Assembly (NCBI GenBank): GCA_051047955.1
Contig: JBPGPT010000019.1
Location: 248,001-312,000, forward strand
Length of the DNA: 64,000 bases
Reading direction: 5' to 3'
Source: Cystobasidiomycetes sp. EMM_F5
Lineage: Eukaryota
The notes beneath the pieces were generated by a model. It was given only the letters and a program-made list of their open reading frames with translations. It made no database searches and was not told the origin of the DNA. The position numbers and the translations under genes were made by a program. Positions within the stretch are counted from its first letter, which is position 1; each line of letters begins with the position of its first letter. This document shows, in pieces, positions 1 through 64,000 of this stretch.

Positions 1-2466
1 CCTGCCTTCTCTTTCCTGCAGCTCCACGACCGTCCAGACGCTATATGCTACCTGGTCGAAGTATCCCCGTCAATGCTCGATGCTACTGAATTCGAGGACG
101 ACCAGGGTAATACGCGTTATAGAAGTAATCTGTCGACAGCATTGAGATCGGCGCTAGATCTCATGCGGACTAGGATCATCAGCGGCAGCCCGAGGGATGT
201 CGTTGGCGTCGTACTGTACGACACAGTAAGGCAGGCCGCAACCAAAAACAAACAACAGGCTTATGAGATATGTGTAGATCTTGTCCAAGAACGTAGACGA
301 CGAACAACCCAAAGAAGGCTTGTACTTAGTGCTCGAGCCGTCCAGCATCAGAGCAGCCAACATCAAGATGATGAGCGATCTTATCGAGGGTGAGAAGTGA
401 CGCTCAAGCTACGTATTGCGCGGGAGCCTTGACAATGACTTGTACTACAGACATGGAAAGTTCGCCCGAGGCCGCCTTCAAACGCTTTAATCCGCGAGAC
501 AAAGAGATCAAGCAGACAACGTTCATAGAGGGCATGCGGTTCAGCGAGAACCTCCTGAAGAACAGGTCATCCGTCACAGCGAACCGTCAGTTGCATATCA
601 TCACAGACAATGACGATCCCTTTCAAGGCAACAAACAACAGCAAAGCGTGGCATGTGTGTTCTCGAATGACGCCCACGAAGCCGGCTTTCAGATCAAAAC
701 GCTCTTCATGCCGGAGGATGCCGATAAATTCAAACTCGAGCGATTTTGGAACGTGAGGACATAGCAGAATCCGGTGTTTAACGTAAGCTGAACTCGATTG
801 GATAGCGATTCCGATTTGACCCATCATTGGATGCGGACATGGACAATGCAGCATTGGTCTTTTCGGGACCAGAGCGATTTCAAAAATTACTGTCTCTTTC
901 GTCCGAAGCTGGCAAGACGAGGCGGGCGCAATTCTCCGTGCCTTTCTTTGTTTACGAAGGAATTGCCATGAGCGTCACTGGATACGGCGCTGTAAACGAG
1001 CAGAGGAAGAAGGCGCCTGTGCAAGTGGAGCAGGCAGAGGAGATCCGCGAGATATACTACAAAACGACGTATGCAGAGACGGAAACTGGCGAGACTATCG
1101 ATCCCAAGAAAGACATCATCAAATACATGAGCATCGGGACAAAAGATCAAAACGAACAGCGGGTAAGTCCGATTGCGCATCATCCTGCACTATCGAAGTC
1201 TCAACTGTCCGTTAGGTGTTCTTTGAGAACGATGAGATTGTCAAGATCAAGAATCTAGGCATGTCACCATGTAAGGAGAGCTTCCGCTTACATCAGCACA
1301 CCCTTACGAGCTCTATATCATGTAGCACTCAAGCTGCTAGGGTTCCTCCCAAGGTCACAGATGAAACCTCAACATACGAACAGGCACTCGTATCTGATTT
1401 ATCCAAACGAGACGGTAAGAGGCATCTTTTTGTCGCATGACGCAGCCTGAGCAGAAAGCCATACTGTGCTAGCTGTATTTGAACTCCATACCAGCTTTCT
1501 CGGCTCTACTCAAGTCAATGCTCAAGAAGGGTGTGGTTGGCTTGGGTGTCCTCGTCGCAAGAGTGAATTCCACTCCTCAACTTGTCTACATGCTACCACA
1601 AGCAGAAGTACGCGATGAGCAGACAGACAACCAAGTCGACCCACCCTGCATCTGGCTGGTCCAGATCCCTTTCGCCGACGACATCAGGCCGCCTACTACG
1701 GAAGTCTGCCTCAGCACTCTGCCGGAGAGTGGTGTAGCTGCAGATGACAATGGCGGCAGAAATATGGTCCAGCTATTCACGAAGTTGTTGAAAAAGCTTA
1801 GAGTCGTATATTTACCCAACCAATTTGCGAATCCAGGTATACGTGTCTATAAGCTTGTCCGTGCCTGATGCTGACGATTGTGTCGATACAGTATTGCAAT
1901 ACCATTATGCAAATTTGGAGGCCTTGGCTCTGTCCTTAGACGCGCCAGAGGCCATAGACCAGACTCTTCCACAAACTGAGGCTATCGCAGAAGTAGGTGA
2001 TCCCGGATCGGGCTTTTCTATCTAGTCTTACACGATCTGTTAGCGTGTAGGCGCTGTTGTTAAGGATATCAAAGCTGCGCTGGAGCAACATCCAAAATTG
2101 GACGATTCATCCTGGCTTTCTGTTGGCGCTGGCGCGAATGGCGATGATGGAAGTGATGCTGGCAATGACGGGCCTTCTGCAAGCAAGAAGGTCAAAGTGT
2201 CGAAAGAGCGTGCAGTCAAGGATATTTCCACGCTCGAACGGTCGCTTGTCAAGGCGTTGCAAGACAAGAACCTCAGAGGAGTAAGGGGGATTGTCCCGTC
2301 ATTTCGGCCGAGTCGGAAGCTGATTAAATGCACTTACTACTAGATCACCGTTGACTTCCTCAAAGACTATCTCAAGCAAAAGAACGTAAAGTCAACAAAT
2401 AACAAGAAGAAAGGCGAATTGCTAGAGATGGCGCAAGCCCAACTCGAAAAGGATGGCAAGCTGTAA
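1..2466 (+). CDS. KU70: Ku70 DNA end-binding subunit (5' truncated by window), multi-exon
   Basis: vWA-like N-terminus (IISGSPRDVVGVVLYDT; HIITDNDDP), core motifs FSALLKSMLKK, PQLVYMLPQ, LVQIPFADDIR, FANP/LQYHYANLEALAL, and a C-terminal SAP-like exon ITVDFLKDYLKQKNVK...KKKGELLE ending TAA at 2464-2466. Confidence 0.93.
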
Positions 2467-2808
2467 TTTACGGTGCGGATAGACATACCTCGATGTTTTG
2501 TCTACCTGATGCTGAATCTGTCTTTTCCGCTCTGCGATCCCAGCTGTTTCAGGGATAGTGACCTGTTGTTGTTCGACAAGCTTGCCTAGCATGCCAGCCA
2601 TTAATGCTAAATGCTAAAGAAAGATGTATACTGACGCAGTTGGCGCTTTCCGTACCCGCACGTATCGGCGTGCAGCCGACAACTCCCAATCAATTCCCGG
2701 AATCTGCCCACTCGTTGACCCAAAGCTGGGAGAGATGCCTTTAGCAAGTCGCGCACCTTGAATGCTCACTTCTGCTGCGCATCTCACCTGAGCTTCAGCG
2801 GTACCGAC

Positions 2809-4558
2809 ATGCTTGTCTTCCTGACCGCCTTCGCGGCAATACAAGATGCAGCGGCGCTGTGCAGCCACGATCTCGCGGAGAGGGGGCTGGCAGAAAGCCA
2901 GCAATTCGAGCGAGCCGTCACTGCCCATCTGCGGAAGCGACAAAACGTACCAAGTCCGGCTGGCAACACCAGTAGCAGTATTATCGGAAATTGGCCGGAT
3001 GTAGCAAAGCTCCAGTGGTCGAATGAGGGTATGTCAAAACTACTGGACTTGCATAGAGTGTCTGAAGTTGCTGAAATCGCTGTTCAGACCCTACCTCGGA
3101 ATGTACAGTGTACAGTGTTGACGACATCGCAGCGATCCGCAGTCAATATCCGTGAGACTGACCTTCCACGATCGACCCGCGCCATTGACTGATGAGCTCC
3201 GACACTGCTAATGTCAGGCCGACGTGGCAGATAGCGCAAATCGTTGACGGAGATGTTGAGGCAATCTCCGCTTACAATGCGATAATCAATCATCAGGACT
3301 TTCCATCTCACATACAGCCGAAAGGGACCACCGCAGGCGACTTTACAGGAGTTCAATACAATGCATCAGATCCAGACTGTTGGTGGTCGTGGGGTAAATG
3401 TACTCAGCCAAAGGTGCAAGGCTTGGCGCAAGACATCTATCGCTGTCCAGAACCTCAAACTCTTGGGTTCACTGTCGATGATGGACCGAATTGTATATAT
3501 TATGCTTTCAGAGTCATGCTCGCGGTATCTGATGAATTGCAACCAGGCTCGCACAACGCATACTATGACTATCTTCGAGAAAAGAAGTACAAGGGCACCT
3601 TGTTTTATGTTGGCAGTAACGTGCTCACTTGGAGCTACCAAGCCAGAAGAGGTTTAGCGGACGGTCACGAGGTACGTCGGCTATGGCGCAAGAATTGCTG
3701 TTGCTGACAGATTGTACTTCTGGCCGTGGCAGATCGGAGTGCATACGTGGTCGCATAGGTACTCCACTGCTCTCACCAATCAACAGTTCTTCGCGGAACT
3801 CTGGTACTCTCGAAAAATCATCAAGCATGTTCTTGGCATTACACCTCGGTACATTAGGCCAGAGTCTCAGTCGAACACATCGTAGTATTGACGCGCTCCT
3901 CTTTGATAGTATCTGGCGAGCGCCCTTTGGTGACGTCGATGACCGTATCCGCTTCATTGCGGCATCGCTCAATCTCGCCACCGTTGGCTGGTCGGATGAC
4001 ACATTTGACTACAAAGTCGCGTCTATGACGAATCCGCAAGGACTGCCCATCCCTAGTGTGGTCGCTAATTACCAGGCTATTGCTGGCAACTCGACGAGCC
4101 AGGCAGAACTGCAAAGGATAGGCAACATTGTGCTGACACACGAGTTGAACAATGTAAGCATGCTGGTCGCTGTCCAGCAGCTGCCATCACTGTTTGGCAA
4201 GTTCAAGCATGTCATGCCGGTATCGTCATGCATGAACGTCAGTCACCCTTACGACGAGCAATCATGGACGTATGCTCTCTTCAACGATTATGTAGCCGGT
4301 AACAATGCTACCAATAATGGGTCGCAGGCTCTCGATACTTCTATCGCTGCGTACACTGGTGGATCAGCCACATCTCTGTCGCCCGGAGCTACTACTCTCG
4401 CCTCTTCAGAGGTTGTCGGAAGCGTCGTCACCAGTACAAACATCGTTGCTTTCCCTACAGCTGCGACTGGCGCCGCGTCACCCGCATTTGTCATCCAGTC
4501 TGGGTTTGCGATGGGCATCGCAGCTGTCTCCGGGCTACTGCTCATCGCCACTGTGTAG
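2809..4558 (+). CDS. Chitin deacetylase (CE4/NodB domain), secreted, probably GPI-anchored
   Basis: Signal-like start MLVFLTAFAAIQ; CWWSWGKCTQPK, TLGFTVDDGPN, HE/IGVHTWSH, WRAPFGDVDDRIR and IVLTHE motifs; Ser/Thr-rich tail and hydrophobic C-terminus. Confidence 0.93.
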
Positions 4559-4702
4559 AGCGATGTGCTCGACATTGTACGATCTATCTGTATTTGTTGT
4601 CGAAATTCTGTATCCTCCGCATAGCTGGATCAGTTTTAGCCTCGGTGTGGATAACAAATATATTGTACATCACAACACATATGAGCTTGTCAAATGTTAC
4701 AT

Positions 4703-5894
4703 TCAGCGTACTTCGATACTTTCGCGAGGCTCCACTTCGCCCAGATGTTCATCTGCGACGGGCAGTAACTGTTGTCGATTGGTATTGTGCCTGTATAGCC
4801 AATACTGCACGGCAATCAGACAATCTATAGACAACTGAAAGCACGCTGTTGCCTTGAACTGCCATGAATTCCCTTCTTGCAGAAAAAAGTAGACGGTTTT
4901 GAAGGCTGTCAATTAGCAGAAGCCACGGGTTCAGATGAATCGAGCAGCGCTCAGGAACAGATGCTAAAACGAACCATCTCCGCCTATCCATCCGGCTAAG
5001 ACAGTCAAGCGGAACCCAGCCAGAGACTTGCGTTGGTAATTGGACAGCAATTGGGGGAGCGGGAGCTGCGATTGGCTGCATTTAGCTGGCGTGATCAGTG
5101 CAGGGACGATGACTGTCGCATGTTACCGTTGATTCCAGGCCGAGTGCTACCAGACCAATGGTATCAATGTATGTCTGCATCCACCCTAGCACGATGTAGA
5201 GTATCGTATTTGCCACTATGAGCGCGGCAAGAAATTCAATATATGTCTTCAATAGTGCAGCCGTTTAGTGGAGCCCAATAACCAAGGGAGGCTGCCTGAC
5301 CCCGTATGATTCCCAAGCCCACAGATTGAGCGGTCGATACCATACTTTGGCTTGTCTTGACAGTGCTTCCGACGCTGGTGATGAGTTGAGTTGGACTGAT
5401 ACGGGATGAATGGAATGTGCTTGTGGAAAGGCTGACTCACTGGGTGTATTGCTCAATAGAGCTGTCGCTGATCCTGGAAGACCTTTGTTTGGCGTCACGA
5501 CAGTGGGCAGTATCGGCCGACGGAATTTCAAGCAGACGTAGAGCAGGGCCAGTTGAAACAAGATCATCCTAAACATTCGTCAGGGTGAATGAAATTCGGG
5601 TAATAACATCATGGGTTGCGGGGATTTACAGGACGCTCTGTACGAGAAGAGCAATCTCGAAGCGTTTGCCAAACCAGAAGAATATGCGGACAATGTTGGC
5701 TACGAGGAGGACGCCGCATACGTCCATCGAGAAGCCAGTCGAGTCCTGCTTTCGGACGATGGACACCATCTGATCTACGTAAACGAGCGGCGGCCCAACG
5801 CTGCAACGGGAGTCAGAGGACAGCTGGAACGAGTGGGGACATATTTATCAGCGTACGCCATTCCTACGCTCGCCAGAGCAGACAGCAGAGTCAT
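4703..5894 (-). CDS. PQ-loop membrane protein (Any1/PQLC1-like), multi-exon
   Basis: Spliced translation MTLLSALASVGMA/VGPPLVYVDQMVSIVRKQDSTGFSMDVCGVLLVANIVRIFFWFGKRFE...LPIPQLLSNYQRKSLAGFRLTVLAGWIGGD...QFKATACFQLSID. Confidence 0.88.
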
Positions 5895-6010
5895 GTTTCG
5901 ATTGTCATTTGGTCAAAAGCCGTCGAGAATGTTGATAATCCATCTTTCATTCCGACCAACCCATGACTGAAATGCTCAACTAACACTGCGCCTTTGATAA
6001 GGCCGTCGAT

Positions 6011-7929
6011 ATGCCTGATAATGATGAACAGACTGCGCCCAGTCCTGCAAGACGGCGCTCGTACGCCGATGCAGCTGCAGCGGGAGTCCAGCTGAGCTCT
6101 GAGCGGCATCAGGCAGCAATGAGCGACGAGCTGGCGGAGACGGAAGAGGACGAGCTGTTCCTCTTCCAAGAGTCCCTGCGCCGCGGTCAGGAAGCCCAGA
6201 CTCGACGACGACGTTTGCTCGCACGGCCACGGATAAGCAATTCCAATACAGTCCGGGAAGAAACGTACGACGACCAGCGCAGCCTACTGACAGAGCAGAT
6301 CAACTGGGCCTCTGCCCGCTCGCTGTATCTGAGGAATCGCCTGAACGATTCGTCCATCCGTATGACGTCCACGACTAACGACCCTGCACCATCTCGCTCG
6401 CACGACTCTCAGGAAACACCTCAAAGCGCAAATGAATTTTCCGACTGGCCAGCGAATGATCCCCAGCTCGCGTCGTCTGTTACCGCCAGTGATGTACTGG
6501 CAGCACAACTCAATAGACCTCCACCTCCCGGTCCTGGACGCTCATCATACGAGCCAGCAGTACTAAACGCAGAGTTTCGCTCCGCTGCTACATCAGCTGC
6601 GCGTCGGCGACTGCTCGTTAATGAGAATTGGAGACGGCAGCAGAGTGGTCATGCCCCAGCAGAAGGCAAGCCGGTTCTCCTGCTGTACTGCGAGCCGTTG
6701 CACTCTGCAGCGCAGCATATCGCCAGCGATCAAGTTGCAGACGAGGAGACACCGGAAGGCTGGTATTCTGTCGTGGACATACCTTTGCCTGCAAGATCAG
6801 AAGCCGATGCCCCGAAGCGAGCGAGCATCTTCGATCCCGCTCAGATTGGCGGAGGTGGCTGTGGACGGTTGTTGTGCGCTCGTGCGTCAGCTTGCCCCGA
6901 TACATCTGTATTTGAAAGCGATACTTCCCCGCCGGCAGAGGCCGTTGGGTGGGTCGAACCCGCCCAGCTTGACGCGTCTCACGCTCCTAGTGTGACAACA
7001 AATACATGCTCGTGCGCTAAAGCGTATATGGCATGCAGATCGTGGTTCGCACCTACGGTTTCCATTTGTGACCCAGTCAGACTGATGTTTGAATGTACAG
7101 CGGAAATGGGATCGGTTACGCAGTGCTGCGAGTTTGCAAGCTTTGCTCGCGCAATAGTTGTAATCCGCATAAATGGGTATACAGCGCTGCGGCAGTGTCG
7201 ACAAGGCCGAGAATGATGTACAGCCATCCGCCTCTGATGGCTTCTGCGTACCCTCCGCACTTGGCACAAGCTGCGTGCGAAGCCGAGCTCGTCATGCGTT
7301 GGATACCGTCGGCTCTCCCGACTCGCGATGAAGATCGTCGAGCAGGATGGGCCGGTGATGACTCTGACTGGAGGGATGCCAGCATAGAAGCTGTACAGTC
7401 TGCAGACGATGCGGAACCTCCAGTCCCTCAGTACGCTCGTAGAACTGGTCCGCGCGTGGAAGACCACGATACAAGTGCTAGAGATGGTTCTCTTTCGCCG
7501 TTAAGCCGAGATGATGGGCGGGCAATTCCACTTTCAAGCTCACTGCGCGGTGATATTCCGATCGAAAGTCCAACAGGTCGCCCAGGCGCTTACGCTCAAT
7601 CACGAGCTGGCACGTCGGGAGAAAGTCCAAGTGGACCCACCTTTCTCGACCCCACCCGCTTCACGCCGTCCACGCACGAATACCCCACTACTGGTCGCCG
7701 GCGTAGGCGTAGAAGCCTGTCGCCCGCTGCTTTGCAAAGAGAAGGGACTCCTGAGACGAGGACACCTGCTCAACGTTATGCAGACAGCATACGGCAATCG
7801 CAGCGAAGGCGAAGACTGCTTGATTTGCTAAGGGAAGACGATATTGCTACTTTCATTTCGCCTTCACTGCAAGACTCGACTGGAAATCCCACGTCGTCTT
7901 GGAATACTCGCGAGATGGTCGGCAGATAA
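6011..7929 (+). CDS. FAM72-domain (Cys-rich, zinc-binding) protein with disordered flanks; one intron 7045-7100
   Basis: After splicing: GCGRLLCARA...FESDTSPP...CSCAKAYMACRSCGNGIGYAVLRVCKLCSRNSCNPHKWVY, matching the FAM72 pattern CxCKxxxxACxxCGNxxGYxVxxxCxxC...H-x-W. Confidence 0.75.
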
Positions 7930-8263
7930 GGCTTTATAGTGCTGGCTGAATACGAGTGTGAATACTCACATCACAAGGCAATGCATTCCTATGGACACTA
8001 ATCTTATTCAAACATGAACCAAAACAAAGTGTAACTAGGTTTCTTCGACGGGCGGCCTTTACAGGAGTCGCGCACTGTAGCTGATACGTGCATGTATCTT
8101 AAACTTGACAATCTCGGAGTCAATATTTGTGCCAAAATTGCTGTTGTCTATATGAACCTTGCCAAATCTCCAACATGGCGTAGCATGACCAGAGAAGAGT
8201 ATGAAAGAATTGCAAGGGAACAAGAAGTAACTCTCAGCATCAGTATCCGCATTAATATCAGAA

Positions 8264-10936
8264 ATGGCCTCCCACAACGCGTCAAAATGGGCAGCCGCTG
8301 GCAACGATATCGGGCAGGGCGACGGCGGCTACGAGAAGCTCGAGATTGTTGGCAAAGGAGCGTACGGGAGCGTCTACAAGGGCCAGCACAAGACTTCTGG
8401 CCAGGTTGTCGCGCTCAAGGTGGGAAATGACCGTCTCGGAATGCGTTAATGCTGAAATGTAATATGCTATATTGACCAGGTTATCGACCTCGAGCATCCC
8501 GACAATGAGGATATAACAGAGATCCAGCGCGAAGTAGCGCTCCTCGGGCAGTTGCGCGATGCCGCAAATCACAACATCACCCTCTACCACGGCTGCTGGG
8601 TCAACCGTACAGAGTTGTGGATCGTAATGGACTATGCGGCTGGCGGTTCTATACGCACGCTTGTGAGTGGGAGCGCCACGCAATCTATTTCGTAAGGCTC
8701 ACGCGCGTCCCGCTGTCCAGATGAAGGCTGGACCTATCGAAGAGCGACAGATTGTCATTATTACGCGTGAAGTTTTGATTGCGTTGGCATACCTGCATCG
8801 TGAGGGTATCATCCATCGTGATATCAAGGGTGGGTAGCCTTCGTACAGCTTGAGTGGCATTTCGTCCGTACATCTGACCAAACCTCAGCCGCCAACATTC
8901 TCCTCACACAGGCTGGGAGGATCCTCCTCTGCGATTTCGGCGTCGCAGCACATTTGCAACATCACAGCAAACGCTCGACCTTCATTGGAACGCCATACTG
9001 GATGGCTCCAGAGGTAATTACAGAAGGCAAATTGTACGACACCAAGGCCGACGTCTGGTCGTTGGGCATCACAATCTACGAAATGGCAAACGGCACACCC
9101 CCTCACACTCATTTGGAAGCCTTGAGAGCTATTGCTCTCATTCCAAGGGCTGACCCGCCTCAGCTTGATGGTACACAATGGTCTGCGCCAATGAAGGAAT
9201 TCATGGCAATTGCACTCACCAAAGATGCCAATCATCGTCCGTTGGCAGATGAGCTTAGTCGACACAGATGGATCCGCGGCACTAGTAAAGTACCGACAAC
9301 TCTGCTTCGCGAGCTCATCGTTCGATATGGCGGCTGGGTCAACGCTGGTGGAGTACGCATGAGCATCATCGGCGATGTAGCCAGGAGAGATGACACATTC
9401 GATTTTGATACGGCTGGAAGTTGGCTCTTTGATGATGCAGATGATGAGGTCGAGCCGCTAGGCGACGAGCCCCAGTACGGTGGTCGACGTCGTCACGCCG
9501 ACAAGGCTCCAGCCAATGCTGCTCCTCGTTCACTGGCGCACCTTTTCGCCGAGAACAAGAATTCGTCGCAAGACTTTGATATGGGTACAGTTTCAGGACC
9601 GCTGATCCAGCTTCCGTCCAACGATGCAGCATCAGCGCCTATGAATTGGCCATCGACTGGCAACAATTGGTCAGCGCCAAGCTGGGGAGCTTCAACAGAC
9701 ACTATAAGACCAGGAAGCATTCACCTGCCCGATGCCGTGGATGATCCCGATATCTCGGCATTCGCTCCAGCTGCAACACCATGGTATATGGCTAGCAATA
9801 CCAGTGTCGGGAAGATTGAACGAGAAGCTGAACTCATCAACCTTAGTGGCGAAACAGCTACATCACACCCTTATGAAGATTTCGCAAACAGCATGTCAGC
9901 TGGTACCATTAGCATGCCGGAGGATCTTTCAAGTCCAGTGACAATGCGGCCAGGGTTCTCCGGAGGCTTCGGAGCTTTCAGCAATGCCTCCTCTTCCCCG
10001 GAGCACTTTCCAAATCCCTTCCCCAAAAGACGGGCGCGACAGGAAAGCAATGATTCGATGTTTGGCGGTGCTGGACCAGCTGGTCCTATCCAAATGTCAG
10101 GGCTGCATCAATCAAGCGATTCATCGTCATCCGCATCATCGAGTGCCGGAACGGCATTTGACTCGCAATATGCGGCGGAGTCTCCACCAACCAGCGAACT
10201 CGTTGCACGAACAGATTCGCCTCAGAGTTACGTCCAGATGCGTCACGGCGTATCGCAATCTCCTTCTTTGCCAGCCATGCAGAAATTGGATTATGGCCGC
10301 GATAGATCTAGTTCCGAAGACGATCCACACTATCCCACTACCCGCCAAATGGATGCAAGACAGCCAGGCGCAAGTCGCCTCCGCTCAAATACAGCTCCCA
10401 ACTTTGAAAGTTCTTCTCCGCAAATGCCGCCACCACCGTCGGCACCTGGCAAGAATGTCTTGAATTTCGCCTCTAAGAACAGTCCTTTCGCTATTGCTCG
10501 TCAGGCTATCCAGCGAAAGCCTAGTGCGCTCAATATTGCAGAAGCTAATGGTCATCGTCACAATGATCTCATCACTCCTAAACACGATCGCAGTGGCTCG
10601 GACGACAATCTGCTTACCCCAATGCCGTCAGCCACACCCACGAACGGCGGTTTCCCTTTTCCAGCAGCCAGCTCGGCAACTTCGCTGTCGAGCTCAGTAT
10701 CCAGCAGATCACCTCTTTCGGCTTCCTCTTCGGCAGCAACGTCAGTAGCAACATCGGCATCAATAGCATGGCCGCAAGGTCCACCTACTCGACCTTTCGA
10801 CTATACTCAGCTCAAAAGTCCCGCTAATGTCAGGTTCGAGCTCGAACGTGCGATACAAGATTTGAGCCAATGGTTCATCACAATCGACACTGGGATGACG
10901 CAAATATTGCCGCAGGCGGCGATTGACACTTCCTGA
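8264..10936 (+). CDS. KIC1: STE20/GCK-family Ser/Thr kinase (Kic1/Nak1-like)
   Basis: [82 protein letters not shown]; long disordered C-terminal half; three 5' introns. Confidence 0.88.
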
Positions 10937-11088
10937 AATGAAATGCTCTCGGCTAGACCATTGCGCATCTGTATCTCATAATTGTATCTGGCCCTGTTTG
11001 TCGGTTGGAGAAAGCGGACGTGTTGTATCCTTGTCTTACTGAGCGCAGGAAATCGTATATAAATTGACTTGATGAGGATTACTTTACG

Positions 11089-12759
11089 CTACACGAAGGC
11101 ATGAGCTTTCCGATCAGGCGTGCCTCTATCGGCATCATATACAAAGTCTTTGTACCATCCCGAGAGCGCCAACTTTGGATTTCGCATCTTTTTCGTCTGT
11201 TTGCAGACTACTGGCGATGGCATGCCCTTGATCTGTTCAAACAGCTGGTCGTAGCTGTTGATAATGCTGGTTAGCGGTTAGAGAAGCAATTCAGAACACT
11301 CCGCGAAAGGAAAGCTGACCCGTATCGGCACCAAGGCTCCTCGACGATGCCCATGACGAGCGCAAGCATGTCTTTCGAGTAATGATCGTATGCATAAAAA
11401 GGAGAATGGCGTTCAGAATGATATGGTCCCTGAAAATGCGACGTGGTTACTCGCAGTTTCTCGGAACCTCGCTCGAACAGCCTACCTTCTCTTTATTCGG
11501 TCGCGTAGCACAGTGAATGCGATCGAGGCTCGGCTGCTCACTGGCTGGCAACAGGAAGGCCAGTATACCGAGCATCTGGGAGAACGTGGATGTCTTCATG
11601 TCTTCGTAACGCACTTTGTGGATGGGAATCTTGGCGCGGGCATCCCTGTTTAACACATCCTTAGGCAGGGATTACGCGCGTACGGTGTGCCTACCAATAG
11701 TTGAGATGGCTGACCCAATCCTCAGCCAATTTGCGCAATGCTTGTGCATGCTCGTCCTCAAAAGCATCCATGCCGTCGAGTCTGGCTGTGTGGTTGCGCG
11801 TCGCACGGCTGGAGGAAGGCTTGAGCACACTACACCGGGTCGGATAATACCTCGGGTCGCTTACAAAGCGTAACGACTCCACAATGCGCTGGTCAGGCCA
11901 CCGCATTCAGTCAACCTGACAAACGAGCAAGGGAAGATGGCTCACTCAAGAGGGTTACGAACTAGAAGGATCGCCTGGTCAAAACGTTCCCACCGCGGCG
12001 CTACGTGGGGTGGAAGATCCAGATCCCGTACAATGGGCCAATCTGAGCATTGACCCTGTGAGCCTGGTGAAGGACTGGCTCGCTGTACGGCTTACGCATT
12101 TTGACCTGCATGCGAACGTTAGAATGCCCGATCATTGAGAAGCACGACGTACCAGCCAAGGGTTATCGAAAGAACTGCATTCGGCTTTGAAGGTCTGCTT
12201 GAGTGCCGGATCGCAGTATGTTCCGGCTGTTAGATAGCCAGATGCGCTTTCGATCATATAACGTGTCCAACTATTACCTAGACATATGCCATTGTGAGTT
12301 GCGAGCGCATCATTTGGCTTGTGACATCGGAACTGACCAGATCGGGGATAAGATGCTAAGGCAGTAATCTTTTTGCTGCTTCCGCGATATTTGAAGGCAT
12401 GGTAGCTGGCGTTTCGCGCCGAACATCGAGCCTGCTCAAGCACACTTGCTTAGCTGGTTCAAGGGAGCAGCTTGCCACGACTAACATCTAGGACGTCTTG
12501 CAGGGTCTTACTGACGGATGATGTTGTTGAATAATGTGTGGCTACTAAGGAAATGTCTATCGTGGCCTGAGAGTACAGGAAGAGGAGCAAAGTCACGGGA
12601 AGTAGAAGCCATGTCAAGTGTCGATACGAGTCTGTCCAACCACATGATCAGCTTGGCATTTTTCGTGAGTGCGGCGGAGCCTCTGTTTTGCGCACGTGGG
12701 AGTAAACCAAAGACTGCCTGTATAGCTAAACAATCCATGTTGTCCCAAGGTTGTTGCAT
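11089..12759 (-). CDS. Sulfotransferase-like (WSCD-type P-loop) type II membrane protein, paralog 2; start approximate
   Basis: TM segment YRHLTWLLLPVTLLLFLY; 5'-PSB-like ITALASYPRSG/NSWTRYMIESASG; FDQAILLVRNPL/DALWS; IHKVRYEDM; PWCRY/GYDQL. Confidence 0.75.
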
Positions 12760-12915
12760 CAGATCCCGTGGGGATCACTTTGGAGCAGGAAAGTGTGGAC
12801 AAGGGTGCCGGTTGAAGACCGGTATTGTCCAAAGCCGACGATGTTTGTACAAATATACGTGCTTTTGGCAGCGATTATTGGAAGTACCTCGGCGTGACAT
12901 CGGAATTACGGGATG

Positions 12916-14392
12916 TTACTGTTCATCATCAAGGTATTGTCCCTTGCTGTTCATCGCAAAAGTCCGATTGTACGCTGCCACAGACTTGCAGAGGATTGGA
13001 GATTGGATGCCTGTTTTGATCGTCAGCAGCTGATCGTATCTGTCACGAATGTCAGTGATTTCATCGAGCAGTCCCAGCTGTTCGACTGACCCATATCTGC
13101 ACCATGGCTCTTGAACTAGCTGGAGATATTGTAATCGCGTTTCATCATCAAAGCGAGACCACGCGTGAAAGGCGGACTCCTTCCGCGATTGATACGCTTC
13201 CTTCCAATTATCTCCCTGGACAGCGCATATGATCTGTTCGAGTGATGGCAGCTCCTCTTCGGGTAGAAGGATCGAGAGGATGCGCATGAGCTCAGGGAAC
13301 GGTCGATCCACCAGATCCTCGTATCGAACAGTGATTACGGGATAATTGACTCTGCCTGTCCAATATGCATAGTGCCTCGTCCATCGACTCCCGATGTACG
13401 CGAGCGCCGCGCTGTCCTGAGAACCAAAGCGCTCCAAACCATGTACTCGCCCGGTATGACTGGAAGTATTTTCGCTGTGCATATCATAGGTCAACGTTGT
13501 GACAGCGATTTTTTGATCCACGCTCACAAAGCATACAGACTCCAGGCAACACTGCTCGACTTCGTCAGCCGAGTACGACACAAGAAACAAGGCCGAGCGG
13601 GTATCGACTGACTCGATCGGATTGCGCACAATGTTGATGGCTTGATCAAAGTACTCCCATCTATCCGGAGTCAAGGGAGTGATAACATCGCTTTTCTTTG
13701 GCCAATCTATGCAATTTCCAGATTGTCAGTGTCATCTACTGATAATTTCGACATTTCTTACGCGTCTTTATGAGCCAAGGTGCTTTAAAACCTTCACATT
13801 CAGCGGCGAAGAAGCTCGATATCCGAGAGTCGCAGTATAGGCTCGACGTTTGGATTCCAGTCGCTCGCTCGATTAGGGTGCGAGTGTAGGTGTTGCCTAG
13901 CATAAAAGGATACCATCAATTTGAGATCCAGTCGACGTGCTGCCAATGGTACATACCCGATCGCATAAACGAAGCCAATGCAGTCTTTCTGCGGGAACGA
14001 CCGCGGTATGGTTTACTTTTGATTTTCCTGCTTTGACATTGTAGATTCATATTCTGTATCGAGGTCAGCCCAAAGATTATATGCCGAGGCTCTTCGAGCA
14101 AGTGCTGTCGTGCACACTTACTGCTGATATCTGCTGCTCCCAGCTTAGATTCGCTGGCTCCACGTCCGCATGACTGCGCGAAAAGGCAGAATACCACAGG
14201 CGGGCTGCGCAGACCACGAAGGCGACGATGATGAAGAGAATCGATCGATAGCCAGAGAAGCAATCTATGGTGAGAATTAGCAATATACTCATACGGTAGC
14301 GAGATTGCCTACGTACGGCGCGTGAACGGAGTCCAATGCGGTCGAGGCGGTTCCGCTTGCAAGACTGCAGGTTTCTCTATCGGCAGAGTCAT
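12916..14392 (-). CDS. Sulfotransferase-like (WSCD-type P-loop) type II membrane protein, paralog 1
   Basis: TM segment YRSILFIIVAFVVCAARLWY; KTALASFMRSG/NTYTRTLIERATG; PWLIKT; FDQAINIVRNPI/DVAWS; VITVRYEDL; PWCRY/GYDQL. Confidence 0.78.
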
Positions 14393-15068
14393 GTGTCGAC
14401 CCCGCGCTGATAGACTGCCGGATGGTGGCCCTGAGATACTGCGGCCTGATGCTCTGATGAGGGCTTCTCGATTCAGCGGGGCTACCATGACAGAAGCTGA
14501 AATGGAGTGGAGAATAACGTGGATACGGTCGTCGTTAGTGAAGAGGATATCAGATGGCTAAGTAGTCAGGGTAGTCGACCATCACTTGGGCTGATTATGG
14601 GCTTCCGCCGACAATGGACAAGGGGATATCCTTGGCGATGGGCAGTACATCGACGATATCGCGGTCAGTATTGGACATTGTTCTGGTCGCAGTGCGCATC
14701 TTGGCTGCAACCCTTCTATGTTACAGGGAATGCTCAAGTCCAGGCTGCGGATAGTCCACTTGATGTCGTGGAGAATATCTTTCGGGTCGTCTGGTTCCTC
14801 ATCAGCCCGACTCGCATCCAGCATCAGCAAATGTGTTCACTTCGACATCAACCGCGCGTGTCGTTATGCAGTCCATGGAGCCCTGCCCCCGGTGAATGCG
14901 TCTGGTCATTCCTGGTTGAAGGCCCATTCCTGAGAACATTTGTTGTTGATGCATGCCTCACTAAAGTTGGACGGCAGCAGCAGGACAATGCTAACCACGA
15001 CGCAGCTGATCCTGACAGTCTTATTGCATTCTAACTACTGACCTACTTTCATGTAAACACCAGACATC

Positions 15069-17053
15069 ATGCTCTTCCAGCTCACCCTCCCTTTATTGAC
15101 ACTCTTTTCTTGCATTCCCGCGAGCAACGGCGGACACCTTCCCGTTGGACTCGCAGCACATCCAGCGCGACATGCGCAGCGAAACAGCCCCGACCATGGT
15201 GTGATTGCCCGCGGACTCTACTTTACCCCCTTAAACCCCGCAAAGTCGACGTCTACACAGCCAAACATTGTGCTCGTGAGCAAGACCTTATCGTCATCCA
15301 GCCAGCCAAGCTCGGCATCATCCAAACCACCTTCATTCGTTCCCGAAAAGTCAGCTCCCGCATCAACTACCACGAAACCGCCTGCGTTCGTTCCGAGCAA
15401 ATCATTGCCACAATCTTCCACGTCTACACAGAGCACCTCGTCGAGATATGTTGGACCCGTCTTCCAACCAGTGCAGACGGCCCGAGCGCCGTCTTCGCCC
15501 GTAGTCGGCGTCTACTTCAATGACTGGTATATTGCCCAAGTTCCGCCAACCCAGGCTCCCGAACTATTACGCTAATTCTTGTCTTCTAGGGCTGGGACAG
15601 ATCTCAACAGCTACAGTCATTTCCAAGACTTTAGTGAAATGAGCTACTTTGTAGCGGTTACTACTGCAGATCCCGGCTACATCCAGTTCCAAGGGTATGC
15701 TAGCCCAGAGGGACCTTATATCCAACAATTCGTACAAAAAGTGCATGCAGCAGGCAAGAAGGCTCTCCTCAGTATCGGAGGCTGGAGCGGATCGGGCTAC
15801 TTTTCTGCGAATGTGGCCGACTCCAACAAACGGGCTATCTTTGCAAATACCGTCAAGAATGCGATCGTACAGTACGGTTTTGATGTATGTCATATTTCTT
15901 CTCGGGAAGGGACACAGTGATGAATCTTCTGCCTCAACAGGGCGTAACGATAGACTGGGAATATCCAAACAACCCTGGTATGCAAGGCGCACGTGCGTAC
16001 CGGTGGGGAGCTGATCCCAACGGGCTTCATAACAGGTGCTGGAAATGCATATACCGCAGCGGATACCGCCAATTTCCTCTCTTGGCTGCAGACTCTCCGG
16101 GCTGCTGTGGGCCCAAATATCATCTTGACAGCCGATGTCGCACCAGTAAGTCGAATACCGCATGATCTTTGCGCTGTCCAACGCCTCTTGCACCGCAGAC
16201 TGGCTTCACTGGACCTGATGGCAACCCAATCTCCAACGCTAGCGGATTCGCAGCGGTGTTGAACTATGTGTCACTCATGGTATACGACGTTTCCGGAGGC
16301 TGGACCAGCACGTCGGGTCCCAATGCTCCGCTCTATGCGCGAGGCGCAACTGCGGAGCAAGCACAGGGTGCTGATACTGCCGTGGCTTATTGGACCAGCG
16401 CCGGCTTCCCCAAGAATAAGCTAGTCATCGGCATACCGTCATATGGCAAATCATTCACCTTGCTAAGCAGCACTCTACAAACGATGACAAATAATGGCGT
16501 AAGTACATGGCGATTTGCTGTCTTGCTGCATTCTACTGACCTCCGATCGTTAATAGTATGCAACGCAAGCCTATCAACAGTATTCTGGCGACGTCCGTAA
16601 GTAAAGCCCCTGAGATCCGTGTCTGTTGATGAACCGCTTAGCCAATTCCACTTCAATAGCAACGATGACTTACAACGATATGATTTCTCAAGGCGTAAGC
16701 AAAACATATCGCAGCCTATTCTACTAAGAATGCTAAATGTAATGCTATAACAGATCATAACTCCCAATGGCCAGCCTACCTCGTGGAGCGGGTATACAAG
16801 GTACTTTGATACCGCGAGCCAGACACCCTTTCTCTTCAATCCGAGTACCAAAGTCTTCATCACATACGATGATCCTGTCTCTTTCGCTGCTAAAGCCAAT
16901 TACGCGAAAACGAACGGTCTTGCAGGCGTGAGTGTTGTAACGCCTTGGCTTCACTGTTAATTTTCTGATCTTATTGCTTTCTAGGTCAAGATATACGATG
17001 CACAAGGCACCTCCGACAGCCTCGTCAGCGCTCTTAAGTCGGTCTACGGCTAA
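15069..17053 (+). CDS. GH18 chitinase(-like), secreted, with Ser/Thr/Pro-rich N-terminal linker; multi-exon
   Basis: Signal peptide; KALLSIGGWSGS; YGFD/GVTIDWEYP across an intron; LNYVSLMVYD, GPNAPL, GFPKNKLVIGIPSYG, TPFLFN, FITYDDPVSFAAKANYAKTNGLAG. Confidence 0.92.
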
Positions 17054-17333
17054 ATCTTGTCAAAAGGGAAATACGAGATTGGAGGTGACAATGTCCTGAG
17101 CTGTGTGAATGCATCTGCATCGCATGGTTCTCGCTTCATGGCGCTGTACAATAATCAGGTGCTTCGATAGTTGTCAATCATTAGCGCTATTTGGTTCACA
17201 GTTTCAACCGGCTATCGTTATGCAGTTTGACCTTGGCAATCAGTTTGAGCTGAAGCACAGCCGGAGCTGCATCAGGCGAAATCCATACATTGTACACTGA
17301 GGCCGTTCTCTCCCGCTACATCTTATCTCATCT

Positions 17334-18874
17334 CTACTCAACGACATGATAACTCTTTGATCTCAGCTTGATGCCGCCAGACTCGACGGGTTGATCATAA
17401 TACGCCGATGAGCGGTATCTTCGCAGGTATACGATTGCAATATCATCAAGCACGTCCGGTGTAATGCCCAATTCGGCGAAACCAAGAGTGCCAGCTTCGG
17501 GCTCTTTGTCGTCCATAAGACGTCTCGTGACTTCGTCAACCGAGATGGTAGGCCACCAGACGTTTTCCCATACCCTTGCTGCCAGCTTGAACAACCACGC
17601 GGGCGGAGTGACGCCTTGCAATTTTTGCATTGTTCGCGCTTCGGCAATCTCGATGATTTGATTGTAATCGTATGTTTTCGGTCCAGGAAGTGAGAAGGTC
17701 TTGCCGATTGTAGATTCGGCATCCATCATTACCTCCAGGGCTTCTGCTACATTGATGACCTGTATTCGCTCGCACAAGACGATATCACGTCAACTACGCA
17801 GGGATGGAGGAGTAGGGCAGAAGGCAAACGCACATGCACGGGTTTGATGCGAGTATCACCGTGATTCAATCGAAATACGATGGGAGAGGTCGATACGGTG
17901 TTGAGTAGACGGTCTTCATGGCCGTACATCCAGGCTGGTCGGACAATGGTCGCGCCAGGGAAAGATTCCGCTACAGCTTCCTCGCCCAACCTCTTCTGTC
18001 GGTAGACTTGAGAGGGTGAATTGTGGTCTGCATTGAGGTGCGAAACGTGCACAAAGCGAGATACGCCAGACTGTGCTGCAATCCGTGCAATCCGCCGGGC
18101 GCCTTCGACGTGAACATCTGGGAATTTGAAGTTTCTAGGAGGTGTCTGTGAGCTGATGTACTGCATCCTGACCGTCGAGCCCTGTAGAATAGCTCACTTT
18201 GTCTCATAGTCTCGCCCGACAAGGTTGTATACGATATCCGACGATCGAACGCATTCTTCTATCTGTGTATCGTTTCGCAAGCTCCATTCCTGTGAAAGAC
18301 AGGTCAAATCACTTGACTGTCGACGGCAGTGCGGTCGGATCTGCGCACCAACGGTACAATCTGGCCCAAGTCGCCTGTTTGTTTGGGAGGGCAGCGAGAA
18401 TCAGACGAAAGCCGCCAGTACGAATGTAACTCAGCGTACCCATCACACGGAGATGGCGCTTCTCATCTTCCTCCCTGTACGGTATGACTACCTGCGTTCC
18501 CCTCTTTGCGAGCTTTGAAACGAGGTATCTGCCCAGGAAGCCGGTGCATCCAAAGACTGTCGCGGTATGGCCTGTTTGTGAATGTCGACCAGCTGGAGAC
18601 CAGTGTACAGCGTCAGGCTGCGTACTTTATTGAAACCCATCCTGCTCACCTGGCCCAGAGCGCTGGATGACCCGGCCAGTCGCCTGTTTGATGGTCAGAT
18701 CCCAGCTGAGCCGCTGCAGAGCTGCGATGCGATATGCTCAGCTGCCGTGTCGTGGTTGTATGGCCATTCTCTGCAGACTTGTCGCTCACACTGTCGCATA
18801 TTCCCTTGATCACTGGTCGGCAACAGACAAAGCAAAGACGTGGACAGCTTGGACAGCTTTCGACAGGCAAACAT
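17334..18874 (-). CDS. NDUFA9: NADH:ubiquinone oxidoreductase 39/40-kDa subunit (NDUFA9); start approximate
   Basis: GHTATVFGCTGFLGRYLVSKLAKRGTQVVIPYREEDEKRHL, SDIVYNLVGRDYET, FKFPDVHVEGARRIARIA, FVHVSHLNAD, ATIVRPAWMYGHEDRLL. Confidence 0.95.
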
Positions 18875-18925
18875 TGTAATTGCTCTCTTATACACGGCAT
18901 ACGAGTAGGCGCCTACGGCTAGCTA

Positions 18926-20126
18926 TCACTTGCGTCTCGCCGGGAGAGGCGGCTTCACACCTCCCGAATTGGGCTGATACCGCGTTATGGACGTACTGGG
19001 CTTCGTCTCGCTGTCCATCTCCTCTTTGGATGCCTTACCCTTCTTGCCCCACCCTCCAAAGGATTTGAAGCTTTTCATTCCATCAACAGCTTTGTTCCAG
19101 GCTGTCCTCTTCAGGCTGTCTCGCGAGGGATCGCAAAGTTGGGCCATCTCGGTAATGAACTTATTGGCCATCGTCATTGGTTTCATGTCATTTCTCGCCA
19201 AGATGGCAAACATGCCCAGGACGGATCCTGTCCCAGCTCCGGTGCGTTTGATAACGCCCATCGCTGAGTAAGCCGCCGCTCAGCATGCCTTCCAGTGCGC
19301 TGCGAATGGAAGAGAGAGGACGCACCGATTGCCTTCTTTCTACTGCTCGGGCCCCACTCTTCGAGTTCTTTAGCACTGATCGACTTCTTTTTGAAATCTG
19401 GCCCATGGATGGAGCGAAGGCGAGTTTCGTATACCTTGGTAGCCTCCTTCATAAAGCTTCGAAACCACAGAGAAGCCCAGAACGAGCCGGCGGCATTGAT
19501 GGGATCGCTGAAGGGTCCGGCCACTGTTGGGAAGTGAGATCATCAGACCGGAGCCCACAATGTCGTACGCAGGGGAGCCTACAACAAGATACCGTCAAGA
19601 GGTGCTGAGGGTAGCCTTTCCACCACTTTATAGCATCCTATACAGACAGCCAGCATCAGCAACTTTGGCTCGCACACTGTGTGAGTGCCAGCGTACCCAG
19701 GACTTTTTAAGCTTGGGATTTTCTGCGATCCAATCTGGAGCCTCCTGTAGTGATGTCGTCAGTACAGCATGCACATGATAGATTTGATCAGTTCAGCGTA
19801 CCGTTTGAGACTCGAGATCTTGCACACGGCCCATGATATCGTCAGATTGATTGAGCGGGACCGGCCTGCACAATGATAGAAAGGTGAAATGTTGAAAGAG
19901 TGTGGCTGGGTGTACTCGACGAGCAACAAGACAAGCACAAGTCGATCCCGCAGGGTTTGTGCAGCAATGGCGGCAGTGCCATCCTGACAAAAGGAACACC
20001 GCCGACATCTTTAAAAAGAGACTCGGCGTGCTCAGCGGTGACTGTGTCTGGCAAAGCTTTCCAGCTGTAGCCCGCATGATAGATAAGTGAGCAGATCAGC
20101 GATAGACTCGTCTGCGTTAGCCTCAT
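18926..20126 (-). CDS. Hypothetical multi-exon protein; 5' end and exon phases uncertain
   Basis: Successive short ORFs separated by canonical-looking introns (e.g. ...DLESQT/EAPDWIAENPKLKKSW..., ...FRSFMKEATKVYETRLRSIHG..., ...AQLCDPSRDSLKRTAWNKAV); no family recognised. Confidence 0.5.
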
Positions 20127-20302
20127 GAAACATCAGGTCGGCTCCGTCTCCGCTCGTCGCCATTGACACTGTGAACGCGCAAACAGGCGATACTGCTCTG
20201 ATGGAATGGACTGTCGAGCCCGCTAATGCGCAATGTCCTGGAGGTGGGTCGAGGCTCGATATTGATATTGATATCGATATCCGACCATGTCTTGATGCTC
20301 GA

Positions 20303-22411
20303 ATGTCGTTCTGGAATCCCAGACCGCGTCCAGCTCACGCCCGACTGGACTCTGTGACGCTCCTTCGCCGTCCTGCCAAAGATGCACAGCAGTCCAGGCT
20401 GTCGTCGCTCAAGAATTGGCGCCTGGCCTTGGTAGCCTGCACGGCCAGCTTTGTATTTCTGTTCGGGTTCCACCTTCTGAGTCACGCAAAGCATGGCACT
20501 TCCCACTTCAGCGCTGGCAGCATTGTCGAGGAGCCTACTTTACAGGATTTATCGCAGCGACCTCGAAACTTTGGGACATTCCGCGATGTGGACGAAACTG
20601 ACGTACACGATATCCATTTGAAGGAGGGAAACAACAAGAATCCGTCAAATAGACTACCGCAACGCTCATCGAGAGTAACAGTGCCGCACATCAAGATTAC
20701 GGAGAGCCTCCCATCTCTCGAAAACTTACCCGCATCATCGCCTCTCCGGCTCCAATGGCTAGCAGCTATTGAAGATCTAGAGAACTATGCTGCGTCAGAG
20801 CTGAAGAAATACCGCCCAAGCGAGTCTTACCCTCGAGGCGTGCCGGGGACAGGTGTTTCTGATACTCTCGAGGCGGTAGCCTTACAGGCCTATCTGGATT
20901 GCGCATCTGGCCATGGTCAGTGGGTCTACGATGCAGCAGGCTCGCATCTAGCGCGTATGAATGCCTCTCTGCCTGTTCACAAGCATTCTTCCCGATTTTC
21001 GAAATGCGACCAATCGTTTTATAAGCATACCGATGGCACCCCTGGCGGCACAAGCTGGAATGTGCGAAGCAGTCTCAAATGGTCGTGGAAGGCAGATGAT
21101 GACTGCAAGACCTTGCTTGCTGACTATCCCAAAGTCAAATCTGCTATACAATCCGAAGCATTTGCATCACCACCTTCGCGGTCAACATTGTGCCGGTTAC
21201 TTGCACACAAGAGTATTCTGTTGATTGGCGATTCGCCGACTCAGTACCTGCTTCACGATCTCCTTCTCGACTACACCAATAGTCGGCCAAATACGTGCTA
21301 CGGCGATCTCTACTGCTCGATGCACAGCATATGCAGTGATCTCGATCTAGGGCGAAGTTTTGTTGGCGATGAGCAGGTCTACGATGCCATCCCGGATCCT
21401 TTAGCTTACTCGGACTCTGAAAGCAAAACAGATAATTCGCAGCCAAGCTTGTTACATGAATACTTCTCGGATATACTGAGGCCGAAAACCACGCTGCTTC
21501 GCTACCGGCGTTCAGACTCTTTCTTCATGAACTCGTCTCCTAGTCATCCGAGGTACTCACCAGTTGCTCTACATCCCGTCACTGGCGTTAGAGAAATCAA
21601 CATGCATTCGTTAGCCGACGCGAGGCGAAGCGATGTGGTCATTGTATCCAAAGCGCCAATCTCGGTGCCGGCGCTCGGGCATCCCGGCCACGATGAAATC
21701 ATGACTCAAATATCGAAGCGTCTGCAAGCAAATGACGCGCATATTTTGGATGTCGTTGGTAATATCCTCCAGATGAGCATTGTTTTGACCCGCCAGGTCT
21801 GGCTGCCTGAGCTGCTGGAAAGCTTGCAAGCAGTCAGGTCTATACCTGCTACCAATCTTATCGTATATCGTGGTGGTTGGAGAATGCAACCGCAATGCGC
21901 AAAGTCTACAATCCACGGAGGTTCCAAGACATCTGAATGGCCCGGTGCTTGGGATCCACAGGGTGATGGACCGCCGCCATATACGTCAATGCCCACACTA
22001 ATCCAATTACTCGGTATCAACAACATCAGCGACCCTGCATTCGTGGATGTGCGCATAACCACGTACAACCTACAAACGGTGTTACAGAATCACATCGGGA
22101 GGAGGATAATCTTGCCCAAGTTCGGAATACCCTTCCTTGACATGGAGACTGCAACAAGCGTTTGGCGCGCGGGCTTCGTGGGCGGAGCTGCCGTAAAGCG
22201 TGGAACTCCTGCTTCGTCTAGCGAAACTAGCCGGGCCGACTGCCTCAGTATGTGTCTTCCTTCGTCTGGCATGGCACTAGAGGAACTCTTCATTGGGTCT
22301 TTGATGCGGTTGCTCGGGTGGGGATGGGCCAGCGGAGACCGTGCTAAGACGTGGATAGGGAATGGGTTCGTGCCTATTCGGGAACGTAAAATGGATATGC
22401 AGAAGCAGTAG
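20303..22411 (+). CDS. Type II membrane PC-esterase/SGNH-like protein (Cap64/Cas3-like), intronless
   Basis: Long uninterrupted ORF; N-terminal TM (LALVACTASFVFLFGFHLL); CASGHGQWVYD, LKWSWKA, SILLIGDSPTQ (GDS) and C-terminal DCLSMCLP resembling the DCxHWCLP motif. Confidence 0.7.
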   Translation: MSFWNPRPRPAHARLDSVTLLRRPAKDAQQSRLSSLKNWRLALVACTASFVFLFGFHLLSHAKHGTSHFSAGSIVEEPTLQDLSQRPRNFGTFRDVDETDVHDIHLKEGNNKNPSNRLPQRSSRVTVPHIKITESLPSLENLPASSPLRLQWLAAIEDLENYAASELKKYRPSESYPRGVPGTGVSDTLEAVALQAYLDCASGHGQWVYDAAGSHLARMNASLPVHKHSSRFSKCDQSFYKHTDGTPGGTSWNVRSSLKWSWKADDDCKTLLADYPKVKSAIQSEAFASPPSRSTLCRLLAHKSILLIGDSPTQYLLHDLLLDYTNSRPNTCYGDLYCSMHSICSDLDLGRSFVGDEQVYDAIPDPLAYSDSESKTDNSQPSLLHEYFSDILRPKTTLLRYRRSDSFFMNSSPSHPRYSPVALHPVTGVREINMHSLADARRSDVVIVSKAPISVPALGHPGHDEIMTQISKRLQANDAHILDVVGNILQMSIVLTRQVWLPELLESLQAVRSIPATNLIVYRGGWRMQPQCAKSTIHGGSKTSEWPGAWDPQGDGPPPYTSMPTLIQLLGINNISDPAFVDVRITTYNLQTVLQNHIGRRIILPKFGIPFLDMETATSVWRAGFVGGAAVKRGTPASSSETSRADCLSMCLPSSGMALEELFIGSLMRLLGWGWASGDRAKTWIGNGFVPIRERKMDMQKQ

Positions 22412-22643
22412 AGTGCTCAAAGTACATGGGCAAAGAGAGCGCAGGGTTTTGTTGAGGATGCCATTGCAGTTCTCACTTCACAGTCTCTTTTCTGAAGATG
22501 TTGTTCAGAGGACAGTTGGCTTTCCGCTGGCGCAGCAGCAAGTGTGATTTGGTCGCGATGCTGTACGTTGTATGCTTCATCCGCATTCCACGACACTACG
22601 CCACGATTTGGTTGCACCAATTTAACGTATTCAGTTAATAAGT

Positions 22644-25600
22644 TCAGAACAACATGTATCCTTGCGTCAATGGTAACCTCGTAGCAGCTTCGACGGTCAT
22701 ATGCACGCCGTCCGCCTCCACGCGGTACGTCTCTGGATCGACGGTGATACTTGGCATTTCTGCATTCCACTTCATGTCCTTCTTGCCCACCGTCCTGCAA
22801 CCCTTGACCGCAATAGCCTTTTTGCTGAGACGGTACGATTCGATAGAGCCTGGCCAGACGAAATCCGTCAGTTTCCACCGCGCAGCTTCATCGCTGAGAC
22901 AAAGCGGCACCTGTATCGATCGAAGCTTTTGAAACGAAAGCATAAGAACACAGTGCAGCTGCCTTTGGATGGCAAGCCCACATTGGTCTCCCGTTGACCG
23001 GCTCGACAGTAGGGATCGACTGTGTATACAATATGTTGCGTCAGTCGCGGATACAATGCCGAAGTAGAAGTTGTCGAGAGGTGCATCACTTACCGCATTC
23101 GCATCACCTACTTGCGCCCAGGCAATAACGCCACCTTTGATTACATTTTTCGGGCGCACGCCAAAATTAGCGGGGTCCCACATCACAAGGTCTGCCACCC
23201 TTCCGACTTCCACACTGCCGACGTGCTCGCTTATACCATGGGTGAGAGCGCTGTAAATCATATTGCAGCTATCAGCGCGTGTCGCTCTCACATGACGGTT
23301 TCAGCCGAAACTTACACATTTACGGTATATTTCGAGATGTAACGCTTGACGCGATGATTGTCAGCTTCCGCGTCGTCTCCCGTCAGTGTCCCGCGCATGC
23401 TTTTCATCTTGCTCGCTGTTCGCCAAGTCCTCGAGATGACTTCACCAATGCCTATTTGGCAGATAAGACCGGATTCAGGGAGAGACAAGGCGATAAAGGT
23501 AGACCGAGCTTACGACCCATGGCCTGGGAATCAGAGCTAATCATGGATATAGCTCCTTGATCATGTAGGACGTCCTCAGCAGCGACTGTTTCTCCTCGAA
23601 TTCGAGATTCCGCAAACGCGATGTCTTCGGGTATAGACTTGTCAAGGTGGTGACAAACCATCAACATCTGTATGAAGATAAACTTAAGCGATCCTACGAA
23701 TAAAGCGATGAATAGAAGTGCTCACATCCAGATGCTCGTCAAGGGTATTTTTACAGTATGGCATCGTAGGATTCGTTGAAGACGGAAGGACATTTGGATG
23801 ACTGCATGCCCCGATGATGTCCGGCGCGTGCCCTCCGCCAGCACCCTCAACGTGATAGAATTGAATAGCTCGGCCATTGATGGCAGCCATCGTGTCTGGA
23901 ATATGTGAGACAATGTCATCTGAGCTCGCAGGAAGACGCTTTCCGCGCCGTATGTCTGCAAACCTACCTTCGCAGAAACAGGACTCGTTGAGAGTGTCGG
24001 TATGTATGTTGCACTAGGAGGCGACCGGCCTGTTCAGCCGCTGACACAGCTCGGCGAGCCTGTTCTTACCTGAACATCATACTCGTCACATACAGTAAGA
24101 CAAGAATCGATCGCACTGGGAGTACTGCCCCAATCCTGCCAGGAAATGGTCACTGACGCCCGACATATGCAGCAAAGGAGAATAACAACTGACTTCATGA
24201 AGCTTGAGACCCGCACATCCGGCTTTGACCATGTCAACGAGACCTTGTGGCCCCGAATCATTGCCTTTGCCCGTCAACACTGTCCATGAGCGTGACACGG
24301 CGTGACCTGGTTAGCATCACATTTTCCCTGCCAATTGAAGGAGAGCGCACAGGTATTGAGTGGGACTGTATCCAGTGCCGACATCATCATTTGAACGTAA
24401 GTCTTGCTGGGCGTGCAGGTAGTCGCGCTAGTACCGGCAGAGGGACCAGTCCTGAAGAACTGCAATGAATATTGCAAAGCGAACTTTAAGCTTGTCAATG
24501 ACTCACCCGCCTCCGACTAGCGTTGTTATACCGCTTGCCAGAGCTTCCTCGCACAATTGTGGACAAATGACTGTACCGCGTATGGATCTTCAGCCTCATC
24601 AGTAGGTATATTACGCAACTCACAGTGTACATGTGCATCAATAGCTCCGGCAGTGATGATCATCTTTTCTGCCGCTATAGCTTCCGTGTTTGCACCTACT
24701 ACCATATTCTCGTCGACGCCATCCATGACATCCGGATTCCCAGCCTTTCCAATACCGACGATTCTTCCGTGTTTTACACCGATATCTGCCTTGTAGATGC
24801 CCGACCAGTCAACAATCAGGGCGTTAGTGATGACCAGATCCAACGTCTCTTCATCTCGCCTATCTGTCGCTTGTCCCATGCCTTCCCTCAATACCTTGCC
24901 TCCCCCAAATTTACATTCGTCACCGTACGTCGTGAGATCCTTCTCTACTCGTATCCAAAGGTCTGTGTCACCTAGCCTGACGCGGTCGCCTTTTGTGGGT
25001 CCGTATATGCTTGCGTATGCAGCTCTGGACAATTCTGCGCCTGCTACATCCGACATTTGGGCATCGGCTTGTGCGGCGTGCGAAAAGGACTTCTCAAGCA
25101 CAGTCTTGATGAATGTGTCACGGAGTTGCTGCATCTGTGCGAGCTCAATACCACGTAGAGAAATCCTTTCCGGACCGAACGCTGCGGCAAAGAGCCCATT
25201 GCCGCCAGTGACTCTCTGTAAGCCACCGATAGAGACGAGCGTGACAGTCTTGCCTTCTCCTGGCTCGAAGCGAACAGCCGTCCCTGCCGCAATATCGAGA
25301 CGCTTCCCCAGAGCTAGCCCTCTGTCAAACTTGAGAGCGCGATTAGTTTCGGCAAAGTGGTAGTGTGAGCCGACCTGATTTGTCCCGGAAAATAGAGCCA
25401 ATGTTAGTTATTGTTAAGACCGGCTTGCGTGAAATTGATTCGCACCTGCACTGGTCTATCGCCCAGATTGATCACCTTGAGCTTTACCCGCTCACGCTTT
25501 GCATTGATCTTGATAGATCCAGCAGAAGAAGCGGGGATGACCTGTCCAGCTATGCTCTCCGGCTCCTCGTCTCCAAAGATAGCATTGTCTGGTATTGGGA

Positions 25601-26006
25601 GGAAAGAGCTGTACAATGCCAGCTTGAGGTCACCGTCGCTGCTCGACACGGGTTCGTGCACCGTTACGAGGAATGTCCCGTCTGGAAAAGTGCCCTCTAT
25701 CTGTATTTCGTGCAGTTGCGGGGCCACGGTAGGCAAGACCTGTCTCCGCCCGAGAATGGTCTTTCCGATGCTCTGCGACGACAAGACTCAGCCAATACAC
25801 TCGGAGTCGCAGTCAGCGTCAGCCGGGCACACCATCAGCTCTGCGACCGAATGCTTTCCATCGCGGACCAGCTCGTGCAGGACTGTCGCGATAAGGGCTG
25901 TCGCTTCCGTCAAGTTCAGTCGCAGCCCGCGAGCGAGCCTCTTTTGCGCCAGGCTACCCGCAGCATGGAGCACGAGCTTGGCTTCCTCCCGTGGCAGCAG
26001 GAGCAT
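22644..26006 (-). CDS. URE1: Urease (fused gamma-beta-alpha), multi-exon
   Basis: [115 protein letters not shown]. Confidence 0.98.
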
Positions 26007-26230
26007 TCTTGAGTTAATTGGCTGCAGGCTGAGGTCTTTAAAGTCGCCACCATCCAAACAGCCAATAACGACGACATTGCAATGGGCATTAGAAGGAGCA
26101 AGAGGGCGTCTACAAGGGGACTAATGAGTTTTGTAATGAGCTGCAAGCTGATTAGGATCCTCATTAGAGATTGTTGACCGTCCAGACTCAGCTACTGACG
26201 AGTCGACAGTCTGACTTTACATTCCCCGCA

Positions 26231-27667
26231 ATGCTGACACTCCTCCTCGCCGTCCTTCCGCTCGCATCAGTCTGGGCATCAGGGTCCCACTTCCAGAGCC
26301 ACAGAATGATTGCTCGAGCAGTCTCGAACAAATGTGCAGCCTACGCCCCGCTACTCCCATCGTCGACCATCCGCAAAGTGAAGGCCAACCTCGCTGCCAA
26401 TGCAAATATCTCTGATATTTGGGTAGTCGGTACCCAACTGCAAGCCTTGACCGAGTATGATATCCCTCAAGTGTCAGTATTTGACTGCGAATTCTACAAC
26501 AATCTACTTCTCGCGCCCCCTAATGGCATGCACGAGACAAACGATATTGTGGACGACTACCTCGCTCTTCTCAATCCAACAGACGTCGAATTTGCAGTGG
26601 TCCAAGGCGGGGCGGCGGCAGATCCGGCATCCCTAGGCGTATCATGGCTGAATGATGCATATTCGACCTCACGCCAGGATAAGAAGACCAAACTCCTGAG
26701 CTACGCGCAGCGAGAAGTCGACTATCTTCTGAAAACTGTACCCCGCCATGATGGCAAGGCAATCTCGCACAGACCTCCTTCCGAAGGTGCCCAACTATGG
26801 GATGACTTTGTCTACATGGTTCCTCCGGTGCGTGATGATCCCCAATGACCCACTACATTCAATGTTGACCTTCCATTCTCTGGCTCTGCAGTTCCTCGCA
26901 TACTACGGTGTACTGACACACGACCGGACGACAGCTTTGGAAGCATGGAACCAAATCGCATACTACCGACACTACCTACGCGATTCTTCTGGTCTATGGC
27001 ATCACATCCTCTATGGCAGCTTCAATGACACAACGTTCTGGGGCACTGGGATGGCGTGGTCCGTTGCTGGAATGGCCAGAGTCTACGCCACGTACAAGCA
27101 TGCTCCGGCAGCCGCAAACATAGGAGACTTTAGCGTTCAGATGGGCAAGATCCGTCAGTTTCTCAATGAGCTGCTTGCCGCTATGCTCAAGCAAATTCGC
27201 GTGCGTGGCGAGAATTACACGTACGGGACAAGGCTGATTTGCCAGAATGTGTTGACAGACTGATGGGCTCCTTCCCAACGTCTACTACCCCTCAGCGTCA
27301 ACCACCAACTTCGGAGACTCGGCGTCATCAGCTTTGATTGCGAGTACCATTTATCGCCTCGCACAGCTTGACATACTCGACGACAAGACTGCCAAACTCG
27401 CGCTAGCTGAGAAGATGCGAAAGGCCGTGTATGGCAAATTAAATCAGAAGAGCGCCTGGTGGGTCTATTCTGCGCCTCTATCGACTCGCAATGATATTCA
27501 TTCACTGACAACCGTGCTTTCTTTCCGTGTACAGGCTCGATAGCGCAGCTGATCCGCTGAAATGGTATGTCCCGACGTCGACATCGCCAGAATCGATGGC
27601 ATTTCTACTTCTGTTGGATGCTGCCGCTCGGGACTACAAGGCTACCATTGGCTGTCCAGCTGTATGA
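26231..27667 (+). CDS. Secreted GH105/GH88-family (six-hairpin) glycoside hydrolase
   Basis: Signal peptide MLTLLLAVLPLASVWA; ADPASLG, VPRHDGKAISHR, QLWDDFVYMVPP/FLAYYGV, GLWHHI, FWGTGMAWSVAGMARV, SPESMAFLL. Confidence 0.85.
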
Positions 27668-28035
27668 TTGGGCGCGCATTGTCCAGATGTCGACGTACGT
27701 CAAGGTCATTCACTCTAATGTGCCGAAAGTGATGATCCAGCAGTTTCGATGCAGCACATTATTTCGAATCGGTAATCTCCGGGCTTCTGTAGGGTCTCAC
27801 GGATGTAAGGATGGACGCGTGCGAGCCACGATTCCCAGCTCTGGGTTATGTAGAGTAGCGCTTCATTTGCTGAACTCGAGTTTGCGTTGTCGGGCGGGCC
27901 TCCTGACGAATGCGAAAATGAAGTCTTCTGGAGTTTCTTGACCCAGCTCATTGCGTCAAGGATAGGTGCTGCTAGATGCAAGCCGCACGACCGTCTTGAC
28001 TATTTGACGAAGGATCCGTCCTCATGCAAGCTGTA

Positions 28036-28603
28036 TCATCGCTTCGCATTGTCCGCTGTTTTGGCGGGAGTGCTGACTCCTAGCCGTGCGTTGGGATTGC
28101 TAGACATTCCCACAGTCTCTGCGGACGCATCTTGCAGTAGTTCTCCAAGACCTTGCTCGACCGAGTCTATCCTTTTCGAAATGGCTTCCACTGCACTCCA
28201 AGTTGGTCAGTCGAGCGAAGAATGTCGCAAAGCAAAAGCTCGCGACTCAAAACGTACGTTTGCTAAGCACCTGAGAGGACATGTTGTCAAAGTTTGTCTC
28301 GAGTCGCGTCAAAACGTCTTCGACCTATGTTATTGTTCAAACTAATCATATCAGCCGAGTGCACAAGCTGCTTGATATTTCACGCACCCAGTTCGTGAGC
28401 TCGTGAGGACTCGTGATATCCAACTCTGCACCATCGCCGTTGCCATCGTTTGGCGCAGCACTCGTTCCTGCTGGCCCGGCTGTTCCATTTGAAGACACAT
28501 TGCTGCCTGCTGGTCGCATCGCAACTGATTGCGGCAGCTCGAGCTTTGGCGATGTATTCAGTGGAGCTGGAGCTGCCGCAGACAGAGACTCGCGCGAAGT
28601 CAT
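28036..28603 (-). CDS. Heat shock factor-binding protein 1 (HSBP1) family, 3 exons
   Basis: Spliced DITSPHELTNW/VEDVLTRLETNFDNMSSQVLSK/LEAISKRIDSVEQGLGELL coiled coil. Confidence 0.85.
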
Positions 28604-28753
28604 GTTGGTTGGGTTGCAGTCAAGATGTTACTCAAGTCCACGTAGAAGTAGACGAATACAAAGCTAAGCTTCTAAGTGATTGAATGTATCATACACATAA
28701 CTAAACAGCCGCATCTTGTACGCGAGTAAAGTACTGCTGCGAATGACGCACCT

Positions 28754-30853
28754 CTATGTGGCACGCAAACCGAGACCCAAGCCTGTCTGGCCGCGCCGTT
28801 GTGGCATCGACGCCAACGTGGAGACGCTGTTCTGTCGGCGACGTCGCGATGATACGATTGACCTGCTTGATCCGTGTCCCGAAGAACCGTGATCATGAGC
28901 TACGGACGCGACCACAGCATCTCTCGGCTGCTCCGGGAGCGTCTGAAGCAGCGCTATCGCGTTCTCGCGAACGTCTGTCATGCTGTAGTGTTGTGAAGGC
29001 TGTCAGTGATCGTGACCAGAAGCCAGATTGTTCCGAGGCGATACTCACCTCAAGCGATACGGTCTAGGCATGAGCCGCTTTGCAAAGGTCGTGTCGACGT
29101 GGTTCGAGCATAGGAGTGCGATGAAGATGCACGCAATATGAATAGGGACAATGCTGAATGCAGTTGTCGCAATGCGATGCAGATACTGCTTCTCAAAGCG
29201 AAACAATTTGCCCTTACAGCCTGGCAAAATACTTCGAGGATAGCAGCTTCTGCCATATGTGGCTTCATCTGGGGTGACACCGTCAGTTCATCGCATAATC
29301 CCGATCATATACTGAACGTACGCATAGCGTTGTAGTATCCGCAACACCTGAGCTACATCGAAAGACAAGATGTTAGGCGCTTGTAGGGGCAGACTCATCT
29401 ATAACGAGCTGGCACGCACAATGGTCTGTATCCTCCATCTGTCGCTGTCGTCGTAAAACTGACTCCACGCCTGGTTTAGCTTGCGGTCCAGGTTCAGATT
29501 CTGCTTCTTGAAAGCCATATATCCGACAACCAGTATTGACACCAGCGCAGGCCAGAGCAGGAGGACGTAGACGGCGAGTATAGGACGAGAATTCAACAGT
29601 GTGCCAGCGAGGCCTATGAAGGCCGTCATAATACAGAGGACGCCAGACAGCGTTATCGCTGCAGAAATGGTTAATATGAAGTACAGCGATGCGAAATAGA
29701 GTTGCTGCATACCGATCATAAGATGATTTTCGACGACAAGAAGGACATCGGCTTGATCCCATGCTGTAAGGGTATGGTTGAGCGAAGCCATCTGATGAGT
29801 CATTGTTGCACGTACTTCTGAGCCATGTCAGACAGGCTAAAACAAGGCCGAAGAGACCATACGCGAAGACCTGGAGGACAGAGATGCTTGTCTCAGCCTT
29901 GAGACTGCCGGCGCTAGTCAGGCTAGGAAATACGTACTGCAGCCACTGATGTCAGCAGTAGCCATTTCGATTTAGTCCAGGTCTGCAGTTGGCCTGGGGT
30001 GATCACCGTGGTCGCCACACCTCGAGTATCTACGAGCGTAGATGGGTGCGGAAGGGTATCAGGATGGCTGCGCTGAGCTATTGACCGCGCGCGAGGCATC
30101 GGAAACTTTTCAGTGAGTCGTACTGAGGACGCAATGGAAGAGGACGATGAATATGATGAGATCGGTAGAGTGAAGATGGTCGAAGCTCGAGAGTCGTATG
30201 CGCTGCTTGTACCTTTGCTCATTGAACTCGACACGACATGCCTGGTATCGCCATTCCGAGCTTCGTGTAGCATCGTCGTCGTGCTCGCGGCACCACGTCC
30301 CGCTGGCCGACGTGCAGTAATAGATTGATAAATACTCGACACGACAGACGAGTATGTGCTTTGCCTAGAGAGTTTCGATGAATGCGAATCGGTACGCGAC
30401 GAAGCTTGTGACCAGATGGCTTTGCCCCACGCGGGTGCACTGCGCTCTCTTCAACATCAACATCAACATCAAGGGCATGTCAGTATGAAATTGGCCGATC
30501 GGTACGAAACATTGACCTTACCCTTGATACGTTACATGCGTGATCGGGATGGAAACGCTGCTCCGCGTTGCGAATGAGCTCGTTGAGCCAGTGCGGGAGA
30601 TGGGCACGTCTTTCCTGCTTTCCGACGGTATTGGCGGAAGCATTCGATCTTGCCAGTGCTGAGCTGGTGCGTACGGATTCCGCATAGATTGCGCGACGCT
30701 GTTGCCGTCGTTTGCAACGAAAGTAGGAGCATCATGGTGAGAAGTATCTTCTCGAGATAGAGTAGGCGTTCGACTGCGGATGCCAGAGTCTGTAATGTAA
30801 AGGACCGGCGATATGCTGCTCGAAGACGAATGCATACTACGCTCGTTCAGCAT
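28754..30853 (-). CDS. Tsp2-family fungal tetraspanin with long N-terminal tail; start approximate
   Basis: WTKSKWLLLTSV, AWDQADVL, LLNSRPILAVYVLLLWP, KKQNLNLDRKLNQAWS, LRCCGYY, LPGCKGKLFRFE, ALLCSNHV. Confidence 0.85.
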
Positions 30854-31075
30854 GGTGGTCGTCAAGATGTCGCAATCTGGGCGAGGTGAGAGTGTGGAAA
30901 TACGAGTCGTAAGTGAAAGACGACCGGAGTATGCTTGGGTAATTTGATAAGGAGGCGCTACATTGCTTGTCAAAACAACAACAAAATGACGGTACACGCC
31001 AGGTCCAGGTTGCTCGCCTCTCGAGGAGCCCGCCGTCTTGACAAGACGGGCTGAACAATCAATGCAGAGGCTTGC

Positions 31076-32034
31076 TTATGCTACAGCTACAGATGTCGAG
31101 GTTGATGGGGTCGCTTGTGTCGGGATGAGGCTGCTTGAACTTGCTGCAGATGAAGAGGTCTCAAGGCCGGATACGCTGGTACTGCCGTTCTCCGTCTGCT
31201 TGCCCTTTGACTCGCTGCTGTCAGAGGTTGACACGGCAGCGGCTTTATTGAGTTTACGCTTCTTCATCATTGCTGCCAACGTTAGAATTAAGTCTGCAAT
31301 CAGATTCGCCACAGGACCACGACCGAACAAAGTGTGTACTCACCAGCCGCAACTGCATTCTTGACATTGTCGACAATCTCGCGAGACTCTTCGATGTACT
31401 TCTGGTCGTCGAGTCTTCGTTTGGCTCCTCCGGCGATTGTTGCTGGTGTCCCTGCTGGAGGGCCACCTGCCGACTGCGACGAGCCCGCTACAAAGGCCGA
31501 AGAGGGTCCGGCTGCGGGAGTGACTGTGGTAGAAGCACTCGCAATCTGCCCGTCCAACCTCGCAATCTCATCCTGCAGCTTTGCGAGTCTCTCCTTTGCC
31601 TGATTGACCCTGGCTGCCTCTCGCTCGGGTTCAGCCTGGAGGGCGTCTGCGAGCTTCTTTGCCTCCTTGATGGTGCTCAGCCGTCGTCCATTGAGATCTC
31701 TGCACGAGTCTGTATTGTTCTGGCCGTTCCGCTTGCTGTTCATTCTGCCGCCAGCTGCCCTCAACTGCGACCCAAATCCACCCTTTCCGCCAGGCAAGCG
31801 GACTGCCATTCTGATGTAAACATCCTGCCCGACATGCTCGCCTTGGAGTGAGCTGAACGATGCTCCAGCTGGCAGCCTAAGGCCAGAGTTGAGCGACAGG
31901 CTCTGGGCGACTTCATCGCAAAACGGCGAGAGGATGTATGCAAGCGTCGACGAAGCTGGCAGGTGGCCTGGGAGACGTAGTGATACTGTCGGAAAGTGAG
32001 AAGTGACGAGCACGTTGACCAGGGTGGAGTCCAT
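31076..32034 (-). CDS. SDE2: Sde2 (ubiquitin-like precursor, splicing regulator)
   Basis: RLPGGKGGFGSQLRAAGGRM and NTDSCRDLNGRRLSTIKEAKKL; KRRLDDQKYIEES. Confidence 0.93.
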
Positions 32035-32310
32035 GGTGTCGGTTATCAGACGAGTTGGAGAAGGTGTAACAGGAGTTCATTCAAAGTCGGCTTGGACGAG
32101 TTCGATAAAGCTATCTTACACCGTCAAGCAACCGTAGTATAGTGGTCAAGTAGTCTGTAGCGAGTAGTCGGAGCATTCCACATTCGGTTGTGAAGATTGA
32201 CTCAAGACTAGCATCAAAGAATGGTTACACGATGGAGGGGCAAAGATGACTGTCTTTCCCGTATGCTACAGTCGAAGACACGCAATGCCCGAGACTAGCT
32301 GTTTGACTGC

Positions 32311-33085
32311 CTAAAGCTGAGCCGTAAAGACGGTCAAAGCAGCAGCCAGGAAGAGGACCCCATACGTAGCCTTGGTTGACCACGCAGAATTGCTGGGTAG
32401 GTTGGGATCGCTGCTCATCTGGGCCAATGACTCGCGTGTGGCGGCCTCGACAGTCACTTTGTTGACTGTACTCTTCCACGTTTGCGTGACGGAGGTAGGT
32501 TGAGTCGGCTTTGGCGCGACATTTGCGCGTACAGTGTAATCAAAGTTCAACGAAAGTGTTGTCGCTGCAATTGGCATGTAAGTACATCACATAGCGGACG
32601 CTCCTGGATCATGACTCACATGCAAACGGTGGGTAAATGCAGTATTGATCACCGTTTTGGGTGACGGAGCCATCAGCAGACGTAAAGTAGACTGTATCCA
32701 GGAACACCTGGTAGTCGCCCTCCTTGTAGCCCTTTGAGTAGACGTCGGCATAGGGGAGTGTGAGATTGGCGACGCCTCCTGGGACAGTCACGCAGGCGGT
32801 GGTATTACTGGAATTCAGAACAATTTCCTGCTTGTCTTCGTAATGGCCACCCGATACCGACCAAGTCAGGTTTCCCGCAGTAGTGGCCGTCTGCACAAAC
32901 GAAGCGCGATAGTTTCCATTCGAAAAGTCAAACGTGCTGCCCATGTGTACTCCAAAGAAGTTGGATGGCGAAATTTTGGTCATTGTGTATTTGGTGATCT
33001 GGGACTGTCCTAGCGGGAGAGGATTACTGTAGAGGCTGATGCCAACAGTCGGAAGGTCTCGGACGGCGGGGTTAATGACTGCCAT
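32311..33085 (-). CDS. Hypothetical Thr/Ser-rich protein with C-terminal hydrophobic (GPI/tail-anchor-like) segment; one intron
   Basis: Two ORFs joined in frame by a GTGAGT...CAG intron (PPFA/STTLSLNF); ends TYGVLFLAAALTVFTAQL. Confidence 0.6.
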
Positions 33086-33566
33086 GTTGTGCAGTGTGGT
33101 GAATAATGTGGAGTTTAAACGTAGTATGGGTAAATGGATGAAAAGAGTGTTCTTGCAGCCTGCTGCTTGGTGAAGAAAAAGTGTGTGATAGAGAAGAGAA
33201 GAGCCGCGAAACCATCAGCAGACAAGGTCTATCGATTCCGCGTATGCAGCGCCCTGCACAGTGATACATCAAAAGCGGCGATGGCAAGTCCCGAAAATGG
33301 AAGGTACCTGTCAGGAACTTTAAAACGGGCACAGAAATCAACATTGACGCGATAAATAGACACTGCATCTTCGTAGCCAAGTCTTGTTGATACACCGCCA
33401 TTGATGCCGTTACGCCGTGTTGCGTCGGGGTAACTTGGGGTAGGTCATGTAATAAGATGCATGAGTGGAGGCCGCAGAAAGGACGGAGGTCAATAAAAAG
33501 GATGAAACCATGGCACAACAAGACACCCTCAGTCGTTGTTTGCGTATATTTAAACATGTATCGCAT

Positions 33567-34624
33567 TCAAGCAATGTATTTTCTGGAAAAATAAGGTTCA
33601 GCAGGACATTAATGATGTATGCAGATACTGAGAGCGAGACTGACTGAAGGAAACGACGATGGAACTGTGTCCTGATGAGGTCGTTGACAAATTCCTTCTT
33701 TGGCTCATCGGACTTCATTGCTTGGTTCTTGAAAATGACATCGTCGTCCCAGCGCTTCTTGACGGTAAACGAAGCAGAAGCAGAACTCGCGCTCGAAGAC
33801 TCGTAGGATCTTTGACCAGACAGTGCAGCTTGTAGATTGAGTAGAGGGTTGCCGGATGCTGCAGCTTCCTCTGCTGAAATCGCTGCAGACTCTGCTCGTT
33901 CTCGTTCCTGCATCGAAGTCAGGATGTGTAAAGTCAAAAAGTAATCAAGCGCAATGTCTCGTACACACCTGCCTAGCCTTCTCTTCTGCTCGCTCTCGTT
34001 TGATCTTTTCCAGCTCGCGTAGCAGTTCAGCCGTCTCATCCTCGTCGTCCTCCTCGTCTTCGGAATCGTCGCTGTCGTCGTCGTCGTCGTCGTCATCTTC
34101 ATTCTGCTGCCCGTCTTCTTGCTCGTCCTCTCCATCATCAACTGCTCGTCCCTTGCCCTTCCCGTTGACTGCGCCGTTGTTATTGCTCTTGCCAGCACCC
34201 AGGTCTACCTCGCCTGCCGGCTCATCGTCCGAGTCGTCTCTATCCAGCTCTGCAGCATCGGCAATGAGCTTCCTCCGCTTTGCTTCCTGTTCATTCTCCT
34301 GCTGCGTCGTCGCAGTACCCCTGCCATTGACATCCGCCTCCTCCGTTTCAGCGATTCCCTTTCGCTTGTTTCGGGCAATCCTCTCTGCTCGCTCGAGTTC
34401 GAGCTTCAAATCTCGCCTGGCCACGTCGTTGGTCGTCCCTTGTCCAGGCTGTCGAAACTTGAGCTTGGTGTATGCGTTCTGGTCCTTTGTCGACACCTGC
34501 CGTGTAGCAGACCCAGCATCCCGAGCTTGGGCTGGCTGTATATTCCAGACGTCAAGCACTGCAATGAGCCCCGTCTGAGGCAGGTGCTACTCACCACCCA
34601 CGTAGGTCTGTGAGCTGTCGACAT
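33567..34624 (-). CDS. CWC15: Pre-mRNA splicing factor Cwc15/Cwf15
   Basis: MSTAHRPTW, TKLKFRQPGQ, ETAELLRELEKIKRERAEEK, GNPLLN, VKKRWDDDVIFKNQA, FVNDLIRTQFHRRFL. Confidence 0.96.
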
Positions 34625-34791
34625 GATTAGAGTATGGCAGCAAGATGGTTGAGAAAAACAAGAGGAACAACGATTTGAAATGCGATTCAAAGATGATCGC
34701 AACTCTGACATCCAACTCGGTATTCGCTTTCCGGCTTTGCTTCATTCCTTCTGACCTGCAACCTGCTTCTGTTCAGACTGTCCCCCTCGTC

Positions 34792-36424
34792 ATGCCGTCC
34801 GCCTTTGTGGAAACGGCCGTAGGGGCCCTGCAAGCGACGATATCCGTTCTTTTGGTCCTCTTTTACGGAGCTGCGAGCGTCAAATGGCTAAAGATTGTAT
34901 CGCCCGAGACGGTGGATGGAGTAACTCGCTTAGGAACGAATATCCTACTGCCCGGTAGGCCTCGAATCACCGTGTTTTTTCGATTGATTCTGATAAGTCT
35001 ACAACGTCATGCACCCAGCCCTTCTCTTTTCTCAGATGGGAAAGCAAGCTTCGGCAGACAAGCTGGTCGAGTATTGGATCCTGCCAGTATCGGCAACAGT
35101 ATTCACACTCCTGAGCTTGATGTACGCCTGGATCGGAGTAAATCTCCTGAGAATGCCAAACTGGATGTATCCCGCAGCTGCTTTTCCAAACATGCTCAGT
35201 CTCCCACTGCTCATGGTCCAAGCGCTCGCAAAGACTGGAACCCTCGGCAAGCTGCTGACAGATCCAGACGATTCTATCGACGATGCGCTCGATAGAGCAA
35301 AGGTTTACTTTCTCGTCAGCGTGTGTCAATCGTATAAGCTTCTGTTCGTGCATGGATCAATAGCTTATTGCATTGGCTCTACGCACACTCCTCCTCATAC
35401 TAATCACAGGCATTGGCCGGAAATATCATTCGCTTTGCCATTGGCCCCCGGCTATTACAGCAGGACGACGATGATGACAAGATCGAGGGACCTAACACCA
35501 GCAGTATAGCCTCGCGAGATCCTGAAAGACAATCTCTACTAGGCCGCATTACTCCTGGAGCTCCGATTCCCGGTCAATACACAGAAGACGACTCGCTCAA
35601 AGCCAGAATATGGAAGCATCTCAGCAAGCTGTCCGCCTTGAAAGGCTTCTGTGCGTTGACTGCTCCAAATCTTCATCTTGCTACTCCTAATGCAAATTCT
35701 TGCACACAGTCAACCCTCCCCTCATAGCTGGCTTGCTAGCGATATTCTTTGGAGTGATACCAGGAACGCACAAGCTGCTGTTTGAAGAGTCGGGCGCACT
35801 CAACTCGAGCTTGACACAGAGCATCAAAACTGTCGGCGACCTGTACACTGGACTTCAGATCTTTGTCCTTGGCGGTAAACTCGTCTCGAAAAAGTAGGTG
35901 CACCTATATAGGATCTACCGTGCATTTTTATGCTGAACGATTGGCAATCATTCAGTGTCAGCCGACCAAGATTGTTCCCTTTGTTATACCTCTTTGCATG
36001 GAGATTCGTCTTCATGCCGGCCATCGCGACGGCCCTCGTGTATACCCTACGTACTCGCTACCCGGACTACATCAAAGCCGATCCAATCCTCGACTTTGTG
36101 CTTGCAATTTCCCACGTTGGTCCACCAGCGTACGTCGACTTGTCTCATACACACTGTCCTCCAAAACACTGCACAAGCTGATAACATGCTGCAGAATCAC
36201 GCTCATTGCAATGGCTGATCTATCTGGCCTCGATTCTGCCGAACAAGGTGTCATTGCGACTATACTCCTCGCAAGCTACGTAGTGACGCCTTTCATGAGC
36301 GTCAGCGTGAGCGCCATCATTGTAGCTATTGTGAGCATTCTCAGCGCCACGTTTGGGATACTATCCAAGCTAATGTACATTCCTCTCTTCTCCCAATCAC
36401 CAGTCCAAATTATACAAGTCATAG
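34792..36424 (+). CDS. Auxin efflux carrier (PIN-like/Ecm3) family membrane transporter, multi-exon
   Basis: ALQATISVLLVLFYG, NILLP/ALLFSQMG, FPNMLSLPLLMVQAL, NPPLIAGLLAIFFGVIP, WRFVFMPAI, DPILDFVL, GPPA. Confidence 0.87.
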
Positions 36425-36925
36425 AAGGCTGTATTCATTTTGCAACACAGTCTATTCAGCAGATGTCTATATGTGCAGTCAATGAGAATCCGTCTACAGT
36501 CCGCACATGCATGTAGCATACTATCGCATTATCAGCTCGACGCATTAAACGATTAGTTGAAAGCAAGCTTGGAGCCGAAGGCATCAGTCACATTGCTGGC
36601 TCATAGAGTGTCTCCCTGTCCATGACAAGCGAAGAGCAGGAACAAATGGGAAACGAATGTGGTTTAAAGTACGCAAACATTGAACAAATGCCACAATATT
36701 ATCTACACGCTACTCTTGGTGCAGTCCAAAGACGAGATGATCCAATAATTACGATGAATGAGTGAATGTATAGACGACTTTTCACGGAACTTGAAGAGCA
36801 AGACATCTTCACGGCTGCTGGACCACATTGTTGATGCGAGAAGTGATCAGAGTATATATACGAAATACGAACGGGTGCGAGGGAGAGACGAGGCATACGC
36901 ATCGAATCGCTCCTTCTGTGCGAGT

Positions 36926-39086
36926 CTACTCCTCGCCAACATCACCAAGCGCATTGACGACGCTCAGCCTGTTTCTTCCTCCAGCCAACTGTCTTCCCGG
37001 CTGTCCGTTGCCCGCTTGCGAGTACTGCGAAGGCTGTCTATATGGCCCATCTCCACCTTGCGAGTTCATCGTTCCGGATCCATCAAACCCGTATTCCGGC
37101 ATGTTGCCGACTTGATAGTTGTTTGCGGCGTATGAAGCGATTGATCCCGTTCGTCCCAGTCCGGCGGCAGCTACACCTGCTCCTGCTGCTCCTGCACCCG
37201 CCGCTGCACCGGCACCAGCAGTAGGATGATAGCCGTCCATTCCTCCTGCACCTTCGTATCCAGCTGGACCGCCATACGCCGGCTGAGCATTATTGTAGTA
37301 ATTATGCTGCTGTCCAACAGGATCGTACTGATAATTCGGGTACTGTCCGTTATGCGAGTATGCAGATTGAGGCGGTGAACGCTCTGGAGAGTATTGTGCA
37401 TTTCCAGCATGGCCGTCTGAAGAGTGTGCGCCCGCTGCTCCGTAGTAGGCTGCCATTCCTCCATAGGCACCTGCGCCTGCTGAACCCGCCGCCGAGGAGA
37501 GGAAGGAAGGGTCACGTTCAGACATGACCCTTCCGTTTCCTGCACCTGCGCCTGCACCAGCAGCAAGAGCACCAGCGCCAAGGCCAGCAGCAGCCAATCC
37601 TTTTCCACCACCGTACCCATTCTCTCCCGTCGCTCCTCCGTCATCGAACAGCTCATCGTCATCCATATCGAACCGGTTCTGTCCTGTAGGATGCGTAGGG
37701 TTCGGGTAGAGACCCGCTGCAGTCCCGCCTGAACCCGTTGCGTCTCCCAATTCCGGCCACTTGAAATCATCAGACACCCGATTCTTTCTCCGTCGATAGA
37801 AGAATAGGCCAGCGAGAGCCAAGAGGATCAATGCACCCCCTCCGCCGACACCTGCTCCGATTCCAATCTTTGCAGAGTTGGATAGTCCACTGCTCGATCC
37901 CGTCGTCCCGCCTCCGCTATTGTCTGAGGAGGTGGTGATGGTGATGGGCTGTGTGGTAGTAATTGTCACGCCGGACTATAAACAAACGGATAAGTCAATG
38001 TCGTGTCGGACGAGTGCAAAATCGTCTACTGACTGTCGTGTATACTACGGTAGTGGACTGGGATATAGTAGTGAGAGAGGCACCTGTAGCAGAAAAGACA
38101 GTCATTGTCAGAAACGAGATAAGTAGGCAGTAAAAAATATGCATGAAAGAGTGTCGAGGAGCGGAGAGCGAGAGGAAAGGATGCATCGGCAAAGATGAGA
38201 AATAATGAGCATGTTGATATAATGAGAGGGAAGCAGAGAGGGTGAATCGGGCAGAGAATGAACGCTACGATCGCCTGCTTGCGCATCCTCCGGAGCGGCA
38301 TTACTAAAAGTATGCATGGAAGAGTGTCGTGGAGAGGACAGCACAGGGGGGTTTATGCCTCGGGAAAGTGTTGAAGACCGATGAATGTACGGGATATACC
38401 GGAGAGGGAAGAAGAGTGGATGAAGGGGTATAAAGAATGAAAGACACGACCCTGATTGCGGAGCGCACTCAAAGGAGCGCTTGTTATCGAAAAAGACGGC
38501 GTGCAAAAAAGACGGCGTGCAAAAGAGACTAGAAGAAATGAAATGCGACTGCGTGGACATTGACGTACTACTTTGCGATGTAGTACTGCTATCTGTTGTG
38601 GAGGACGGGGGTGTGGAGGAGGAGTCTGTCGAGGTAGACGCAGACGTACTGGATGTGGCTGGGGACGTTAGACGGGACATTAGACGGAGCGAGTAATGAA
38701 TACGCCGTCAGCATGCCAATTGCAGCAGGATACCAATACCCGCTCACTGCTCGACGTTGAACTACTTCTAGACGACGTCGAAGTGGTCGAAGTTGACGAG
38801 GTTGACGAGGTTGACGATGTGCTTGTCGTCGAAGTGGACGAAGTAGTGCTACTTGTCGTAGTGCTGCTGCTCGGAGTACTCGTCGTCGTCGTCGTCGTGC
38901 TCGTCGTTGCCGGCCTCGTTGTCGTCGGCGAGATGGACAGGCTCCCGGGAAGAGTTGGGGTGACTAGGGTTGCCCTAGAGTGACAGGAGCAGGGTAATAG
39001 TAGAGTATCAGCACCTGAATGGACGTATAATACTCCTCCCCGCTGGCCATATGCCCGATATGTCCAGTGCCCTCATTCAATGCCAT
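36926..39086 (-). CDS. Ser/Thr-rich single-pass membrane protein (Mid2/Skg6-like architecture); start approximate
   Basis: Long TTSS-rich ectodomain exons, TM SNSAKIGIGAGVGGGGALILLALAGLFFY followed by RRRK, Gly/Tyr-rich cytoplasmic tail; 485-nt intron 38084-38568. Confidence 0.8.
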
Positions 39087-39574
39087 TGCCGGATTTGACC
39101 TGTGCTCACATTCTGACGAGTCACCCAATGTTGCGAGTATTGATTGTATATGTATGTGTGTGTATGTGATTATAATGTCGCTCCTCTTGTCTGATGTCGT
39201 TCAAAATGAAAAGACTGCCCTTCTTTGTGCCAACTTTTGACGGAGTCCTCGCAGTGGCGGTGACCGGGCAGTGCATGAGAACATATCACTACAGAGCAGG
39301 GAGAGTGAGAGGGCAGCATATGGCACTAGACGGGCAGGTTGTGCTGGAATATGGGCAATTCGATGGGTATATACTGAGACTGATATATACTAACACTGAT
39401 GTATACCCTGACACACACTAATGCTCTCATAATCCCCGCTTCACACCTCCTACCCACGACATAGCTGACAAGAATCACCTGACAACAAGCAACCTCCCAC
39501 GCGCAGTGCATTGTACTCTCGATGTTCGCACGGGGCATGCATGACAAACTGGACGGTGGGAGTGTCTGAAAAGG

Positions 39575-39580
39575 TATAAA
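39575..39580 (+). promoter_or_regulatory. TATA box upstream of array gene A
   Basis: TATAAA followed by a CT-rich tract, about 160 nt before ATG 39737. Confidence 0.55.
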
Positions 39581-39736
39581 GAGGTGTCGAGATGTTCATC
39601 CTCTCGTCTCTTTTGCACTCGCGCATCACTCGAGCCTCCCGCATCACTCAAGCCTCCCTCCCATCTACACTTTCGCATTGCTCTAAGACTCTCTTAAAAA
39701 GCAATCCACCTCACTGCCTCGGCACATTCCCCTCAA

Positions 39737-41314
39737 ATGTCTTCACCTGGAAATCGTGGCCGTGGTAACCGTAACCGTGGTCCGAATCACAGGGGTCCCA
39801 AGAATAAGAGACGAGTCATCCCTCGTGTTCCACAAGATGATCTGCTTCCGACAATCTTTGGAGGTCAACACGGTAGGATCCACATAGGCCATTTTCACCT
39901 TGGTAACGGCAGCAACAATGGTAACGGCAGCAACAATACTGCTTCCACACCCACTGTCGACATTGGTCCTCACAACGGTAAGTTTGATACTCTGCGCTTC
40001 CAGACGGCGGGTAAGAAACGTGGCTGACCTCGGATGCGCACTCATGTATGGTACCCTTTATCATCAAAGGACGGACACCCTACGGTGGCGGACGAACGCC
40101 TTACGGTGGCGGAGGACGACGAGACTCCTCTTCGAGCTCGTCTTCAGATGGCAGCGACAGCGGCAGTGTTATGTCGAGAGGAAGTATTCCGCCGCGTAGA
40201 GGATCGTTTGCTTCAATGGCCGGCCAAGGGCCTCGTGCTGGGCAGCGGCCTCAAGGGCAGCAGCATCAAGGGCAGCAACAGAGTGGGGTTCCTCCAGTGA
40301 TGATACATGCTCGGGAACTCAACATCGGTTATGAGTCACGGCCCGGATTGGCAGGCCCAGCACAACAACCACCAGCTCCGCAGCAGCCTCAGTCGAGAGC
40401 ACAAACTCCGGCAGCAAGAAATGGCAACCCAGGCCGTCCGAACCGTACTAGAAGTGCAGTACCGGCAGACGGGCAAGCCCTTGAATTTGCTAATCTCGCG
40501 CAGCAACTTTTGCAACAGGGGGGTAGAGGTACACTAATATATGCACCTAACTCCAATATGACACCTGGCCAGCCTGCAGGCGATTCGAGCGCTTCACAGC
40601 AGCAGCAGCAGCAGCGAAGAGCTGCGCAGCCTGCCCCAAGTCCTCGAAGCGCCGCCTCTGCAGTAGGACATGGAAACTCACGCACGAATGCTCCGTTCCA
40701 AGCTTCAGTCGAGCCTGCTGCTGCCAGCACGCCATCAAGGCTGGGAACCCCTTTGCCCGCCGCAAAAAATGTGCCTGTACTGCAATCGCGCAGCCAGACA
40801 CCACACATTTCGCGAGAGCCATCTCTGGACCGGCAGCAAGCGTCATTGGCGCACCCACAACCGCAACGACCGTCGTCACAATTGCTTAGGAGTGATAATG
40901 CGACAGCGGAACAACTTCTGCGTTCTTCCGGTGCTCCTCACGCATCTGGCCCGCCTTCACGTTACGTTACCTCTGCTTCAGGCTCTCGTACCACGCCGCA
41001 ACTCGTCACGGTGTCTGGTCCTTCCGTAAATTCACGGGTAGGTCAACAAGCAGGCTCCCGCCGCGGCTCCGCGTCATCAGACGTCAGCAACAGAAGTGGC
41101 AGTAAAAGTGAGTTTGTTAACATGTCAAAGCAAAAAGCAAGTGTGCTGATTTTGGTTTGACAATACTACCTGCATTCAGCTCCATTAAGTAAGTCAGCGA
41201 TACCCGTCTTGCCGTTAACCACACCTGATAAGTTTCCTATTAGCTATGGCAGAGACGGCCGCCAAAGTAGCCTTGACCAGGTCCCTGACCGGTTCTAGAT
41301 CATCCCAACGCTGA
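39737..41314 (+). CDS. Orphan disordered protein, tandem-array gene A
   Basis: Exon 1 with RG-rich start and RIHIGHFHLGNGSNN motif, long Q/S/P-rich exon, 9-nt micro-exon 41180-41188, last exon MAETAAKVALTRSLTGSRSSQR*. Confidence 0.75.
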
Positions 41315-41369
41315 AGACAAATCGTTCCCCACTCCAAAAAGACGAAGATTTGTACTCGTCGCCACTCAA

Positions 41370-41760
41370 AACGAAGCGTCCCAAAGTGCGCATAGAAGGT
41401 CTCCACACATCAACCTCATCCTGTTTTACATCGCTAACCCAAAAAAAAATAAGGCAACAAACATGCGCCGTTATTCTCTGTAGACTACTTCTTGTTGTAT
41501 ACTAGTCTTTATCAAAGCTGATGTCCATTTAGCGTCGGTCTCTTCCAGATTTGTCTGATCTTGACCATCAAACAACATGGCACACAGATAACTGGCCTTT
41601 GTTTCGCTCGAACACTCGCAACACGAACTATGTAATGCGGGCAGTGGTCACATCTGTCGTCTGGAGGTTGCGTAAAATATGTCCTGACGACCTGCAGCAG
41701 AATGCACTGCGTCGCAGCGACTTTAAGCTATCGCGGTAGCCAGTCAGACCAGTCACTGGA
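41370..41760 (+). repeat. Duplicated downstream/intergenic block, copy A (core 41459-41508)
   Basis: Aligns by eye with 43735-44055 (GAAGGTCTCCACAC, CATCGCTAACCCAAAA, AAACATGCGCCG, CTGTAGACTACTTCTTGTTGTATACTAGTC, AGCCAGTCAGACCA). Confidence 0.9.
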
Positions 41761-42199
41761 GAAGGTCTAGAAGATGCAGAAGACTTTGCTGAGGGTTTGG
41801 ATAGACTGACTGAGTGACAGAGGGCAGAAATGTGTTGCACTGACGATGGTACTAACGTATGTCTACTGACATATTGATACTCGCTGATGCTGACACAAGA
41901 CGTTCACTCTCTCTTCTCTCATGGACTCTCCATCGTCCTCTGCCCCTCTCCCGCTCTCCCGCCCTATCGCCATCTCACCACATCGTCCCCGCACATGTGT
42001 ACAGCCTGCCGCTGCGCTGCAACCTACCAGGCACCGCGACAACAGTACTTACAGTGCACGGTGGACAGCGCACTTGCGTGTAGGCAGTGCTTACGCTCAC
42101 ACGCTGGCGTACAAGTGCGGATGTGCAGCTTGACAACTCCCTCTCGCTCTTTCATCACCCTCGTCTCGCTCTTTGCCACCCATACCGCTCTCATCCACC

Positions 42200-43631
42200 A
42201 TGGCTGCCCTTCAATTGACTAGTACTCTCGCATATGGCCCTCCTGGACCGAGAAACACAAGTTTGTACAAGGGCAACGTTTATATAAATGCATACAACGT
42301 CAATATCGGTTCAATCCACTATGGACCAGGCTCCAATAACGGGTATAGCCGCCCTACCATCTTCGAGAGTTCTGAAAGCCAAGATGGTAAGTAACAGCAT
42401 CACGGCAGACTTGGTGCACCGAGATGTTAAAATGTATATACGGACGGTTTAAAGATTTTAACAACGACGAACGCAACAGGAGGGAGGCTGTACCTCCAGC
42501 GCAAGTATCGGGTAGATCTGGCTCACGCAGATCGTCGCAGTCCGCCAGATCTCGTGATGGAGCGCCTGTATCTACTTCTGTGGCTCCAGCTCCCAGAATT
42601 TACGCTACCGGACCTGCGCGTAGACAGACTTCAGGTCCAGTACTAAACCACCCTTCGACTCAAGGGCTCCCTCGCGTTCCGGCACGCTCACAAGGTCCGA
42701 TTATCAGCACTGGCCTGGTGCAGCCGGTCGGTCGAGGCATTACGGACAGTGAGTGCGGTGTGGCTCAGCTGAAAGCGTCTAAATCTGACGAGGATGACTC
42801 TTCATGAAATGTAGGCACTCACTCACCTGGAAGAGCAACATCTATTTATGGTGCAGCTGCTGCGTGGGATGCAAACAACGCTGGTAGCCAGTTGATGCCG
42901 CGTCCAAACACCCAACGAACAGCTACAGGTCCGGAGACTATGATTGCCAACGATGTCAGCGCCCCCTATGCTGCTCCGCAAAGGCGGTCATCATCTCGAG
43001 GCAGTCGACGGCCAAGCTCATCTGCTGTCAGCCCAAACACAACATCTGTCCCGCTTCCGACGACAGTTGAAACGGTTCCAAACACGCCTGTCGATCCAAG
43101 GTCGACATCGCGCCGTACAACGCCGATCAGCATGAGACCCGCACTCACGTTGCAGACGGGTGACTTGCCCAGGGATTATTCGCTGACGGATCGTATGGAC
43201 AGCACACCATCTGGACCTCTCGCGAGTAACGGCGTGGCCCTTGATCGTGTGTACGGCTACGAGCCCCAACTGCCTCAATCAACTGTATCTTCAGGGCGAA
43301 ATTCTATTGCTTCACAAGCAGCATATCATGCCAATACGATACGTCGTGGCAGCACCCGCAGCAATAGTAAGCCGTCGTCTTTCAGCCTAACGCACATGCG
43401 TGCAATGATCTAACGAGAGCGTCTCCATCAGTGTCAAATACGTCCGCAACTACTACGCCTCATACTGTCGTCGCTAGAGGCTCAACAAGTCAGCTACCAT
43501 ATTCAATTAGCAGACTCTACGCCAACTCCATTGCTGACTGTTTCTGTACAGATGCTGCATCCGCCGCCGCTGCTGCTGCTATGCGTCGGGCTTCTGTGTC
43601 GAGAATGGCATCGCCAAATATGCAGAATTGA
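42200..43631 (+). CDS. Orphan disordered protein, tandem-array gene B
   Basis: Exon 1 VYINAYNVNIGSIHYGPGSNNG; S/R/P-rich exons separated by GT-AG introns; last exon DAASAAAAAAMRRASVSRMASPNMQN*. Confidence 0.75.
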
Positions 43632-43734
43632 CGGCCTTTAGCGATCCATGGGAAACGGCTCATGTCGATAGTGACAGCCAGGCAAGACGCTCAGCACCCT
43701 GCTACACCAGCTTGGTGATTCTTGCCCATTCAAG

Positions 43735-44055
43735 ACGAAGCGTTCCGATGTGCGCCTAGAAGGTCTCCACACCTCAACATCATACTGTTTTGCATCGCTA
43801 ACCCAAAAAACAAGGCAAGAAACATGCGCCGCTACTTTCTGTAGACTACTTCTTGTTGTATACTAGTCCTTGTCAATGCTTACGTCCTTTTCGCGTCGGT
43901 CTCTCCAGATTAGTAGTCTGACCTTGACCACTAACAACGTCGCCTGCGGATGCACGGCGCTGGTTCCGCTCGAACACTTGCAATAAGAACCATGCAACAG
44001 ATGCGGGCACTGTTCCAGGCTATCGCGAAAGCCAGTCAGACCAACCACTGCGAGC
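43735..44055 (+). repeat. Duplicated downstream/intergenic block, copy B (core 43820-43868)
   Basis: Near-identical segments shared with 41370-41760. Confidence 0.9.
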
Positions 44056-44335
44056 AGCTCAAGGCTGTCACATCCGCAAGGACAGCTCGCGCACACTGAC
44101 GAGCCTGACGCTGCCCTCGTTCTGCTGACTTCTCACGCAAAGTGACCGCTGACTGCTGACCCGCTGACGCTTTCCCAGAGACAGCTGTGCAGATGCCTGT
44201 CGAGGCGGAGCAGACTGCAGACGTCGAGTAGACTATTTAATGCGCACTTGTGCCTTCATCTCCTCTTCTGCTCTCCAGTCCTCCAGCTACAGACTCCTCC
44301 TCCACCTGTCACATCCCCGTCACTAGGGCACCACC

Positions 44336-45917
44336 ATGGAAGACGTAAACCGAGAGACTGGAATGTATATTCGAAGTGATCTTCTAAAATCCAAACAGCG
44401 CCGCCCATCACTCGGACGAAAAGCATCGAGTGACTCGCTGTCGATTTGGGGGGGCCCTAGTGCAGCGTCAGCCAGCAATGTCTTACGAATCACCGGTGGC
44501 AATAATTACTTCAATGGTTTACACATCGGCGGTGGAACAAATTCATCTAGAGCGACGATATACGGCACCTGGAGAGAAGGTCGGTTTTTGTCATCGAGAA
44601 GAAGACGCTCAAGCGTGAAGGGCTGATGACATGTTTCACTCTCTTCAGATGGAAGACGTCCCTCCTTTGATGGGCCGGCACCATTTGGACCACCAGGATC
44701 ACAAGCAGGGATGAGAAGGACATCTGCATCTGATTCTAATCGTGCAGGATCAATTGCTCCAGTAAACAGGCGGACATCCATCCCAGATGCTAATTCAGGA
44801 GGTCCAGTAGGATCAGCCCCGCAAATGGACGGGCAGCCAAACAATCAGTCTGGCTATCAGCGACCGCCAATGCAACAACAGCCTGGTCTGCCCCGCCAAC
44901 CCGGTTACAATCCTCCTGCCCTGGTCCCAGCAGGAGAGATCCGCTGGCTGCCAAATGGGGAGGAATTGGAAGGAATATTCGGAGGTACCGGCAGTGACGG
45001 CGGACGGCAAGGCAGGTCAAGAAGTGGGGGCAAGAGCAAGAAACAACCGAAAGCTCAAAAGAAGGTGTCTACCACACCTCTGGCGAATCCGCGGCAAGCC
45101 AGTCCCGGCGCTCAAGGTAATCAGGCAGCTCCAACGCAGCCGCAGCGTCGTACTTCGTCTACAGCGTCAGCAGCTATGCCGCCTCTTCGAACTACAATGC
45201 AGTCAGAACCTACCTCGCCGGCAGTCGTCAACCCCGGCGCCATTGACCAGCGAGTCCTCCTGGAGGCTGCTTCCCGGCGGTCGTCTGTATCGGTGGGACC
45301 TCGTACATCTGTCAGCAACTTGCGCCAGAGTCCGCCCAAGATCAACACTACCGTCAACTATGGCGCTCCCGCGAACCCAGCACATCGGTGGGGGTCAGTT
45401 GACTCATCTCCAGGCTCAATTAGCAATATGGGTGAGCTCAGTTGGCATTACAGTAATTGACGAAACATGCCGAATGTTTATGCAATACATTTCTCGCACA
45501 ACAGCACCGTCGCAAATCCCAAGCAGACGGAACTCGGGTCAGACCATGGTGGCAGCCATCGCTGCTCAGACCGCCTTGCCAGCATCTGGTCGCGGCTCTA
45601 ATGCATCCTCCGGCCGTAACAGCATCGGTAAGCTGTCTTCTACTGTCAGTATAGACTCGCCAAGGTGACTTAAGCCCTTGTTTTACAGTCTCGGGGAAAT
45701 CAAATTACCAGTCTGCTGGATCAACTCGGTCTTCTGTCAATGGCAGCGTTCCCAGTAAGCCTTGTCTCCTTCACATCGTTCGTGTGCCTTCGCTTACATT
45801 TTATCGATTCTATTTGGTAACTTCGCAGACGCTGCTCAAAGTGCTGCAAGGGCTGCTTTCACCAGTGCTGAACAAAGCCGCAGGAACTCTGTGGCCTCCA
45901 ACACCTCTGGACGTTGA
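44336..45917 (+). CDS. Orphan disordered protein, tandem-array gene C
   Basis: TATTTAA at 44234; exon 1 NVLRITGGNNYFNGLHIGGGTNS; last exon DAAQSAARAAFTSAEQSRRNSVASNTSGR*. Confidence 0.75.
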
Positions 45918-46082
45918 GTGGACAACTCGGCGGAATGCCGTAAACCACAGCAAAAAGAGAACGAAGTGGTCTCCACCCATCTGATCTTACCCATTTTCAT
46001 TCAGTAGAAAAAAGTGCAGCAAACATGCACAACCACTCTTCATTAGACTATTCCTGTTGTAACATCAGCCTTGTTGACTTGG
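45850..46082 (+). repeat. Duplicated last exon + 3' block, copy C (core 46021-46062)
   Basis: Aligns with 48535-48766 (CAAAGCCGCAGGAACTCTGTGGCC, CCAACACCTCTGGACGTTGAGTGGACAA, AAAAGTGCAGCAAACATGC, GCCTTGTTGACTTG). Confidence 0.9.
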
Positions 46083-46388
46083 TCGTACTCATTCCATGTA
46101 ACTATTCTCTATATTTCCTCCAACGATAGATTGCCGTTCCCTATTCTCGTCCTGACCAACATGGCATCCACCCTTCAACAGGCGACTGGCCATGTGCATA
46201 TGCAAGTCTGCAGCATCGCCATGGCAAGGATCCCATTACAACAAGTCATGTTGCACGCACTGCGAACAGTACACTGAGCCAGATCGACTGCGGTAGACGA
46301 CTACGTATATCTCAAGGAAGACTAACGCAGCCCTGCTAATCTCTCGATATGCCCATTGAAGACTCTCCAGCGGAGGTGAAGTGGACTG

Positions 46389-46418
46389 AGCCTGACTGCC
46401 TGACTGCCTGACTGCCTG
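46389..46418 (+). repeat. Short tandem repeat (GCCTGACT)x3+
   Basis: gcctgactgcctgactgcctgactgcctg read directly. Confidence 0.9.
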
Positions 46419-46843
46419 CGTATGTATAGGCTAGCCTGTTGTCTGCGGAGCGCTTTGAGGACATGCCCTAGGTTACCTCTTCAGCACATCAGCGCACGCT
46501 GACTCTAACGCTGACTCTGACACTCACGCTGACGATCTGCTTTGACTGCTGCTTTCGCGAGTAACTGACACCCCCACTACAGAACAATCGAAATGACAAT
46601 GCACATCGGGAGTGCAAAGTTGCGGCAGTGTTGGAGTACCCAGGTCAGGTCAGAGAAGGCACTGCTGACGAACTCCAGCACAGGACAGACGGGCACCACA
46701 AAGACAGCGAGGGTGGCGAGGTTTCCAGACTATAAATGCGACTTCTCCGCAGAAAAGTCCTCTCTACCTTCTTGCGTCTCTTCATTCCCAGTCCTCATCA
46801 CTTCGCTCTACATCTCGTCTGTTCGGATCCCTGTCAGCTAAGC

Positions 46844-48602
46844 ATGCAAACGGGCGGCCCCTTCACCATCTCCGCAACGCTGGTGCCAGCCGCTGTGGTC
46901 CAGCCAGGTCCACCACCACCGCCAAGTCGTCCTCCGTCTCGTTCTAATCAAATTCCGCCCCCACCTCCACCTGGATCTCAAGGACAGGGTCAAATGCCAG
47001 ATGTACTGCGTCTTTCGAGACGAGACTCGCACAACAGTTTGTCCGATCGCTCATCGACTCCGCAGACACCTGTGCTCGGCTACGATCACGGGAACCGCTT
47101 CTGCGTCTCTGGGAACGGGAACGTTCTCAACATTGCAAGCCTGAACATCGGCAACGGACCGAATCATTCTTCCACAACACTGCCTGGTTTCCTGCCCGGT
47201 GGCCATGGCGGTGAGCTTATTGAATGAGCTTATTACATGGTCAATGCCAGTTCTTACGCTGACGTGTAGGTTTATTTTCGCTGAATGATCCGGCTGGCAT
47301 AGGAAAAACTGGTCGACGAGGGTACGGCGGACGTAACCGTCGACGACCATCATCGTCTACTGCATCGCAATACTCGGATACCCATCAAACTCCGAGAGGT
47401 GGTGGCCTGTATCAGCAGCAGCGGTGGCCGACTGGTACACTGCAACAGTTGCCTGTTCAATCACAGGCGCCACAAATTCCACAGCTGCAAGATCGACGGC
47501 AAATTTCCACTGTGCCGGACGGTCGGCCCACAAGTGGCCAAAACACATCTCGTGTCGTCGTTCCGGGTAAACAATATCAGGGGCCCAGCGTTCAGCGATT
47601 GGGACATTTGCCCCCTATTGACACTTCACAGCAGCGCCGATCCACTCAAACTGCACCACCCACTGCGCCGCCGCAGGGTCAACCTAGTACTACAGGACGG
47701 GACCGTTCGGGTTTTCCACAGGCCACCAGCAATCCCAATGGTCCTCCCACACACCGTGTACCGATCTCAGGCGGCGAGGGCAATGAGATGCCTCGTAAAC
47801 CGCAATCTCAACAGCCTACAGTCGAGTCCGTAGACAGTACGCCAGTCATCCCAAATCGTGGCACCGTGAACCAAAAAAGGACGGTGCAGAGTGTCTCTCA
47901 GTCACCGCAAGTCACGTCAACAACTCCGCTGGAGCCGCGCGGAACGTCCTCACAGGCTCTTTATGGTTCTCCTGGGCGCGCCAGTCAGAGTCCAGCCCAG
48001 ATCAGAACTAGCTCCCAGACTAGGCCACTCGGGCTCCAGTTGTCTGAACAGTCACCGAAGACTGGTACTGGGTCGAGAGTGGCAAGCCGAACTTCGTCAG
48101 TTGCCACGTCTCGGCGCACACAAATTCTCAGCACGGGTAAGCTCATTTGAACACAATGGTTGACGAAACATACCGAATGATCATGCAACTCTTTTCCTTG
48201 CGCAACAGCACCGCCGCAAGTTACAGGCAGACGCGGCTCCGGTCAGGGCTCGGAGGTGGGAGCGTCCGCTGCTGATATTGCGTTGCCGCCATCGCGTCGC
48301 CACTCAAATTCCTCCGCTGGCGGCATCAAAATTAGTGAGCTGTCATCAACCGCCAAAATAAATTGTCTCGGAGGCTTATGCATATTGGTCAGCAGCTCCT
48401 CACGGGTCAATTGAGTCTGCTCACGGTAGCGTACCTGGTAAGCCTTTTCTCCATAGATTCGTACCGTTAGATTTCCCTGAGATTTTATCGATTCTATTGG
48501 ATAAACGTCGCAGGCGCTGCTGCAATCGCTGCAAAGGCTGCTTGGACCGGGGCTGCACAAAGCCGCAGGAACTCTGTGGCCACCAACACCTCTGGACGTT
48601 GA
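46844..48602 (+). CDS. Orphan disordered protein, tandem-array gene D
   Basis: TATAAA at 46731; exon 1 Pro-rich then FCVSGNGNVLNIASLNIGNGPNHS; last exon GAAAIAAKAAWTGAAQSRRNSVATNTSGR*. Confidence 0.75.
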
Positions 48603-48766
48603 GTGGACAAGTGGCGGAATGCGTGAACCACACCCAAAAGAGAACGAAGCGTTCTCGGCCCTTCTGATGTTGGTACCAATTTCATCAACAGATAAAAGTG
48701 CAGCAAACATGCGCAAACACTCTCTGTAGACTGCTTCTTGTTGTATATCGGCCTTGTTGACTTGCG
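48535..48766 (+). repeat. Duplicated last exon + 3' block, copy D (core 48705-48747)
   Basis: Aligns with 45850-46082; core also matches copies A and B. Confidence 0.9.
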
Positions 48767-49281
48767 TTGTATCTTTATTACGTGTTGCGCTTCTCATGGC
48801 ATTCATCTCCGCAATTGCACTTGTGTCTGCGATCCCCCAACGTGCACACGGAGACTGTTTCGATGTGTAAAGGCGGACTAGTCATCATCAGGATTCCGCG
48901 CTCACCGGTACGACTGCGGGCAATTCGATTCGACTGGACTGTTGCAGTAATCCTCATCGCCAATCTTGTCGCTGACCTACCAAGATTAAGGAAACTTGAG
49001 GAGAGCAGGAATTTCGAGCCTACTGACAGACTGATGAGCCTCTGTACGGCTCGCTGCCGTCAGCCACGCAGCAAATGGGTGACCACCCTGGTCTACGCCC
49101 CGCACCGCCAGGACGTAGCTAAACATCGATAGGCAGTGAACAGTGCAGCCTACAAAAGCCACATTCTCCAGTCCGGAACACTTTGTCTTTGCTATGAACT
49201 GCTGCAAACAGCTTCATTCCATTCCTGCTCACTTGGACTCGCATTGCACAACCTCACAAACAGTCTAAACCCTCCTCAAAA

Positions 49282-50197
49282 ATGCCACCACCCGGTCATT
49301 CCAACCGCAACACACTGAGTGTATTCAACGTTCAGAGCAACGTTCAGAGGGTAAACTTGAACTGGCTGGGCTCTGTGGCAGACTTGAGTAGCCGTGGGCA
49401 GGGGCAGCGCACTCGTAAGTGCTTTTCGCGTTGTACGATGGCAACAAGGTATTTGATTAAATTTGGAACCCGTGCAGAGCAACGTCCAAATCTTCCTGCA
49501 GGAGGCAACAATGGCCGTGGGCGTCGACGTGGACGTGGTAACTGCGGCCTTGGAAATAATAACGGACAACAACGTCGCGGGTCAGATGCGGCATCAATTG
49601 CGCCATCAAACGCCTCTTCCAATCACACTCAAGCTTCCGGAGGTGCAGGGGCTGCAGCTGATCGCCCTCCGTCGCGAAATGTCAGTCCTGGCGGCGGTCG
49701 TCCACTGCCGACTTCAGGCCCTAGCGTCATCCAACCGTTTGCGACAGGCCAGAGACCTACTACCGCTGAACATGTAGGCGTGCATGGTGAGCCGATGACA
49801 TCAAGTGCTTTTGCATGTCCTCACTCCATCTTGCAGTGCCATCTGACCTCAGTCGCATGCCAATTCTGGACGAGGGTTTGTCTACCGCACATTCATCGCG
49901 GAGATCTTCTGTTGCGTCCAGTACTACCGTCCGTGAGTGCAAGCTGTCATCGATGACCTCGTTAGACACGTTAAGCTAACATCTTGTCTCAAGGCGCCAA
50001 CACTACCAACGAACATCCCGGTGAGCTTGGCATCGGAACTGGTCTTACTAGCAAATAACAACTAACAATTGCGCCTAGGTAACCTCCTGCAAGGAATTAC
50101 AGGCGCCGCCAGCAGTCTTGTGCAGGGCTACAAAAACGGTTTCGCCGCAGGTAATCGTGGAGATCCCCGCTTCCGATTTCTCGGCGGCGGATGTTAA
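49282..50197 (+). CDS. Orphan disordered protein, tandem-array gene E (shorter, more divergent)
   Basis: Exon 1 LSVFNVQSNVQRVNLNWLG; RG/NG-rich exon 2 with QRRGS; SRRSSVASS; phase-consistent introns; last exon GNLLQGITGAASSLVQGY...FLGGGC*. Confidence 0.65.
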
Positions 50198-50463
50198 GCT
50201 GGGCACGAGATGTGAGTCAAGGCCAACTGCTACCATAATGGTTAGTCGGCAAAAGAGTTCTGCCAGCCCGGACTGCCTTTCAAGTAGCTGTTGTGGCTTT
50301 ATCAAAACCCACAACCCCAATGATTTCAAGCACTGTGTATTCTGAAACGGTTGCGGGGGCAGACGGATATCAGGCATGCTTTTCGCGACACATCATTCTT
50401 TCGCATGCTCTACTCTACTGATTGACAATGTGAGCCATCGCGACGCCGCTACACAAGGCTGAT

Positions 50464-53146
50464 TTACGACGACAAGAAGCTCTCAATGTGATCTTGTGCG
50501 ACCTTCTTCATGCGCGCTTCCAACTCTTTCGAGGTAGCACCCTTGCTGATCTCCTTCAACAAGTCAGTCTGCGACGATCGGAGGTGGGAGTGGAATGCCT
50601 TCTCCCAGGCAAGGATCTGCCAATGAGAAATGAGAATCAGTCTCAGAGTCACCAAAGGACCACTGTGCAGTATAGACTTACCTTGTCGACTGGAATCTTG
50701 TCCAGCAGACCATTGACACCGCTGAATCCATTAAGTTGAACAATCAGCTCATCAGTCTAATGCAGACAACGGCGCAAACATACGCAGAGATGGTAGGAGC
50801 CATGACCTCGAAGCTCTGAGGTTGGTATTGCGGCTGCTTGAGCAATTCTACGAGACGGGAACCACGGGCGAGCAGCTGCAACAGATCTGTATTAGCGAGG
50901 ACCATAGCGCTGAGTGCGTGCAGAGGTAGCTTACGTATCGGGTAGACGCATCGAGATCGGAACCGAACTGAGCAAAGGCGGCGACATCACGGTACTGGGC
51001 AAGGTAGAGTTTCAGGGAACCAGATACGGCTTTCATGACCTGAAAGAATAGGCAAGCAAATCAGCCCTGTTCCACTTGGCATACGAGGCCATATCGTCTC
51101 ACCTTGTACTGAGCAGCGGAACCGACACGGGATACAGACAGACCGACATTGATGGCTGGACGGACACCCTTGAAAAAGAGTTCGGCTTCCAAAAAGATCT
51201 GACCGTCTGTGATTGAAATGACATTGGTGGGAATATAGGCAGACACATCACCACCCTGGGTCTCAATGACTGGGAGAGCAGTGAGGGATCCTCCACCGTG
51301 AGCGTCATTCATCTTTGCAGCACGCTCGAGCAGACGAGAGTGGAGGTAGAAGACGTCTCCCGGGTAAGCCTCACGACCAGGAGGACGACGGAGCAGGAGC
51401 GACATTTGACGGTATGCGACAGCCTGCTTGGACAGATCGTCGTAAATGATGAGGGCGTGCTTGCCATTGTCGCGGAACCACTCTCCCATGGCGGTACCAG
51501 AGAAGGGAGCGAGGTATTGAAGTGGGGCCGCTTCGGAAGCGGTAGCGGCAACGACAATGCAGTACTTCATGGCATCATTCTCCTCGAGCGTCTGCACGAG
51601 CTGGGCGACGGTAGATCGCTTTTGACCAACGGCGACGTAGATGCAGTAGAGCTTCTGCGCCTCGTTGGTGCCATTGTTCCATTGCTTTTGGTTCAACATG
51701 GTATCGAGAGCGACGGCAGTCTTTCCGGTTTGACGATCACCGATGATGAGTTCTCGCTGTCCTCGTCCAATCGGTACCATTGCGTCGACGGCCTTGAGAC
51801 CAGTCATCATTGGCTGCGGAGAATGTCAATTCGTTAAATGTGAAGGAGAAGAGGTAGTCTGCAATGTCACCCACCTGATTTACGGATCGTCGGGGCAGTA
51901 CACCTGGCGCCTTGAGGGTCGTACGTCTGCGCTCTGTAGTCTTGACTGGGCCCTTGCCGTCGACTGCAAACTTGGCGTAAACATGCTATCTTCGATGGGG
52001 TAGCAATCTTGAAACACGTACTTGGGTTACCCAGAGCATCAACAACACGTCCGAGCATCTCTGGTCCAACTGGGACATCGATAACCTGGCCGGTACGCTT
52101 GACAGTGTCGCCTTCCTTGATTGTTCGATCGGACGCGAAGATGGTGATACCGACCTGCGCGTGGACATGCATTAGCAGGTTGCAAGACCGCGTTTGGTGC
52201 AATGCTCACGTTATCGGCCTCCAAATTCAAGCACTGTAGTACTTATGTTAGTCGGTGCACGTCCTTGCGGTGTACGAGGCTACTGACCATGCCGCGTACG
52301 CCAGACTGGAATTCCACCATCTCCTCGGCTTGCACATTTCGGAGACCGTAGACACTAATGAGTGAGAAAGTAAAGGTATGTGTGAGCGGGAATGCACACA
52401 CGACCGTGCATCGTCAGGCACTACCCACCGTGCGATACCATCACCAATAGTCAAGACCTGCCATGTTTGTCAACATCAACATCTAGACAACCAGCACTAC
52501 TGCTCGACGACAGTAATGTATACCTTTCCAGTCTCGGCCATGTCAATGTCGGATGAAGAGTTTGAGATGCGGGATTCGAGGATTGAGGCGACCTCGGAAG
52601 CGGCTGCGAGTAGTGAGTGTCAGTACGCTTCGAGCTGCAAGAGTCGCACGGGGCGCATCCACGACGTCCACACTGCCATGCTCGCTGTGTAGTGTCCGCT
52701 GCTGTCCAGTCTTTTCAACACGACCATCTCCGATCAGATCTCGCTGGGAGGGGATGGAAGTGAGACGGCGAGCGAGAGACGGCAGCAACGAGGACAGCGA
52801 GCAGTCGCAATGCCGTGGATGGCTCTGCGGTAATTCATCAGTCAACACCCACCCGGCTTTGCGGTTGCATAGCTTCTTTTGGCAGAGACTGCGACTGGAA
52901 ACGAAACATGAGTTTTCCTGCTCAGCCGTGGACACCAAACCGGACGGCGGTCGGAGCTGGCTCACTGCGAGCGCTGCGGGACAGAGCTGGTGCAGCTTGA
53001 CGGCGCAGCTGTTGTCGAAGTCGCAATCGTTGGATGGGCGTCGTCGGTGGTTCTTTGCTTCAGCCTTCAATTCAATTCATTTCCCAGCAAAGTCGCAGAC
53101 CCACCACGCTCGAGGCCGTGCGGCTGATTGCCCTGGCCGACATCAT
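50464..53146 (-). CDS. ATP1: Mitochondrial F1Fo ATP synthase subunit alpha, multi-exon
   Basis: Presequence [99 protein letters not shown]. Confidence 0.99.
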
Positions 53147-53696
53147 CGTTGGCAGTGTGGGTGTGTGTTGTGTCCTTGGGGTTGCGCTGAGCCTCGCTGC
53201 GTCCTCGTCAAAAGGGTCGGAAGGAGAAGACCGGGAGGGAGAGTGGGCAAATCGGACAGGGCCAAGTTTCCCCGCTCAGGAAATGGCAAACGAGACGGCA
53301 ACGACGATAGAGGGAACTACTGACTGCTGATGATGACACCCTCCTCCGCACTCGCTTCCCCCTCCGATTTTCAGATTCGTCGTAGCGTGATTATTGGCTG
53401 ACATGCTCGATACAGATATCCAGAGCACCCTCATGAGACTCCTCACATACCCATCGATGGTAATTTACAATCATCGCAAATTATGTTACATTGTGCGTAG
53501 AGTCAAGTGCGCCATATCGTCTCTTTTTACAACATTGATGATGCGATTTTGCAAGCATGCCATTATGCCTCGACATTCCGCGCTGGCTGAGTGCGTGTCT
53601 CGAATGCGCCAATCCTTCCAGGGATAGCTGTCGCATTCATTTTCATGTTTTGACATCGACTTTTGCGAGGCAGTATCTGACCCCGGATCAGAGCGG

Positions 53697-55706
53697 CTAA
53701 TCGCTGGTAGACCTCCTCACGGCTCCACTAAAATATGCTGCCAGGCTGCTGAGGAGACACATACCGCCAGTATAAATGATCAGTGGACCCTAGAATGTGA
53801 AGATGAGCTTATAAACGATGTTCAGGCATTCAACTGAGCACTAATACATACATACGATTCGACTCCGTATGCAAAATGGGCTCCTCTGAATCCTGGAGAG
53901 GATAAAAGATAGTCGGAGACCGGTCCGCTGACGATGTTTCCCACACCAGTAGCACAGAAAAAGGTAAAGAGGAGTGTAGAGCTTGCTGAGGTTCCTGCAT
54001 GTGCATCGACATCGAGTAATGCCGTTACAATGCGGGGCCATAGAGATGGGAATCTGTAGGCATGCAGGCTGTGAGACCGATCCTGGAATACCCGCCCAGT
54101 GCTGGCACTCACCCAAGTCCAAAAAAGCCAAATATGACCGAGAAAAGGAAGAGTAAGGGTGCATGTACCGCAAAACCCCACACCAGTAGTACGGAAAGAC
54201 TTGCTGCCATTGTTGCAACCGCCGTAATGATCCGCACGGGCCATCGATCTGCTAGAGCACCTAGAACAATCATACCGAGTGCGGACGTTCCTGCGGAGAT
54301 GGTGTTTGTGACAGTCACGACATGCATGGCGCTCTGTTTTGGCGTACCATTGAGAATAGAGACTAATCCAGTGCCATAGCTTTCGCTCAGATTCAGATAG
54401 CTTACGTAGGATGGTAGAGCGATATTCGGTAGAATGCTTGCTAATGCCATAGCTAGGACTGCTACAGTATATAATAAAATAGCTTTGCTGGTGAAGAATT
54501 TTACTGCGTTCTGTCTGTCCTTGCCATGGCGGTCGTGTTGACGGTATTTATGTGCGGGTGCTGTTGGGGGAATGCGTTCGCGGACAAAATATACTGCAAT
54601 CGTAGTTGGTACAATATAGGCGACTCCCTATTGATATAGCATCAGCCAGCCCGCAACGCTCTGCCGGACGGCCGGGTATATGACAACCTACCACGCCTGT
54701 CATTGCAACGCGCCAGCCGTATCTTTCGAACAGGCTTTGTAGAAGAAAAGGAAACACTGCACCTCCAATACCTGCTGATCACTCCTGAGTACTTCAATCT
54801 GCTTACTTATAAAGCTTGCGAACGGACCTCCAGAGCTATAAGCTACTCCGGCAGCTAACCCTCTCCTCTTAGCAAACCACTGGAATAACAAGCTACCGGC
54901 TGAATGTGAAATCGCAATAAGCACTCATTGCGATGGCTGCAAACGACAGTACGAGACGTACTTGGTAAATATAGGAGAGCTGCACCAAAAGGCCACACGA
55001 CAGCGATAGTAAGCAGTAGGATAATTGGCGATGTAGCGAATGCAGAAGAGATTAGACCAGCGCTCGCAATAACTGCTCCGAGATATTGAAAGGTAGCTCT
55101 GCGCTGCGGAAAGAGCTGAAAGAGTGGATGCACGACGAGGCAGGCGATAAAGCTGTTGCAGGAGAGGTCAGTGAGTTGGCAAATCTTCAGCTACTGTAGG
55201 TCCCTTTTCGGCTCGGCAAAAAGTGGGACTTGCAGGCAGCCTGTCATCAAAGTGCTAGCTTGAGCTAGTATCACCTTGGAACCGTTCGGGAAGAGTTTTG
55301 ATATCCAGTGTGCATGCATTACGCCAGTCGAATACGCCAAGCCAAAAGTCAGGAATCTGTCAGATCCAGATGGAGCTCATAACTTAGTTGACAGTAGTAC
55401 GTATTTCGGATTCGAAGTAGCTCACTCGACGACGAAAGCGCTTGCCAGAAATATCCAAGCATACCCAGTATCAGGTGGCAGTATGCTAATTGCTCTTCCT
55501 GAAGAGCTTTGCGTGATGCTGATGCTCCGAGTCTCGGTAGTTTCGGCAGCATCGATGTCCAGCTCGCTCATGAATTGCAGCTGCATTGGGAATTCTTCTG
55601 CAAACGGCTTCGCACCCTGCAGCAGCGACTCATCATTGGAAATGTTCTTGAATATACCCGCAGCCTCAAGACTCTGCAATTCATCGCCGCTGAGTGGATG
55701 ATGCAT
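53697..55706 (-). CDS. MFS transporter, monocarboxylate (MCH-like) family, multi-exon
   Basis: LPPDTGYAWIFLASAFVVE, GLISSAFAT, LLFQWFAKRRGLAAGVAYS, LQSLFERYGWR, GMIVLGALADRW, GVGNIVSGPVS. Confidence 0.9.
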
Positions 55707-55749
55707 TTGATACTGGCAGACTCGCGCTGAGCAGGGTTCAGTACAGAAA

Positions 55750-55900
55750 TAGTCGGTGTTGCCGGTTGTCGGCTCAGGCAGGCTCAGGCAAGCTTAGCCG
55801 ACAGGAATTGCAAGCTTAGCCGACACCATGCCTAGCCGACGTCGTGACATAGCCAAGTAAAAAAACCTCGCGGACTCAGTCCGACGGCGGCCGACGAGCG
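55750..55900. promoter_or_regulatory. Cluster of CCGAC/GTCGG motifs including a direct repeat GCAAGCTTAGCCGACA upstream of the MFS gene
   Basis: About seven CCGAC cores in either orientation in 150 nt; two perfect copies of GCAAGCTTAGCCGACA. Confidence 0.5.
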
Positions 55901-56567
55901 GACCCGTCCGAAGGTATATGGCTATCTGGATCCACGGCTAGTCGGTCAATCTCTTCTCGGGAATGGCTCCACGTTGCATTACAGTAGCCAATTCCCCGAG
56001 TGAGGAGACAGACTCCTGTAGCTCATTCAGCCTCGAACTCTTAGTAAGCGAAATCTTCATTTCTCCACCTATCCATGTTACAGAAGAAGAAGGGACTAAT
56101 GAATGAAGAAACCGTCTATTGGCCCTACGAGCAGCAGAACATTAGTTCCGTCTTCTCCGCTTGGTCTAGGCATCGACTTTGATAAACGTGTGGAGAAAGT
56201 CTATCGGATCTGGAGAAGGAGCGTAGCGAAGGAGCTCTGCGATCTAATGTCTATCATTTCAATGCCTTTGAAACGACAAGACCTATCTATGTGATGAAAC
56301 TGGTAAAAACGGTCGGGCCCTGTCAATTTCCCAAAATCCTGTCGAGAACCCGTTGATTTACAAACTTATCGGACATTACTGACCCCTGACCATGCCCATT
56401 CGCACCCTGTCATCCTTGTGAAAATATGCAAAATGAACGCGACATCGATGATAATTTAAATTTGCGGTCCCATTGCTCGCACTTCAGCACAAACTCCGTT
56501 CAATACCCTTTTCCAATCCGCCGAATGATATGTTGACAGACGGCAGGTATTCACCAAATTACTGGAA

Positions 56568-59443
56568 TTAGAACAAGATTTTGAGAACCTTGCGTGCCAT
56601 GGCCTGGTACTTCCCATCATTATCAATCTTGCTGTAGTCGAAATGCTCTGTGAACTGATCTTGGCGTTAGCGCTGATCCTGCTCGACCTCACTTGAACCT
56701 ACTTGAGCATCATTGATATGTGTAGTCACGTCCATATTCTCGGCTGTCCATATCTTAGTCTTGTGGTATACTTTCCATCCACCATAGAGTATCACGAAGA
56801 TGATGGGAGCGCCGTACCCGAAGAAGAAATTGGGCGTTGACCACATATCCTTCAGGAATACGCTGGAATGGGATTATCAGCGTGGCTTGAAGAGTGTAAG
56901 CGTAATGACGTACTAGTACGATTGTAGCAGCAGGACTATGAAAGCACTGATAAGCGCATACCATGCTGCATATGGCGCAATTTTTGACTGTTGATTAGTA
57001 TGATCAGCGGTGTTCCCGGCCGTCTTCGCCGATAGGTACTGATACTCACTCGTGTAGGCAAAGTGTCTCTCGAGATTCCCTGTTTCCTGATTGCTTTGTT
57101 CCAGCGTATCCAAGTCCCTGCCATGAGCATCCAGGTAACGAGTTGTGCCGTGCCAACGAGCCCAGCAAGGTAGGAGATCACGATCTGAGCAGACGACGAC
57201 ATTTGCAGGTACGCTAGCAGACTTAATGCGCAGCACACCAGTACCGCTATCCAGGGCACGCCCCGCCTGTGATAGTCATTGGCATCGGCTTTCTGCGAAG
57301 AAACCTGAAGTGCAATTCTCTCACTTGTTGCGTATACCAAGTTGTTTAGGTGCTTGACCGTCACGCGCCATCTGTGCAAGTACGCGACTTGCACAGAACA
57401 GGTACGCATTCCCAGAGGAGTAGATGGACGTAAGAATGAGAGCATTGACCAAATCAGGCAGGAAAGGTATTTGAAGCCTGAATGCTTTATAATCAGTACA
57501 AATTGTCTCGCTAGACGGCATCTCACTGATCAAGATAGCCTACCTATTCATGGCGATGATGTATGGCGAGCTTGCACCACCTGGCGATCCGGCCGCCTGC
57601 CTCGCCAGTAGCTCGGGATCATTGTACGGGACCAGAACCCCCATTGCCAGAGCGCCGCCTTTGGATGGAAGAGCGTCAGTTGTTTGTCGATGACACCTAT
57701 GCATGCATATGGCTACCGATAAAAAATATAATCAAGCGGATGATAGTAGCGTTGAAAGCCCTGAGTTTGAGCGATAGATCTTAGCCGAGGCTCTCGTGCT
57801 ACGAACTCGCAAAGCCAATACCTTGGCATAGTCTTTCTTGGGTTGCGAGCTTCTCCTGCCAACATGGAAAGATAATCTGGGCCAGCTACCACGACGCGGG
57901 CATTGAAGACAGCAGCTAGGAACCCTTCGAAGAGAGCGAAGCTTCTTGGCTCATGATTAGGGTATGGTGCAGTCACTAATAGAGGCAATCGGTGAGCTAT
58001 CGAGCCTAATGTCGAGCATGGAAGACGTACTTGGTCCTGGGTCTTGCCTAGAGTGCGTAAAGGGGAGAAGCAACATTAGCGCATTTGACTATCTCCGTGA
58101 TGAACCGCCCGTACCAGTATCTAAAGCCAAAGCGGTCATGTAGAGGATTGCCTCCAAGCATTGCGACCACAGTGAAGAACAAGAGGCCGACAACTAAATG
58201 TAAAATCATTGACCGGGTCAGTGATGAAATATATCACGGAAGGTGTAGACAAACTGAGGAAAATTTTTCCAGAAGCAACAAAGGCCTCAGCGCTTGCATA
58301 ATACTGTAAGGGTCGGTACGCCAGTAAGCACCACGCAAAAACTCCGGCTGGCTCTGAAGACAGCCGGCTTTTGACCGACCTTTGCACTCCAGATGTTGAG
58401 TATAAAGTATGAAAACAGAATGGGCGTGATTATGGCTGCCGGATTAACGCCAACTGCACTTGACCAGTAGGTTGTTACGTAGCCAAACGCTGCGACCTCG
58501 AAGATAACCAGAGCGATGCAGGAAATGAAGAAAAGATAGCCTGGCAGATTTGCGTCAGCCTTCGAACTCCTGGGCTGGTAGCTTGCCATCTACCTGTGGC
58601 AAAGCCAGCGGCTGGATCGAGGTAGCGGGCCGCAAATCTGGAAAATCTATATCAAGAGAGCGAATTAGTACCAGAATGTGAGGTTCCGAGCTGTCTTGCG
58701 CCATACGCAGTGTCTGTCGGCCAGTAACTATCGTTGTGAACGTCAACGCCAGCGAATCGTAACGGCTCCCTAGAGCACTCACGCTACCAATTCCTTTTGA
58801 ACTTCCGCAACTAGGCAAGAATCGACGGTGAGCAAGAGCCAGGCCCACACATGGCAAAACTCGCTCACCACACCAGATGACTGAACACCAATACAGATAA
58901 CCGAGGAACAGGTTGAGTGGGCCCCCGGAAGTCAACGCATAGCCCATATAAACTTGATTGGGGGACTTGGGTCAGCCCGCGTCGTCTGGTGGAAACGCCG
59001 GAACGGCCGTCGTAGCTCACTATACAGGACGGTGCCAATAGTACCCTGCGCGCAAATTGTCAGTGGATGACTGCGGGGAAGCTGCGGGGAAACTTGTATC
59101 ACGTACCCCAATGGCGATGAGCTGGAGAGTTTGTTTTATTCAGAAAATTCTTCGGGCGCAACATGGATGATAAAGATAATTACATTCACATGATAAGACT
59201 CTGTCGAGTGCGTAAATGTTAGTATCAGGCGTCTTGTTCGAGCGAGGAGCACATCAGTCTGCACTGACCAAAGTGTCGATGCTGCGGAGTTGTAGTCGCA
59301 AAGAAGGCGTTGTCTTGCTGCTGTTCCAGAGTAAAGCTCTCTGGCTTGCCGGGCGTCTCTCCCTGAAGTTGGGGAACCTCGGCGACCGCCCACTCGTCTT
59401 CGTAACTGTCAGTCTTGCGATATTCTTCTGGTACGGATCCCAT
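56568..59443 (-). CDS. Amino acid permease (APC/YAT family), many short exons
   Basis: QLIAIG/GTIGT, GYALTSGGPLNLFLGY, YASAEAFVASGK, AGPDYLSMLAGEARNPRKTMP, LVNALILTSIYSSGNAYLFCASRVL, GVPWIAV, GGWKVYHKTK. Confidence 0.93.
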
Positions 59444-59569
59444 TGTCTTTGCGGATAACGTGAGGTAGAGACGAATAAAGAAGGTGAAGGATCCAGTTCT
59501 TCGTACGCGTTATTGCTGATCAAACGTTACCGGTGTGCAGGAGCCGGACCCGCTTCCGCCGAAGACACA

Positions 59570-59591
59570 GATAAGGAGATAAGGCGATAAG
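59570..59591. promoter_or_regulatory. Three tandem GATAAG sites (GATA-factor/nitrogen catabolite repression-type) in a divergent promoter
   Basis: GATAAGgaGATAAGgcGATAAG with 8-bp periodicity, between permease ATG (59443) and monooxygenase ATG (59788). Confidence 0.7.
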
Positions 59592-59787
59592 CCCGATGAG
59601 CTCGGAGTTGACGGCCGGTTCTGCGGCCGCGACTACGACGGACCCGAAATTGCGGAGTCTCCGGCAATTAACGGTCAGGAGTCCGGCGAGCACAAACGAG
59701 TAGGCATTGCTCCATTTCGACCTGTTGCTTGTTCAGCATCGCGTAGTGATAGGCAGCAAGTGCACCGATCTCCCGCAATTTGCAATC

Positions 59788-61567
59788 ATGGCCGCCCAAA
59801 AGACGAACGGAGTAAACGGCACTTCATGGCGACCGCTGAAGGTCGGTATCATTGGTGGTGGGATTGGCGGACTTTCTGCCGCTATCTCGTTGAGACGGCA
59901 AGGCCACCACGTCTCCGTCTATGAGAAGCGAGACTTCGATCTGGAAGTCGGTGCCAGTCTCTCGGTCGCTGCAAGTATGCAAAATACGGTCTACAATTGG
60001 GCAGCTTTGCAGCGATAGGAGCTTACTACTATCTTACAGACGGTGCGCACTGGTTGAGAAGATGGGGCGTCAATACGGATCTCGGTCGTCCTGGCAAGTG
60101 ACGCGTGTACCCTCAGATTGTATCTACCGTTCCTGACAAATCTTTTAGTAACCCTGACCAGCCTGCGTATGCGCGACTACCGCACTGGCGAGATAATATC
60201 CACGTATCCATTGGACGATTACGAACAAAAGTGGGGCATCGATTATCGTAGTAAGTCTGCTCAATCTTCATGTTCGGGTAACGGGTGTTGAAGCCTTCCA
60301 CAGTGTATCATCGCGTCGATAGTGAGTTGCAGACTGAAAGATAGGCCTGACAAAGCAGCAGCTCACGTCACTTGGCAGTGCACAGGATGTTACTCCAAAC
60401 CGCTCTTGACCAGGCCGGTCCTGGTGAGCCAGTAAAGCTCGTTACCAACCATCCTGCGACATCCGTAGACTGCGAACGCGGCATCATCACCTTCGAGGAC
60501 GGTTCCACCGTGCAGGTCGATTTGCTCATCGGAGCCGATGGCGTAAACGTTAGTGTGAAATCTGCTTGCGCCTCACGCGAACTTCCTGACTCGGTCGCCT
60601 TCGTGAGCAGTCCTATACCAGACAAGCCATCGGAGTCGAGACGAAGAAGAAGCCGGCTGACGTTGCATGCTATCGCTGCAACATTGAGACTGAAAAGGTC
60701 AAGGAATTAGGATTGGTGAACTTTGCAGGGTCAGTAGCCTATCTACACAAGTGCAGCTGTGCCAAATCAAGCCTTGTCTTACAAGCACTGATTGATACAG
60801 GGACCAAGCCATCGATTATTGGGGTGGATTCGAAGCCGAAGGTCTCCACAAGTACTTGAAGCTTGTCGTCTGTCCATGCAAGGGTGGCGAGCTTCTGTCC
60901 TTCTATATCTTCTTTCCTGCCGAATGGTCCAATCACCACAAGGAGGGATTCGTTGTGCAGGAAGTTTCCCACGAGGAGCTGCTAGCCCCGTACAAGGACC
61001 TGGACCCGAAGATCTACGCACATTTAGCCAATTCAATCGATCGGATGCGTAAGTGAATAGTGAAGCCGTCGCCATATGCGGTAGTTGACGATAGTATCCT
61101 TCTACAGCATGGCGATTCTGGATTCATGAGCCCTACTCTCATTGGACGAAAGGCAGAACTCTCATCATGGGTGACGCTGCACACCCGATGCTTCCAAATC
61201 AGTCCCAAGGCGCATGCTCTGCTATAGAGGATGCAGGGGCGTTGGGCATTATATTCTCGCCAAAGTATAACTATACCAACGACATTGAAGCAGGAGTCAA
61301 GCTTTACGAGCAAGTGCGAAAGGAGAGAGCCACCAAGATTCAAGCTTCTTCCATTCGTGCAACCGAAAGTAAGCGTACATCACTAACAGAATGGCCCGTC
61401 GAAGTGACCAACCTTATTTCCAATCAGATCTCAATGAAAGGCTTGGATTCACCTCGCTTGCAGAGTCTGCAGCGCGTACCGACTACAAGGGTCACAAGCT
61501 CACGATTGAAGAGGTGAATGGATACGACATGGCTGCGCACATTCAGGAAGTGGTCGCCGCTGCTTAG
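59788..61567 (+). CDS. FAD-dependent monooxygenase (salicylate hydroxylase-like, group A), multi-exon
   Basis: KVGIIGGGIGGLSAAISLRRQGH (GxGxxG), DLLIGADGV (DG), IMGDAAHPMLPNQSQGACSAIEDAGAL (GD motif). Confidence 0.93.
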
Positions 61568-63475
61568 ATGAGCCATATTCGAAACTCTCCGGGCTAGCCT
61601 ACAATGTATGATTACGTTGAATTGCATTTGATTAGGCACTGCAATTCGAGGTCGTTGGACTCGGCAGAATCTTCCGGGCTGTGTGAGGAAAATTGTTCCA
61701 GCGAAGTGAAGATAGTATAAGAATACATCGTATCGGCGTGGCGTTCTTTTCCCTAGCCGAACCAACATGATGAGACCTTGGTATCACGATTCACTGTGCC
61801 CCACAGATGCAGACCAAATGATGCAATCAGAACTTCACGCGCGGTGGTGACGGTCTTTCGCTCTCGAGAGGGTTCAGCTCTGGGCAGCAGAACGTCGCAT
61901 GAGCCTTACACAACATATATAGCAAGCGGTGCTCTCACAGTCTTCCTCGCTAGCGTACTCCTAGCACCACCCAGCCGCATAACGCGTTGCCGATGCTTGA
62001 TACCGTCTACTTGACTGAGCAGCGGCCGTAGTCAATTGACGTTATGGTTTGCGGCGCCTGTGAGATTGCCCAAGGAGAGCTACTTCTTGCTGTATTTCTG
62101 TTGTATCCTCGTCTTCGGCATGCTCGAGCTCCCGATAACGCTGGTGGACATGCCATGATACATGATACACTTCAGCTATAATAACTCATTCCGAGACGGT
62201 AAGTCTCACCTTCAAAGCAAGACCCAGCTGGAGTCTATGTGCTAGCCCTTAGAGACGCTCCTGTACGCTGCTTTGCCAACAATCTAGAGCTCGCACCCGC
62301 TGTCCCCTTGCCCGACATTCTTGCCAACAGCTGCACATGTTAACGGGATGCCATTTCCGATATCCATCGCGGCTGCGATTGCTGACAGTTGCTTCTTGTC
62401 GACGTAGCGCTCATAGCTGTGCTAGGCATTCTCGCACTCATGCTACCCCGTAACATTGGTCGGTCGAGGTTGGCAAAGATCATACGGACAACGGCCACTT
62501 TCGCAAACAAGTAGACGATGACAACGTGAAGTTTGTGCTACATGAACGCACAAGCTGCGCAATTTCTCTCACAAGGCCGCTCGCCCGAAGAAAAAAGCTA
62601 GTCGCTCTCTGTTTTGGTTGAAATGGAACGCACTGGCTTGTACATAATGCGAGCGTCCGTATTCACCTTCAGCCAGCTGAATATTCCTTATCTACTCGTT
62701 ATCTCGCGACTGTTCCAAGATGTCTGAGGAGCCTCAGGCGGAAGTGAAAGGCGAAGGCGGAATGAACCTGGCGATGTCGTGTCCACTTAGCAAGTCAAGC
62801 AGTCTCCGCCTGCGCTGCGATTGCCGTACGCTGCATGCACAAGCTTGAGCAGCTGTCCTGTGTTTCCAAGATACTCGGCGACAGGCTTTTGCGCACGCGC
62901 CGAGGACAATGGTCTGCTGGGCAAAATGATGCGGGCAGGGGCGAGGAAGGAAGGGTCACTCTTGCCTTTCGACTGGAGTATTATTACCAAGCAACCTTGC
63001 GTGAGCAGCCCGGCCGCCCGTTATCTCGGTTGTCATTTTGAGAAAGTGAGGGGTCTGCATTGTCACGAGGCTGAAAATTACTACTCACGATGTCCCTACA
63101 GTCAGTATCATAACCATTCCCAACCTGGCCTGCTAGATGGTTCTCTCCAGTTGGCAGAAACCGACAGTATTTAAACGCATGACGAGCTCGGCTTCGCACG
63201 TAGGTCATAAGCCCGGCGGAAATAGCAGCAGAGCGGGTTCTGCTTTTGCATCTGCATCAGTTCTGGTCCTATCGTCAGTCGAGTCGCGCAAATGGGGATC
63301 AAGAAAGTCCACTATGGACCCAGAGCAGACATTTGAGGATACTGGTAGCAGATAATGAAAGGCATGCTCATTAGACACACATCGAGATGGATTGACGTAC
63401 AACACACACTCTAATTAGGCTGGCTGACCGAGAGCTTGGAGCTACGAGACAATCACACAAGACCTGCACGGCCGT

Positions 63476-64000
63476 CTAAGCGCAGCAAGAACCGTTGGTA
63501 CTGACTTGAGCATGAGCGTATGGTACTGAGAATTTATCCGACGAAGCAGGTACGTCCAATGCTGGATTCATGTCGAAGAAGGACGTAGGCTTCAAGAGCA
63601 AAGAGCAGTGCTCAACAGGCATAACGGGGAAATCCTCTGGCCGGACGACTGAGCACAAAGGTAATCAGCTGATGCTCGGAGGCAAGCCGACAGTTTGAAC
63701 GCACCGTGAGTGACTCCCCATGTGAGCCAAACGGCAACATCGGTATTTCGAATGTTACGATTGCCGTCGACGAACGAAGTGATGGCATCCTTGGGGGTTT
63801 CTTGGGTTTGAGGAACGTATTTGCCTGCAGGGTATAGCTGCTGCGGATCGTAGGGTGCGCACCAGAGAGAATGCTGCGCAAAAGGTGCCCTCTTCGCTAC
63901 GATGGAGTCAGGCTTGGCCAGCAGAGGAGGCATCTGAGCCGCCATTATCTTGTAGCCAGCAGGTTGGCGGGATGCGTAATGAAGCTTTCCTTCGTTGACT
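63476..64000 (-). CDS. Copper amine oxidase, C-terminal part (5' beyond window)
   Basis: YKIMAAQMPPLLAKPDSIVAKRAPFA, LYPAGKYVPQ, IRNTDVAVWLTWGVTH/VVRPEDFPVMPVEH, LLKPTSFFDMNPALDVP. Confidence 0.95.

Follow-up and report, generated by a model that had tools for sequence, protein, structure and literature searches.

An array of five genes, referred to here as A to E, lies, between a Mid2-like gene and ATP1, on the + strand of a 64,000-nt stretch of DNA from Cystobasidiomycetes sp. EMM_F5 that was analysed as a whole (the window in what follows). The explanation that we prefer, and to which we attach an even chance of being correct, is that the array is a tandem, lineage-restricted and co-regulated family of disordered basic proteins that are phosphoregulated at multiple sites by a PKA-type kinase. 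The five genes would have arisen by tandem duplication in a basidiomycete yeast of the Cystobasidiomycetes type and their products, judged from the consensus sites that they carry, would be multi-site substrates of a basophilic kinase of the PKA type. Phosphorylation would then switch net charge and hence the binding of a partner, either a polyanion or a protein, with an N-terminal block of ~45 residues that may serve as a docking or self-association module, and the genes could be expressed jointly through a CTGAC-binding factor and a second factor that binds the 3'UTR. At present we are dealing with a well-described orphan family and no demonstrated new mechanism; the initial annotation, which had proposed an undescribed 'system', is too strong in this respect as nothing indicates joint action of the five.

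Gene models, composition and RRxS sites

The ATG codons of A to E are located at 39737, 42200, 44336, 46844 and 49282 and the stop codons end at 41314, 43631, 45917, 48602 and 50197, giving start-to-start spacings from A to E of 2463, 2136, 2508 and 2438 nt and reproducing the five same-strand genes at ~2.1-2.5 kb intervals that had been described originally. Exon models were derived from sequence logic alone. Gene A (39737..41314) encodes 452 aa with a pI of 11.97 from exons 39737-39977, 40070-41107, 41180-41188 and 41244-41314, the third of which is a doubtful micro-exon of 9 nt, without which the product has 449 aa; this frame remains open, has GT-AG introns in phase 1 and scores best for codon usage. 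Gene B (42200..43631) encodes 389 aa from exons 42200-42386, 42455-42748, 42815-43366, 43432-43488 and 43552-43631, gene C (44336..45917) 434 aa from exons 44336-44579, 44649-45431, 45505-45627, 45689-45754 and 45829-45917, gene D (46844..48602) 496 aa from exons 46844-47210, 47270-48136, 48209-48334, 48396-48437 and 48514-48602, and gene E (49282..50197) 227 aa from exons 49282-49414, 49478-49786, 49837-49932, 49994-50020 and 50079-50197, all on the + strand. The phase-1 intron noted earlier after exon 1 turns out to be typical of the entire set, with 19 of 19 modelled introns (18 of 18 if the micro-exon is left out) GT..AG, in phase 1 and 50-92 nt long.

A to E are real genes. Codon-usage scores are highest for the annotated frame in each of the five, and the correlation of their synonymous codon usage with that of six reference ORFs of the window is 0.77. 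The junction between exons 1 and 2 of C is identical in a public spliced model, P0003, which differs from our models in the acceptor of D intron 1, placed 33 nt further downstream, conflicts with the C model at the 3' end and merges C and D. The present models correct this public annotation, separating the two array genes that it joins.

The predicted proteins have pI values of 11.2-12.0, with Arg far in excess of Lys, and net charges of +15 to +33 when unphosphorylated. Their middle exons are rich in S/G/P/R/A/Q. Disorder of the long exons was called from composition: the fraction of disorder-promoting residues is 0.60-0.69 per protein, and each of the five is classed as disordered by the charge-hydropathy boundary. 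An AlphaFold2 model of exon 1 (pLDDT 51) is likewise without strands. Basic patches rich in RG are found after intron 1 in A, D and E, and there are also NLS-like basic clusters. In agreement with the earlier description of proteins free of recognisable domains and TM segments, Pfam returns no match at E<=0.001 for the 11 array ORFs of at least 130 aa, and there is no TM segment in A to E, where the top 19-residue Kyte-Doolittle mean is 1.08. A short Ala-rich last exon, which had been ascribed to all five genes, is clear in B, C and D; that of E is only mildly Ala-rich and that of A corresponds instead to exon 3 of C.

The strongest feature of these chains is the motif RRxS, found 23 times in A to E where ~2.5 occurrences are expected (z 13.5, 0/1000 shuffles). 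The excess, about 9-fold, is directional, with the mirror motif SxRR occurring once. Each chain carries 2-8 copies, including five in B (1/2000 shuffles) and eight in C (0/2000 shuffles), and in every member one site is positioned soon after the exon 1/2 junction. A C-terminal site of the form RRxS[VA][AS][ST], a pattern chosen post hoc after inspection of the data, is found in 5/5 proteins and in 0/1148 other ORFs, and three RRxS sites are kept between C and D against a background identity of 34%. RxRxxS occurs once in A to E, SP/TP is not enriched, and a hydrophobic residue is found at +1 in only 11 of the 23 RRxS sites. The enrichment in R-R-x-S/T consensus by which a PKA-type multi-site substrate can be recognised is thus present, and the earlier proposal that function depends on short motifs and is phospho-regulated is directly backed by the directional RRxS excess, with phosphorylation itself predicted from the consensus. 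A consensus such as RRxS does not prove phosphorylation, and it is also recognised by basophilic kinases other than PKA.

The charge and the preponderance of Arg, together with the RG-rich patches and the NLS-like clusters, would also be expected if A to E were nuclear or nucleolar basic proteins of the SR, RGG or protamine type, with RNA or DNA binding as the main activity and phosphorylation secondary. We consider this unlikely. SR and RGG-box proteins are, like the array products, Arg/Ser/Gly-rich, very basic and disordered, but in A to E the corresponding motifs stay at the level set by composition (RS/SR dipeptides 62 vs 53.7 expected, 131/1000; RG 24 vs 21.7 expected; RGG 1 vs 2.5 expected), and Pfam detects neither an RRM nor any other RNA-binding domain.

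Paralogy and common non-coding elements

C and D are collinear over their whole length and identical at 135 of 393 aligned positions, with a z of 11-13 for the full-length alignment, and their intron positions are kept. The values for A-B, A-D and B-C are lower (z = 3.2-5.8, 0-1 of 300 shuffles) and BLASTP returns E >= 0.009 for pairs other than C-D, so that the original observation of middle exons that barely align applies to the other pairs but not to this one. By these alignment statistics and the 3' element common to them, A to D are demonstrably paralogous, and the family of disordered, domain-free proteins first proposed is borne out. Full-length alignments of E with A to D are no different from shuffles. 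E is tied to the others by intron phase, composition and the RRxS[VA][AS][ST] site and lacks the 3' element described below; it is a probable family member by architecture and one common site, not by alignment statistics.

The regions upstream of the genes share a strand-specific signal. Within five 700-nt upstream regions CTGAC is present 28 times on the + strand vs 6 times on the - strand, while random sets drawn from the rest of the window contain on average 5.8 copies and at most 14, none of 5000 sets reaching 28; the five CTGAC-richest 500-nt bins of the whole window are all upstream of B, C, D or A. Count enrichment places the + strand cluster of C at 44096..44168, with others at 39408-39483 (A), 41684-41894 (B), 46392-46669 (D) and 48972-49027 (E, only 2 copies). 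TATA-like boxes on the same strand are found for D at 46731..46743 (-113), for C at -102 (44231-44246 region), for A at -162 and for E at -131, this last one weak; none was found upstream of B. Over the 200 nt next to each ATG on its upstream side, alignment of the five genes is limited to a C/T-rich leader. The common promoter motifs of the initial annotation are borne out by the CTGAC clusters.

Downstream, a non-coding block behind A (41362..41649, + strand) is 81% identical to one behind B (43726-44015), and a + strand block of C (45394..46081), which spans exons 3-5, their introns and the 3'UTR, is 71% identical to D 48096-48764. These blocks include a 3' core element on the + strand at 41454-41503 (A), 43815-43864 (B), 46016-46065 (C) and 48700-48749 (D), which occurs only behind A to D (4 exact matches; 5 at <=2 mismatches vs 1.2 expected). 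Neither element nor block was found behind E, and the common 3' blocks that had been reported for the array are accordingly a property of A to D. Broken down by part, C-D identity is 0.76 in intron 2, 0.77 in intron 4, 0.87 in exon 5 and 0.80 in the 3'UTR, and at baseline (about 0.5) in intron 1 and the two exons that flank it; between A and B, the final coding exon is likewise at the shuffle baseline (0.52). The 3' blocks are conserved across introns, for which recent gene conversion could account as well as selection. A coding role of the 3' element was rejected on account of 1-nt indels between copies, and indels of 1 and 3 nt likewise speak against coding in the block common to A and B; a structured RNA was also rejected, given that Rfam contains no matching family at E<=1, 0/7 predicted pairs are compensatory and folding z-scores are 0.08 and 1.06. 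Taken at the level of sequence, the common non-coding motifs are consistent with co-regulation of the array.

Outside the intron-containing 3' blocks the paralogues are no more alike in coding sequence than shuffles, which suggests another possibility, namely that A to E are orphan duplicates that evolve fast and have only marginal function, their common features being what recent tandem duplication and gene conversion left behind, and that, at the extreme, some are mis-modelled or untranslated. The C-D dN/dS of ~0.55, calculated with dS saturated, points in the same direction, indicating what would be only moderate constraint, as does the failure of searches to find homologues. We nevertheless regard this explanation as quite improbable, since all five genes have kept open frames of 227-496 codons although divergence is saturated, codon usage points to the annotated frame in each, no member has lost RRxS or its directional enrichment, and both positions and phase of introns are conserved.

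The N-terminal block of exon 1

Alignment and pairwise statistics delineate an N-terminal block on the + strand at 39842-39976 (A), 42251-42385 (B), 44456-44578 (C), 47072-47209 (D) and 49297-49413 (E). It is G/N-rich with alternating hydrophobics and consists of two short alternating-hydrophobic stretches with G/N turns between them and a closing pattern phi-x-phi-G-x-G-x-N. Each exon 1 ends 10-20 residues further on, and in the protein 180-400 disordered residues lie C-terminal to the block. In Smith-Waterman comparisons of exon 1, two of the ten pairs, A-B and C-D, beat the shuffles (0/1000 each), four are at 13-34/1000 and four at chance level. Leave-one-out HMM scores are 1.3, -0.2, -0.2, 6.6 and -4.0 bits. 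Among 1374 window ORFs of at least 30 aa the exon-1 HMM recovers only the five, by construction, with the next best at E 0.74, and detects no sixth copy in the window. The motif is therefore statistically weak and its support moderate; of the shared exon-1 motif first described, the presence of a block in all five genes stands.

The beta-prone look of this block invites the suggestion that it nucleates amyloid- or prion-like signalling or assembly, templating cross-beta stacks that would join paralogues to one another or to a receptor. In overall appearance the block is similar to the fungal amyloid motifs portrayed in PMC9815663, where the NLR-associated motifs HRAM, PP, sigma and PUASM are likewise short G/N-rich alternating-hydrophobic stretches near a terminus, and the A-B and C-D similarities, which exceed all 1000 shuffles, also speak for it. 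We think it very unlikely all the same: the Pfam amyloid-motif families (HET-s_218-289, NACHT_sigma, Ses_B, RHIM) give no match at E<=10, a threshold at which four of the five exon-1 peptides have no Pfam match whatsoever and the fifth a chance match of 12 bits; the exon-1 profile retrieves no solved amyloid chain from the PDB, only a chance match at E 1.9; leave-one-out scores are close to zero; NACHT, NB-ARC, HeLo and MLKL-type domains are absent from the 87 window ORFs of at least 130 aa; and the block sits on long disordered proteins, not at the N-terminus of an NLR or the C-terminus of an effector of the HeLo/MLKL/SesA/PNP_UDP type. The host belongs, moreover, to the Pucciniomycotina, outside the Agaricomycetes, for which alone PMC9815663 proposes amyloid signalling in Basidiomycota. 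The comparison with amyloid signalling adaptors made in the initial annotation is thus not supported, given that the window shows no NLR or effector partner, that no amyloid model is matched and that the motif is weak, and an amyloid or condensate reading of the array proteins is speculation.

Relatives, known systems and significance

The search for relatives returned little beyond the array. Exon 2 of A retrieved only itself among 8000 scored candidates and exon 2 of D no homologue among 1322. When 73 residues of D exon 1 were compared exhaustively by phmmer with 1.84 billion representatives, 7 matches were obtained at E<=0.001; two are products of the window itself, and the other five, all inspected, are long, internally repetitive and unrelated. 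P0004 was rejected as a relative: its short repeat, present in ~13 copies, is similar to a single stretch of D by chance or convergence, no copy scores above 27 bits, and the low E-value of the protein is a sum over repeats. The ESM Atlas gave nothing usable and the PDB no match for the array proteins. Comparison with 80 metagenome loci carrying an ATP1 exon (best 88-91% identical) showed no window gene in common except ATP1, with a best tblastn E of 0.26 for A to E, and no description of such a family was found in the literature, main texts being covered. The orphan status claimed at the outset is borne out by Pfam, PDB, phmmer and the ESM Atlas.

A public protein with 100% identity is labelled Cystobasidiomycetes sp., and for SDE2, a neighbour of the array, the named sequences that come nearest are from Pucciniomycotina, the best of them only ~50% identical. 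The family appears to be restricted to the host lineage, which is thinly sampled; of the lineage specificity first asserted, what holds is that relatives are not detectable at this sampling.

Septal-pore-associated (SPA) proteins of Pezizomycotina are lineage-restricted, disordered and domain-free. By description the array proteins are similar, but their host is a basidiomycete yeast and not a Woronin-body-bearing filamentous ascomycete, so that the likeness to septal-pore proteins suggested earlier presumes an ascomycete where the neighbouring genes point to Pucciniomycotina. A second likeness, again by description only and as far as the available accounts of Rim4 and Hgl1 extend, is to these proteins, whose disordered regions are dense in basophilic-kinase sites. 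According to those accounts assembly of Rim4 needs its IDR and is blocked by Ras/PKA signalling; Rim4 is, however, an RNA-binding protein, whereas the array proteins are without a detectable domain and their phosphorylation is predicted from consensus. One could imagine a PKA-gated self-assembling module, confined to Cystobasidiomycetes, in which the beta-prone N-terminal blocks co-assemble into a reversible amyloid-like or condensate scaffold while RRxS is unphosphorylated, cAMP/PKA dissolves it by charge reversal, and tandem duplication with common promoter and 3'UTR elements sets dosage and heterotypic mixing. Such a module would reproduce the logic of the Rim4 IDR, as the available accounts present it, in proteins that stand alone and lack domains, and we give it very little credence.

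Should the preferred reading of a co-regulated family of PKA-type substrates prove true, the array would represent a domain-free family held over deep divergence by short linear motifs, in which RRxS sites, the 45-residue N-terminal block, intron phase and non-coding control elements are what survives, and would provide experimentally tractable candidates for cAMP/PKA targets among basidiomycete yeasts of a class hardly touched by molecular work.

Gene models in the tandem array

The five genes lie in tandem on the + strand and, in models built by coordinates, encode proteins of 452 (A, 39737-41314), 389 (B, 42200-43631), 434 (C, 44336-45917), 496 (D, 46844-48602) and 227 aa (E, 49282-50197). 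All 19 modelled introns have GT..AG ends, measure 50-92 nt and interrupt the reading frame in phase 1; the count includes one beside a doubtful 9-nt micro-exon in A. With this uniform phase, skipping of any internal exon would preserve the frame. Intron positions in C and D coincide. In each gene the codon-usage score is highest in the annotated frame, and synonymous codon usage correlates (0.77) with that of six reference ORFs of the window. Intron 1 of E (49415-49477, 63 nt) is in frame and stop-free, and its retention would add 21 residues.

A public spliced model, NCBI KAL7006331.1 (786 aa, a hypothetical protein that carries the label Cystobasidiomycetes sp. and stands alone in its cluster at 90%), agrees with our C exon 1-2 junction and has the identical donor for D intron 1, which offers two in-frame acceptors 33 nt apart (47270-47302), the public model taking the distal one. 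It reads exons 3-4 of C in a different frame and then splices across the C-D intergenic region into D (44336-48150). Because the C and D proteins stay collinear as far as a shared C-terminus and the same stop position, we regard C and D as separate genes and the fusion as an annotation error, and the same collinearity supports the present frames for the 3' exons of C.

The gene upstream of A (36929-39072, - strand) is Ser/Thr-rich; the label 'Ser/Thr sensor' that the initial annotation gave it is plausible but unproven, its match to the Mid2 cell-wall sensor (E 0.092, 13 bits) falling below the cut-off of 23.2 bits. Elsewhere in the window, a 760-codon open frame (20129-22408, + strand) matches no Pfam family at E<=0.001.

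Relatedness of the genes and their shared non-coding sequence

DNA similarity within the array is confined to the 3' parts of the genes, with about 80% identity between 41362-41649 (A) and 43726-44015 (B) and about 71% between 45394-46081 (C) and 48096-48764 (D). The C and D proteins can be aligned over their whole length (135 identities over 393 positions; z of 11-13 relative to shuffles). The pairs A-B, A-D and B-C give z of 3.2-5.8, a level equalled in 0-1 of 300 shuffles; A-C is borderline and B-D does not rise above shuffled sequences. Taken together with the 3' blocks and the core element that they contain, these scores show A-D to be paralogues. The E protein shows no significant similarity to any of A-D in such alignments and it lacks the 3' block; its assignment to the family rests on position, intron phase, composition, a C-terminal site and a weak exon-1 similarity to B (reached by 16 of 1000 shuffles). 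We have high confidence that the array is a real, well-delimited tandem paralogue family.

The core element, a stretch of ∼50 nt located 98-182 nt past the stops of A-D, joins A, B and D directly, with C added in the alignment, and neither of its halves has an exact copy elsewhere in the window. It has no match in Rfam, no covarying structure and an ordinary folding energy, and 1-nt indels between copies rule it out as coding sequence. A 6-codon ATG..TAG mini-ORF occupies the same place within it in A (41463-41483), B (43824-43844) and D (48709-48729), with two of three A/B differences synonymous and the stop lost through an indel in C, and is probably a coincidence. Selection for an element in the 3'UTR or poly(A) region would explain the conservation of the blocks, and local gene conversion would do so equally well. 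The A/B block starts only past the stop (0.81 identity vs 0.52 for the last exon); that of C/D takes in introns (0.76 for intron 2 and 0.77 for intron 4, vs 0.66 for exon 3 and 0.48 for exon 4), and the preceding part of the gene (exon 1, intron 1, exon 2) is at baseline. Intron 4 of C (45789-45820) and of D (48473-48504) share an exactly conserved 17-nt stretch with an ATCGAT palindrome. A 212-codon antisense frame (48246-48881, - strand) over the D 3' end and block has no Pfam match and is probably a by-product of sense-strand composition.

Promoter motifs common to the array, as initially suggested, are present. The five 700-nt upstream regions contain 28 copies of CTGAC on the + strand and 6 on the - strand; random sets from elsewhere in the window average 5.8 and never exceed 14 (0 of 5000 reach 28). 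TATA-like boxes are found at -102 to -162 in A, C and D, with a weak one in E; the proximal 200 nt show no other alignment.

Host lineage and novelty of the family

No homologue was found in protein sequence searches, the ESM Atlas or PDB chains. For the neighbouring SDE2, the nearest relatives with a name come from Pucciniomycotina yeasts, at only about 45-50% identity, with unnamed environmental sequences at 60-71%; together with the label of KAL7006331.1 these establish the window as basidiomycete, not ascomycete as the initial comparisons assume, and its lineage as thinly sampled. Metagenome loci fetched via ATP1 (best 88-91% identity) have no other window gene in common and nothing resembling A-E. 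The term orphan therefore means no detectable relative within a poorly sampled neighbourhood. In an unnamed Logan protein (2426 aa, acidic, repeat-rich and unrelated), a short repeat recurs about 13 times, with an RRNS-type site followed after a few residues by a G-Y-D-H-x-N-K core; the repeat is similar to the part of D that immediately precedes the N-terminal block (47027-47098). Each copy scores <=27 bits, and the likeness reflects either chance or convergence on a short linear motif. System-level novelty, as put forward initially, is not established; A-E are new as a protein family, seen so far only in the present lineage.

Predicted phosphosites on basic, disordered proteins

The description of the proteins as disordered and free of TM segments is borne out, with 60-69% disorder-promoting residues in each, all five classed as disordered by the charge-hydropathy boundary and a maximum 19-residue hydropathy of 1.08. 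Cys is almost absent and Arg is far commoner than Lys, for a net charge of +15 to +33 and a pI of 11.2-12.0.

The consensus classically recognised by cAMP-dependent protein kinase (PKA) is R-R-x-S. The five proteins contain 23 such sites (A 3, B 5, C 8, D 5, E 2) where composition predicts 2.5 (z 13.5, 0 of 1000 shuffles), and 23 of their 35 RR dipeptides are followed by xS. Neither the mirror control SxRR (1) nor RxRxxS (1), RGG (1), RS/SR (62 vs 53.7) or SP/TP (35 vs 45) is enriched, a specificity that favours a PKA-type kinase over SR-protein or proline-directed kinases. Three sites occupy aligned positions in C and D, every member has one 3-33 residues past the exon 1/2 junction, and exactly one RRxS[VA][AS][ST/R] site, a pattern defined post hoc after inspection of the data, lies near each C-terminus, compared with 0 of 1148 other window ORFs.

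The exon-1 motif of the initial annotation survives as to its position. A G/N-rich block with alternating hydrophobics ends 10-20 residues before the end of exon 1 in each gene; A-B and C-D exon-1 scores exceed all 1000 shuffles, a further four pairs are reached by 13-34 of 1000 and the remaining four are at chance. Leave-one-out HMMs give the omitted member 1.3, -0.2, -0.2, 6.6 and -4.0 bits; the block is thus genuine in its position but weak as a sequence motif. AlphaFold2, run on A exon 1 with the five-sequence alignment, returns a mean pLDDT of 51 and no secondary structure. What defines amyloid signalling motifs is where they sit, at the N-terminus of NLRs and the C-terminus of effectors encoded by adjacent or paired genes (PMC9815663); the window shows nothing of this arrangement, and amyloid-like assembly of A-E is very improbable. 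By the dipeptide statistics (RS/SR 62 vs 53.7, RGG 1) and the lack of an RRM, the proteins do not qualify as SR/RGG proteins.

The best-supported property common to the family is dense PKA-type consensus phosphosites on very basic disordered proteins. The nearest functional analogues, offered as analogies rather than as proposed homologues, are disordered PKA targets such as the Rim4 IDR, whose assembly is reported to be blocked by Ras/PKA signalling (PMC10690475), and U. maydis Hgl1 (PMC7766764). That PKA-type phosphoregulation is the working principle of A-E we hold to be an even bet.

Follow-up and report, generated by a model that had tools for sequence, protein, structure and literature searches.

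Exon 1 of four tandem genes in the window (the whole 64 kb stretch of DNA analyzed here) encodes a short uncharged motif, which we tentatively regard as a putative cross-beta "sticker" for self- or hetero-association in a protein family rich in basophilic-kinase sites; a docking role is almost as likely. The motif is 20-27 residues long and follows the pattern [phi-x-phi-(G/A)]-x-[phi-(H/N)-phi-G]-x-G-x-N. Judging from comparison of the four predicted proteins, it is the sole four-way conserved island in their N-terminal halves and keeps a constant spacing to a phase-1 intron that is itself conserved.

Shared motif in exon 1 of genes A-D

All six frames of the whole window were translated and searched with the expression [ILVFYM][HNQ][ILVFYM]G.G, and exactly four matches were detected, at 39893, 42314, 44519 and 47141. 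All four fall in exon 1 of genes A, B, C and D, respectively, in agreement with the sequence-only reading, which had proposed a shared exon-1 motif; the five peptides it quoted are also all present in the plus-strand translation where it had placed them. The tetrads of the four copies are FHLG, IHYG, LHIG and LNIG, with G in each. The motif is internal (residues ~35-115 of the proteins), and its core is found 28, 24, 20 and 23 codons upstream of the first intron in A, B, C and D, respectively.

Copy A (39878..39937, plus strand) consists of IHIGHFHLGNGSNN and a duplicated GNGSNN (region in full, GRIHIGHFHLGNGSNN) and lies within the longest DEKR-free run of its protein, 27 residues. The GNGSNN duplication, reported earlier as an 18-nt repeat, is indeed an exact tandem copy, but its position is 39902-39937, one base away from the 39901-39936 first given. 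Copy B (42278..42340, plus strand; VYINAYNVNIGSIHYGPGSNN, quoted earlier as YNVNIGSIHYGPGSNN) and copy D (47099..47167, plus strand; FCVSGNGNVLNIASLNIGNGPNH, quoted earlier as NVLNIASLNIGNGPNH) also occupy the longest DEKR-free runs of their proteins (26 and 43 residues). Copy C (44489..44545, plus strand; ITGGNNYFNGLHIGGGTNS, quoted earlier as GNNYFNGLHIGGGTNS) is one residue shorter ahead of the tetrad and lies in a joint-longest run of 20 residues. Overall, 14-17% of residues in the A-D proteins are charged and 15-20% of each protein is hydrophobic, and in B and C no 20-mer is richer in N+G than the motif. Some similarity extends beyond the core: B and C share S-R-x-T-I-[FY] after the motif, and C and D share phi-x-phi-[ST]-G ahead of it.

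Tetrads of the form phi-[HNQ]-phi-G are ~11-fold overrepresented in the four proteins, with eight occurrences where shuffled sequences predict 0.73. Full-protein MAFFT misaligned the motif, and an anchored alignment was used instead; all four motif sequences come from one genome. When A or B served as reference, no other 14-mer in the whole proteins was better conserved across all four than the motif, whose score with reference B was 106 (shuffles, 83.7 +/- 5.0; 1 of 200 reached this score). When C or D served as reference, it was absent from the top four conserved blocks, and the top blocks were the C-terminal QSRRNSVA[ST]NTSGR and RRxS. Among identical residue pairs in the motif, 22 of 33 use different codons, third-position identity is 0.20-0.47, and blastn between the array genes detected no DNA similarity apart from the 3' flanks. 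The codon comparison indicates that the motif is retained through protein-level rather than DNA-level selection.

Two further copies had been proposed. Gene E, described as a weaker member, has the exon structure with a phase-1 first intron, but its degenerate counterpart of the motif (49324-49371, plus strand; FNVQSNVQRVNLNWLG) holds R and D, lacks G-x-G-x-N and does not fit the expression. The second copy in A, VMIHARELNIGY (exon 2, 40297..40332, plus strand), does exist, and its tetrad at residue 164 falls in the most hydrophobic 12-mer of A. We consider it weak because it shares only the tetrad LNIG, contains both R and E and lacks a counterpart at the matching position of B or D, and because ~0.21 such tetrads are expected per shuffle of A.

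Gene models

The host, Cystobasidiomycetes sp. EMM_F5, is a basidiomycete yeast of leaf surfaces (Pucciniomycotina). Genes A-D are old tandem paralogs, to which E belongs more loosely, and a phase-1 first intron is common to all five. The models given here are predictions, since the public annotation was ab initio. Gene A (39737..41314, plus strand, ~452 aa) was obtained by splice-path search with paralog-guided choice; its exons are 39737-39977, 40070-41107, 41180-41188 and 41244-41314, the 3' exons being tentative, and its phase-1 first intron has a GTAAGT donor. The other models are predicted splice paths, likewise on the plus strand: gene B (42200..43631, ~389 aa; exons 42200-42386, 42455-42748, 42815-43366, 43432-43488 and 43552-43631), gene C (44336..45917, ~434 aa; exons 44336-44579, 44649-45431, 45505-45627, 45689-45754 and 45829-45917) and gene D (46844..48602, ~497 aa; exons 46844-47210, 47270-48136, 48209-48334, 48393-48437 and 48514-48602). 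Exon 1 of gene E is located at 49282..49414 (plus strand) and is followed by the phase-1 intron 49415-49477. In A-D, exon 1 has 62-122 codons, and both its length and its sequence outside the motif vary widely.

Exon 1 of C and the exon 1/2 junction match the NCBI model P0001. In the NCBI annotation, C and D are fused and exon 2 of D starts at a later acceptor, and the matches in protein searches included neither an A nor a B model with exon 1; the public annotation of this locus needs repair in both respects. An Rfam scan of 39000-51000 gave no match. From their composition, the A-D products are probably intracellular, disordered proteins rich in S, G, P, R, A and Q. A secreted or cell-wall location was considered and rejected, as the N-termini are not signal-peptide-like (by eye) and the proteins are R-rich.

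Database searches and structure models

Protein searches over billions of sequences, with C exon 1, P0001 and the motif alignment as queries, returned only the EMM_F5 locus, a result that says little because this yeast has no sequenced sister taxon. An exhaustive profile search of 1.84 billion representatives, which would miss gene models lacking exon 1, gave six matches at E<=0.001, three of which were the EMM_F5 locus. P0003, P0005 and P0006 were rejected as relatives, being repeat proteins that sum many weak stretches; P0005 resembles a translated repeat array.

Pfam includes a RHIM model. Exon-1 translations (E<=1) matched no Pfam family beyond a sub-threshold Rrp44_CSD1 on B exon 1 (E 0.16), and the five motif windows and a 28-aa piece of A exon 2 (40516-40600) gave no match at E<=10. 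Pfam also detected no family in gene A and no RNA-binding or other folded domain in the array proteins. A PDB profile search (E<=10) returned three enzyme chains by chance (E 0.11-4.9) and no RHIM chain. In the ESM Atlas, recognition of C exon 1 was below the useful range; its best matches (0.86-0.90) were to phage tail-fibre families, DUF6342 and unnamed clusters and serve at most as leads. No usable match was obtained for the spliced part of P0001 that corresponds to C.

The AF2 monomer model of C had pLDDT 65 and no secondary structure, and that of B exon 1 was all-beta with four strands at low confidence (pLDDT 50); pTM was 0.22-0.23 for both. Two strands of the low-confidence B model, at residues 23-29 and 34-41, lie on the phi-x-phi segments. 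A complex prediction with four copies of the C motif piece scored 0.02, which is not usable either way. Two other candidates were rejected: a hexapeptide left-handed beta-helix, which had no Pfam match, and a metal-binding His motif, as the D core has no His.

Comparison with RHIM, PP and other amyloid motifs

The sequence-only reading had compared the motif with RHIM and PP. A shared protein-level element with a cross-beta-like make-up (hydrophobic residues alternating with N/H, glycines at turns and an N-rich tail) was recovered, but homology to RHIM or PP was not. The motif has the generic features of short cross-beta segments, i.e., ~20 uncharged residues, alternating strands, G turns and N/Q, which are necessary but not sufficient. 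In the literature, RHIM/PP amyloids are defined by N/Q ladders, glycine turns, a length of 18-22 residues and an aliphatic tetrad.

The RHIM core tetrad is described as (V/I)-Q-(V/I/L/C)-G (10.64898/2026.02.19.706818). Its central Q is present in none of the four motif copies, and [IVL]Q[IVLC]G occurs at 11 places in the six frames of the window, none of them in the array. RHIM also has an upstream phi-x-phi five residues before the tetrad, as in RIPK1 (Y531/I533...I539/I541) and RIPK3 (V450/I452...V458/V460). This spacing was not found in the array: in A, B and D, phi-x-phi-(G/A)-x immediately precedes the tetrad, a spacer of two residues, and copy C has Y-F-N-G there. Similar to RHIM (RIPK1, RIPK3, ZBP1, TRIF and insect cRHIMs), the array motif is a ~20-residue uncharged segment in long disordered non-NLR proteins, in which a phi-x-phi pair is followed by phi-polar-phi-G, the central strand is bordered by glycines and an N follows the strand. 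The known action of RHIM is homo- and heterotypic pairing among several carriers. Unlike RHIM, the array motif has H or N and never Q at its center, its phi positions include F, Y and L, its spacer of two rather than five residues is combined with a following G-x-G-x-N, it has no Pfam or PDB match and its amyloid character is putative.

The fungal PP pseudopalindrome is given as NxGxQxGxN in PMC9815663. None of the four copies contains it; copy C alone has G at positions -2 and +2 relative to its central residue, and Q is found in none. The array motif resembles PP of HELLP/PNT1 in being N/G-rich with a G-phi-polar-phi-G center (complete only in C), but it has no adjacent NLR/HeLo-like gene, is not at a protein terminus and occurs in a Pucciniomycotina yeast rather than a filamentous ascomycete. 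By analogy, it might work like a RHIM or PP motif while being a member of neither family, a view that we hold with some reserve.

The sequence-only reading had also stated that the window contains no NLR or HeLo effector, and no NACHT, NB-ARC or HeLo was detected by Pfam in 54 stop-to-stop ORFs of at least 150 aa. Its suggestion that such a setting is atypical is fair for the fungal NLR-associated motifs (HRAM, sigma, PP and PUASM), which are common to an NLR N-terminus and an effector C-terminus, usually in adjacent genes. It is unfair for RHIM-type motifs, which act in non-NLR proteins such as kinases, adaptors and receptors.

The motif may also be likened to LARKS, the low-complexity "stickers" or reversible amyloid cores of phase-separating proteins, in which short segments of G/N/S and aromatic residues make weak reversible cross-beta contacts in long disordered phospho-regulated proteins. 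The array motif is likewise a short segment in a long disordered protein. Unlike LARKS, it is present as one conserved copy per protein with ordered phi-x-phi rather than many degenerate copies, and its carriers, unlike those of LARKS, have no detected RNA-binding or folded domain.

Possible functions of the motif

If the motif is a sticker, the segment would fold into two or three short beta-strands with glycine turns between them and would stack homotypically and in register (cross-beta, RHIM-like in principle), driven by N/H ladders and buried aliphatic and aromatic side chains. Copies of the same protein, or of co-located paralogs, could then form oligomers, fibrils or condensates, and a basophilic kinase might tune this assembly through dense R[RK]x[S/T] sites. 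Such sites number 7 in B, 9 in C and 6 in D, against ~1 expected (~0.9 for B), and 0-1 of 1000 shuffles reached these counts. A conserved RRxSS block, the second-ranked block with A and B as references, is found 30-45 residues downstream of the motif in all four proteins. Points against the sticker are the proline that B and D carry in the G-P-G or G-P-N turn, the missing RHIM/PP glutamine, the different strand spacing, the lower ranking of the motif with references C and D and the lack of a confident AF2 fold.

The same kinase sites fit a possibility that is almost as likely, namely that the motif is a short linear motif that docks on a folded partner by beta-strand addition and does not self-assemble. 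The partner could be a kinase, a phosphatase or a phospho-reader that acts on the R[RK]x[S/T] clusters close by. In favor of this, the motif stands out as conserved in disordered proteins that have diverged elsewhere, its short, uncharged and beta-prone character fits docking too, and AF2 gives it no confident fold of its own. However, docking motifs are usually shorter than 20-27 residues with two or three phi-x-phi units, an N/G-rich tail and a total absence of charge are atypical of known ones, and comparison by eye with the PxIxIT, RVxF, LIR and SIM patterns gave no match.

It is unlikely that the motif belongs to a compact folded element made by most of exon 1 (a beta-hairpin or beta-meander cap, for example) with a structural or ligand-binding role rather than one in assembly. 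The similarity past the core in B/C and C/D and the four strands modeled for B exon 1 are in line with such an element, but the model scores (pLDDT 50-65) are low, no Pfam or PDB relative was found and exon 1 outside the motif varies widely. Equally unlikely, in our judgment, is that the motif has no specific function and either persists from a common ancestor while slowly decaying or simply reflects N/G-rich composition. This would agree with the small sample of four sequences, the single shuffle of 200 that reached the score, the lower ranking with references C and D and the large loss of the motif in E. However, the rest of the N-terminal halves has diverged beyond alignment with synonymous sites near random, the position relative to the intron is kept in all four genes and the tetrad is far above expectation. 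A canonical fungal amyloid signaling motif, templated like PP, HRAM or sigma by an NLR or other receptor elsewhere in the genome, is highly improbable: the pattern resembles PP/RHIM and paralog expansion of such motifs is described for Agaricomycetes in PMC9815663, but the motif is internal rather than at the extreme NLR N-terminus or effector C-terminus, the window ORFs contain no NLR or HeLo domain, the profile search, with the limit noted above, found no other carrier, NLR-linked amyloid signaling in Basidiomycota is reportedly suggested so far for Agaricomycetes only (same source), and six motif pentamers are absent from nine of its eleven supplementary files.

Returning to the sticker, a bolder version of it, which we regard as rather unlikely, would make the motif a functional amyloid module of RHIM-like type that operates in a Pucciniomycotina yeast with neither an NLR nor a pore-forming effector. 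The five co-located, disordered and fast-diverging paralogs would co-polymerise via one compatible motif into a mixed signaling or storage assembly, with PKA-type sites switching assembly on and off; phi-[H/N]-phi-G-x-G-x-N would then be a new family and the first case of amyloid signaling in Basidiomycota outside Agaricomycetes. If the motif does self-assemble, functional cross-beta motifs of the RHIM/PP type would extend to a basidiomycete yeast lineage and to a setting with neither an NLR nor a cell-death effector, and the array would offer a small tractable set of paralogs in which to study how heterotypic amyloids match and how phosphorylation controls this. A docking motif would mark an unannotated family of kinase substrates.

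Occurrence and form of the exon 1 motif

Five same-strand genes were modelled by a splice-path search with paralog-guided choices (+ strand; A, 39737..41314; B, 42200..43631; C, 44336..45917; D, 46844..48602; E, exon 1 at 49282..49414), with A tentative in its 3' exons and E at its 3' end. The first intron is in phase 1 in all five, is 59–92 nt long and has the donors GTAAGT, GTAAGT, GTCGGT, GTGAGC and GTAAGT from A to E. The peptides quoted in the sequence-only reading were all found. In a six-frame translation of all 64 kb, the pattern [ILVFYM][HNQ][ILVFYM]G.G matched exactly four times, once in the first exon of each of A, B, C and D, 28, 24, 20 and 23 codons before the first intron, respectively. 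E shares the exon structure but lacks this pattern. In A3, an anchored alignment of the motif copies, A, B and D follow phi-[HN]-I-[GA]-x-phi-[HN]-phi-G-x-G-x-N (phi, hydrophobic), and C has one residue fewer ahead of the tetrad (phi-[HNQ]-phi-G).

In A, 18 nt are exactly duplicated in tandem (39902-39937), giving an extra GNGSNN; once this copy is removed, A and B align without gaps. A second motif copy had also been proposed in A; this segment has only the tetrad, LNIG, in common with the motif. Separately, A exon 2 opens with 21 nt duplicated in tandem (40069-40110), which gives GRTPYGG twice, and in E a 12-nt tandem duplication seen by eye (49326-49349, CAACGTTCAGAG twice) gives an NVQS/NVQR repeat in the degenerate motif. 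Small in-frame tandem duplications seem to be common in this family.

Conservation of the motif

Over 15 aligned motif codons, 22 of the 33 identical residue pairs used different codons, and third-position identity was 0.20-0.47. By blastn, the gene units showed no DNA similarity except in their 3' flanks. The motif is thus kept at the protein level in old duplicates. With A or B as reference, it scored highest of all four-way 14-mers across the whole proteins (reference B: score 106 versus 83.7 +/- 5.0 for shuffles, reached in 1 of 200), with an RRxSS block 30-45 residues past it in second place. With C or D as reference, the motif was outside the top four blocks, ranking below the near-identical C-terminus and RRxS blocks. 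Proteins A-D contain eight tetrads versus 0.73 expected. The motif is real and selected.

Possible roles of the motif

The proteins are rich in S, G, P, R, A and Q, with 15-20% aliphatic and aromatic and 14-17% charged residues. The longest charge-free run holds the motif in A (27 residues), B (26) and D (43), and a joint-longest run does so in C (20); in B and C the motif is the N+G-richest 20-mer. The amyloid reading appears reasonable, and the likeliest role, tentatively, is that of a cross-beta element for self- or hetero-association. Close behind, and also doubtful, is docking, in which the same uncharged segment would be bound by a folded partner.

AF2 modelling of B exon 1 alone (pLDDT 49.8) gave an all-beta structure with strands 6-12, 23-29, 34-41 and 53-56, of which the middle two fall on the motif, a weak hint of strand propensity. 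The C piece modelled with A3 (mean pLDDT 65.4, pTM 0.23) had no secondary structure by DSSP. A small folded element is improbable, and there is similarly little chance that the motif has no specific function.

RHIM, cRHIM and PP, known short amyloid signalling motifs, had been proposed for comparison. RHIM is described as an 18-22-residue motif that has the tetrad (V/I)-Q-(V/I/L/C)-G (10.64898/2026.02.19.706818), an aliphatic pair five residues upstream and a central strand flanked by glycines, and the PP core as NxGxQxGxN (PMC9815663); both families are said to depend on N/Q ladders and glycine turns, and RHIM/cRHIM motifs to function in kinases, adaptors and receptors. In contrast, none of the four copies in A-D has the central Q or fits the PP palindrome, and the spacer ahead of the tetrad is two residues rather than five. 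Pfam at E<=10 gave no family for the motif windows, a PDB profile search gave only three enzyme chains (E 0.11-4.9), and, in line with the sequence-only reading, Pfam detected no NLR or HeLo domain among the 54 window ORFs of at least 150 aa. Because pattern, spacer, Pfam, PDB and window-domain results are all negative, membership in the RHIM, PP or NLR-coupled families is not supported, and a canonical NLR-coupled motif is very improbable. A general likeness in kind to RHIM and PP remains. The motif, from an under-sampled yeast, looks new.

Relatives and gene models

Word-indexed protein searches (with C exon 1, EMMF5_004217, or A2, another alignment of motif copies, with longer lengths) matched this locus alone. 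For C exon 1 the single protein returned, 100% identical, was NCBI 'hypothetical protein EMMF5_004217 [Cystobasidiomycetes sp. EMM_F5]' (P0001; 786 aa, 44336-48150). Judged against our gene models, it joins C and D via mis-spliced 3' exons of C and ends ahead of the last three exons of D. No NCBI protein with exon 1 of A or B was among the matches of any protein search run; thus, A and B may be unannotated or mis-modelled. When 1.84 billion representatives were searched exhaustively by HMMER, profile A3 matched six proteins at E<=0.001, three from this locus; the others were unrelated repeat proteins whose scores sum many weak stretches. The ESM Atlas had no usable match to C exon 1 or the C portion of P0001, and none of 11 exon translations reached the Pfam threshold (sole listing, Rrp44_CSD1 on B exon 1, E 0.16, 12 bits versus a cut-off of 22).

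EMM_F5 is a phyllosphere yeast without a sequenced sister taxon, annotated with funannotate predict, and its genome announcement mentions no RNA data (PMC12697161). Since sequenced relatives are lacking and gene models ab initio, these search results are weak evidence that the family is restricted to this lineage. The window is eukaryotic, and the array neighbors housekeeping genes (such as urease, Cwc15, SDE2, ATP synthase alpha and transporters).

Other features of the array

Relative to ~1 expected, R[RK]x[S/T] (PKA/AGC-type) sites are strongly in excess in B (7), C (9) and D (6), counts reached by 0, 0 and 1 of 1000 shuffles, respectively; the count of 3 in A was reached by 84 of 1000. A conserved RRxSS cluster lies just past intron 1 in all of A-D. 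The last exons of C and D (45819-45925, 48504-48610; 88% DNA identity) encode an Ala-rich stretch and, after it, QSRRNSVA[ST]NTSGR, and A and B end in a looser version, AA-rich then basic/Ser.

The 3' flanks, the only parts alignable as DNA, are 79% identical over 312 nt in A and B (41346-41649, 43709-44015) and 71% over 732 nt, introns included, in C and D (45394-46109, 48096-48795). All four genes share a block ~100-130 nt past the stop codon, AAACATGC...TAGACT..TTCTTGTTGTA (cores at 41440-41501, 43804-43873, 46001-46081 and 48686-48757), whose UGUA-type element resembles Puf sites; Rfam had no match in 39000-51000. The shared flanks suggest partial gene conversion or, alternatively, a 3'UTR/processing element that is conserved. 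In the intergenic regions ahead of B, C and D, clustered CTGAC / TGACTC-like words, e.g. GACTGCCTGACTGCCTGACTGCC, were seen by eye (41790-41900, 44100-44180, 46385-46425, 46500-46545) and may be shared promoter elements.
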